Below, in pieces: positions 1-43,594 of a DNA stretch of 43,594 nt (the stretch's first letter is position 1; each line of letters begins with the position of its first letter). The stretch comes from Candidatus Heimdallarchaeota archaeon. GTDB lineage: Archaea > Asgardarchaeota > Heimdallarchaeia > JABLTI01. Both the position numbers and the translations under genes were made by a program. A model generated the notes under the pieces. The model was not told the origin of the DNA, did no database searches, and was given only the letters and a program-made list of their open reading frames with translations. The DNA is taken from the NCBI GenBank assembly GCA_019058275.1, contig JAHLVW010000110.1, positions 1 through 43,594 of the forward strand, in the 5' to 3' direction.

Positions 1-221
1 AAGTATAGGATTCTAAATTCCTTAGAGAGCGGTTCCAGAACGTCTTGCCAACTTTGAAAAACAGTTGCAAAACCTGGTATAATAAGTAAGGTATATTTGT
101 TTGGATTTTTAGCAAAATCAAATTCCAATACTCTGATTTTTGTACAATCTGTCATTTCATAGAATGCAATATTTGCTTTTTTTTCTAATTCTGAACATAA
201 ATCTTCTTTTTTTCTTCTCAT
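1..221 (-). CDS. alpha/beta hydrolase paralog, partial (runs off the window edge)
   Basis: Manual translation from ATG at 221: MRRKKEDLCSELEKKANIAFYEMTDCTKIRVLEFDFAKNPNKYTLLIIPGFATVFKSWQDVLEPLSKEFRILY. Closely matches the N-terminus of 254..1156 (LIPGFATVFQSWQRVMELLTQEFRVIY); GGAG upstream. Confidence 0.8.
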   Translation of the reverse strand, partial: MRRKKEDLCSELEKKANIAFYEMTDCTKIRVLEFDFAKNPNKYTLLIIPGFATVFQSWQDVLEPLSKEFRILY

Positions 222-253
222 ACAATATTATCTCCTGTTTATTCAATATATGT

Positions 254-1156
254 CTAGTCCCAATTTTCTAATTTATCTATGAATTTCTTTATTTCATCTA
301 CAAATGGATCTGAATGTGAAGCTCTGTTACTGCTTAAATCAACATAAATAGATTTAGGCATCAATTCATGTACTCTTAAACATTCTTCTGTTGCATGTAT
401 CCTGTCTAATGAAGCTTCAATTAAAAGTGTTCTAGTTTCCACTTTTGGTGGCATGTCCCAAGAATTGTACCTATAGAGTCTTCTAAACAAAGGCATAATC
501 TTTCTCATATTGGCTTCCTCTAATGCACGCATGTATTTGTCCAATTGTTCAGGTTCATTTTTTTTATTGACATATTCAACAGAAATGTACCATCTTATTA
601 TTGGCATGAAAATTGTTTGAATTAGGAAATTTGGAATTAGTGCAGATAATACAACTACAAATCCTTGTAAGTGAAATTCAATTGCTCGTCCTACCATAAT
701 CGCCTCAGTCGGATTGATCCATTTCTTGTTTAAAGCTTCAGTTAGAACATTGCCACCAGTGGAACTACAAATAGTAATATACTTTCGACCATCTAGCTTT
801 ATTTGTTCAATGACTTCTTTCATATCATGAGCCATAATCGAAAGTGTAATTTTTCGTACAAGTTTTTTTGGCATTATAGAAGTAACTTTTTCTCGAGATT
901 CAAAATATATTACTCGAAATTCTTGTGTTAGTAGTTCCATTACTCTTTGCCAACTCTGAAACACTGTAGCAAATCCAGGTATTAACATTATAATATATTC
1001 ATTTGGGTTTTCAGCTAAATTAAAATCAAGAATGCGTATCTGACTACCATCTGTCACTGTGAAATACTTAGGAATTCCTTTTTTTTCAAGTTCAGTTCTG
1101 TAATCTTTTTTCTCCAAACCATTTACTACTATTTCTCCTGACTTTAAAATAAACAA
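254..1156 (-). CDS. alpha/beta hydrolase fold protein
   Basis: Oxyanion-type LIPGF, nucleophile-elbow variant CSSTGG, and C-terminal Asp (LDRIH) and His (ASHSD) positions. True start may be a few codons downstream. Confidence 0.75.
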   Translation of the reverse strand: MFILKSGEIVVNGLEKKDYRTELEKKGIPKYFTVTDGSQIRILDFNLAENPNEYIIMLIPGFATVFQSWQRVMELLTQEFRVIYFESREKVTSIMPKKLVRKITLSIMAHDMKEVIEQIKLDGRKYITICSSTGGNVLTEALNKKWINPTEAIMVGRAIEFHLQGFVVVLSALIPNFLIQTIFMPIIRWYISVEYVNKKNEPEQLDKYMRALEEANMRKIMPLFRRLYRYNSWDMPPKVETRTLLIEASLDRIHATEECLRVHELMPKSIYVDLSSNRASHSDPFVDEIKKFIDKLENWD

Positions 1157-1218
1157 TCTTATTTCAAGTATTTTCGGAACAAAAGATATAAATCTTATAC
1201 TAAAAACTGATAAATCTA

Positions 1219-2142
1219 TTAGATAGTGATTTCTGATTCGATCTTTAAACCATGTTCACCCATAATGATTAGTAAATTCTCACGTTCCTCAGCTTTAAGA
1301 TTTCTTAGTGGCGGTCGAACAAAAGATTCTCTTCCTGAAATTTTAGCAAAAATAAATTTCTGAGCAGACCTGGATGGAAATCTTTTCATTAAAGAACGAA
1401 TACCAATTACTGCTTCTTGCTCAATCCAGGCCTGATCAGTATTTCCCTTTTTGTAGGTATCATATATCTTAAGCAAATATTCAGGCATGATGTTAGCAAT
1501 TGCACTTACAGCACCATCACAGCCAGCATTAAGTCCATTATAGACCATTCTGTCGCTACCGACTAAAACAGATAATTCTTCAAATGCTCCTGCATAACCT
1601 AAAATGCTATCAGTAATTCCACTTAAGTCCTTAATACCAACAATATTCTTGTATTTCATTGTGAGGTTTTCAACTAGATTTATGCTTAAATCAATGAGTG
1701 AATATATTGGAACATTACATAAAAAGATTGGAAATTTCTTGACTTTTTCAAGAATTTTACTGAAATAACTATACAAGCCTTCCTCAGATGGTTTTCTGAA
1801 GAAAAATGGGGTGGTTAAAATTGCTGCAGTTGCACCATTTGCTTCTGCATATTCTACTAGCTCTATAGATTCTTTGTAGCTATTGGAATAAGCTCCTGCA
1901 ATTACAGGAATACGATCTTTTGCAGCATTAACTGATACTTTGATTATCTTCTTCCTTTCACTAAGTGTTAAGCTTGAAAACTCACCATTAACTCCACAAG
2001 TAACAATACCATGTATTCCTTTTCCAATAACAAAGTCTATTTGTGCTTCAATTGTTTTATAATCGACTTCTAAATTTTCATCAAATGGGGTTAATGTTGA
2101 GACATAAATCCCCTTGAATTTCTTAATTTTACCCACCACCAA
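1219..2142 (-). CDS. DapA/NAL-family class I aldolase (dihydrodipicolinate synthase family)
   Basis: TPF..D, GVNGEF..L, Schiff-base Lys in VGIKDLSG, GSD, G.DGAVSA, VRPPL. Confidence 0.9.
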   Translation of the reverse strand: MVVGKIKKFKGIYVSTLTPFDENLEVDYKTIEAQIDFVIGKGIHGIVTCGVNGEFSSLTLSERKKIIKVSVNAAKDRIPVIAGAYSNSYKESIELVEYAEANGATAAILTTPFFFRKPSEEGLYSYFSKILEKVKKFPIFLCNVPIYSLIDLSINLVENLTMKYKNIVGIKDLSGITDSILGYAGAFEELSVLVGSDRMVYNGLNAGCDGAVSAIANIMPEYLLKIYDTYKKGNTDQAWIEQEAVIGIRSLMKRFPSRSAQKFIFAKISGRESFVRPPLRNLKAEERENLLIIMGEHGLKIESEITI

Positions 2143-2319
2143 TTATTAGGAGATTATATGATTTTTTTAACTTTTCCTTGTTTGATAGTTATCTGTATAA
2201 CAACGAGGAGTATTATATTTTTTTAGGAAGAATGAGGAAAAAAAGAAGAAAAAAGAACCAAAACTTGGATAATTTTAATTCAAACTACCCATGTTTTCAA
2301 TTACTTTTTTAATAACATT

Positions 2320-3732
2320 TCAAAGAATTCCTACGCTTTCAATTTCAATGAATTCATCTGGACTATGAGCATTGTGTATATTTGGACCTATTGAAGTAAC
2401 CTGAAGTTCTGGATCTACCGCAACGAACAAACTACATTCCAAACCTGCATGTATAGCTTCTAATTCAACATCCTTTTCTAAAACCTCTTTATATTTTGCT
2501 TGAACAAGTTTAAGGAAAGCTGAATCAGGATTTGGTTTCCACGCAGGATATGCTTTATCAAGAATGATTTGTGCTTCATATTTTTCTCCCATTTTTTTCA
2601 AATTAGTTCGTACTTCTTCCAATTCTTCATTAACTGAGCTTCTAGTATTCACATGAATCTGTACTTCTTTTTCTGTTGTTTTTATGATAGCTAAATTACT
2701 TGAGGTTTGAACCAATCCAAAGATCTCTTTACTGTAAGAATAAGGACCATGATTTATTTCAGATAAAATATTTAATATTGATTTTGTGTTTTCAGAGTTA
2801 ATTGCCACTGTTACTTTTATCTCAGTGATTTCAATCTCAATATTCTTCTCTGATATTTTTGCTATTTCCAGCGTGTTTTTTTTCCATACATACAATTTTT
2901 TCAAAATAGCTTGTTTGGTTTTTGTTGGAGCTAGGAATATTACTTCAAAATCTCTTGGTATAGCATTGTGTGCAGAACCTGCTGAAATAGAACTAATCAA
3001 AATTTCATCTTGAAGATCAAGAAGCGTATCAATTCCAACTTTAATATCATTTAATTTTGGCAGGTCAATATCTGTTCCAGAATGTCCACCTTGTAAACCT
3101 GTGACAGTAAGTTTTAATCCAGAATAATTAGTTTTATTTTCGAATTCAATTGGTATAGTAAAATCTGTTCCTCCTCCACCTGCACTACTTATAGTTATTT
3201 TACCTAGCTCTTCAATATCAACATTTAGTAGATATTTACCTGTGAAAAATCCGGGTTTAATGGCAAACGCACCAGTTAATCCTGTTTCTTCATCAACTGT
3301 AAAAAGCACCTCAATTGCTCCATGCTTTAAATCATCAGATATTAAAGATGCTAAACAAAAAGCCATGCCAATACCATTATCTGCTCCCAAAGTTGTACCT
3401 TTTGCTTTTACTTTACTACCTTCAATCATTACATTTATTGGGTCATTATCAAAATCAATCTCAATATCAGGTAGTTTCTGGCAAACCATGTCCAAATGTG
3501 CTTGGAATATTAATGTTGGATAATCTTCACAATCAGCTGAAGCTTCTTTATACAGCAAAATATTTCCAACATCATCCTCTTTTTTAACAGTAATATTGTA
3601 CTTCTTAGCCCATTCTTTAACCCATTTGCGTATTTTCTCTTCTTTTTTAGAAGGTCTAGGAACCTTGGTAATTTCTTCAAAAATCTCCCAAACAATCTTT
3701 GGCTCAAGATTTGCTAAAACTTTCTCAGACAT
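2320..3732 (-). CDS. pepD: aminoacyl-histidine dipeptidase (M20C, PepD); last helix cut by TGA at a Trp position (frame continues to 2275)
   Basis: PRPSKKEE, QAHLDMVC, TTLGADNGIG, TVDEETGL, GGHSG, IHAGLEC, GPNIHNAHSPDE. Confidence 0.9.
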   Translation of the reverse strand: MSEKVLANLEPKIVWEIFEEITKVPRPSKKEEKIRKWVKEWAKKYNITVKKEDDVGNILLYKEASADCEDYPTLIFQAHLDMVCQKLPDIEIDFDNDPINVMIEGSKVKAKGTTLGADNGIGMAFCLASLISDDLKHGAIEVLFTVDEETGLTGAFAIKPGFFTGKYLLNVDIEELGKITISSAGGGGTDFTIPIEFENKTNYSGLKLTVTGLQGGHSGTDIDLPKLNDIKVGIDTLLDLQDEILISSISAGSAHNAIPRDFEVIFLAPTKTKQAILKKLYVWKKNTLEIAKISEKNIEIEITEIKVTVAINSENTKSILNILSEINHGPYSYSKEIFGLVQTSSNLAIIKTTEKEVQIHVNTRSSVNEELEEVRTNLKKMGEKYEAQIILDKAYPAWKPNPDSAFLKLVQAKYKEVLEKDVELEAIHAGLECSLFVAVDPELQVTSIGPNIHNAHSPDEFIEIESVGIL

Positions 3733-3810
3733 CGTGCTTCCTCATAATCTCATAGATGTGGGTAATCTTTGAATGAAAAAGATTTTGTTCTGTAGAAAAA
3801 TGAAGTGATT

Positions 3811-4580
3811 TTAAATCTCATCACTTAACTTTGCTGCTTTCATCAAGAAGTTAATACCCATTTCAAAAGTGGTTCTAATAATCTCATAGTCTTCACGGTT
3901 TTTTGCAAGTATTTTAACACTATCAAAGAATCGTAAAAGATACCTACTGCTTTCATCTTCTGCAAATTTCTCACAAAACATTTCCAATACTTTATCCTTT
4001 GTTTTTATCCATATTTCTTCAGGTTTCACATTGTTATATGCTAGTAAAGAATACATTGTTGGATAAACTACTGTGGCAGCATATCTTGTTCTTCTAAAAT
4101 TTGGTTATTAGAACTATCAGTAAAATTACGCACTAAATCTGAAATAATATTCCTTAATCTTTTCAATGAATTTACCATTTTCAGCTTAAAATTTTCTGTA
4201 TTATAGTCTAATTCCTCAGGCAAATCCCCAAATAGGATTTGATAGCTTACATGCATTGGTGGTGTATACCAATCAGGCATTTTCTTTGGGTCATAGAAAT
4301 ATATTTGTAAGTAACTTGCACCTGTTTCTGAAAAGCCCAATGCCCCAACTAGTTCTTGCATTTTCAATGATTTCTTGAGTTTTAATCCAAATTCATCAAA
4401 AGCTGTTTCCTTAACAAATACCTGTACATCTATATCTGAAAAATCTCTAATCAGTCCACCCTTGACAAAAGAACCATGAATTAGTAAGCAAATTAGCTCT
4501 TCATTAAATACTTTTTTTACTGACTGTAATAAGTATGTAGTAATTTCATTTAAAGTTAAATCATCTGTTTTAATAGTCAA
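3811..4580 (-). pseudogene. Pol-beta-superfamily nucleotidyltransferase plus helical domain, split by a frameshift near 4093
   Basis: IHGSFVKG...FSDIDV motif in 4068..4580. The alternative frame ...RRTRYAATVVYPT runs directly into ORF 3811..4056 (MYSLL...). Confidence 0.7.
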
Positions 4581-4693
4581 ATTAACACCCCAATATACAA
4601 CTGATTTGCCAAAGATTTCTAATTAATAAATATTGAGTTTTAGCAATAATTAAAAATAGTTATTATTAAAATGACTCCCATAATTAAACCGAA

Positions 4694-5068
4694 GTGGACT
4701 ATTTGGAAGAATTTAAAGAAGTGCCGTTTGAAGACTCTCATGAAGATAATGAAATTTTAGAAGAAGATGAAACTACAACACATGAGGTTCTTGAGGAAAG
4801 GTCAAAACAAATTTCAAGTTTACTATTTAGACGTCTTGGATATATTGTATTATTTTTGGGTATCGGAATAATACCCTTAATTATCCTAACATTTTTCTTC
4901 AACACTGGTCAACCAGATGATACTTCGCTTTTAGTTGAGCAGATTGTTGGTTTCATACTTGTTGGACTAGCAGTGATAATTGGTACTTCCTTGCTTTTTA
5001 CTGCTAAGAAAATAGAAAAATCTGAAGATTTAGTTCATGAACCAATATCTAAACCCGATACAGAGTAA
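4694..5068 (+). CDS. small membrane protein (acidic N-terminus, 2 TM helices)
   Basis: E/D-rich N-terminus followed by two hydrophobic stretches. Confidence 0.7.
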   Translation: MDYLEEFKEVPFEDSHEDNEILEEDETTTHEVLEERSKQISSLLFRRLGYIVLFLGIGIIPLIILTFFFNTGQPDDTSLLVEQIVGFILVGLAVIIGTSLLFTAKKIEKSEDLVHEPISKPDTE

Positions 5069-5096
5069 TTAACCTTTCAAAAAGAAAGAAAGGGAA

Positions 5097-5504
5097 TCAA
5101 TGAAAACTTCTGCAAATGGCGTTTCTTGCATATCCTTCATTAATAAGTTGCTTGCAAAGATCCCTGATGTTGCATGTGCACTTTGATATATCTGCTACTA
5201 CAATCCACTCAGCAATCTCACCGTTCTGAATTGTTCTTGCTTCACTAGCAACTAAATTGATGTTGTTATTACTAAGAAACGTAGCGCATTTAGCTAATGC
5301 TCCAGTAGTATCACTCAAAATAATTTTAAATTCTACTAGATCTGCTTCAGACGCTGAAAAAGGTACAATTAGAATCTCCCTTCTTTCCACATCAGCTTTA
5401 AGTATGACATGCATTCCTTCAACTATTCCAAGATTATCTCTAATAACTTCTGGTATTTTTAAATCTCCATTTTCATTAATCCTAATTATTTCAGTAAACT
5501 TCAT
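5097..5504 (-). CDS. AbrB/SpoVT-type DNA-binding domain plus ACT domain regulator
   Basis: INENGDLKIPEVIRDNLGIVEG (AbrB-like); LSDTTGALAKCATFLSNNNINL (ACT); GAGGAG RBS. Confidence 0.8.
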   Translation of the reverse strand: MKFTEIIRINENGDLKIPEVIRDNLGIVEGMHVILKADVERREILIVPFSASEADLVEFKIILSDTTGALAKCATFLSNNNINLVASEARTIQNGEIAEWIVVADISKCTCNIRDLCKQLINEGYARNAICRSFH

Positions 5505-5683
5505 TTCCTGATTCTCCTCTTGAAGCTTAACTTCTTTAAAATTTTAACAGAAACATTTTCTGTTAAATATGATTAATTTTTTTTGCTAATTAATCTATCC
5601 GAAAAAACAACCATAAGCATTTTAATACCAAACCAGATGCTAACAATTTATTAAAATTCTATAATGATTTAAGTAAATGTGAA

Positions 5684-6301
5684 ATGATCGATATGCACCC
5701 TCAAGAGCTTTTCCGAAAATTATTTGCATTCTATGGTCCACAAAATTGGTGGCCTGGTGAAGGTTTTGAAATAGCAATAGGTGCAGTTCTAACTCAAAAT
5801 ACTTCTTGGTCAAATGTTGAAAAAGCACTTCAAAATCTAAAACAAAACGGTTTGCTGAATCCACAAGCAATCTTGATTTATGATATTGAATTCTTGAAGC
5901 AATTAATAAAGCCTGCAGGTTTCTTCAATCAAAAAGCGAATTATCTGAGAAATCTTTGTTCATTATGGATTAAGAATTCTATACCAAGTAGAGATGATTT
6001 ACTAGCAGTGAAAGGAATAGGCGAAGAAACTGCTGATTCAATTTTACTCTATTTGCTAAATAAACCAGAATTCGTAATTGATGCGTATACAGTAAGAATA
6101 AGTAAACGAATAGGATTTAACGGTCCAGATGAGAAAAGCTATTGGAAAAGATTCTATCAAGAAAAGATGAAAAAGGACATACAAGTTTACAACGAGTTTC
6201 ACGCACTGTTAGTTATTCATGCTAAGAAATATTGTAAAAAAAGTACCCCTCTGTGTAAAGAATGCTTTTTGTATGAAGATTGTGCTTACAGTAAAAAATA
6301 A
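5684..6301 (+). CDS. endonuclease III-related HhH-GPD DNA glycosylase with 4Fe-4S motif
   Basis: GAVLTQNTSW, LLAVKGIGEETADSIL, VIDAYT.R, C-x6-C-x2-C-x5-C. Confidence 0.9.
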   Translation: MIDMHPQELFRKLFAFYGPQNWWPGEGFEIAIGAVLTQNTSWSNVEKALQNLKQNGLLNPQAILIYDIEFLKQLIKPAGFFNQKANYLRNLCSLWIKNSIPSRDDLLAVKGIGEETADSILLYLLNKPEFVIDAYTVRISKRIGFNGPDEKSYWKRFYQEKMKKDIQVYNEFHALLVIHAKKYCKKSTPLCKECFLYEDCAYSKK

Positions 6302-6311
6302 AGAGGGATGG

Positions 6312-7127
6312 TTACTCTAAATCAAATCTCTGTCTTCTTAGAACGTTAAGTAATGATTCCTTGTACCATGAACCTTGGGTAATTTTTCGACTTATATGCT
6401 CTGTCCAGGAATATTTATCAAAGCCAATTTTATCTTCACCTTTTTGAAGCGGAATTTTTGCATTTTGCTTAATATAATATCCTTGTGTAATGTAACCCTC
6501 ATCCATTGCTTTCATACATTCTTTAATTTCTTCTTTTGAAAGATCTTTGTATTCATCCTTAAATGCTGAATGCTTCAAAGGAAATCTTGGCCTAACAGCC
6601 ATGAAATGATCTGGATCAGGATAACCTATACATAGACCTACTACAGGGAAAGTTTTTGATGGAACATTAAATACTTCTGAAATTTGATCTGCCATCATTG
6701 GAGCACCACCAAGTAGCACTGAACCTAAACCTAATGCATCTGCTGCAAGAACAACATTCTCTACAACAAGTGAAACATCTTGAACACCTAACCAAAGAAG
6801 TAACCCATCATCAAAATTGTATTCATAATTTCTTTCTTTCACAATTTTTTCCATTCTATTGAAATCTATAAAGAAAACCATGAAAAGATTTGTTGTAGGA
6901 TAAATGCCCATTCTACGAAGGTTCTTCATTTTCTCCTTATCTTTAGTATAAACAACACTACAAATTTGATAAGCAAAGGGGGCTTTAATTCCTGCTAGTA
7001 GAATTTTTTCAATAACATCCTCAGGAACTTCCTTATCTAGGAATTTTCTAATTGACCTACGATTGTTAATTATTTCAAAAAGATCATACTTAGTTTCATC
7101 TCTTTCCTTTGTCATATTTAACACCAA
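6312..7127 (-). CDS. nitroreductase family (NfsA/NfrA-like) flavoprotein
   Basis: RRSIRKF, ALGLGSV, GLCIGYP, RPRFP. Confidence 0.88.
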   Translation of the reverse strand: MVLNMTKERDETKYDLFEIINNRRSIRKFLDKEVPEDVIEKILLAGIKAPFAYQICSVVYTKDKEKMKNLRRMGIYPTTNLFMVFFIDFNRMEKIVKERNYEYNFDDGLLLWLGVQDVSLVVENVVLAADALGLGSVLLGGAPMMADQISEVFNVPSKTFPVVGLCIGYPDPDHFMAVRPRFPLKHSAFKDEYKDLSKEEIKECMKAMDEGYITQGYYIKQNAKIPLQKGEDKIGFDKYSWTEHISRKITQGSWYKESLLNVLRRQRFDLE

Positions 7128-7256
7128 TAATCCTCAATCTATTTTTCATAACTATCAATCTATGTTGAATATTAATTTACTTACAATTTGCCGCAAGATA
7201 ATGAATTTAAAGTGTTAAACACATAGTTAATAGCACTTAAATGAGGATGGATTATT

Positions 7257-7952
7257 GTGAATGAAGAAGCATTAGCAAAGATTCCAGGAACAACCTTTTC
7301 ACTAAAATTTGGCATTGAAGGAAAATACTACGCTGTCTATCTTTGTCGTGGTAGTACGCCATTTAAAACAAAACAACTGAACATTTTGAAAGGAACTACT
7401 CTTAATGAATTACCGGAGGAAGTTGAAAATGGTTTGCGTTACCTGTTAGATATGGAAGAAGTTTACCTATCCCCAGTTATTGTTGATCGTGTAGTTAATG
7501 ATCTTATTGAGCAAATACCTAAGGGAGGGCAAGTGTTTACAAAAGAAACAACTAAAAAACAATATGTTACTCTATCTACTGGTGTATCTCAATTGATTAG
7601 TAAATCAGAGGATAGAGCTGGTAAAAAATCAGTTATAGAATACGCACCAAGTGAAAAATCGAAATTTGACGCAACAGCAGAAAGCATTGGGAAGATATTA
7701 TTAAAAACACCAAAACCATTACCAAAAAGAGATACAACTATTGAACATTCAACTCTTAAACCAGCTATCAACTCCAAGGATGATTATCTAGCAATAGATG
7801 AAAAAGTAAATATTTTGACAAATGAGCTACAAATAGTGCAAGGATCAATAGATCAGCATACTAAAGAAATTAAAAACGTGAAAAAACAAATTACTACTCT
7901 CAAGAAACAAACAAAAGAGCTAAAAGAACTAACTAAACTAGCCACTGAATAA
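7257..7952 (+). CDS. hypothetical protein with C-terminal coiled coil
   Basis: 231-aa ORF with GAGGA upstream; heptad pattern IDEKVNILTNELQIV...LKELT. Confidence 0.7.
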   Translation: MNEEALAKIPGTTFSLKFGIEGKYYAVYLCRGSTPFKTKQLNILKGTTLNELPEEVENGLRYLLDMEEVYLSPVIVDRVVNDLIEQIPKGGQVFTKETTKKQYVTLSTGVSQLISKSEDRAGKKSVIEYAPSEKSKFDATAESIGKILLKTPKPLPKRDTTIEHSTLKPAINSKDDYLAIDEKVNILTNELQIVQGSIDQHTKEIKNVKKQITTLKKQTKELKELTKLATE

Positions 7953-8000
7953 GAAAAGGTAATTTAATTCTTTAAATTGACAGGAATAAGTCAGAAAAAG

Positions 8001-8030
8001 GAAAAAGGCATTAGGGAATAAGCCTTTTTC
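8001..8030. terminator. hairpin between convergent genes
   Basis: GAAAAAGGC (8001-8009) / GCCTTTTTC (8022-8030) inverted repeat. Confidence 0.45.
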
Positions 8031-8758
8031 TAAAATTTTCTCTTATTGTTGAACATGTTAGATAACGGACGTAAAACATTTGATATTATTTCATTCAAAT
8101 TCTTACCGTTGATAATGACACCAGCAGCGCTTGTTTTTACTACTTCACCTTTATTGTTGGAAACTCTGACGCCTTCTTCTTTTGATATTTCAACGTAAGA
8201 TTTCTTCTTTTTATCACAAACGATGACTTCTTTGTCATCTTTACCAATTGCTATGATTGATTCATTATCTTTTATTAGAATAAATTCTTCGGGTTCAAAA
8301 AGATAGATATAGAAATCTAAGTTATCAAGCTTATCTGGCCATCTGTATCGTTTACCATTTACAGTAAACTTTCCACGTATATTTTCCTGAGAATTATGCA
8401 TTCTCTCAAAATATCGATAAGCTTCAATTTCGATTTTTCTGAAATCTCTACCAGATAGTTCATCTGATTTAGTATTTGAAAAGTCCAAATCATCGCATTT
8501 GAGAAAGGCTTGTTTGGATAACTTTTCAATTGGATCTCCAACAGCACCTTTGCTTGTATTTACGATTGTATCAGAACCGAGATAGATATCACCAGTAATA
8601 TAATATCCAATTGTTTCAAAAGAACATGTTTCAACTACTGGAAAGATTTTCGATCTCTTGCCTAGTGTTACCATTGTATCCTCTAGATCTGCAATAATGG
8701 CTGTTCGGGTTATTTTTAGAGGTTCATTATCTAACTCTAATTTCATTCTTTGTAGCAA
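8030..8758 (-). CDS. hypothetical protein, co-transcribed with the ArsR-like gene
   Basis: 242-aa ORF starting 7 nt after 8766..9824; AGGAG RBS; beta-rich C-terminus. Confidence 0.7.
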   Translation of the reverse strand: MLQRMKLELDNEPLKITRTAIIADLEDTMVTLGKRSKIFPVVETCSFETIGYYITGDIYLGSDTIVNTSKGAVGDPIEKLSKQAFLKCDDLDFSNTKSDELSGRDFRKIEIEAYRYFERMHNSQENIRGKFTVNGKRYRWPDKLDNLDFYIYLFEPEEFILIKDNESIIAIGKDDKEVIVCDKKKKSYVEISKEEGVRVSNNKGEVVKTSAAGVIINGKNLNEIISNVLRPLSNMFNNKRKF

Positions 8759-8765
8759 CTCCTAA

Positions 8766-9824
8766 TTACTTGATTCTAACATCGAATTCTTCATCAGAAT
8801 CCATGTTTTTACCTTCTACTTTTGCTCGTTTTTTTTCCTCGAGATATCGCATGAATTGTATTTCAGCAAGTTTTAGAGCTTCACGACCACGTGTAGTTAA
8901 TAGATACCTACCTCGAACAACTTCTTGAGTAACAAATTTCACTTCTTTATCTAGAAGTCGATCCATATGGTGTTTGAAGGTTCCACCTCGAAGGCTAGTG
9001 ATATCACTTAACTCTTTTTGGTACTTGGGAGCTTTCTCTAATTCCTTAAGAATTTTTAATCTATTATGATCACCAATGGCTGAGACAATTTTGGAACCAA
9101 TTTCATAAAATTCTTCAAGCTTTTTTTCAGGAATTCGGGGACCAATTGTTAGATGAACATCCCTGGTGATTTTGGAACCAATTTCTTTGCCAATTTTACC
9201 AATATCATCACCAACAATCTTTATCTCTTTACCAATGTCACCTGCACTTCTGACTGTAATTCCCATGGATGTCTTAATGCTATCTGCTACTGAAGCGAGA
9301 ATAGATCTTGTATAATCACCAAGTCTTACTTCTAAATCAGATGTAATTCCTTCGATGTCTTCATCCATGTCCAAATCCCAAGTATAGCTAGAATGCTTCT
9401 GGTCTCTTAGGGCATGCTCTTTCTCTCTTATTTTTCGCTCTTTGTTACGAAGTTCTTTACGAATGTGGTTAAATTCTCGTTGCTTGCTTTGAAGATCCCT
9501 TTGTTCTTCAAGAAGATTACTTTTCATAGCATGTAATTCTTTGGAAATATCTTCACGTTTTCTTCTGAGCAATTCTCTTTCCTTAGCAATTCGCTTCTTC
9601 TGTTCGGAGGTTAGCTTCCTAGCTTCTGCAACTCGATAACTGTGTGGTCTAGCTGGTAACCCGGGCTTTGGTGGTAGTGGGGGCATAGGTTCATTACCTT
9701 TTATGAAAGGATCAAAATCATCATATTCCTCAAAATCGGTACCTTCAACATCAAGTTTGTCTAACTTCTTTCGAAGACGCTCGATTTCTTTTTCTAGTTC
9801 TTTCTTTCTTTTATCTTTTGACAA
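8766..9824 (-). CDS. ArsR/winged-helix transcription regulator with long N-terminal coiled coil and Pro-rich segment
   Basis: C-terminal SAIGDHNRLKILKEL...ELSDITSLRGGTFKHHMDRLL...GRYLLTTRG; GAGGTG RBS before a TTG start. Confidence 0.8.
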   Translation of the reverse strand: MSKDKRKKELEKEIERLRKKLDKLDVEGTDFEEYDDFDPFIKGNEPMPPLPPKPGLPARPHSYRVAEARKLTSEQKKRIAKERELLRRKREDISKELHAMKSNLLEEQRDLQSKQREFNHIRKELRNKERKIREKEHALRDQKHSSYTWDLDMDEDIEGITSDLEVRLGDYTRSILASVADSIKTSMGITVRSAGDIGKEIKIVGDDIGKIGKEIGSKITRDVHLTIGPRIPEKKLEEFYEIGSKIVSAIGDHNRLKILKELEKAPKYQKELSDITSLRGGTFKHHMDRLLDKEVKFVTQEVVRGRYLLTTRGREALKLAEIQFMRYLEEKKRAKVEGKNMDSDEEFDVRIK

Positions 9825-9845
9825 AAAAATACACCTCTTATTATC

Positions 9846-9950
9846 TTAATATATGGCACCTGCGATTAGTGCCATTTTTATTCTAGTTTGCTCCATTTCT
9901 TTCTTGATTTCTTCTTTGATTTTCTTCTTTTTTTCTGGCATTTTTTTCAT
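9846..9950 (-). CDS. 34-aa small ORF (MKKMPEKKKKIKEEIKKEMEQTRIKMALIAGAIY), not in the ORF track
   Basis: AAGGAG RBS immediately upstream; ends 21 nt before the ArsR-like gene. Confidence 0.6.
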   Translation of the reverse strand: MKKMPEKKKKIKEEIKKEMEQTRIKMALIAGAIY

Positions 9951-10119
9951 AACTCCTTAGAAAGTATTACACTTTTCTATACATAAGTTACATAAAATAG
10001 TATATAAATATTTGTAATTATCTTACATTGGAGTGTAATTACTCATTCTCACGAAAAAATGATAATGATCACCTAAAGCACTTAAAATAGCAATTACTTC
10101 AATATAGTACTCTTCTCGT

Positions 10120-10133
10120 AAAGTTTTTAATAG
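10120..10133 (+). promoter_or_regulatory. BRE/TATA-like promoter for the putative ncRNA
   Basis: AAAG-TTTTTAATA about 20-30 nt upstream of the first helix of the structured element. Confidence 0.45.
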
Positions 10134-10151
10134 AAAAACGAAATAATGTTT

Positions 10152-10476
10152 GAGTGAAGAAGCGAATCATAACAACTTAACAAATCACGCTTCTCGTCTC
10201 AATCTTAGAGCACACTCTGAGAACCTTTGGATAAACACCAGTTGCAGCGGGTTAGGTGTTTATTGAGCCACCAAAGAAAAAAGAGAAATCTTCTTACTTA
10301 CCCGAAAGAAGAGAATGGTGCTCGATTATGATGAGACGTTAAGAGCCGGAACACAATAGCACAACTCAGATGAGTCCTAGAATGCCAAACCGTATGTTAT
10401 TGTGTTAATTAGATGGTTGGACCCTAAGCCCATTTTCTCTATTGGTGCTTATTCCAACCATCTAACTGGTTTACTT
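10152..10476 (+). ncRNA. putative ~325-nt multi-domain structured ncRNA of unknown family
   Basis: No ORF; GC richer than the flanks. Nested helices: 10158-64/10188-94, 10195-201/10332-38, 10208-13/10318-23, 10225-30/10271-76, 10231-39/10255-63, 10289-95/10306-12, 10344-49/10466-71, 10350-61/10395-406, 10409-21/10453-65. G-U pairs favour the + strand. Confidence 0.7.
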
Positions 10477-10655
10477 CTATTATGGATTAACTGGGAATTT
10501 ATACTAAATGTTATTAGATTTAAAAGGCATGAGTTTTTTTAGTGAATTCACTAATATTAGTAAGATGCAGAATTGACAATTTATAAATACAATGATTTAC
10601 CATTTCAGATATAAATAAAATAGAGATTGTCAAATATAACTATTATAAGAGACTG

Positions 10656-13130
10656 GTGGCGTTTGACTTGGTTGTAGCTTTAAAAACAAAAGTAACAAAG
10701 GTATGTGTCGTGCTAATTCCTTTGATGCTATCTCTTGTAGCATTTCTAGTGCCACCTACAACAGTCAGATTGGAAATAGATGATTCTCAAAATGCAATTC
10801 TTAATTCGCAGGAAGTACAAACTAGTCTTACTGCAAGTATAAGTACAGAAAGTGAAACATCTAGAATCAAAGTTCAAAATTCTGATTCAATTAAAGATGA
10901 GCTTGGTCCAAATGCAGTAACCTCACCTATAATTCTTCGTGGAAATTACTTTACAGCAACAGGAAGACTTGAAGATACGCTTACAGGTTTAGGAGTTCCT
11001 GATGAACCAATCAAGATATTTTGGAATCACTTTTCGTGGACTGAATATGAAACTGATCGTTTTAATCTTGAAAGCAATTACCTGATTGGTCAAGGTCAAA
11101 CTGATAGTAATGGTGATTTTTCAATAACTACGAGAGATTCTGATCATTCTAAAGCAACAGGAGTTATAACTGTCTATTCTGTTTTTGAAGGTGATCCATT
11201 ATTGGGTCCTATTGAACAGAATCGTAACTTTACTACTGACATTGTTGATTGCTATGCAACAATCAGTATGAACTTAGCAGTAAATACTACAATAGTTCGG
11301 GAAGGAAGATCATTCATTGCTGATGCTAATTTGGTGTTTGATAATGGTACAACCCCTATAGTTGCTGCTGAAGGTGAAAACACAACCTTTGCTTGGTTAG
11401 GGAATATTACTGAAGTTACAATAGCAAGTTATGTAGCTAGCTCTACTTTCTTAGTTCCAATTGGAACAGCTGTAGGTGTTTTTTATCCTTTAGAAGCTTC
11501 GTTTAATGTCTCAATATTAGGATTGCCTCATGTAGTTGGAGATATCACATCTGAAGCTGATATAGGAACAGTAGCTGCTGATTGGGCAAATGCGTCTCGT
11601 TCTATTTTTGTTTTCACTGGTGCTGGTATTGTTTTTGATATTGATGAACCTGTAATACCAGGACCAGGGCAAAATCCTGAAGTTTTACGTGGTGAGACTC
11701 GAATAACTGTTTCAGGAATTTTATCAGATAGTGATGGATTACCTTTTGGATATGCAATTAGTGTTGATGTAAAAGTAAGCGGTATTATAATAATAACTGA
11801 CACAACCGATAATGATGGTAATTTTTCAATTCCCTTCATCATAATTAATTCATCTTTAGCTGTAGGTGTTCATGGTGTTAGTGTTAATGCTTCTGCAGGG
11901 GAAGGTATTAATGCTATTATTGAAACTGAAAATATAACTATCCTTGGGAATTCAAGTATGACTACTCCTACTATAACAGGTCCTCCTGTTGTTACTCCTT
12001 CTTTAGTTCTAGCTATGCCCAATGAAACTGTTCGGATTTTAGGTATAGTAAGAGATGTTTATGGTACTAATGATCCAATACCAAACATGCCTATTTCCGC
12101 ACAATGGGAAGATTATGGATTAGTATATAATACAATCACTTCCGTATCCGGATCATATACCTTCGATGTACAAATACCTGATACAATTAGTCCTGTTGAA
12201 AGAAATGGAACAGTCAATATAGTAACAAGTAGCACTCAATATTATACTGTATCTAGTTTAAGTGTCAATGTAGATGTTTTTACCAATAGTTTCTTCAACA
12301 TTTGGATGAACGCTTCAACAATAGTTGGTGGGTCTACTGTAACAAATCTTGGAGGAAATACACTTTATACTAATACTAATTTTACATTTCAAGGTTTGAT
12401 TAATGATCAATTTAATCGTCCTCTTGAAGACAGAATAATCGAATTTATAATCAATGGGAGTGTTGTAGACTCTGATAATCTAAATGCAAGCGGAGGTTAT
12501 AGTTATAATTTCAATAGTATCAGTGCTGGAGTTATTGCTGCGAATTATAACTTAACAATAGCATTGGTTGATGATCCATCCATGGCCTTCAGTTATTGGG
12601 TTCGATTTGAAGATCCCCCTCAACCATCTATTACTCCAACAACTCCTACTAATACAACACCAAATGGTGATTTTAATATGAATTTAGCAATTGGAATATT
12701 TGTAACAATGGTATCACTCATTGTAGTTGTAGCATCTGTCTATGCCTTTGGTCGTTTTAGAAGAACGAAGAAGATGGCAGCAGATATGGTTAATGACTAT
12801 ATGAATTTACCAGCAATTTTGAATCTGATAGATGAATCCGAAAGAGCAAAGGATTTCCGTCGAGCAGCAATTCTGTGTTATCGTGCTTTTGAAGCAATTT
12901 GTATGCAGGACTTACGTATACTTAATGCTAGAACACAATCACCTCGAGAGCTTGCTCGAATAGTAGCTTCAACTAATCGTATCCCTGTAAGAGATGTAAC
13001 AATGTTGGTTATGCGATATGAAGAAGCTCGATTTAGTGACCACAAAATAAACAAAAATTCATTCACACTCGCAAAGCAAGCTTTGGATAATGTGCAGTTA
13101 GCTTTAAGACAAGAACCAAAAGTAGGTTAG
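10656..13130 (+). CDS. large membrane-anchored surface protein (Ig-like beta-sandwich repeats, TM, cytoplasmic DUF4129-like domain)
   Basis: N-terminal signal/TM; repeated 'TGRLED..G', 'TDSNGDFSI', 'TDNDGNFSI' motifs; many N-x-S/T sites; Pro/Thr linker; TM; SQSPRELA/YEEARFS-type DUF4129 motif (TQSPRELAR...YEEARFS). Confidence 0.8.
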   Translation: MAFDLVVALKTKVTKVCVVLIPLMLSLVAFLVPPTTVRLEIDDSQNAILNSQEVQTSLTASISTESETSRIKVQNSDSIKDELGPNAVTSPIILRGNYFTATGRLEDTLTGLGVPDEPIKIFWNHFSWTEYETDRFNLESNYLIGQGQTDSNGDFSITTRDSDHSKATGVITVYSVFEGDPLLGPIEQNRNFTTDIVDCYATISMNLAVNTTIVREGRSFIADANLVFDNGTTPIVAAEGENTTFAWLGNITEVTIASYVASSTFLVPIGTAVGVFYPLEASFNVSILGLPHVVGDITSEADIGTVAADWANASRSIFVFTGAGIVFDIDEPVIPGPGQNPEVLRGETRITVSGILSDSDGLPFGYAISVDVKVSGIIIITDTTDNDGNFSIPFIIINSSLAVGVHGVSVNASAGEGINAIIETENITILGNSSMTTPTITGPPVVTPSLVLAMPNETVRILGIVRDVYGTNDPIPNMPISAQWEDYGLVYNTITSVSGSYTFDVQIPDTISPVERNGTVNIVTSSTQYYTVSSLSVNVDVFTNSFFNIWMNASTIVGGSTVTNLGGNTLYTNTNFTFQGLINDQFNRPLEDRIIEFIINGSVVDSDNLNASGGYSYNFNSISAGVIAANYNLTIALVDDPSMAFSYWVRFEDPPQPSITPTTPTNTTPNGDFNMNLAIGIFVTMVSLIVVVASVYAFGRFRRTKKMAADMVNDYMNLPAILNLIDESERAKDFRRAAILCYRAFEAICMQDLRILNARTQSPRELARIVASTNRIPVRDVTMLVMRYEEARFSDHKINKNSFTLAKQALDNVQLALRQEPKVG

Positions 13131-14651
13131 TTGATAGAGGTAAGAAAGATGGCAAGAAAATTCGATAGAAATGCATTCATCCTTACGATGATTTTCATAA
13201 TATTTTGTTTGCCTATTCTCTTATCTGTAACAAGAATCGGTCGTGAAGAAACAAGACAGTTTTCAATCTATAACACTGGATGGGATGGTACAAGTACTCT
13301 CAGAACTCAATTAGAAAGTCAAGGTTTTGAATTTCATCCAATAATTTCAACTCTAAACACTTTAACTCGAGTTGATACTATGGGTGTTTTAGCTCTCATT
13401 GGTCCAACTATCTTTTTTGATCCAACAGAAACTGCTGCATTGGCTTATTATATAATGAGAGGTGGTAGTGTTATCATAGCTGATGATTTTGGAAGAGCTA
13501 ATGATATTCTTGGCTTGATTAATTCTGTTATTGCACCATTTCTTAACAATATTAACCTTTCTGCTTTGGGTATTGAATCATTCCCATTAGCTGGAATAAA
13601 AATTAATCAATCTTTGTTATGTGATCCACTTTCAAATTATATAAGTCCAGTGATGCCAATAATTAGATCTTTTCATAATATTCCAGGGGGCCCTGATGTA
13701 AGTGGCTTGAGTAGCGTTATAACAAGCTTTCCATCATCAATATCCTTTTTAGGTTATGATGCAGAAGATGATAGAACCTTTTGGTCACCTAATATTAATC
13801 TCTATGTTAATAATGAATCAGTAGGATCAATAAATGGGATGCTTCAAAGTAGCAATCTTGGTTGGTTGGAATCAGATATCGCTGCTGCAAGAGAAGGTGA
13901 TTTATTAAGAAGCTCTGGTGAGTGGAACGGAACTTTTGGTATAATGCTACCTCTAGGATTAGCAGGCGCTGGTGTTGGTAATATACTCATTTGTTCAGAT
14001 CCAAGCATATTCATAAATGAGTTAATGGAACAACCAACCCATGATAATGCCCAATTGGCAAGCATTCTCTTTAATTGGTTAGATTTTAACAATTCAAGGA
14101 CCATATATTATGATGAATCTCATTTATCATCTGCACAAGGAAGGGCAGCATTAAGTATTTTTGATCCTTTCAGTTACATTAGTATGTATTTGCGATATGT
14201 TGATTCTTTTACCATGTTTCCATTATTGGCTCCACTCTTTCCATTTATTGCTTTCATCTTTTTGAGAAGAAGATATCCAAAAACAAGAGGTCCATCACCT
14301 CTATTGATGACTAAGATTAAACAGCGAAGATCAAGATCATTTTTCGCAGCAAAAATGGTCTGGTACCTGAATTATCAGCAATTTGATAATGCGGTAGATT
14401 TGCTCTATAAACGAGTAAAACGACGTTTACAAAAGAAATTTGGTATTACTGAAGATATCAATAGTGATACAATAATTGAGTTATTAGATGAACATTATCC
14501 TGATAAATTCAACTTAAAAGAAGTAGATAAAACACTTAAACGCATTGAATTTGTAACTCAAAAATCAAGGAAAATATCAGAGGAAGAATTTACTGATTTG
14601 GTTCTTAAAATTAAAGATTTAGAGGACAATACAACCAAATCAAACATGTAG
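13131..14651 (+). CDS. DUF4350-like membrane-anchored protein (probable start at ATG 13149)
   Basis: FSIYNTGWDGTS, GGSVIIADDFG, ICSDPSIFINE, IYYDESHL, then a TM and helical C-terminus. Confidence 0.8.
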   Translation: MIEVRKMARKFDRNAFILTMIFIIFCLPILLSVTRIGREETRQFSIYNTGWDGTSTLRTQLESQGFEFHPIISTLNTLTRVDTMGVLALIGPTIFFDPTETAALAYYIMRGGSVIIADDFGRANDILGLINSVIAPFLNNINLSALGIESFPLAGIKINQSLLCDPLSNYISPVMPIIRSFHNIPGGPDVSGLSSVITSFPSSISFLGYDAEDDRTFWSPNINLYVNNESVGSINGMLQSSNLGWLESDIAAAREGDLLRSSGEWNGTFGIMLPLGLAGAGVGNILICSDPSIFINELMEQPTHDNAQLASILFNWLDFNNSRTIYYDESHLSSAQGRAALSIFDPFSYISMYLRYVDSFTMFPLLAPLFPFIAFIFLRRRYPKTRGPSPLLMTKIKQRRSRSFFAAKMVWYLNYQQFDNAVDLLYKRVKRRLQKKFGITEDINSDTIIELLDEHYPDKFNLKEVDKTLKRIEFVTQKSRKISEEEFTDLVLKIKDLEDNTTKSNM

Positions 14652-14724
14652 ATTTTCCATATTTAATAAAAAAAGTAACTAAATACTATCATGATAAAAA
14701 AAATAAAATATTCGGGGTAAAAAA

Positions 14725-15732
14725 ATGACAGAATTTGTACCACCACCTCCACCAGAGAAAAAAGCAGCACGAGCAACTAGTCTTGTTGGTGTTTCCGATG
14801 TAGAAAGAATAGCTAAAAACATATCAGAAGAATTATCAAGTCATATCATTGGTATGAAAAGCACAGTCCAAAATCTATTGATAAGTTTGTTATGTGATGG
14901 ACATATTCTTTTAGAAGGTGTTCCTGGTATTGCAAAAACTACGTTAGCAAAATTATTTGCAGCTACATTAGGTTGCAAGTACAAACGTGTGCAATTTACA
15001 CCTGATTTATTACCATCAGATGTATTAGGCACAAATGTTTTTGATCAACGATCTGGAACCTTTAAATTGCGAAGAGGACCTATTTTTACGAACATTCTTC
15101 TAGCTGATGAAATAAACAGAGCTCCACCAAAAACACAAAGTGCTCTTTTAGAAGCAATGGCTGAAAGACAAGTTTCGATTGAAGGTAATACGTATATCCT
15201 TTCATCACCATTTATCGTTATTGCAACCCAGAACCCAATTGAGCAAGAAGGAACTTATCCTTTACCTGAAGCACAAGTGGATCGCTTTTTAATGAAAGCA
15301 GTAGTAGGATTACCTAATCCAGTAGAAGAAGAAAAGATCATCAAACTTAAACATGAACCAGAAGATAATCGAATTAATGAAATCACAACACCTGAAACAA
15401 TAGTCAAATTGCAAAAGGTCATACGAGAAGGTGTTTTTGTAGATCAAGGCATCATTGAATACATTAGAGACATAACAGTTCGAACTCGTACGGATCCAAG
15501 ATTGTTTTTAGGAGGAAGTCCAAGAGCAAGTATTGCTATGCTAAATAGCTCTAAAGCTTACGCTGCAATTTGTGGTCGTGATTATGTTGTTCCTGACGAT
15601 GTGAAAAGAATAGCAGTTGATGCTGTGTATCATCGTTTAATTTTGAAACCAGAAGCTGATCTCGAAGGAATTACTTCTCAATCAATTGTCAGAGAATTAA
15701 TACGTGATATACCAATTCGAGAAACTAGATAG
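14725..15732 (+). CDS. moxR: MoxR-family AAA+ ATPase
   Basis: HILLEGVPGIAKT, RVQFTPDLLPSD, LADEINRAPPKTQSALLEAM, ATQNPIEQEGTYPLPEAQVDRF, GSPRA. Confidence 0.95.
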   Translation: MTEFVPPPPPEKKAARATSLVGVSDVERIAKNISEELSSHIIGMKSTVQNLLISLLCDGHILLEGVPGIAKTTLAKLFAATLGCKYKRVQFTPDLLPSDVLGTNVFDQRSGTFKLRRGPIFTNILLADEINRAPPKTQSALLEAMAERQVSIEGNTYILSSPFIVIATQNPIEQEGTYPLPEAQVDRFLMKAVVGLPNPVEEEKIIKLKHEPEDNRINEITTPETIVKLQKVIREGVFVDQGIIEYIRDITVRTRTDPRLFLGGSPRASIAMLNSSKAYAAICGRDYVVPDDVKRIAVDAVYHRLILKPEADLEGITSQSIVRELIRDIPIRETR

Positions 15733-15781
15733 ACAAAGTAACAAACACCAAGTTCTCACACTATAGTTGGATTGAATATTT

Positions 15782-17179
15782 ATGATTTCAAAAAGAGGTT
15801 CCTTTATCCTTTTCGGAGGTTTATTCATGATTTCCGTAGGTTTAGCTTTGGAAGGTGTACAACCTGTTTTTGAAATAATAGAATTATTTACACAACAACA
15901 ATTAGCATATGGAGTATCCAACATAATAGTAACTTATTTCCTTCTTATTGGAATCTTAATGGTTATTGGAACTACTTTTGGTTATCCTATTTTTCGAATA
16001 CAAGCGAATACAGAAGGAATTGAAGTTCATAGAATTCTAGATAAGAAAAAATGCTTCGCAGGTGATTATATCCATGTACAGATTACAATCCATAATAAAG
16101 GACCAAATGCTATTGATCAATTAGAAATTTATGATGCATACCCCGAAACAATGGATTTGGTTCTAGGAGAAAATTATCTGTTTACAAGAATTAATGGAGG
16201 AGCAAAAGCAGAATTTTCCTATATATTACGAACACCAGTAAGAGGACTGTACAAAGTAGGTCCGACAAAAATAATAATACATGATAGATTAGGTTTTTAT
16301 CAAGAGGAGAAGATAAAGAAAGACTTTGATGAGGTTTTAGTTTATCCTTCTTATGAAGATATAAAGAAATTGAAAACACTAGGCGCAAAAAGACAGCTTG
16401 GTAAAATATTTGGTATTCATAGAACGAAGCTAAAAGGTACTGGTATGGAATTTTGGGGAATTAGAGATTATTACCCCGAAGATGCTTTCAGATATATAGA
16501 TTGGAAAGCATATAGTCGCACTAATAAATTACAAATACGTGAATTCGAAACTGAGAAAAACATCAGAATTATGGTACTACTTGATACTTCTCAAAGTATG
16601 GAACAAGGATTAATTCGTAATACTAAACTTGAATTTAGTATACGTTCTATTGTTTTATTAGCTCATATGGCTCAAGAAAGGAAAGATATTATGGGTCTTG
16701 CTACATTTAACAGCAAAGTAAATACATTCATACAACCTGGACAAGGGTTACATCATTTCAATAGAATTCTTGAAGATTTAGCTTATGTTCAGCCAGATGG
16801 ACCATCTTATCTAACAAATGCTGTTCATAATCTAATTATGAGGTATCGAAGTAGAGGTTTGCTGTTTATCATAACTGATTTAGAAGGCAAGAAAAAGGAT
16901 ATTTTGGATGGCATTCGAAAAGCTTCAGCTGCTGGTTATGATGTAATAGTACTATCTCCATTTGGTCCATTCTTTGAGATACAGAATACTCGTTTAGGAC
17001 CAACTGAAAAAGCATTAGGAGAAGCAATAGCTGAAGAATACTATGAAATTCGTCAGCGTTTGAGTAAAGACATTCAAAGATATCGTGCAGGAGTAATTTC
17101 TGTAGGTCCAGATGATTTCCTAGTATCAATAATAAATGAGTATCTAGAAGCAAAAAGGAGGGGTATTGGTCTTGTCTGA
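15782..17179 (+). CDS. DUF58 / VWA-domain membrane protein (MoxR partner)
   Basis: 2 N-terminal TMs, Ig-like segment, GMEFWGIRDY..D...IDWKA, REFETE, MIDAS DTSQS, ITD. Confidence 0.9.
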   Translation: MISKRGSFILFGGLFMISVGLALEGVQPVFEIIELFTQQQLAYGVSNIIVTYFLLIGILMVIGTTFGYPIFRIQANTEGIEVHRILDKKKCFAGDYIHVQITIHNKGPNAIDQLEIYDAYPETMDLVLGENYLFTRINGGAKAEFSYILRTPVRGLYKVGPTKIIIHDRLGFYQEEKIKKDFDEVLVYPSYEDIKKLKTLGAKRQLGKIFGIHRTKLKGTGMEFWGIRDYYPEDAFRYIDWKAYSRTNKLQIREFETEKNIRIMVLLDTSQSMEQGLIRNTKLEFSIRSIVLLAHMAQERKDIMGLATFNSKVNTFIQPGQGLHHFNRILEDLAYVQPDGPSYLTNAVHNLIMRYRSRGLLFIITDLEGKKKDILDGIRKASAAGYDVIVLSPFGPFFEIQNTRLGPTEKALGEAIAEEYYEIRQRLSKDIQRYRAGVISVGPDDFLVSIINEYLEAKRRGIGLV

Positions 17180-18545
17180 AAACTACAGCACCAGAGTAGA
17201 AGAAAGCAGAATAAGAAAAATGCGAAACTTACTTAATATGACTCGAGTATTCGCTGGAATAGTTTTCGTAAGTGCCTTTGCTCTAGTAGTGAGCTCAATA
17301 GATCCTGTGATTTGGAACTCTCAGTCATTTTGGTTTGGTTTGAAATTCTTTATCTTTGTATTTGAATTACTATTCCTCTTGATTGGTTATGCAATAGCTT
17401 TCATTTTGGGTTATGATGATGCAGGTGCAATTGCTTTAATGGATGCTATTCATACTGCTATATTTGGAGGAAATGAGACTATAATGGGAATTGATGCTCA
17501 GGATTTACTCACAAATCCTTTACAATTACCTACTCAACACAATATCATTGATTCCCTCTACGGTTTTCTAATAATAGTTGCACTTGCTGTTGCTCTTATT
17601 TCAGGATTAGGTTTCTTAAGAGATTGTAATCCCGCCATATCAGCAATTTCATTCTTTGCAATGAATATTGTTTTAGGTTTAGCTGCATTAAATGATAAAT
17701 TGCTAATTTCAATGGATTTTGATACAGGAAATCTAATTCAGATGGTTTTCTCGAAATTAATCATGACAGCATTTATGATCTATTTCGCTTTAGAATTAAG
17801 TTTTCAAGCAGGATATATTTACAGCGTAATTGGTCCAAATATTCAACGACACAAAAGAATATCAATGAATATAAAAAGACTAAAGGAATTTGAGATGCCA
17901 CTTGCTGAAACAAGAAGAACAACTGAAGAAGAAGATGAAGATTCAAGGAGTACTTTAGTACGAGGTAAAAATACCTCGGCTGCTAGACTAAAAGTTACTA
18001 CTGCTTTTTCGCAATTCAGGGGAATGGTTGGTAAAAAATTATTCAAGATTTCAGCTGAAGAAGATTGGGATAAAATGAATAATCGGTTAAAAACCTTTTA
18101 TTCTAAACTTGAAGTGAATGACCCTCTTATCTCAGTTTCTTTGTCCGCATCTTCGTATACTCCTTCGCTTGCTAGATTAATACTGATAATTACTTCAGGA
18201 ACCTTATTTAGAATGGTCATGTTATTATTGCTATCTTGGCTTGCATTAAATCCAGTACCCATTTTACGTTTCTTAAATATGCCAGATTCAATAATAACTA
18301 GCATTGAATCAGGACAACCAGAAATGATACTAGTTGTTTTAGCACCATTATCAATACTATTCATGTTGATTGGTTTGATTGTTCAGTTTATACAAAGAAG
18401 AGCATCAGAAAGAATGGAAAAATTGAGAGCAGGACCTGTAATCCATTCAGTATCAGAAGAAAAGGACAAAGAAAGAAGATTGCGTTTAAGAAGGAGATCT
18501 TCCAGATCTGAACCGAGAACAGAAAGCAACCAAAATGCCCAATAG
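17166..18545 (+). CDS. polytopic membrane protein of unknown function
   Basis: About 7 hydrophobic segments and a cytoplasmic loop; overlaps the DUF58 stop, suggesting coupling. Confidence 0.75.
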   Translation: MVLSENYSTRVEESRIRKMRNLLNMTRVFAGIVFVSAFALVVSSIDPVIWNSQSFWFGLKFFIFVFELLFLLIGYAIAFILGYDDAGAIALMDAIHTAIFGGNETIMGIDAQDLLTNPLQLPTQHNIIDSLYGFLIIVALAVALISGLGFLRDCNPAISAISFFAMNIVLGLAALNDKLLISMDFDTGNLIQMVFSKLIMTAFMIYFALELSFQAGYIYSVIGPNIQRHKRISMNIKRLKEFEMPLAETRRTTEEEDEDSRSTLVRGKNTSAARLKVTTAFSQFRGMVGKKLFKISAEEDWDKMNNRLKTFYSKLEVNDPLISVSLSASSYTPSLARLILIITSGTLFRMVMLLLLSWLALNPVPILRFLNMPDSIITSIESGQPEMILVVLAPLSILFMLIGLIVQFIQRRASERMEKLRAGPVIHSVSEEKDKERRLRLRRRSSRSEPRTESNQNAQ

Positions 18546-18612
18546 TTAAAGTATTTAACTGCTAATTTTCATTATGTTATGAAATAGATTATAATTAGTT
18601 GGGTGATATGTT

Positions 18613-19662
18613 TTGTCCAAAAAAAAGGATACCTTAGCAATTGGAGTAGACCTTGGAACTAGCCTTACAAAGCTAGTAGGTCCAGCTGGGAAGAAAATAG
18701 TAAAAATCCCTAGCCTTGTAGGAGATCCAAATCCTGGTTGGAAAGGATTAGGAACAGATAAATCTTGGATAAATAACCTTGTTCTTCAAACAGATGATGG
18801 TAAGAAGTATTTTGTTGGAGAATTAGCAAGACTTCAAAGTGAAATTAAACGACCATTAGCTGAATCTGGCAAAATGAAAAGTATGAAAGATGCAATAATT
18901 GCTATTAAAGCAGCATTATCTAATTTTGTAGAAAAAGATTATGCCAATCTTACTATTGCAACAGGCGTACCAGTAGCAAGTCCTCAAGATGAAATGACAA
19001 CACTTAGTAAGGGTCTTAAAGGAGCAATGACCGTCAATGTAGCTAATGATGCAACTGGGGAAGAAAAACAAATCAATTTGAAAATTGAACAATGCTTAGT
19101 AATGCCAGTTTGTTACGGTTCATATTATGAAATCTTGAAAACCTCTGGTGAGGATCGAGCAGTTGATGCTGTGGTTGTAGATATAGGTGCTGGAGCAACA
19201 AATATACTAACGGTCTATGAAGGACGATTAATGAGAACTGCTAGTGGTTCAGTTCAGGAATCAATCTCAACTCTTGCTGAAAGATTAGCAAGTAATCTAA
19301 ATCAACAAACCGGTAAGATTTTACGACCTTTCGAGTTGATTAAAGCTATTGAAGTAGGAAGGAAAAATGTCATGGTTGCTGGTGAGCAATATGACATTTC
19401 TGATACGATTAACTATTATGTAGGTTCAATTTCTGATATTATTGTTGATGAACTTCAAACACTTCTTGGTTCATTACCACCCGATGCTTGGATTGAAAAA
19501 GTAATTCTAACAGGTGGTGGTGCAGAAGTATTCGGAAGCAATATGAAGAACATTTTAACAGAAAATAACATTGTACATTCACCTGATGAAGTGATTGTAC
19601 CAAAAGATCCTGTTCTAGCAAATGCAATGGGATTCCAGAAAATAGCAGAAGCTCGAGCCTAA
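18613..19662 (+). CDS. actin-fold ATPase, ParM/StbA (Ta0583-like) family
   Basis: Phosphate-1 GVDLGTSLTK, IPSLVG, YFVGELA, TGVP, phosphate-2 VVDIGAGATN, adenosine ILTGGGA, connect-2 ANAMGF. Confidence 0.88.
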   Translation: MSKKKDTLAIGVDLGTSLTKLVGPAGKKIVKIPSLVGDPNPGWKGLGTDKSWINNLVLQTDDGKKYFVGELARLQSEIKRPLAESGKMKSMKDAIIAIKAALSNFVEKDYANLTIATGVPVASPQDEMTTLSKGLKGAMTVNVANDATGEEKQINLKIEQCLVMPVCYGSYYEILKTSGEDRAVDAVVVDIGAGATNILTVYEGRLMRTASGSVQESISTLAERLASNLNQQTGKILRPFELIKAIEVGRKNVMVAGEQYDISDTINYYVGSISDIIVDELQTLLGSLPPDAWIEKVILTGGGAEVFGSNMKNILTENNIVHSPDEVIVPKDPVLANAMGFQKIAEARA

Positions 19663-19678
19663 ATTAAAAACATAAAGT

Positions 19679-19708
19679 GATTCGCTAAAATAGCGAATCG
19701 TTTCTTTC
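19679..19708. terminator. hairpin plus T-rich tract between convergent genes
   Basis: GATTCGCTA-AAA-TAGCGAATC followed by GTTTCTTTC. Confidence 0.55.
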
Positions 19709-19719
19709 ATATTTTTCTA

Positions 19720-20586
19720 TTAATCATTTTTTTTCTTTTGCTTAATGAACGTGCCATTTCGATATTCTTGAAAGGCAATTCGCAGTTCTTCATTTGTATT
19801 CATGACAATGGGTCCATTCCATGCAACAGGTTCACCTATTGGTTTGCCTGAGATTAGTAAGAATCGAACAGGAGCAACTCTAGTATAGATTTCAACAAAG
19901 TCTTCATCTTTATACAAAACTAAGTTATCTTTACCAATTGCTTCTTTCTGTTTTGAATCGAAAAATCCTTCGCCATCAAAAATGTAAGCAAAAACATTAT
20001 GCCCTTGTTTTACCGGATGCTTAAAATGAGCATTCGATTCTAAAGCTACATCAAAATATTCAGGTTCAGTAACAATATCCTGTACTGGACCTTTTGTACC
20101 GTTTATTTCACCACAGATTATTTTTACTTTCACTTTATCTTTCAAAGTTACTTCTGGAATTTCATCACATGAGACATCTCTATAATGAGGATGCATCATT
20201 TTATCCTTTGCAGGGAGATTAGCCCATAACTGAAAACCTTGCATTAATCCTTTATGTTCATGTGGCATTTCTTGATGGATAATTCCGCAACCAGCAGTCA
20301 TCCATTGAACATCACCAGTACCGATTGTTCCACTATTACCTAAACTATCCTCATGTAAAACCTTTCCTTCTATCATGTAAGTTATAGTTTCAATACCTCT
20401 GTGGGGGTGCCATGGAAAACCAGCAAGATAATCATCTGGATTATCTGATCCAAAATGATCAAGAAGTAGAAAGGGATCAAAAAGTGAAACCTCATGATAA
20501 CCAAAAACACGTTTTAAATGAACTCCAGCTCCCTCAAGTGTTGGACGATTTTTTAGAATTTTTTTTATCATACGTTCTTTAGTCAA
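19720..20586 (-). CDS. pirin family protein
   Basis: DPFLLLDHF, GFPWHPHRGIETITY, VQWMTAG.GIIHQE, QLWANLP, GPIVMNT. Confidence 0.95.
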   Translation of the reverse strand: MTKERMIKKILKNRPTLEGAGVHLKRVFGYHEVSLFDPFLLLDHFGSDNPDDYLAGFPWHPHRGIETITYMIEGKVLHEDSLGNSGTIGTGDVQWMTAGCGIIHQEMPHEHKGLMQGFQLWANLPAKDKMMHPHYRDVSCDEIPEVTLKDKVKVKIICGEINGTKGPVQDIVTEPEYFDVALESNAHFKHPVKQGHNVFAYIFDGEGFFDSKQKEAIGKDNLVLYKDEDFVEIYTRVAPVRFLLISGKPIGEPVAWNGPIVMNTNEELRIAFQEYRNGTFIKQKKKND

Positions 20587-20773
20587 AATATTTTCTCCAA
20601 GAATTAGTTTTATCTCATAAGAAATAACACTAAAATTTGATTAAAACATTCTTCTACATAAAGTAAATTTGAACAATCGAAAAGTTTTCTAAAATAAGAT
20701 AGAAGCTTTGAAACAAAATATTCTGACTTTCAATGACAAAAAAAGTATTGCCAATTGGAGAAATAACATTACC

Positions 20774-21514
20774 TTAGAGTTTTTCACCGATTTCTTTTCT
20801 TACAAGTTTATCTGCCAATAATAATGGTAGAGGAAGTTTTGTACGATAAACTTGATTTTGAATAAACTCTCGAGTAATATTGATAACTATATGCAAGTCA
20901 ATGAGATGACCTTGAGATAAAAAGATAGGTTTGGCAGGAGGTTTTGATGATTGAAATGCCACACCAATAGTTTCTTCTTCAAAGATTATGTCCGAATAGC
21001 CACCTTTCAAGAGATTAGAATCATATTCACCTAAAAGTAACTTCTTAGCAACACCGAATGTTGGTTGATTTAATTCAAGTCCCATCTGAGATGCTAATCC
21101 AATTTTGTGAGGATGGATAATTCCATTACCATCAAAAATGTACACATCAGGTTTTTCTTCTAGTTTTTTGATAACTGCATGATACCCTAAAGATTCCCGA
21201 AAATGCAAAAAACTAGGAACATAAGGAATGGGTGGTTTAAAGAATTCAATGACCTCTTCAACAATTTCAAGAGTTCTAAAATCAACAACTACAATACCTG
21301 CACAAGCAATCTTGTCGGTTTTATCGTAAGCCACATCTAGACCAGCAACTAAACGAGTATCACCTAATTTTAAATTCCCATCTAAAATGATTTGATCTGC
21401 TAATTCAATTTGCTTTTGACGAACAGGTACTAATCTTGAATGGTATTCTTTTGGGATGTCTAATTGCTGATTATTGTTCATACTAATACAAATCACTCTT
21501 AAGTTTAAAAACAT
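20774..21514 (-). CDS. nfi: endonuclease V (probable start at ATG 21481)
   Basis: AGLDVAY, PYVPSFLHFRE, DGNGIIHP..GLAS..G, GVAKK, PIFLSQGH, LP.PL..AD. Confidence 0.92.
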   Translation of the reverse strand: MFLNLRVICISMNNNQQLDIPKEYHSRLVPVRQKQIELADQIILDGNLKLGDTRLVAGLDVAYDKTDKIACAGIVVVDFRTLEIVEEVIEFFKPPIPYVPSFLHFRESLGYHAVIKKLEEKPDVYIFDGNGIIHPHKIGLASQMGLELNQPTFGVAKKLLLGEYDSNLLKGGYSDIIFEEETIGVAFQSSKPPAKPIFLSQGHLIDLHIVINITREFIQNQVYRTKLPLPLLLADKLVRKEIGEKL

Positions 21515-21617
21515 TCGAAAAAAATAGCAACAGATAACATCAAAAGATTAATCACAACTCAACCGTAATCTTTTTTAAATTGCTTTGAAAGACACAAAAA
21601 TAGTCCCAAATAAATCA

Positions 21618-21704
21618 GCCGGGGTGTCCTAGCCTGGTAGGGAGATGGATTGCTAATCCATTGTGCTTACGCACGCGCGGGTTCAAATCCCGTCCCCGGC
21701 ACCA
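21618..21704 (+). tRNA. tRNA-Ser(GCT), CCA encoded
   Basis: Acceptor GCCGGGG/CCCCGGC, anticodon arm ATGGA-TTGCTAA-TCCAT, long variable arm GTGC-TTAC-GCAC, T loop GTTCAAATC. Confidence 0.95.
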
Positions 21705-21718
21705 TTTTTTGATTTGTT

Positions 21719-22628
21719 TTATTCAACTCTTAAAATATAGCGATAACAAGGTTCAAACTTGAGTTCCAACTGCTCATAATGCTTGAGAAGGTTGACATCT
21801 CTCACTTCATGCCATAATGTTTCATAACCTACCTCTTTTGCTTTATTTGTTAGATACATAAAAGTGTCAATGATTACATCTTTGATTAAATCTTTATTAC
21901 CATCATTTGCTAAATGATGAACCTCTAAAAATGCTCTACCTGGAATTTCTAGATAGTTATCACCTTTAAAGACAAGGCCATAAGCAATATTTTGCTCTAT
22001 TTGAGTAATTGCTCGAGCAATTAGAGTTTTATTTGCATAATAGTTATCTAATCTCTCACGTAACTCATCTCTGGATTGAGAATTGATCTTGCTTATCGTT
22101 TCAATTAAGTAATCATTATAGTTCTCATCACTTTCATTGAAAATTGAACTCTTGGTATCAATATAGCCTGAAGTTAATAAATTACTAACAGAAAATAAAG
22201 TCACATAACTAAGCAATATACGTTCACCAAAACCATGCCTTTCTAGAATTTGTATTGTATCACCCCATCCAGGCATAGCAATAGTTCGAATTACTTTTAC
22301 TCCTTGAGATGCTAAAATATTGTTTGCTATATCCATAAGCTCTTTTTCTATGTGTTCAAAACCTTTGCGAATAAAAGGTATATGAATAGACCCCCATAAG
22401 ACTTCATCAATTTCTTTCTCAACTGTGCTACTTAGAAATCCCACTAATTTATTATTTTCATATGCAATAATGATGAGTGTTTGCTGTAAATCCCTTTTGG
22501 GAATAGCTCTTTGAGAGTGATTCTTTATTTGGATACCAAATAACCCAATCCCATTCCTTAATTACATCCTTTACAAGTTCAATCTGATCATCAAGTTGGG
22601 ATCCGTCATAGGTTTTGAAAATAGCCAT
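21719..22628 (-). pseudogene. GNAT-like protein split by a +1 frameshift near 22466
   Basis: ATG at 22628 gives MAIFKTYDGSQLDDQIELV...NTHHY. Removing one T joins it to AYENNKLVGFLSS... (ORF 21719..22444), a typical GNAT beta-hairpin. Confidence 0.6.
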
Positions 22629-22729
22629 AAGCAATCAACTACAAAATAATTCTTATTTTAGAACATAAATAGCTTCATTTTTATCTTTTTACAATAAATA
22701 CAAGTTGTGTTTCTATAAATTATACTAGA

Positions 22730-23329
22730 TTGCTCAAAATATATTTTACTACCAATTTTTATTACATATTCATGAACTCCAAGAATTTCCTAATGAAGCA
22801 ATTAGAGGAAACAGCGAAAATTATTGATTGGACAGTCAATCAAATATCTAAGGAAAGATTACTAGAAACCCCTCCTCATGGAAATCATCCAAACGCAACA
22901 GATTATATCAAAGGGTATTTTGGAAAATGGTCTGCTTATAGAATATTATTCCATCTTGTTTTCTATGAAGAAAATCATGTTATATCTAGTTTAAAGAAGT
23001 ATTTAGAAGAACCCGTAGCTATTTCTGAAAACGAGTTAAACGAAGAGGATGCTTGGAATAGAGATTTAGTCCTAGGTGTAAATGTGGATGAATTGTTGAA
23101 ACGACTTCATCTTGTGAGAAAGATGCAAATAAAAATTATTAATAGAATGGATGAAAATCAATGGTCTGCTGATACTGGTCACTCAAGTTGTTTGGATTCA
23201 TCTCCTGAATTTATTACCTCAAAAACAATTCAACATACTTTAGAGCACGGGAATAAATTATTACGAATAGCTTTATTCTGGGATAGACACTTACAAATGC
23301 TAGATCAAAAGAAAAAAAATCCCGATTAA
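22730..23329 (+). CDS. DinB/YfiT-like four-helix protein (probable start at ATG 22772)
   Basis: KWSAYRILFHLVFYE ... HTLEHG metal-binding His pattern. Confidence 0.7.
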   Translation: MLKIYFTTNFYYIFMNSKNFLMKQLEETAKIIDWTVNQISKERLLETPPHGNHPNATDYIKGYFGKWSAYRILFHLVFYEENHVISSLKKYLEEPVAISENELNEEDAWNRDLVLGVNVDELLKRLHLVRKMQIKIINRMDENQWSADTGHSSCLDSSPEFITSKTIQHTLEHGNKLLRIALFWDRHLQMLDQKKKNPD

Positions 23330-23449
23330 ATTAAATTCATTTCGAAAATGCAATTGCTGATTCTGCTTTTTCTTTCATATTTGTTTTTTACAAATTGTGA
23401 GTTAATCTTAAAAGATAAGTACACAGTAAGATGTTTAGGATGATTTTCT

Positions 23450-24838
23450 ATGAGAGATTTATTGAAAATTGCTATCGATGAAAGACCAGATGGAGTACAT
23501 GTCGAAGCACGGTATCATCAAAGAAAGAGAATAGAAGTTCGTGCAGATAAAGGAAGACTCCAAAGGACAATCGTCGATGATTTTGCCGGTATTGGAATCA
23601 GAGTTCTTCATAAAGGAGCATGGGGGTATGCAAGCACTAGTGAATTAAATAACAAAGCAGTAAAAGAAACATTGAAAAACGCTGTAGCTGCTGCTGAGAA
23701 TTTGGCTCCAAGTATGAAAGAGAAGATTGAGCTTGCTCCAATAAAACCTGTAACTGGTTCATTCAAATCAATAGGTAAGGATCCATTTGCAAATCACACT
23801 ATTGAAGAAAGAGTAAATCTTGTAATGAATGCTGACAAGTTAGTTAGAGAAGCTGATGAGAGAATAAAAGGATCAATGGTTTTCTTAAGAGAACCAAGCA
23901 ATCATCGAATAATAATGAATTCAGATGGAACTGATGTAGAATTATTTGACAGTAGACCTGATTTCTACATTCAAGCAACTGCTGCTGAAGCGGGAAAAAT
24001 AATGCCATATTATTCAGTAAATGGTATAACTGGTGGATGGGAGATATTTAAGAAATATACACCAGAAGACATGGCTAAGAAAGCAGTAGAAACTTCAATT
24101 GATTTGCTAGAGGCTCCATTAGCTAAAGGCGGAAAACATACAGTTATTATGGAACCATCAGTAGTAGGAATAATTTGTCATGAAGCAATAGGACATACAG
24201 TTGAAAGTGATTTTGTTCTAGCAGGAAGCGCTGCAAAAGGTAAAATTGGGAAAAAAGTTGCTAGCGAACTAGTAACAATGGTAGATACAGGAGAACAAAA
24301 AACTGCTGGAGGATGGTTAGAAGTGGATGATGCAGGAGTAAAAAGTAAAAAAACTGTTATCATTAAAGAAGGGATAATGAAATCCTATCTACACAGTAGA
24401 TTTACTGCACACCATTTTGGAGTAAAACCAACTGGAAACGAACGAGCATGGGAATATAATGTAGAACCACTGATAAGAATGAGAAACACTTACCTAGAAC
24501 CAGGAAACTTTACAAAAGAAGAACTACTGGAGGATATAAAATTTGGATATCTGTGTGTTCAACCGGGAGGTGGACAAGCAGATAGTACAGCAGAATTCAT
24601 GTTTTCTATAACAGAAGCTTATGAAATAAAGGATGGAGAAATAGGTGGACTAGTGAAAAATGTCACTTTAACTGGAGATGCCTTTGAGGTATTACAATCA
24701 GTGAAAGGAGTAGGAAAGGATTGGAAACTAGACATGGGGAGCGGACATTGTGGTAAGTGGCAGCCAGCTAAAGTTGATGGCGGTGGTGGACCAACTAAAG
24801 CAACAACTTTAGTCTCAGGTGAAGTAGGAGGAAAATAA
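23450..24838 (+). CDS. tldD: TldD metalloprotease subunit
   Basis: GIGIRV, HEAIGHTVESD (HExxxH), DDAG, PTGNER, RMRNTY, GHCGK.Q...GGG.P. Confidence 0.93.
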   Translation: MRDLLKIAIDERPDGVHVEARYHQRKRIEVRADKGRLQRTIVDDFAGIGIRVLHKGAWGYASTSELNNKAVKETLKNAVAAAENLAPSMKEKIELAPIKPVTGSFKSIGKDPFANHTIEERVNLVMNADKLVREADERIKGSMVFLREPSNHRIIMNSDGTDVELFDSRPDFYIQATAAEAGKIMPYYSVNGITGGWEIFKKYTPEDMAKKAVETSIDLLEAPLAKGGKHTVIMEPSVVGIICHEAIGHTVESDFVLAGSAAKGKIGKKVASELVTMVDTGEQKTAGGWLEVDDAGVKSKKTVIIKEGIMKSYLHSRFTAHHFGVKPTGNERAWEYNVEPLIRMRNTYLEPGNFTKEELLEDIKFGYLCVQPGGGQADSTAEFMFSITEAYEIKDGEIGGLVKNVTLTGDAFEVLQSVKGVGKDWKLDMGSGHCGKWQPAKVDGGGGPTKATTLVSGEVGGK

Positions 24839-24839
24839 G

Positions 24840-26180
24840 ATGTCTGATATTTTAGCTACGTTAGAACCATTAATTGGTAAGGCTCAAAAATTGGGTGCCG
24901 ATGAAGTTGAATTTTTCGCACAAAAATACTGTGTTAAAACAGTTAACTTTGAACACAATAATATGAAATCTGCTGTTGCCAGTATTGTTGATGGTATTGG
25001 CATTCGTGTTCTTAAGAATAAAGCTCTTGGTTTTGCTAGTGCTAATTCTCTTGATAAAATCAAAATCGAGGATGCTTTGAAGGAAGCTGTTGCTATTGCT
25101 AAGGTTACTCCTCCTGAAGATAATTACTTTTTATCTCCTAAACAAAAGATTACCAAAATTCCTGAAATGTATGATAAAGCCATAGAATCCTTTTCTATGG
25201 ATGATACAATTTCCTATAGTAGTAAGCTTTTGAAGACTGCTACTGAACACGACTCAAGAGTTACTGTTGATTCTGGTACATTTGCAGCTACTATTAGAGA
25301 GAGTGCTCTTGTTAACTCTAATGGAGTTAGTATTTCTGAAACTAAATCCCTCTTCAATTGGATGCTTTTCGGTATGGCGATTGATGGTGAAGATATTGGT
25401 TCATTTGATTATTGCTATGATTCAGTGGTCAATGTGAGTGATATCGACATAGAATTTACTGCTAAAGATTTTGCTGAAAAAGTTGTACGCAATCTAAATG
25501 CTCAAAAAACAGAATCCTTTGAAGGTCTTGCTGTTTTAACACCAGATGCTGTTGGTGATTTATTCTGGCTTTTAGTTAATGCCGCTACTGCTACTCAAAT
25601 TCAAGCTGGATCAAGTTTCTTACAAGATAAACTAGGAGATAAAATCGCTGTCGATGAGCTAACCATTGTTGATGATGGAACTCTGAAAGGTCAAAGTGCA
25701 AGTTCATCTTTTGATCGTGAGGGAGTCCCACACAAAAAATATAGTGTAATCGACAAAGGTATTTTCACTGGTGTCCTATATGATACTTTCACTGCTAACA
25801 AAGAAAACATAGAAAGCACGGGTCATGCATCTGGTACCTATAGAAATATTCCAAACATTTGGACCACTAATCTTGAATTGAAACCTGGCACTAAATCATA
25901 TGAAGAACTAATTTCTGAAATTGATCATGGAATTGTAGTAAACAGAATTAGTGCTGCTCCTGATCCAATCTCTGGTGATTTCTCTGCTGCTCTCAAAGGT
26001 TCTCAACTCATCAAAAACGGTGAAATGACTGATACATTACGAGAGATTACTGCTGTTGGTAATATTTTCACAAATCTGAATACTATTACTGGTATAAGTA
26101 AAGAACAAAGAGCACTTAGAGGAAATCAGAGCTGGTTAGTTCCATACATAGTCATGGATAAAATCAAATTTGTCTCATAA
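24840..26180 (+). CDS. pmbA: PmbA/TldE subunit 1
   Basis: GIGIRV, SSFDREG, STGHA, SGDFS; lacks HExxxH. Confidence 0.9.
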   Translation: MSDILATLEPLIGKAQKLGADEVEFFAQKYCVKTVNFEHNNMKSAVASIVDGIGIRVLKNKALGFASANSLDKIKIEDALKEAVAIAKVTPPEDNYFLSPKQKITKIPEMYDKAIESFSMDDTISYSSKLLKTATEHDSRVTVDSGTFAATIRESALVNSNGVSISETKSLFNWMLFGMAIDGEDIGSFDYCYDSVVNVSDIDIEFTAKDFAEKVVRNLNAQKTESFEGLAVLTPDAVGDLFWLLVNAATATQIQAGSSFLQDKLGDKIAVDELTIVDDGTLKGQSASSSFDREGVPHKKYSVIDKGIFTGVLYDTFTANKENIESTGHASGTYRNIPNIWTTNLELKPGTKSYEELISEIDHGIVVNRISAAPDPISGDFSAALKGSQLIKNGEMTDTLREITAVGNIFTNLNTITGISKEQRALRGNQSWLVPYIVMDKIKFVS

Positions 26181-26217
26181 ACTTATGAGACATTTCTATT
26201 CATTTTTGAGGAATTCA

Positions 26218-27564
26218 ATGCTTGATGAATTGTTGACAATATTGGAACCTCTTTCTGCAAAAGCAGAAAAGGTAGGTGCTGATGAAGTTGAATTTTTTGC
26301 TCAAAAGATAAATCAAAAAACTATATTTATTGAAGCTAATAATTTAAAGTCAGCTATCTCAAATTCTTTGAATGGTGTTGGTATAAGGGTTATCAAGAAT
26401 AAATCTGTTGGGTTTGCAAGTACAAATTCTCTTGACAAAATAAAAATTGAAGATGCCTTAAATGAAGCGCTAGCTATAACAAAAGTTACTCTACCAGAAA
26501 ATAGTAATTACCTTCCTCAAAAACGAGTTATAAAAAAGATTCCTGAATTATATGATGAAGCAATTGAACAATATTCTTTAGATGATTTAATAAGTTTAAG
26601 TTCAAAAACTCTGGATTTAATTAATGATACTGACTTAAGGATTAATGTAGAAAGTGGAGAATTTAGAGCAATTAAAACAGAATTTGCTGTTACAAATTCA
26701 AATGGCATTGAAACTTCTGAGATTAGATCATCTTTTAGTTGGGATTATGCTGGAATGGCTGTAGATGAATCAGATATAGGTTCATGGGATTTCGTATCTG
26801 ATAGTGTAGTGAAAGCCAAAGATATAGACATTGAATCAAGTGTTCAGAAATTTACTAAAAAGGTTCTTGGAAATCTTAAGGCAAAAAAAACTCATTCTTT
26901 TGTTGGTTTTATGGTTTTATCCCCAGAAGCAGTATTCGATTTATTCAATATCGTTATCGAATCAGCTACTGCTTATCCAATACAACAAGGTGGAAGCTAT
27001 TTACAAGATAAATTGGGCGATCAAATAGCTATAAAAGATTTAACTATTACCGATAATGGTACACTTGAAAACAGTTGTTCAAGTAGATCATTCGATCGAG
27101 AAGGATTACCTCCTAATGAATTGAAAATAATCAATAATGGGATTTTCACAGGTGTACTTTACAATACTTTTACCGCTAATAAGGAAAATCTTGAATCAAC
27201 TGGACACGCAAGTGGTGGATTTCGAAATATTCCTTTGATTAGTTCCACAAATGTTACAATAGCTATTGGAAATAAATCAATTGAACAAATGATTGCTGAA
27301 ATCGATCATGGAATTTATGTTAAAAGAATAAGTGCTTCTCCTGATTATGTTTCAGGTGATTTTTCAGCGGTATTAAAAGGAAGCAAGTTAATTGAAAAGG
27401 GTGAAATCAAGCATACTTTGAAAGAGATCACTGCTTCTGGAAACATTTATACTAGTTTGAATGAAATCTTTGCAATTAGTAATAAAAAACATGCCCTGCG
27501 ATATGGTGATGTTAGTTTTTTTGTTCCCGAGATTTCAATAGATAACATTAGTTTCGCATCTTAA
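26218..27564 (+). CDS. pmbA: PmbA/TldE subunit 2 (tandem paralog)
   Basis: ATG 26218 after GAGGA; aligns end to end with 24840..26180 (GADEVEFFAQK, SFDREG, STGHASG, SGDFSA). Confidence 0.88.
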   Translation: MLDELLTILEPLSAKAEKVGADEVEFFAQKINQKTIFIEANNLKSAISNSLNGVGIRVIKNKSVGFASTNSLDKIKIEDALNEALAITKVTLPENSNYLPQKRVIKKIPELYDEAIEQYSLDDLISLSSKTLDLINDTDLRINVESGEFRAIKTEFAVTNSNGIETSEIRSSFSWDYAGMAVDESDIGSWDFVSDSVVKAKDIDIESSVQKFTKKVLGNLKAKKTHSFVGFMVLSPEAVFDLFNIVIESATAYPIQQGGSYLQDKLGDQIAIKDLTITDNGTLENSCSSRSFDREGLPPNELKIINNGIFTGVLYNTFTANKENLESTGHASGGFRNIPLISSTNVTIAIGNKSIEQMIAEIDHGIYVKRISASPDYVSGDFSAVLKGSKLIEKGEIKHTLKEITASGNIYTSLNEIFAISNKKHALRYGDVSFFVPEISIDNISFAS

Positions 27565-27698
27565 TTTTTATAATTCCTTGAGCTGTAACAACAAAAAAAT
27601 TGTAATATTAGGTATTTTTCTCTATAAACCTTAGAGAATAATAGTTAATCTTTATTAGCTATTACTCTCAAAAATCACTTGTATAACAAAAACTGAGA

Positions 27699-29372
27699 GT
27701 GAAATACTTGACTCTTGAAAGCATTGATGAACTATCATTTACTCCTCGAGATTATCAAACTGCTGCTGCTATAAGTATTTTAAAATCTATTACTGAAGAT
27801 AAGAAACGGTCAACAGTTCTCCTTCTTCCTACAGGTATGGGTAAAACAAATGTAGCAGTTATGGTTGTTTTTGAGATGTTAAAGAAAGGTTTAATCTCAC
27901 CAGAAGGCAAAGTTCTTTTCTTATCTCCAGATAGAAAACTAAAACACCAACTTCATGATGTTTGTCAAGCAGATCTCTCAACCTATGGAAGTTCCTTTTT
28001 ATTACCTGAAGGTGGAAGTTTACCTCCATCATTAACTCAGAAACATTTTGCGATTTCAAGATTTATTTTTGCAACACCCGCATTGTTAATGAATTCACTA
28101 TTTGCTCGAACACCAAGTCAAAGAAGAGTTCGACCTGAAGATCTTGATAAAATTGAATTCATTGTTATTGATGAGATTCTTGATGTTACAGCTCAAACAA
28201 TAAAAGGCGGTGGTTTCAGAATGGATAAACGTTTTGCTCCGTTAATTGATCGATTAATGGCTAAACCAACAAATCAATTCCTTGGTTTAACAGCTTCTAT
28301 CCTCCAAAAAGGCAAATTATCGTTTATTGAAAACATGTTCGGTGGAGCAGATAAGGTTGAATTCATTTATCCAAAGGGAAAAGATTTCCAAGAACATGCA
28401 CCAGCCATTAAACTAAAGCGATTTTACGTTTTCGATGACATGCGAAAAGAAATGGATACGCTTTTAATGGTTTTACGATCTAGAACTCAGAAAGTGCTAG
28501 TGAGCGGTTATTATAGACTATCAGGTGGGCAGAAGCTTCCTTCTAATAGAACACTCCTTTTTGCTAATGAAGTTATGAAAAAATCCTATCAAGGTACAAA
28601 TTTTGAAGCTGGTTCTGAAGCATTTTTTAAAAATTTAATCATAAATGCTGGAGCGTATCTTGATTTAATTGTAGCAAGACAATTTCTCTTTGAACACACA
28701 TTTCCAAAATTCGCTAATTTTGTTAGAGGGATAAAAAATACTTTACTCAACAATGCTGATGAATGGCAAGAGGTTAAAGAGTTAATCGAAATGGCAGTTA
28801 AGCAAGGGAAGGACTCTAAAGTATCACCAAAAGATTTGCGTTTAATTCAAGTGGTAAAAAAATTGGTACAAGAAGAAGATAATTCAGTTATTATCTTTTT
28901 GCGATTTGTTGAAATGACCAAGCACCTTTCATTTCTATTAGAACGAGAAGGCATTCCAAATCTCTTTGTTCATGGGCGAATGAGTGGTGAATCTCAAAAC
29001 ATGCAGCTTAAACGCTTCAAAAATGGAGAAGTAAAAGTCCTATTTGCTAGTGAACGATTGATTAGAAAAGGAACTGATTTGCCAGAAGCAGATAGATGTA
29101 TACATTTCGGAACAACTCTATCTATTGAAGCACGTGAACAAGCTATGGGTCGTATTAGAAGCACTCGATCAGACTTGAAAGAAGATATTACGATAATTTA
29201 TCATCAAACTGCTGAGCAAGAGAAGTATACAAAACTAGTTGAACAATTCCTTGAATCAGTTAAAAGCTTGAAGACATCAGCTGGCTGGACTATCTATGAT
29301 GACGGATCAGTTGAAGCTAGTGGACAAGAGCAACCAGAATTTGTGGTTGAAGAACAAGAGAAAAAGGATTAG
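27699..29372 (+). CDS. SF2 helicase, Hef/FANCM-like helicase module without a nuclease domain
   Basis: PRDYQ (Q motif), LPTGMGKT (I), IVIDEIL (II variant), GLTAS (III), KGTDLP (V), QAMGRI (VI variant). Confidence 0.8.
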   Translation: MKYLTLESIDELSFTPRDYQTAAAISILKSITEDKKRSTVLLLPTGMGKTNVAVMVVFEMLKKGLISPEGKVLFLSPDRKLKHQLHDVCQADLSTYGSSFLLPEGGSLPPSLTQKHFAISRFIFATPALLMNSLFARTPSQRRVRPEDLDKIEFIVIDEILDVTAQTIKGGGFRMDKRFAPLIDRLMAKPTNQFLGLTASILQKGKLSFIENMFGGADKVEFIYPKGKDFQEHAPAIKLKRFYVFDDMRKEMDTLLMVLRSRTQKVLVSGYYRLSGGQKLPSNRTLLFANEVMKKSYQGTNFEAGSEAFFKNLIINAGAYLDLIVARQFLFEHTFPKFANFVRGIKNTLLNNADEWQEVKELIEMAVKQGKDSKVSPKDLRLIQVVKKLVQEEDNSVIIFLRFVEMTKHLSFLLEREGIPNLFVHGRMSGESQNMQLKRFKNGEVKVLFASERLIRKGTDLPEADRCIHFGTTLSIEAREQAMGRIRSTRSDLKEDITIIYHQTAEQEKYTKLVEQFLESVKSLKTSAGWTIYDDGSVEASGQEQPEFVVEEQEKKD

Positions 29373-29384
29373 TAATAATATTTC

Positions 29385-30656
29385 CTAAACCTTTTCAGGT
29401 TGTTTTGGTATGAGATTTATTTTAGTATAGTGTAAAATCAGTAAGGTAAGTGGAATCACTAGAAGCACAAAAAACCCTATGCTGCCAATTAGGAAAACAG
29501 CAGAATAACAGGTAGCTAAGATAATTGGCTGGAAAATTATAGGTGATAAGGATTCACCGATATACCACATAGTGTTATATCCACTAACTACTTTTCCTCG
29601 ATTTTTAATTGAAGTATTACTAACAAGATACAAACTAAAATTTGGTAATAGAAAACCAAAACCAAATCCCCCTACTAACGCTGCAACTAAAAAAATAGCA
29701 AAATTACTAGCAAAAGATAATATAATAAATCCTATTCCCAACAAACCAAAACCGATTAATGATATTATATGGAAATTCAAGATTTTCTTAAATTGATTAT
29801 ATAATATTCCTATTAAAGCTGCAGCAACCATAACAGCAGCCATAATTATCCCTACTCTAAAGCTAGATATTTCTAGTTCCAAATCATCAACATAGTATGA
29901 AATTTGCGAGGGACCTAGATAAAAGAAAAACATCAAAGCAAAAATTGAGAAATAGCAAACAGCAATAATCCATTTTGTGCTTAAACCTTCAACTGTGCAT
30001 GTATTCTCGGAATCTTGTGTCTTTTTATTTAGTGGGGTTGCTTCTTTGATGATATCATCACCCATCTCTTGATTTTTAGGTCCGTGAAGGATAAAAATCG
30101 TTGTAGGTAGGAGGATAGCTGGAAATAAGTACACTAAGAAGGGGTAATTCTATTGGATATCAAATAAAGCTCCACCAATTAAAGCAAAAACCACTGAACC
30201 TATTGCTCCAGTAGCAACCTGGAATCCTAATACTCTATCCCGTTTTTCTCCTTGATAATAATCGCCTATCAAAGTTAAAATTGTGTTCATATTACCTGCA
30301 GCAGCAATACCAAGAAAAGCTCGACTCACTATAATACCATATAAATTAGTAATGTAAAATCCCATGGATCCTGCAACAATATAAAGAATTAATGAACTAA
30401 TAAGAACAGGTTTTCTACCCCATTTATCAATAAGAAAACCAATAATAAACGCAAAAAGTGCAAAAGTTAAAGTAGGTACTGTTAAACTGAATTTAGTAAG
30501 AAATTCTGCATTAGCAACTATTCCATCAAAATGCTCAGTAATTTTTGATAATCCAGGAGAAATCGGTGTACCAACCATGACTGTTAATGTACTCAGTAAT
30601 AATAGAGTTGTTTCGCGTAAGAGTCCTTTGATTGGTTTCTCATCTTCTTCCAACAA
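29385..30656 (-). pseudogene. MFS transporter interrupted by an in-frame TAG (30150-30152)
   Basis: GFLIDKWGRKPV (motif A). The two ORFs are in frame: ALFDIQ*NYPFLVYLFP, where W is usual (W.YPF.VY). Confidence 0.85.
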
Positions 30657-30737
30657 TTCTATCCTTCCTAGATACTAAATTATTTAACTTAATATAGACT
30701 ATTAATGAACCTATTTAGAAATTTGTTACTTTGTTTT

Positions 30738-30915
30738 ATCTGTCATCAGACAGCAGAACAAGGAAAGTATACCAAATTAGTAGAGCAATTCCTAGAATCT
30801 GTAGAGTCTAAAAACACATGCTTGATGGACGATCTTTGATGATGGTTCAGTTCAAACAGGAACCAAGCAACAACTAGATTTCGTAGTCGAAGATGAGAAT
30901 GCTTCAACAGAATAA
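30738..30915 (+). repeat. diverged, frameshifted duplicate of the helicase 3' end (~29196-29372)
   Basis: Translates to ICHQTAEQGKYTKLVEQFLESV...WTIFDDGSVQ...DFVVEDE, versus helicase IYHQTAEQEKYTKLVEQFLESV...WTIYDDGSVE...EFVVEEQ. Confidence 0.9.
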
Positions 30916-30927
30916 GTGCAAAAAAAA

Positions 30928-31765
30928 TTAAATTTTAATTTCTCGTTTCTTGATATAATCTTTGAAATTATTTGCTTCAACAATTAAGGATTCTAATCCA
31001 GTGTCTATCATATCCTCTAGTAAATTAGCCAAACCAGAAACTAATTTGCTGTCGTGTGTAAAATCTTCTTGTTTAATAGCATTAAATTGTTTTTGTATCA
31101 GATCAGCAATTCATACAAATAATTCTGGTGTTGATTTGATTCTTTCTTCACCAGCATTATAGATTGATTGGAGTAGATGTAGCCATCTAGAGTAAGCTTC
31201 TTCATCATTGAATAAAACAAATTTAATGTAAGCATACTGCATCTTTTGAAGAAATTTCTGATCAATGCTTGAATGAGTGTCATAAAATGCCTGTTCAAAT
31301 CTAGACTTAAATATTTAGATACCAATTTTCCAAATCTGTAGAAGACAAATCTTCTGGTGGCGTCATAGGTTCTTCATAGTGTATTGTATATGGATAATCT
31401 GCTTCTATTAGATAAGAAGTCAGCTCTTTCCAAAACTTAGCTCTACTATAATCTCGTTGCTTGACTGATATAAGATCATGATCCATTGCACCACTTGTTG
31501 CCATTGCCTTATATCGTTGTTCTTCTTCTGAATTGCAATCGTTGAATTGTTTGCTCTCGTAATCATAGATTTTTACAATAGCATCATTTGGTTTTACAAA
31601 ACACTAAAAACCTTCACTCATATTGTCACCATCATTTACGCTGACATAATGAATGCCTGGTTCAACTTCAGCATACCCTCGAAAGCCACCCTTGATTTCA
31701 AATATTGAGAAATCCAATTGGGCTTCTTCTTTTGGAATATCTCTTAATATAATATAACCAAACAT
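30928..31765 (-). pseudogene. AAR2-like protein (homolog of the eukaryotic U5 snRNP assembly factor), disrupted by TAG, frameshift and TGA
   Basis: GGAGGT RBS then ATG 31765. Reconstruction: MFGYIILRDIP...GFRGYAEVEPGIHYV...GF*CFVKPNDAIVKIYD...FWKELTSYL...FLQKMQYAYIKFVL...AYSRWLHLL...PELFV*IADLIQKQF. Lesions at 31604-06, ~31309 and 31111-13. Confidence 0.7.
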
Positions 31766-31851
31766 GATGATTACCTCCTTAGATTTTTTGGTCTAAGGTT
31801 GTAAATCAGTAAAATTAGGTTGAATTTATATAAAAGAATGCTATAGCAATA

Positions 31852-32037
31852 ATGGTGTTAATAAAAATGAAATGTAAAGTAATAAGGGTAACTCTGAATG
31901 TTAGTCTTTCCAACTATTCACTCCTTGAAGATACAATTAATATCTGGTTGAAAAATAACCCAAATGTGAAAATCCACCGTGTAAGTCAAGCTGGTTTAGG
32001 TTCTAAAACAGTTATTACAACAATTTTTTATGAATAG
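31852..32037 (+). CDS. small hypothetical protein (Cse60-like pattern)
   Basis: LEDTINIWLKNNPNVKI...TIFYE; TTTATATA box upstream; start may be ATG 31867. Confidence 0.55.
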   Translation: MVLIKMKCKVIRVTLNVSLSNYSLLEDTINIWLKNNPNVKIHRVSQAGLGSKTVITTIFYE

Positions 32038-32227
32038 ATTGTCTACGATGTTGGTTTTGAACAAATGATATCTATCTAATCTATTTGAGGAATTTAGAAA
32101 CAAAGTGATTTATTGCTTGTTATTGCATTTCGTTTTTTGTAAAGAGTATCAACTTCACTAAAATAGAAAAATATAATACTCATAGAGCTACGAATCAGAT
32201 AACTCTAACTCAAAGGATGAAAAAATA

Positions 32228-33520
32228 ATGTTTGATAAAGAATTAGTTAAAAACATTAGGGCAGCGTTCCCTCGAGCTGTAAAAGATTTTAATGGAAGGG
32301 AGCGAGCTTTTTTTGATAATGGAACAGGAACACTTGTCTTAGAAAGTGCTGCTCAAGCAGAAGCTAAAGCACGAATCGATTGTAGTGCTAATGTAGGTGG
32401 TATTTTCGATGAATCCAAGAGCGCAGAGGAAACTATCGAAACAGGAAGACAAGTAGTGGCAGATTATCTTAATGCTCCCTCACTCAATACTATTGTCTCT
32501 GGAGAATCAGCAACAACATTATTCTTTACTGTTAGCTATGCATTAGGAAAAGAATTCAAGGGAACTGAAAATGTTGTTACTACTGAACTCGAACATTACG
32601 CAAATGTGAGTCCATGGAATGAGTTGGTTAGACAAGGGAAAATCAAAGAAGTACGATTTGCACGTATGAATAAAGAAGATGGTACTCTCGATTTAGAACA
32701 TATGAAGGAATTAATAGACTCTAACACAAAGGTAGTATCTGTTACTTCTGCATCAAATATGACTGGAACGAAAATTCCACTTGAACCTGTATGCAAAATA
32801 GCTCGAGAAGCACAAGCATACTTTCTAGTAGATGCTGTTCACCATGTTCCCCATGAACCAATTGATGTTCAAGCAATAGACTGTGACTTTCTTGTTTTCT
32901 CTGGATACAAACTTTTTGGATCGCATGGGAGCTTTATGTATAGCAATGTGGATTATCTCGAGAGCTTAAAACCATATAAGGTGAAACCTTCAAAGAATTA
33001 TGGACCCGCTAAATGGGAATCGGGTACTAGGAATCAAGCAATGTTTGCATCAATTAAAGGAGTTATGGATCATTTCCTTTGGTTATCTGAACAGGTACAG
33101 TCCCAGTATGATGGGGAATTCAAGGAATATGCAGAAAATAAAAGAGCCTTAAAAATTGCAATGGATGCTATCCAGCAAAATGAAAAAGGACTATCTAAAA
33201 CTGTCTTAAAAGGATTTGATGATATCCCAGGTCTTCTAAATATCCTGAATGTGAAAGTCTATGGTATAATAGATACAAATCGTTTAAATGAGAGAGATCC
33301 GACGTTTGCATTCTCAGTAGATAACACACCTCATGAAGAAGTAGTTAAACGCTTATGGGAAGAAGGTGGAATAGCTGCTCGTGCTGGGAATTTCTACTCA
33401 TATGCACAAGAAGTCTATAACCAACTAAACGTTATTCGAATCAGTTTAGTACATTACAATACAATAGAAGAAGTACGAATTTTCCTTAAAACCTTAAATG
33501 CAATTTGCAGTAAGTTGTAA
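32228..33520 (+). CDS. class-V PLP aminotransferase / cysteine desulfurase-like protein
   Basis: FFDNGTG, LEHYANVSPW, ASNMTG, VDAVH, FSGYKLFG (PLP Lys), RISLVHYNT. ARAGNFY replaces the RxGHHC catalytic Cys motif. Confidence 0.88.
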   Translation: MFDKELVKNIRAAFPRAVKDFNGRERAFFDNGTGTLVLESAAQAEAKARIDCSANVGGIFDESKSAEETIETGRQVVADYLNAPSLNTIVSGESATTLFFTVSYALGKEFKGTENVVTTELEHYANVSPWNELVRQGKIKEVRFARMNKEDGTLDLEHMKELIDSNTKVVSVTSASNMTGTKIPLEPVCKIAREAQAYFLVDAVHHVPHEPIDVQAIDCDFLVFSGYKLFGSHGSFMYSNVDYLESLKPYKVKPSKNYGPAKWESGTRNQAMFASIKGVMDHFLWLSEQVQSQYDGEFKEYAENKRALKIAMDAIQQNEKGLSKTVLKGFDDIPGLLNILNVKVYGIIDTNRLNERDPTFAFSVDNTPHEEVVKRLWEEGGIAARAGNFYSYAQEVYNQLNVIRISLVHYNTIEEVRIFLKTLNAICSKL

Positions 33521-33540
33521 AAAAAGTAGGATTTAAAAAT

Positions 33541-33571
33541 TGGTGTGCGAGGCAGGATTTGAACCAGTGAT
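33541..33571 (-). repeat. att-like copy of the tRNA-Val 3' end
   Basis: TGGTGTGCGAGGCAGGATTTGAACCAGTGAT versus 43405-43435: 2 mismatches in 31 bp. Confidence 0.88.
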
Positions 33572-33781
33572 TAATTCTAAAACTATAAAAAGAATAGTAA
33601 ATGTAAAGTTTCTAATAGATCCCTATCTTTAGATTTATTTATTAAACCTTATACTAGGATAAATGGAAAAAGCTAGAAACTAATTCAAACATTTATTATC
33701 AATTGATTTTTCGATGTTTTGAAGAATATCTATCAAAATAGGAAAAGAAAAATGCTTATGAAGAAAAATACAAATAAGCAT

Positions 33782-34531
33782 TTACATTTTCTCAAAAAAA
33801 CCTACTTTCTTTAGTTTTTTATAGCAATCTTTTATTTGCTCTTCTGGAAATGATCCATCCCAATTTGAGAAATACTTGTCCAAAAATCCTTTATAACCTT
33901 CTTTCTGAATATCTTCTTTAGTTAATGATGAGAAATGATTTTCCTCTTTGTCGTATTCATCAATAATTTCCTCAATCTCTTTTGAAGACAACCTTTGGTA
34001 TTTATTGTAATGGATAACTCCTTTCCGAACACGTCCCTTAAAATGCTCAGGTTCCTCTTTTGCATAACCAAGACAAATTGAAATTAGAGGAAAACAATAC
34101 TTGTCTGGAAGATTAAGAATCTTGTAGACTTTCTCTAATTCCATCCGGAATAACTTTGATGTTGCCAGGGAATCTATTCCCAGTGATTTTGCTGCTATAA
34201 TCGCTGTTTGAGAAGCCATTATAGCGTCAATATTCCCAAGAAAAAATCCTCTAATATCACCTACTTGAATGGAATGATTAAGATGATTTGCACAATCAAT
34301 CCAACGATTAAAATCAACACAAAAAACCAATGCTTTATTTGCTTTGAAAAAATATTCATCTAATAACTTTCTATCATCGACAACAACTACTGAATATACT
34401 TGTCTTCCTCCAGAATTTGCTGTTCGTAAAGTCGTTTCAAGTATTTCTTCTAATTTTTTTCCTTCGATTTCCATATCTGAGAATTTTCTTATTGATCTCA
34501 TACTATGTAAAGTTTCCATTGTTTTGTTCAT
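33782..34531 (-). CDS. nitroreductase family protein
   Basis: MRSIRKF, QVYSVVVV, AAKSLGI, ISICLGY. Confidence 0.88.
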   Translation of the reverse strand: MNKTMETLHSMRSIRKFSDMEIEGKKLEEILETTLRTANSGGRQVYSVVVVDDRKLLDEYFFKANKALVFCVDFNRWIDCANHLNHSIQVGDIRGFFLGNIDAIMASQTAIIAAKSLGIDSLATSKLFRMELEKVYKILNLPDKYCFPLISICLGYAKEEPEHFKGRVRKGVIHYNKYQRLSSKEIEEIIDEYDKEENHFSSLTKEDIQKEGYKGFLDKYFSNWDGSFPEEQIKDCYKKLKKVGFFEKM

Positions 34532-34656
34532 TCTCTTTCGCCAATACTAAATCTGATAAATTAGTACTATATAGAACTAATTTAAACTTTTCAATAAATC
34601 CGTATTAATTATTATTGAATCAAAAATAACCTTCTCTTTTTTGCAATAACTTGGGA

Positions 34657-34908
34657 CTATATTGCTAATGTTTAATCTTTTTATAACATATATGTATCTT
34701 TAACAGTCTTTAAATTTCTTCGAAATTACATTACACACCTTTAGTAGATTCAGTAAAAAGCTATAGCTAAATAGATTTCTATCTTAGAAAGTTATGAAGA
34801 TTAATAATTGGTGTGTGAGGCCGGATTTGAACTAACGATATTCAGCTATTTCGGTAATGAAGGTAAACCTCAAACAAATGTAAGGCTAACATCATACCAA
34901 GCTATAAC
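34657..34908 (+). repeat. ~250-bp imperfect direct repeat of 43252-43500
   Basis: CTATATTGCTAA...TCTTTTTATAACATATATGTATCTTTAACAGTCTTT...CACCTTTAGTAGATTCAGTAAAA... followed by the tRNA sequence in both copies. Confidence 0.92.
34809..34908 (-). pseudogene. decayed intron-containing tRNA-Val (anticodon reads TAC)
   Basis: Both exons align with 43405-43500, mostly with GC-to-AT transitions; the 5' acceptor strand is lost; the intron sequence differs. Confidence 0.75.
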
Positions 34909-35124
34909 TTTCTAATATTCTTTCTAAATCTATTATTTTTAATTACATAAAAATTAAGTTATAATTGCTATATTAAAGCTTTTAAAAAGAATTTTTATTA
35001 TAAAAAAAAGAAAAGGGAAATTCATTAAAAAATTATTTCCCTTTCATACCCTTACTTGAGAGTGTGACCAGTCCCAACTTAGACCATCAATAAATACATT
35101 ATAAACACATCTATGGTAAAATCC

Positions 35125-35577
35125 TCATGTAGGTCTGCAATAAGTTTGTATGAATAAATCGACATCAAGGCCACCATAGCTAACTCCACCAGGTACTGGT
35201 CCATAGGCAGACCATTTATGGCAGGTATCACCATCATCATATACTCGATAATTTTCAGAATATACTGTATGATCAGCGATTTTTAGTATTATATAGTCAT
35301 TGAGGTATGTTTTGTATATTTTATAGTTGGAAAAGTCAATTTCAAATTCCCATTTTTGATATGTATAACAATCTTCGCTTGGAAAATATGTGTACCAAAT
35401 CTTTATTGTTATGTCCAAACTTTCATATTTGCTTGGCCACCATTCAGATTCAATCTCTACTTGATATGTTGTTGTAGGTGGTGGTATTGAATATACAGGT
35501 TGTAATCCTACGATAATAATTATCGATAAGATAATAGTCATTAGAGATAAAAATATGCTAAAATGTTTCCTTTTCAA
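35125..35577 (-). CDS. small secreted aromatic/beta-rich protein (frame continues past TGA to 35044)
   Basis: Basic plus hydrophobic signal peptide (MKRKHFSIFLSLMTIILSIIIIVG), PPPTTT linker, GGAGG RBS. Confidence 0.65.
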   Translation of the reverse strand: MKRKHFSIFLSLMTIILSIIIIVGLQPVYSIPPPTTTYQVEIESEWWPSKYESLDITIKIWYTYFPSEDCYTYQKWEFEIDFSNYKIYKTYLNDYIILKIADHTVYSENYRVYDDGDTCHKWSAYGPVPGGVSYGGLDVDLFIQTYCRPT

Positions 35578-35784
35578 ACATTTCCCTCCAATTTTTTTCT
35601 AATATTTTTGTTATTCTTAATTCTGTAATAACAAAAATATATGTTAAAAGGATTTAAATTTTTTATAAAAATATTTTGATTTTTTATCAGCACATTTTTT
35701 ATCATATATAGGTATGAAATTTTTCAGATAATAAGAAAAATTTAATACCATTTTATTCTTATTAATATATTGGAATAGGGAACA

Positions 35785-38686
35785 ATGAATTTCTCAAAAG
35801 ATGATGAAAACAATGTAAATTACTATAGACCCAATTATAAGAAACTAATTAGTATTATTATTAAATCAAGGAAAAAAAGTATAATTGTTTCATGTTTTTT
35901 CAATATGATTATCTTTCTTCTTATAACTTCATTATTTATAATTTGGATTTCATATCGAGAAAATTATTTCAATAATTATCTTTCAGAAATTGATTGGTAT
36001 GATGATAACAACACCTCTTCATTTATTTCAGAGATTAACTTTTTCTTCAAATTCAACTTCACATTACTTTGAGGATATTTTTTATAATGTTGAAAAAGTT
36101 ATTAATGAAATCATTCCGAATGTAACAATTCACAAAACTGGAAGAATTACCACATTAGTAAGAGGGAATGATTTATCATATTATGCTTTACAGACATATG
36201 ATCTAAACACTTGCTCAATTTTAGAACAATCATTAGTTAAGGGCAATCTACCACAAAATCATACTGAAATCTTAGTTTATAATCAAGAATATAATTTAGT
36301 TGATTACGAAGTGGGTCAAAGTATTAGCTTTATACCTGATTCGTTTAAAACAAATTATACTGACACAGTTTATAATAATTTTACTATTTCAGGTATTCTT
36401 GAAAATTTTGATAGTACCCTACATCTCTTAGGTTATTCTAATGACTTTAATTGGGAAGGTTACCCATTAGAAGATGAACAATACGATATGGGAAGCTCCC
36501 CTATTTCTTGTATATTTATTACTTCCCAAGAGAATTTTGTTAGAATAATTAATAATTTCACAGATTTCTCATCGTTATTTATAGTTAATATTGATTTCTT
36601 ATATGATTATTCAATGATTGATTTTAACAATGTTTCTTATTACTTGCAAAAATATCAAGGACTATTTGATGAAGGAACTACTATCTCAAATAATATTCAA
36701 GTTAAATTAGGTGCTGATTTTATAAACGTGATAATAAATTATCAGACTTCTTGGATAATAGAGACAATAAAAGTCGTTTCTGTTAACTTTTCAATTTTGT
36801 TGATTCTAATTTTAATTTCTTATGAAATACTAAACTATAATTCAAAAAAATTGTCTTTAATATTTCAGCTGATAAAATCATACGGACTTGATTTGTCTAC
36901 TGCAAGACGTGTAATTTTTGCTGAATCAGGTCTGGTATTAAGTGCTAGTTTAGTCACTGGTTTTACTGTAGGCTTACTAATCAGCTATCCAATACTCTAC
37001 TTGTTAAACCATACTTTAAAATTAAAAATTGTATTTCAAGTTTTGAAAAATCCATTTTTTATAAGTCTAACAATTGTTTTTATAGCCATTATTTTCTTGC
37101 TAGATTATTACTATAAAATTTCTGTTGCTAAAAAAGTTGAGAGTACAATTCCCTTACAGTTTAAACTAAAACGCGCAAATAAATTTAAAAGATTTTTTTC
37201 AAAATTCTGGATTTTATCACTCTTTCTCGGTACAATTTTGCTTCCTGCTGGTTTAATTAGTTCCATTTTCTTAAGTGATTATTTAGCCTGGAGTGAAAAT
37301 GCAAATCTAAGAATTGAATCTTTTTTAGCTTTATCAATTGCCATTTTAATATTTGGAATATTCTTCATTCTATATGCTTTCTTTTACAATTTCTCAAAAC
37401 TCATAGCCAAGATTTATACATCAGTAGGAGAGAAATTTTGGTTAAAGAAAAAAAATTTTATAACATTAGTTATGAAGAATATATCCTTCTCGAAAAAAAA
37501 CATCCAACAGATATTGTTTGGTGTTTTTATCGTATCCATAAATATTATACCAAGTTTTGTGATAAAACCTTCAATACAAAATCATTTAGATTTAAATGCA
37601 ACTATAGCAACTGGATTTTCAGATTTGGAAATAAATAGTTGGAATTCAAATCAAACACTAAAACAAGAAATTAGTGACATTAATGGGGTAAATTTTACAG
37701 CTGAGATTATTAATGTTAAATTATATACCGAAACAGGTTATAGTACTTTAGATTTTAATCAATACTTGATAAATATATTAGTGATTAATGTTTCTAATTT
37801 TGCAAAACTTATTAAATTCAATCCATACAAAAACGAGAAAGCATTAGAATATGATAAAATTCAATCATTAGAACAAAATATGTCCTATATGACAAATAGT
37901 AATTTTGCTAAAAAATTCGCCTTTAATAAAGGGAATATCTTGAATAGCTGGGATTTTATTAATACTCCTAGAAATTATCAAATGGTATATATTGACAACT
38001 TTGATTATTTTCCAGCTATGGCTGTTTTTGAAAAGGATTTACTTTTCAAATTGTATTATCCTGAAACTGATACATTCCAAATGGTCCTAAATTATAACTC
38101 ATATTGGACTTTAATAAATAATTCACAAGATTTTGAATTTATCTCGATTCAATCAAAATTACTAATTAAAACTGATAAAGGAATAAATAATACAATAATA
38201 AAAGAATATCTTTTGAAAAATTACAATATCAACGCTTTTACTTTGGATGAAATAAAAGAATCAATGAATAAAGAAACTTCTGAGTTTATTTTTGGTTTAT
38301 TTAAATTTCAATCTATTCTGTATGTTTTTACTTTTGTTCTTGTAGGGTATTTTGCTAGTTGTAACACTTTTCTACAAAGAACTAGAAACATTGAAAATGC
38401 ACTTCGTATCGGAGCTTCTCGCAAACAAATTTTCTTAGAATATACACTTGAATTTATATTTCTAGTATTTATCCAAGTTCTAATTTCAATACTATTAGGT
38501 ATATTACTCCTAAGATTATATGTTGCTTTGTTAAATATCAATCAAAACTTCGTATTATATAAACCTCGCTTACCTTGGTGGTTTTATATTTTTTCGTTTT
38601 TATTAGGATCTATTTCATTGATGATTGGCTGGTTTGTAGGTTCATCATTAAAATTTCGCCAATATCAGCAAACAAGAAATATGTAG
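35785..38686 (+). pseudogene. FtsX/MacB-like ABC permease 1, +1 frameshift in the T run near 36040-36044
   Basis: 35785..36072 supplies the N-terminal TM and 35990..38686 the remainder (LVKGNLPQNHTEI, LRIGASRKQI). The joined product is collinear with 38726..41602. Confidence 0.8.
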
Positions 38687-38725
38687 AATATTATCTTAAT
38701 CTTAAAGACGAAGGATGAAAAAGTA

Positions 38726-41602
38726 ATGGTAAAAAATGAAAAAGTAGAAAAGTCCTTTAGCTATTCAATTAAGAAGATTATTCAGATTTACTTAAAGAGT
38801 GGAAAAAAGAGAATCATTTACACTTCATTTTTTGTATTGGTTTCATTTCTCTCAATGTCCTTATTATTCATAACTTGGTCTACTTATCAAAATGAATTAT
38901 TTAATACAAATATTTCAAGCTATTCATGGTATGGTGATGGCTTACATTCTTCCTTCACCGTTTATGAAAAAAATCTTGACTCATCAATTCCTTCAAACTA
39001 TATTGATAGAGGAATTAATGATGTAAAAAATGCTATAAGTAATGTAACATCTAATGCAGTTACAAAAGCTTCAGCGTCCTTGGAGATTTTCTTAAGAGGT
39101 CCAAATCCAATTTATGAAATTTTAGCTGATTATAAAATTAAAGCGTTTGATTTAAACACCAGTAGAATCCTAAGTCAAAGTCTTGTTGCTGGACGTATGC
39201 CAAAAAACGATTCGGAAATAATTTATTATAAAGCTGAAAATTTAATCTTAAATTTCTCTGTGAATGATACTATAGAGTTAAAACCTGATTTACCTGATAT
39301 GCCTATGAGAGTATTTACAATTACTGGGATTATTGACGATCTTGAAACAACATTTCAAATGCATGGATTTTCAAAGGATCTTATCTGGGAGAGTGCGAGA
39401 AATGAAAAATATGGTTATTCTACATACACCCAAAGTATTGGAACTTTTATAACTACTCCAAATTATTTATATAATTTAATAAATAATTTCACTGATTTCT
39501 ATTCAACATTCGTTTTTTTAGTAGACATTAAATATGAAGCAAATTCAATAAACTATTACGAACTGAATTCTTATTTACCAGGATTAAAAGAATTACAAAA
39601 TGGCATTAACTTAGATTTCACAGATAATGTATCTTTCAAAATGGCTGTAGACTTATATGATTTCATCAATAACTTTCATATGACGCAATTATTAGAAACT
39701 ACAAGATTAAGTGCTATTAGTATCATTATTGCTCTTTTATTTTTACTTGCTATCTCCGAACTTTTTTCTTATAAAAAACAAGAACTTTCTTCCATTTTCA
39801 ATTTAATGTTACGATATGGGTTAGATAGTAAACCAATAAAATTAACCATATTGACTGAAATTAGTATAATTACTTCCGTTGGAATACTAGGAGGTACAAT
39901 TCTTGGTATTTTTTCAGGTTTTATTTTTACTTTGATTTTAAAATGGGAAGTTTCTCTAAGTTCCTTTTTGAATAGTTTAGCTACTATTCAATTCTTAATA
40001 ATCTTTTTTATATTATCAGTCATACAATTTGTGCTTGGTATCTATTCTAGGCAATCTATTTTTAAAACTGTAAAAAATTCACAATTATCAGAGATAGAAA
40101 TTGAAGGCAATACAAGTTTTATAAATAAAATATTTTCATTTAATGAAATTTTATTTCTTTTTCCTGGCATAATACTTTTAGCAATTGGCATTCCAGGACT
40201 TCTTTATACAAATACTATTCTTGATATATATTCAAATCCCTATATTGAATTTCTAAAAGTTCTTTTTGTGACATTGCTTTTTATTGGGATTGTTCTTATC
40301 AGCTTCGCACTTTTTTATCTATTATCTAGAATTTTCTCTTATTTTTTTAAAATTTTTGGAAAATTTATTTGGCAAAAAAGAAAGAGCTTTCTAACATTAT
40401 CCCTTAAAAACATCTCAAAAGACTTTCGTTATTACCAAAAAATAATATTAGTTATATTTTTTATTGGATTAGGATTTATACCAGGTCTAACGATAAACAG
40501 TACAATTAACAATCATTTACAATTGAATTCAATATTAGCAACTGGATGTTCTGATCTAATAATTGATGATTGGAATTTGAATCAAACCTTAAGAAAGGAA
40601 ATAGATGATTTGAAAGAAATCGAATCAACTACAGAAATCATTTTTCTAGAATTTACTTCAATAGGTAATAATAATGTGAGATATTTAATTAAGATGCTTG
40701 CCATAAATGCAACTGAATTTGTCAATGTAGCAAATATTAACAAACTAAAAAAATCTAATTACTCCCTAGATGATATATTAGCATTAAATAGAAATATGAC
40801 CTGTTTGCTAGATGATAACTTTGTGCGAAATAATAGAGATGTAAATTTAAACAAGAAATTTACATGTAATAACTATTGGAAATCAGTTGATAGTAATGAG
40901 TTAGATGTTATACAAAGTTTTGATAATTTCCCATCATTACTTAACGTGAATAATCAGATACTATATCAACAAATTAATAAAATTGAACAGTTTCGAATGG
41001 TCGTGAATCTTCAGACCTATGAAAAGATGATGAATGATGTTTATAGCATAGAAATAACATCCTCCAAGCAACAATTATTGCTAAAAATCAACCAAAATTC
41101 AGAAACAAATAAGGCAAAAAGTCAGCTTTCAAACCTTTTTAATATTGTCTCCTTTGATTCTGAAGATGTTAAATCAACTATGATAAAAAAAGCATCTGTA
41201 TTTTCTTTACAAATTCTTTCAGTTATTTTGATATTTACAATATTTCTAACAATCTTATTTGGCTTCATTTATGGGAATAATCAATACCTGAAACGAATAA
41301 GGAATGTTGAGTCAGATTTTCGACTTGGTGCTACAAAAAATCAAATTTGGATTGGATTTCTTATAGAAATAATAGTATTAGCAACAATTCCCTTAATTAT
41401 TTCAGTAATTAGTGGCTTTCTATTAGTAAAGATTTATCCACAGTTTCTAAATATAGATCAAAGCTATATAACATATAATCTTTGGGAAAATTGGTGGGTG
41501 TTATTTGTTGCATTTATTATTGGAGAAATAGCTATCTGCATTGGTTGGTTATTAGGATTAATTCCTCAAATTAAATATTACAAACTACAAAAACAGGAAT
41601 GA
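38726..41602 (+). CDS. FtsX/MacB-like ABC permease 2
   Basis: LVAGRMPKNDSEI, FTITGII, RLGATKNQI; two repeats of TM / large extracellular domain / 3 TM. Confidence 0.85.
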   Translation: MVKNEKVEKSFSYSIKKIIQIYLKSGKKRIIYTSFFVLVSFLSMSLLFITWSTYQNELFNTNISSYSWYGDGLHSSFTVYEKNLDSSIPSNYIDRGINDVKNAISNVTSNAVTKASASLEIFLRGPNPIYEILADYKIKAFDLNTSRILSQSLVAGRMPKNDSEIIYYKAENLILNFSVNDTIELKPDLPDMPMRVFTITGIIDDLETTFQMHGFSKDLIWESARNEKYGYSTYTQSIGTFITTPNYLYNLINNFTDFYSTFVFLVDIKYEANSINYYELNSYLPGLKELQNGINLDFTDNVSFKMAVDLYDFINNFHMTQLLETTRLSAISIIIALLFLLAISELFSYKKQELSSIFNLMLRYGLDSKPIKLTILTEISIITSVGILGGTILGIFSGFIFTLILKWEVSLSSFLNSLATIQFLIIFFILSVIQFVLGIYSRQSIFKTVKNSQLSEIEIEGNTSFINKIFSFNEILFLFPGIILLAIGIPGLLYTNTILDIYSNPYIEFLKVLFVTLLFIGIVLISFALFYLLSRIFSYFFKIFGKFIWQKRKSFLTLSLKNISKDFRYYQKIILVIFFIGLGFIPGLTINSTINNHLQLNSILATGCSDLIIDDWNLNQTLRKEIDDLKEIESTTEIIFLEFTSIGNNNVRYLIKMLAINATEFVNVANINKLKKSNYSLDDILALNRNMTCLLDDNFVRNNRDVNLNKKFTCNNYWKSVDSNELDVIQSFDNFPSLLNVNNQILYQQINKIEQFRMVVNLQTYEKMMNDVYSIEITSSKQQLLLKINQNSETNKAKSQLSNLFNIVSFDSEDVKSTMIKKASVFSLQILSVILIFTIFLTILFGFIYGNNQYLKRIRNVESDFRLGATKNQIWIGFLIEIIVLATIPLIISVISGFLLVKIYPQFLNIDQSYITYNLWENWWVLFVAFIIGEIAICIGWLLGLIPQIKYYKLQKQE

Positions 41603-41607
41603 TATAG

Positions 41608-43270
41608 ATGATTGTAACATGTAAAGATTTAATAAAAATATACAAAGATTCAGTAAGAAAGATTAATGTTCCAGCTTTACGAGGATGTGATTTTGAAGTT
41701 AACCAAGGAGAATTAGTTTCTATTGTGGGGCCAAGTGGATCAGGTAAAACTACTTTGATAAATATTTTAGCTGGTTTAGATACACCATCTAGTGGAGAGG
41801 TTGAAGTTGCTGGATATAAATTGGATAAACTCAACCCTAAATTCTTGCAAGCATTTCGGTTACTAACAATTGGATTAGTAGATCAATTTCCAGAAAGAAC
41901 ACTTTTTCTTAATGTTACTATTGATGATAATTTGACATATGCTGAAAGTGTTATTAATAAACCAAATTCTTCAGAAAATTTATCAAACCAAACTATTTTA
42001 GAGCAATTAGGAATTTTAAAACTTAAAAATAGGTGTGTAAATACCTTATCTGGTGGTGAAATTACAAGGGTTGCCTTAGCATGTGCTCTTGCAAAAGGGG
42101 TTCCACTAATTCTTTGTGATGAACCTACTGGCCAACTAGATGGTTTAAACACTGATAAAATAAAATTTTTATTAAAAATGATAGTTCGAGACTTTGGTAC
42201 TACCATCATTGTGGTCACTCATGATAAAAGGTTTTTAGATGGTGTCGATAGAACATTTGAAATAAAAGATGGACGGGTAACAGCCATTCTTACACATGCT
42301 GAAAGAGTTTTATTACAACAGAGCCCAAAGTTTCCATTAAGATTTAAAAGTTATATTGATACAACCAGAACAATGCATGTACCTGATATGATATACAAAA
42401 CTTTAAAATTAACAGATTCAGGTGAATTCCTTCTTAAAAAAAAGTGGAAAAGTAGTGTTTGAAAATCCTAGTGATATTCAACCAGAGAAAATTAACTTAG
42501 AGCAACTTAAACCAAAAAGGGAAACAATTAAAAAAGTTCCAATAGATGACCATTATAGCGAAAATAAAGAACTTTTAATTATGCTTAGAAACCTCTCAAA
42601 AACATATAAAACTAAGGGCGGTTTAGTTGAAGCATTAACTGATACAAATTTAGTAATCTATAAAGGTGACATTTTATATATTATGGGTCCTAGTGGTTCT
42701 GGAAAAACTACTCTTCTCCGATTAATCTCAGGTCTTGAATTAGCATCAAAAGGCGAGATCTTTATTTTAGAAGAAAATTTTAGTAAATGGGATGATACCA
42801 AACGTGCAATCTTTCGTAGAGATAATATGGGAATTGTAGCACAACATGGAAATCTTAATCCATTTTTAACTATTAGTGAAAACTTAATCCTAAAAAAGAT
42901 TTATCAAGGTAATAAATTAACAGATACCATTGAACAAAATCAATCAATACTTAATTTATTTGTTGATTTACAAATCAAAGAAAGATTTCAAGCATATCCT
43001 TTAGAAATATCTGGCGGTGAATTACAAAGAGCCTCTTTAGCTATAGCTATAAATGAATCACCAAAAATATTACTTCTTGATGAGCCTACTGCAAACCTTG
43101 ATTCAGATTTGGCAAAACATGTAGTTAATCTGATATTTGAAAAATGCAAAACACTTGGTTTAACAGCATTAATTTCAACTCATGATTTAAATATTCTTAA
43201 AGAAGGAGTTCGTTTGATCGAGTTATCGGATGGACAGATTATTAAAAACAGCTATATTGCTAAGGCTTAA
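41608..43270 (+). pseudogene. tandem LolD/MacB-type ABC ATPase (probably one two-domain gene), frameshift in the A8 run at 42436-42443
   Basis: Two GPSGSGKTTL / LSGGE or ISGGE / DEPT / THD sets. With A7 the frames join as EFLLKKSGKVVFENP. Confidence 0.75.
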
Positions 43271-43404
43271 TCTTTTTATAACATATATGTATCTTTAACA
43301 GTCTTTCAATTTCTTCGAAATTACTTTATACACCTTTAGTAGATTCAGTAAAAATGCTATTGCAAAATATATTTTTTTCTTAGAGAGTAATAAAGACTAA
43401 TGAT

Positions 43405-43507
43405 TGGTGTGCGAGGCCGGATTTGAACCAGCGATATCCAGCTATCTCACTACCTAAGAACTTGGTAGCAGTGAGGCTGGCGTCATACCGAGCTAGACCA
43501 CTCGCAC
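43405..43507 (-). tRNA. tRNA-Val(CAC) with a 26-nt BHB intron (43444-43469), CCA encoded
   Basis: Acceptor GTGCGAG/CTCGCAC, D arm GTCTAGCTCGGTATGAC, stem CCAGC/GCTGG, BHB CTCA/TGAG with CTG and ATA bulges, TTCAAAT T loop, A73. Confidence 0.9.
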
Positions 43508-43594
43508 TTACCTAATTTTATCTGTTAAAAGCAACCTATTGAATATTTCTACAACCTTATGTACCTTTTATGTAAACATTGAATAAAAGGAATA

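Follow-up and report, generated by a model that had tools for sequence, protein, structure and literature searches.

An RNA gene in the gap between two protein-coding units

The window (the whole 43,594-nt stretch of DNA that was analysed) contains an intergenic gap bounded on one side by an ORF ending at 9824 on the minus strand and on the other by an ORF starting at 10656 on the plus strand. A preliminary description had placed an ORF-free, structured stretch of ~325 nt at 10152-10476 in this gap. Indeed, the gap holds no ORF of at least 50 aa, and the stretch is real, but its likely bounds are slightly narrower, ~10156-10472. The locus comprises the following features.

8766-9824, minus strand: upstream gene encoding a coiled-coil/ArsR-type HTH protein, divergent from the RNA
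10118-10132, plus strand: BRE and TATA box of the RNA, conserved 31-35 nt before the 5′ helix, with a flanking spacer that is 27% identical
10156-10472, plus strand: RNA gene, likely extent, ~317 nt
10567-10589, plus strand: separate conserved BRE/TATA-like site of the downstream operon, 70% identity versus 28% in the spacer
from 10656, plus strand: DUF4129-DUF4350-MoxR-DUF58 operon, on the same strand as the RNA, which lies 180 nt upstream

What lies in the gap is a stand-alone structured RNA gene outside every catalogued RNA family tested, and it shows conservation, synteny, a single copy, covarying helices, a conserved promoter and an invariant loop.

Distribution and conservation

The host belongs to the Heimdallarchaeia family JABLTI01 (f1 below), which we take to be the Gerdarchaeales, bearing out the earlier guess of an Asgard archaeon. 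JABLTI01 is the name of both a family and an order of Heimdallarchaeia in GTDB (PMC13617573). BLASTN, a motif scan and two covariance models (CMs) agree in detecting the RNA in 10 of the 12 genomes of the family. Both negative genomes have contig breaks inside the flanking genes, so the RNA is present wherever the f1 locus is assembled (10/10). Metagenomes yielded three more distinct copies, giving 13 distinct homologues in all. Homologues with covariation, whose absence would have counted against the preliminary description, do exist. The element is single-copy in each genome and occupies the same locus in every carrier genome, rather than being dispersed like a MITE. All ten genome copies lie upstream of the same operon, and the HTH gene was also seen in nine, the tenth contig ending before it. 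One locus, L040 (DATKZI01), comes from a record titled Bathyarchaeia; since the locus is the same as in family genome G009, the title is probably a mislabel.

Searches of 71 other genomes of the class with CMs of both domains under strict filters returned no copy, nor did CM searches with the filters off beside HTH orthologues in other families, and viral contigs, phages and plasmids gave no match. Two phylum-level matches were at chance level, the more convincing one lying inside a proteasome-beta-like coding sequence. Orthologues of both flanking genes do occur in sister Heimdallarchaeia families that lack the RNA.

Within f1, the RNA is a conservation island with sharp edges. Across the 13 copies, identity amounts to 68% in domain I, 74% in domain II and 100% in a 22-nt loop, compared with 27-28% in the spacers and 47% in the HTH coding region. 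Even where the neighbouring proteins have diverged to 50-70% identity, the 22-nt loop is unchanged at every position.

Promoter, ends and expression

The TATA-like box that had been pointed out before the RNA was confirmed at 10124-10132, where it is present in all homologues. Since the 5′ helix follows the BRE/TATA element at a conserved distance of 31-35 nt, we infer a start at ~10156 and a length of ~290-320 nt; by archaeal promoter spacing, the start is predicted to fall at ~10155-10158. On the 3′ side, conservation stops at 10472. The spacer beyond it (10473-10565) is only 28% identical and varies in length among homologues. It carries a U-tract at 10534-40 in this genome, and the homologues have T-rich runs after the 3′ end. 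The second promoter-like site at 10567-10589, together with these T-rich runs, argues for a stand-alone gene, and a discrete stable transcript running from 10156 to ~10472 is very probable.

Metatranscriptome coverage, to which the preliminary description had looked for evidence of expression, falls within the predicted bounds. Contigs from four metatranscriptome-labelled marine-sediment runs match at ~96-97% identity over 10175-10472, 10175-10416, 10204-10386 and 10226-10392, none of them reaching beyond the predicted bounds and the first stopping precisely at 10472, the conserved 3′ boundary. As contigs reveal neither strand nor transcript ends nor abundance, and two of these runs bear the flag 'probably DNA', they hint only weakly at transcription; the uncovered flanks were not taken as evidence.

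Two junction domains supported by covariation

The plus strand folds with a free energy of −99.3 kcal/mol (z −6.7, with 0 of 100 shuffles as good), compared with a z of −3.3 for the minus strand, and z lies between −3.2 and −6.6 for every one of the 13 homologues. The structural elements, all on the plus strand, are listed below.

10156-10194: P0, 5′ hairpin with a base of 6-7 bp (10158-64/10188-94), found in the MFE fold of most homologues
10195-10338: domain I, consisting of P1 and P2 followed by a three-way junction with a long and a short arm
10195-10204/10330-38: P1, 7 of 9 pairs compensatory
10208-13/10318-23: P2, 3 of 6 pairs compensatory
10215-18/10282-85: P3, long arm, 1 of 4 pairs compensatory
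10225-30/10271-76: P4, long arm, 2 of 6 pairs compensatory
10264-70: 7-nt bulge of the long arm, between P4 and P5
10231-39/10255-63: P5, long arm, 5 of 9 pairs compensatory
10289-94/10307-12: P6, short arm, 2 of 6 pairs compensatory
10248-52/10300-04: kissing loop L5/L6, 5 bp between the long and the short arm of domain I
10344-10472: domain II, a three-way junction closed by P7 and bearing hairpins P8 and P9
10344-49/10466-71: P7, re-forming in individual folds of nearly all homologues
10350-61/10395-406: P8, 3 of 10 pairs compensatory
10369-10390: 22-nt apical loop of P8, GAUGAGUCCUAGAAUGCCAAAC, invariant, being identical in 13 of 13 distinct homologues
10409-21/10453-65, with inner helix 10424-31/10444-51: P9, 6 of 12 pairs compensatory

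With an alignment that had not been fitted to structure, 89% of the cells in the 73-pair model are paired, versus 39-44% when the model is slid. Compensatory changes were found in 32 of the 73 pairs, a count that none of 500 shuffles reached but that overstates the number of independent events, since the 13 sequences are relatives from one family. RNAalifold independently recovers P1, P2, P5, P6, P8 and P9, and the helices of domain I have 85-97% of their cells paired. P0 has an A/U-rich loop of variable length and sequence and is nearly absent in L046; its 3′ strand is well conserved.

Most of the helices proposed in the preliminary description are borne out by this model. The perfect 13-bp stem, the 12-bp stem with one G-U and the 9-bp stem, which correspond to the outer part of P9, P8 and P5, are completely paired in the sequence (13/13, 12/12 and 9/9), and P5, P8 and P9 are among the helices with compensatory changes. 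The junction-closing AGCCGG/CTGGTT helix pairs at 6/6 positions, and the junction with two long hairpins that it was said to close is that of domain II. The two terminal loops described as complementary (5/5 paired) form the kissing loop, all five pairs of which are kept in 11 of the 13 homologues, with U-A/U-G variation. In the divergent genus g2 copy (L017), the kissing loop is compensated (C-G to U-A) and offset by three columns in the MAFFT alignment, and in L016 it is lost. Three further pairings fared less well. The weak pairing of the 5′ and 3′ ends and the complements 10216-21/10365-70 and 10282-88/10434-40 all exist in this sequence, but homologues keep only 1-3 of 5, 2-5 of 6 and 2-5 of 7 pairs, respectively, and all three are coincidences of this one genome. 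The 5′ domain had also been drawn partly wrongly.

The RNA falls outside known classes

Comparison with Rfam 15 gave no match at the gathering threshold for the RNA, the only such matches in the window being tRNAs, in line with the earlier failure to recognise the family. Among the Rfam models, IMES-1 (RF02034) alone scored noticeably, reaching 24.1 bits in the 5′ domain (E 0.008). Since this is far under the gathering score of 81, is absent in eight homologous loci and implies pairing in conflict with the covarying helices, we regard it as a chance match.

The genome encodes a canonical RNase P RNA (C22:3491-3829, 136 bits) and a full-length SRP RNA (C74:6866-7172, minus strand, 94.9 bits). 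Because both lie on other contigs, the RNA does not stand in for a housekeeping RNA that the genome would otherwise lack. The earlier statement that it bears no signature of either class was upheld as well: it matches neither model, and it shows no helix-8 motif or conserved end pairing as in archaeal SRP RNA and no P4 pseudoknot as in RNase P/MRP RNA. The SRP RNA of this genome, at 94.9 bits against an Rfam cut-off of 96.5, may be missed by standard annotation.

Other classes were likewise searched for. ARAGORN detected no tmRNA, and reading frames that run through the loop share neither length nor stop codon among the homologues. No model of C/D or H/ACA guide RNAs matches, and no box D, ACA or conserved CUGA stands at the required positions. 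A hammerhead was considered and rejected, as all 13 homologues have CAAA for GAAA, stem II forms 2 of 4 pairs and no Rfam match was obtained. No reverse transcriptase (RVT_1) was found in this genome, which is 93% complete. Ro60/TROVE was not found in the genome either, and the RNA's ends are unpaired in homologues, which argues against a Y RNA. In the literature covered, which included few subscription journals, we found no description of this RNA or of any ncRNA family in the lineage. In kind, it resembles the orphan ornate ncRNAs, being a stand-alone gene with a covarying multi-domain structure.

An invariant loop at the tip of P8

The 22-nt loop, which the preliminary description did not mention, is the strongest functional clue in the RNA and is likely its functional site. 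It is mostly unpaired in the consensus fold, invariant columns make up only ~18% of the rest of the RNA, and exact matches in GTDB and metagenome collections come from this locus only. No family genome contains a second near-full-length match or complement of the loop. Predicted duplexes with the genome's own 16S and 23S rRNA are at shuffle level, and those with the start regions of 3,401 genes are no better than shuffles. Because the stems vary while the loop does not, and because neither a long complement nor a better-than-shuffle duplex was found there, the remaining explanations are a protein that recognises the loop and a tertiary fold. A short peptide translated from AUGs in the loop is unlikely, since synonymous positions are invariant and the stop is not conserved.

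A candidate scaffold for a protein or RNP partner

The account we tentatively favour is that of a stable trans-acting ncRNA, specific to JABLTI01, which would serve as a scaffold and offer its loop to a protein or an RNP. The RNA would be transcribed separately from its own promoter, from 10156 to ~10472. Domain I would be held rigid by the L5-L6 kissing loop, and domain II would hold out the 22-nt loop to dock a conserved cellular partner, which would recognise it through shape and sequence rather than long base pairing. That partner would most likely be an RNA-binding protein or RNP, with the RNA serving as scaffold or decoy, perhaps by analogy with the binding of KhpA/KhpB by raiA-motif RNA or of RNA polymerase by 6S RNA. 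A docking scaffold fits best because the helices tolerate change and the loop none, with no clear nucleic-acid target. On the other hand, no partner has been found, and the flanking genes also exist where the RNA does not; the kissing loop is missing from one homologue (L016), the 13 related sequences come from one family, the expression data consist of contigs, two of the four runs being flagged as probably DNA, and an invariant loop would equally fit a ligand pocket or a catalytic core. As for the stable RNA of unrecognised family proposed in the preliminary description, the results support it: neither a confident Rfam hit, nor dispersed copies, nor a lack of homologues or covariation came to light, and transcription is so far only hinted at.

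Base pairing offers another route to invariance, as a fixed target would impose it. The loop could then be a guide or chaperone for tRNA, rRNA or mRNA, in the manner of an archaeal sRNA or of eukaryotic U3/snR30, which we consider unlikely. Its best support is a perfect 10-bp complement in the D-arm of tRNA-Gly(UCC), kept in 7 of 7 family genomes; a match of this length arises in 1.6% of shuffles among tRNAs, but in 7% against tRNA plus rRNA (p ~0.07). Moreover, since the same site occurs in a family without the RNA (G086), it appears to be generic. (In the f2 genome G053, a tRNA-Gly arm at the start of contig C85 is identical to the f1 type and perhaps mis-binned.) A pairing with tRNA-Leu(UAG) was discarded, being private to this genome and not conserved. 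The shuffle-level duplexes with rRNA and gene starts and the lack of C/D or H/ACA hallmarks weigh further against a guide.

One more pairing deserves mention. The loop (10369-10391) forms 9 bp + 6 bp with a bacterial-type 23S rRNA fragment in L072 (near position 416), a fit equalled in 2 of 300 shuffles. In bacterial 23S rRNA, the paired strands lie on either side of the central segment of the peptidyl-transferase loop. This fit was found post hoc and is probably due to chance, and a guide to the peptidyl-transferase region was rejected, as the Asgard 23S rRNA has 3 mismatches in 14. Bacterial-type 23S fragments occur in two Heimdallarchaeia MAGs, L072 (G082) and L079 (G091), probably as contamination.

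Alternatively, the loop and its junction might form a ligand pocket or a catalytic core, making the RNA an orphan aptamer or ribozyme. A run of 22 bases that never vary and mostly stay unpaired is typical of a tertiary core, and the register resembles that of the hammerhead core and of the fluoride aptamer's 3′ half. Yet up to an E value of 10, no model of a hammerhead, fluoride or other riboswitch or ribozyme gave a match. Hammerhead G12 is replaced by C and U4 mostly by A, stem II is unable to form and no expression platform is seen, leaving this explanation improbable.

The ornate fold, the conserved kissing loop and the lack of a linked protein gene would also be expected of an RNA-only homo-oligomer or particle held together by intermolecular kissing loops, as in OLE, ROOL and GOLLD. 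Such an assembly seems quite improbable here: the RNA is smaller than the 659-nt ROOL (PMC12286853), the kiss is lost in L016, an intramolecular kiss appears geometrically possible and the invariant loop would be left unexplained.

We also considered a cis-acting 5′ leader or riboswitch of the DUF4129-DUF4350-MoxR-DUF58 operon, which is always syntenic, on the same strand and 180 nt downstream of the RNA. Against it stand the second conserved promoter-like site between the RNA and the operon and the unconserved, length-variable, T-rich spacer, and no metatranscriptome-labelled contig crosses the 3′ end; a leader is therefore very unlikely. A diverged paralogue of SRP RNA or RNase P/MRP RNA, which the similar size and the loose resemblance of the kissing-loop domain and two-hairpin junction to the SRP Alu and S domains might suggest, is highly implausible given canonical copies of both RNAs on C22 and C74, the missing model matches and signature motifs, and domains that lie side by side rather than nested. 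Finally, a reverse-transcriptase template RNA (telomerase-, retron- or DRT-like) or a mobile-element remnant is hardly credible, as no RVT_1 was found in the 93%-complete genome, the loop of the 5′ hairpin is unconserved in length and sequence, and neither a second genomic copy of the loop or element nor a viral, phage or plasmid match was found.

Likenesses to known RNAs and significance

Apart from SRP RNA, RNase P RNA and multi-hairpin guide RNAs, hardly any stand-alone structured RNAs of about this size are known from archaea. Archaeal SRP RNA (RF01857) and RNase P RNA (RF00373) are, like the Heimdallarchaeial RNA, ~300 nt long, single-copy and equipped with their own promoter, and SRP RNA also has an Alu domain with kissing loops and a junction that bears two hairpins, but the signature motifs and topology of both are absent. 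The likeness to archaeal C/D and H/ACA guide RNAs lies in a hairpin presenting an invariant single strand and in a C-box-like word at the start of the loop; unlike them, the RNA has no box D, K-turn-closing stem or ACA box, and no complement in its own genome reaches clear significance.

Among bacterial RNAs, OLE, ROOL and GOLLD are likewise stand-alone, heavily paired and poorly understood in function, with conserved kissing loops; they differ in being bacterial and larger (ROOL env-120 has 659 nt), whereas the present RNA has no Rfam match (PMC12286853 for the bacterial RNAs). The raiA motif RNA of bacteria (PMC12968392) resembles it by functional analogy only. There is no sequence or CM match between the two, and in contrast to raiA, the RNA described here is archaeal and confined to one family, its two junction domains lie side by side and its apical loop is invariant.

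The RNA founds a family of its own, restricted to a single family of Asgard archaea and solidly supported by comparative data; in kind it resembles the bacterial orphan ornate RNAs and, at best guess, works like them. A bolder and rather doubtful proposal would rank it with SRP and RNase P RNA as a large housekeeping RNA of a third kind, on which an undescribed RNP of this lineage would be built, either as its scaffold or as its catalytic core, with the loop acting on the translation or RNA-processing machinery. If so, Heimdall-group archaea would have evolved new multi-domain RNP RNAs of their own; the bearing on eukaryote origins is limited, because the RNA is restricted to one family. A two-domain RNA fixed across a whole family with an unchanged loop marks a conserved interaction that has not yet been looked for, and its 317 nt, 13 natural variants and covariation-backed model make it amenable to in vitro study.

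The HTH gene and its surroundings

The HTH gene (8766-9824, minus strand) is mostly single-copy and occurs in 63 of 83 genomes of the class, usually followed by an ORF of 220-240 aa; in this window, the ORF that follows it (8030-8758, minus strand) has no Pfam match. The two genes form a conserved, uncharacterised pair. Directly upstream of the HTH gene lies an unlisted 34-aa Lys/Glu-rich ORF (9846-9950, minus strand) with a Shine-Dalgarno-like site, and small ORFs seem to be present at the equivalent place in sister-family loci, too. The divergent promoter at 9988-10027 is 80% identical and carries TGTAA/TTACA inverted repeats around its TATA box, which are likely an autoregulatory operator; similar words also occur upstream of orthologous HTH genes in sister families. 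In family f2 (L113, L115, L118, L120, L124 and L126), a conserved intergenic motif of ~30-40 nt, located ~600-700 nt upstream of the HTH gene and unrelated to the RNA by CM, occupies the position that the RNA has in f1 and could be a promoter, an operator or a small RNA.

Follow-up and report, generated by a model that had tools for sequence, protein, structure and literature searches.

A probable unitary pseudogene of the spliceosome-assembly factor AAR2 at a conserved chromosomal site in a Heimdallarchaeota genome

Eukaryotic AAR2 (Aar2p in yeast) is an assembly factor of the U5 snRNP and binds Prp8 at its RNase H-like and Jab1/MPN domains. Structures of the eukaryotic protein are available under PDB entries 7PJH, 3SBT, 4ILG and 4I43. 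AAR2 has been reported to be the only spliceosomal orthogroup for which one-to-one orthologues exist in a few prokaryotes, which comprise Loki- and Gerdarchaeota, one Helarchaeote, cyanobacteria, a planctomycete and a member of the Chloroflexi; the prokaryotic proteins are termed uncharacterised in that study (Vosseberg et al., 2023, Mol Biol Evol; PMC9887622). Neither gene decay nor a pattern of loss within a genus is described there, and a literature search found no later paper treating prokaryotic AAR2. The DNA analysed here (a stretch of 43,594 nucleotides, hereafter the window) had been predicted from its letters to carry an AAR2-like gene broken into fragments, with the suspicion that the presence of such a gene in an Asgard archaeon would not in itself be new. 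That suspicion was justified, as orthologues from Asgard archaea and bacteria were already in the 2023 study (PMC9887622). The locus is in this respect largely ordinary, bringing no new family and no function. Its addition is a modest one: a verified pseudogene, together with signs that the gene was passed on vertically at one site and was lost more than once in the genus.

As in the Asgard and bacterial homologues (PMC9887622), the gene comprises two AAR2 Pfam domains in about 280 amino acids, and it stands alone, without a conserved operon partner. When read through its lesions, it is 45-62% identical to intact proteins of 279-282 aa from Heimdall-, Hel-, Hod- and Lokiarchaeota, which bear the NCBI name 'AAR2 pre-mRNA splicing protein'. 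Unlike these homologues, the copy in the window bears two nonsense codons and a frameshift, which seem to have inactivated it. With eukaryotic AAR2 it shares the succession of an N-terminal beta domain and a C-terminal helical domain, and the predicted structure of an intact relative resembles human AAR2 with a TM-score of 0.78. It differs from the eukaryotic protein in length (~280 aa versus 355-384 aa), in sequence (13-16% identity in structural alignments) and in that this particular copy is, to all appearances, non-functional.

The AAR2-family pseudogene lies on the minus strand at positions 30928..31765 and consists of 278 codons when read through, as judged by its translations, Pfam matches and homologues. 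Its frame opens with an ATG (31765-31763), and a Shine-Dalgarno-like GGAGGT (31773..31778, minus strand) is located 7 nt upstream; the arrangement GGAGGTAATCA-ATG also precedes the AAR2 orthologue on a contig (L012) of GCA_019894765.1, a MAG labelled Ca. Heimdallarchaeota. Farther upstream, 60-70 nt from the ATG, the TATA-box-like TTTTATATAAA (31825..31835, minus strand) may represent a promoter element. The first AAR2 frame extends over 53 codons to an in-frame TAG at codon 54 (31604..31606, minus strand) and onward to a TAA (31309-31307). Alignment with homologues places a frameshift at approximately codon 152 (31309..31312), and the AAR2 frame resumes one base further, in the +1 frame, from 31314; it then passes through an in-frame TGA at codon 218 (31111..31113, minus strand), likewise identified as a lesion by alignment, and ends at a TAA (30930-30928). 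Directly after this stop follows a run of eight T (30920..30927, minus strand), a putative terminator-like element of archaeal type. The N-terminal part (31310..31765, minus strand) holds the AAR2 N-terminal beta domain (PF20981, residues 5-120), and the C-terminal part (30931..31314, minus strand) holds the AAR2 C-terminal helical domain (PF05282), recognised by Pfam and by a profile match to the human structure 7pjh_A. Together, the two pieces (P0001 and P0002) yield a read-through product of 278 residues (P0003). The original prediction of one frame of about 278 codons, running through two stops and a frameshift behind a GGAGGT ribosome-binding site, is thus borne out on the minus strand from 31765 to 30928, and all six AAR2 motifs that it quoted are found in the read-through in the order claimed. 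With its frame interrupted at codons 54, ~152 and 218, the locus is, on the strength of its sequence, an AAR2 member by descent and not by function.

Several lines of evidence agree on the family. PF20981 matches the N-terminal piece with 49.5 bits (gathering cut-off 23.6, E 6.3e-13), a result that recurs in a genome-wide profile scan, and PF05282 matches the C-terminal piece with 41.9 bits (gathering cut-off 23.6, E 1.3e-10) and scores 40.2 bits in the genome-wide scan; NCBIfam has no AAR2 model. The read-through retrieves 95 homologues in a protein database search, with E-values down to 1.9e-100. Those of full length measure ~260-290 aa, nearly all of them contain both AAR2 domains, and the best are 57-62% identical to the read-through. 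Since each half scores above its Pfam gathering threshold and 95 homologues are found, the relationship is far beyond chance. The named homologues belong to Ca. Heimdallarchaeota, Helarchaeota, Hodarchaeota, Promethearchaeota/Lokiarchaeum and the 'Asgard group', with bacterial labels on a few. Ca. Heimdallarchaeota is the label both of the closest proteins and of the contigs with conserved synteny, in line with the archaeal, Asgard host that had been proposed. A family profile built from 16 sequences matches human AAR2 (7pjh_A) with an E-value of 1.3e-12. For the structural comparison, an AlphaFold model was built not on the broken copy but on P0004, the best intact relative of full length (57% identical; alignment of 84 sequences); the model reached a pLDDT of 94.5 and a pTM of 0.89. 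Its top 11 Foldseek matches in the PDB are all AAR2 or Aar2p, the best being 7pjh_A (E 6e-11), and nothing else falls below E 0.04. The checks originally proposed, of profiles against Pfam and of structure against yeast and human Aar2, came out positive: both domains and 7PJH were matched by profile, and the intact relative found AAR2 structures alone. Based on the Pfam domains, the homologues, the profile match and the fold of P0004, membership in the family by descent is secure, and this archaeal gene is truly related to the spliceosome-assembly factor of eukaryotes.

The pseudogene is embedded among genes of ordinary chromosomal type; the neighbourhood includes pirin, endonuclease V, three paralogues of the TldD/PmbA family, a helicase, an MFS transporter, AAR2, an aminotransferase, a nitroreductase and an ABC/FtsX-type cluster. 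Two intact genes serve as synteny anchors: a DEAD/ResIII helicase of 557 aa on one side (27699..29372, plus strand) and a class V aminotransferase of 430 aa on the other (32228..33520, plus strand), the latter divergent from AAR2. The order endonuclease V, TldD/PmbA, helicase, (MFS), AAR2, aminotransferase, nitroreductase recurs in four congeners (G003, G005, G007 and G010) and in GCA_019894765.1, and in the four congeners AAR2 is intact at the syntenic site, with 279-282 aa. The adjoining MFS transporter gene (29385..30656, minus strand) is broken by a TAG (30152-30150), as revealed by comparison with the intact 423-aa orthologue of G003, which has Trp at this position. The break is common to other assemblies, with a shorter second half in DRR463595 and GCA_050009915.1 (224 versus 249 aa), and this gene also seems to be a pseudogene. 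Between the MFS start and the AAR2 stop, tblastn detects a degenerate duplicate of the helicase 3' end (30729..30897, plus strand). It corresponds to ~57 codons (residues 497-553), is interrupted by one stop and one frameshift, and aligns with 73% and 58% identity (E 1.4e-15). A comparable fragment is found beside the MFS gene of congener G004, and in congeners without the MFS gene, helicase and AAR2 are directly convergent. The MFS gene was thus apparently inserted between helicase and AAR2 with duplication of the helicase 3' end, of which the fragment would be the scar.

Comparison with homologues allows the lesions to be described as mutations of a once-intact gene. At codon 54, Trp is invariant in 84 homologues, so that the TAG is one G-to-A change away from TGG. 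Around the frameshift, the conserved 'WYLxxFKSRF' stretch is shorter by exactly one alignment column in the read-through, which points to the deletion of 2 bp. At codon 218, the homologues vary: the sister sequence P0006 has Arg, P0004 and others have Gly, and an Arg or Gly codon is one step from TGA. The genome scan found no further AAR2 locus in the source genome, a MAG of 92.8% completeness. As the lesions, identified against syntenic intact orthologues, recur in other assemblies and no second AAR2 locus was found, we regard the gene as very probably a unitary pseudogene: a single-copy Asgard AAR2 orthologue that was inherited vertically, stayed at a fixed site and suffered three inactivating mutations. 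These would be independent events, namely Trp54 TGG to TAG, the 2-bp deletion at about codon 152 and the nonsense TGA at codon 218. As what remains would be at most an N-terminal stub of 53 residues, AAR2 function is presumably absent here. The intact ancestor would have been a protein of ~280 aa with a beta sandwich and a helical domain, folded as in eukaryotic AAR2, and its loss would fit a wider pattern that includes AAR2 loss in the genus and the decay of accessory genes in this genome by nonsense mutations and frameshifts.

The source genome being a MAG of 118 contigs with 6.8% contamination, one could suppose that the gene is intact and that the three lesions are errors of sequencing or assembly. 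However, a search extended to shorter proteins detected the 65-aa and 53-aa fragment ORFs of the pseudogene on other contigs and thereby led to four other assemblies, from at least three runs, all of which have the same three lesions and also the stop in the neighbouring MFS gene. Over 3 kb, identity to the window is 100% for the Logan contig of SRR14803106, 99.97% for that of SRR14803105, and 99.73% both for that of DRR463595 and for a 1.55-Mb contig of GCA_050009915.1; the latter two stem from a slightly different strain, with seven substitutions and one gap over this length. To estimate the background of such lesions, genes on a 133-kb contig of a congener were compared with the source genome by tblastn; 77 orthologues with at least 55% identity, amounting to 77 kb of aligned coding sequence, were evaluated. 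Each of these conserved genes gives one unbroken alignment without a frameshift, and there are at most three truly internal stops, versus ~277 lesions expected in those 77 kb at the density seen in AAR2; given the background rate, three or more lesions within 838 nt have a probability of 6e-6. Erroneous sequence, a reading already largely refuted by these comparisons, thus has hardly any credibility left. The other way to rescue the gene is recoding, in which TAG and TGA would be read as amino acids (e.g., Pyl, Sec or Trp) and a programmed +1 frameshift would restore the frame. Pyl and Sec usage is known in some Asgard lineages, the TAG codons of AAR2 and of the neighbouring MFS gene both occupy Trp positions, which could hint at recoding, and the sequence past each stop is well conserved; moreover, the divergence of the gene hardly exceeds that of intact relatives, which, taken alone, fits a gene that is still read somehow. 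Yet ARAGORN predicts no tRNA with a CUA or UCA anticodon, the best match to PylS reaches 35.9 bits versus a cut-off of 178, and another internal TAG of the genome is found at a Lys position. Stops lying between two long in-frame open segments number 101 TAA, 66 TGA and 54 TAG genome-wide, while ordinary stops comprise 1714 TAA, 706 TGA and 694 TAG, so that TAG is in no marked excess among the in-frame junctions. The full-length homologues that were inspected, of which five were taken from the DNA of congeners and 84 from the protein database, are all free of stops and shifts at these sites. Three different events within one gene of 838 nt would be without precedent, and the frameshift would require a third, unrelated mechanism. 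We therefore judge recoding of the locus unlikely in the extreme.

A different question is how the gene came to its place. The original prediction took AAR2 for mobile on account of its accessory location and decay, which would make it the cargo of a horizontally transferred accessory island that decays after transfer. The patchiness of the family, found in 11 of 400 Asgard genomes and in scattered bacteria (PMC9887622), speaks for such a history, as do the insertion of the MFS gene alongside with duplication of the helicase 3' end and the AAR2 of G010, which falls in another clade than those of the remaining congeners. But the gene occupies one and the same position among housekeeping-type genes in the five genomes listed above (four congeners and GCA_019894765.1), its GC content (0.326) equals that of the flanks, and no integrase, transposase or tRNA is found near it among the genes scanned from 19.7 to 43.3 kb. 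Because of the fixed site, the matching GC and the missing mobile-element genes, we reject the suggestion of mobility, to which we would grant a very slim chance, and retain the reading of a vertically inherited gene that decayed in place.

Some indication of the age of this decay comes from the tree and from the strains. P0006 is the sister of the pseudogene in a maximum-likelihood tree, and the terminal branch measures 0.28 for the pseudogene and 0.33 for P0006. At 60 highly conserved columns, the pseudogene deviates five times (once by the Trp-to-stop change), the family median being three. The normal branch and the retention of conserved residues suggest that the decay is recent relative to species divergence; at the same time, the inactivation predates the split of strains that are ~0.3% (0.27%) apart. 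Faster evolution of the pseudogene was considered and discarded, as its branch is no longer than its sister's, and so was a faster change between strains (4 differences in 838 nt of pseudogene versus 3 in 2163 nt of flank; Fisher p = 0.10). AAR2 itself seems to be fast-evolving in general: between the source genome and its congeners, identity amounts to 45-53% for AAR2, whereas the helicase reaches 78-87% and the aminotransferase 74-75%. The AAR2 of G010 (L006, 9693-10541) groups with P0014, a protein labelled 'Asgard group archaeon', despite its conserved syntenic position; this placement may reflect either an old divergence or the replacement by a foreign copy.

Related genomes offer further cases of AAR2 impairment or absence. 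In GCA_019894765.1, AAR2 (L012, 7950-8020) has a 1-bp insertion after codon 18-19 that puts the conserved N-terminal 18 residues, a strand, out of frame; gene callers give a 262-aa protein from an internal ATG (P0015), which is found on seven contigs. This lesion is independent of the three lesions of the window. Congener G008 is left with the AAR2 C-terminal domain alone, in an open frame of 132 codons (L035, 1822-2208; G008:C54) that follows immediately, and in the same frame, on the stop of an unrelated ORF with membrane helices and a CxxC...CxxC zinc ribbon. G009 and G006 have no AAR2 beside the helicase, and neither AAR2 domain was detected anywhere in these assemblies (82-86% complete). 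G001 and G004 are two further genomes of the genus in which AAR2 was not found. In G002, an AAR2 gene is present and interrupted by the contig end. Across the Asgard archaea, the AAR2 N-terminal domain was found in 11 of 400 genomes, representing 6 of 85 genera, and among these 11, the source genome alone has a stop inside the match. The independent lesions and the absences in congeners imply that AAR2 is dispensable, as had been supposed from its decay. A more far-reaching reading of the repeated losses in the genus, by which the archaeal client of AAR2 was lost or became dispensable, is improbable in our estimation; if true, a comparison of genomes with intact, decayed and absent AAR2 would reveal the pre-spliceosomal partner of the protein by co-loss. 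Close genomes with and without a working AAR2 constitute a set for a partner search. The losses, in a genus where none of three candidate partners (Prp8 domain IV, group II intron maturase and an eCIS-core effector) was found in the searches described below, advise caution against viewing Asgard AAR2 as a core 'proto-spliceosomal' component.

As archaea have no spliceosome, the AAR2 partner must differ from the eukaryotic one. By analogy with the eukaryotic counterpart and based on the modelled fold, we infer that the intact family, including the ancestor of the pseudogene, acts as a protein-binding or assembly factor for some archaeal partner, a role that would bear on spliceosome assembly during eukaryogenesis. 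This partner would be neither Prp8 nor a group II intron maturase. The co-occurrence with group II intron reverse transcriptases that had been put forward for examination did not materialise: no group II intron maturase (GIIM) domain was found in the source genome or in five congeners, four of which have an intact AAR2 and one an AAR2 ended by the contig end. Prp8 domain IV (PF12134) was not found in the source genome and four AAR2-bearing congeners, in a search in which the control genomes also gave no match. On two Lokiarchaeal contigs (L010, 7115-7867; L011, 7103-7855), AAR2 is divergently paired with a 250-aa protein containing HFX_2341_N and WHD_DUF6293 domains. This protein was dismissed as a partner since the two do not co-vary within the Heimdall-group class, where HFX_2341_N occurs in G006, G010, G012 and G016 and AAR2 in G003, G005, G007 and G010.

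A few other observations were made in passing. An RNase H gene is found two genes downstream on contig L010. On a 1.6-Mb contig of bacterial type (L014, 2202-7964), a 1920-aa eCIS_core protein ends 37 bp before an AAR2 homologue on the same strand; eCIS_core was not found in 41 genomes of the window's class, in a search run without a positive control. Conserved genes of the source genome are mostly intact, but other internal stops occur among them: a TAG at a Lys position in a 714-aa orthologue (G000:C30:27248) and two TGA at Gly positions near the C-terminus of an orthologue of ~1000 aa (G000:C100:74-98). The three TldD/PmbA paralogues of the window are arranged in tandem at 23450-27564 (plus strand), and two are found at this place in G003 and GCA_019894765.1. 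Finally, the GC content falls from ~0.32-0.35 to 0.26-0.27 over the last 9.5 kb of the window (34001-43594), a region that carries two FtsX-like permease genes of ~900 aa and two ABC ATPase genes, the ATPases being fused into a single protein of 579 aa in G010.
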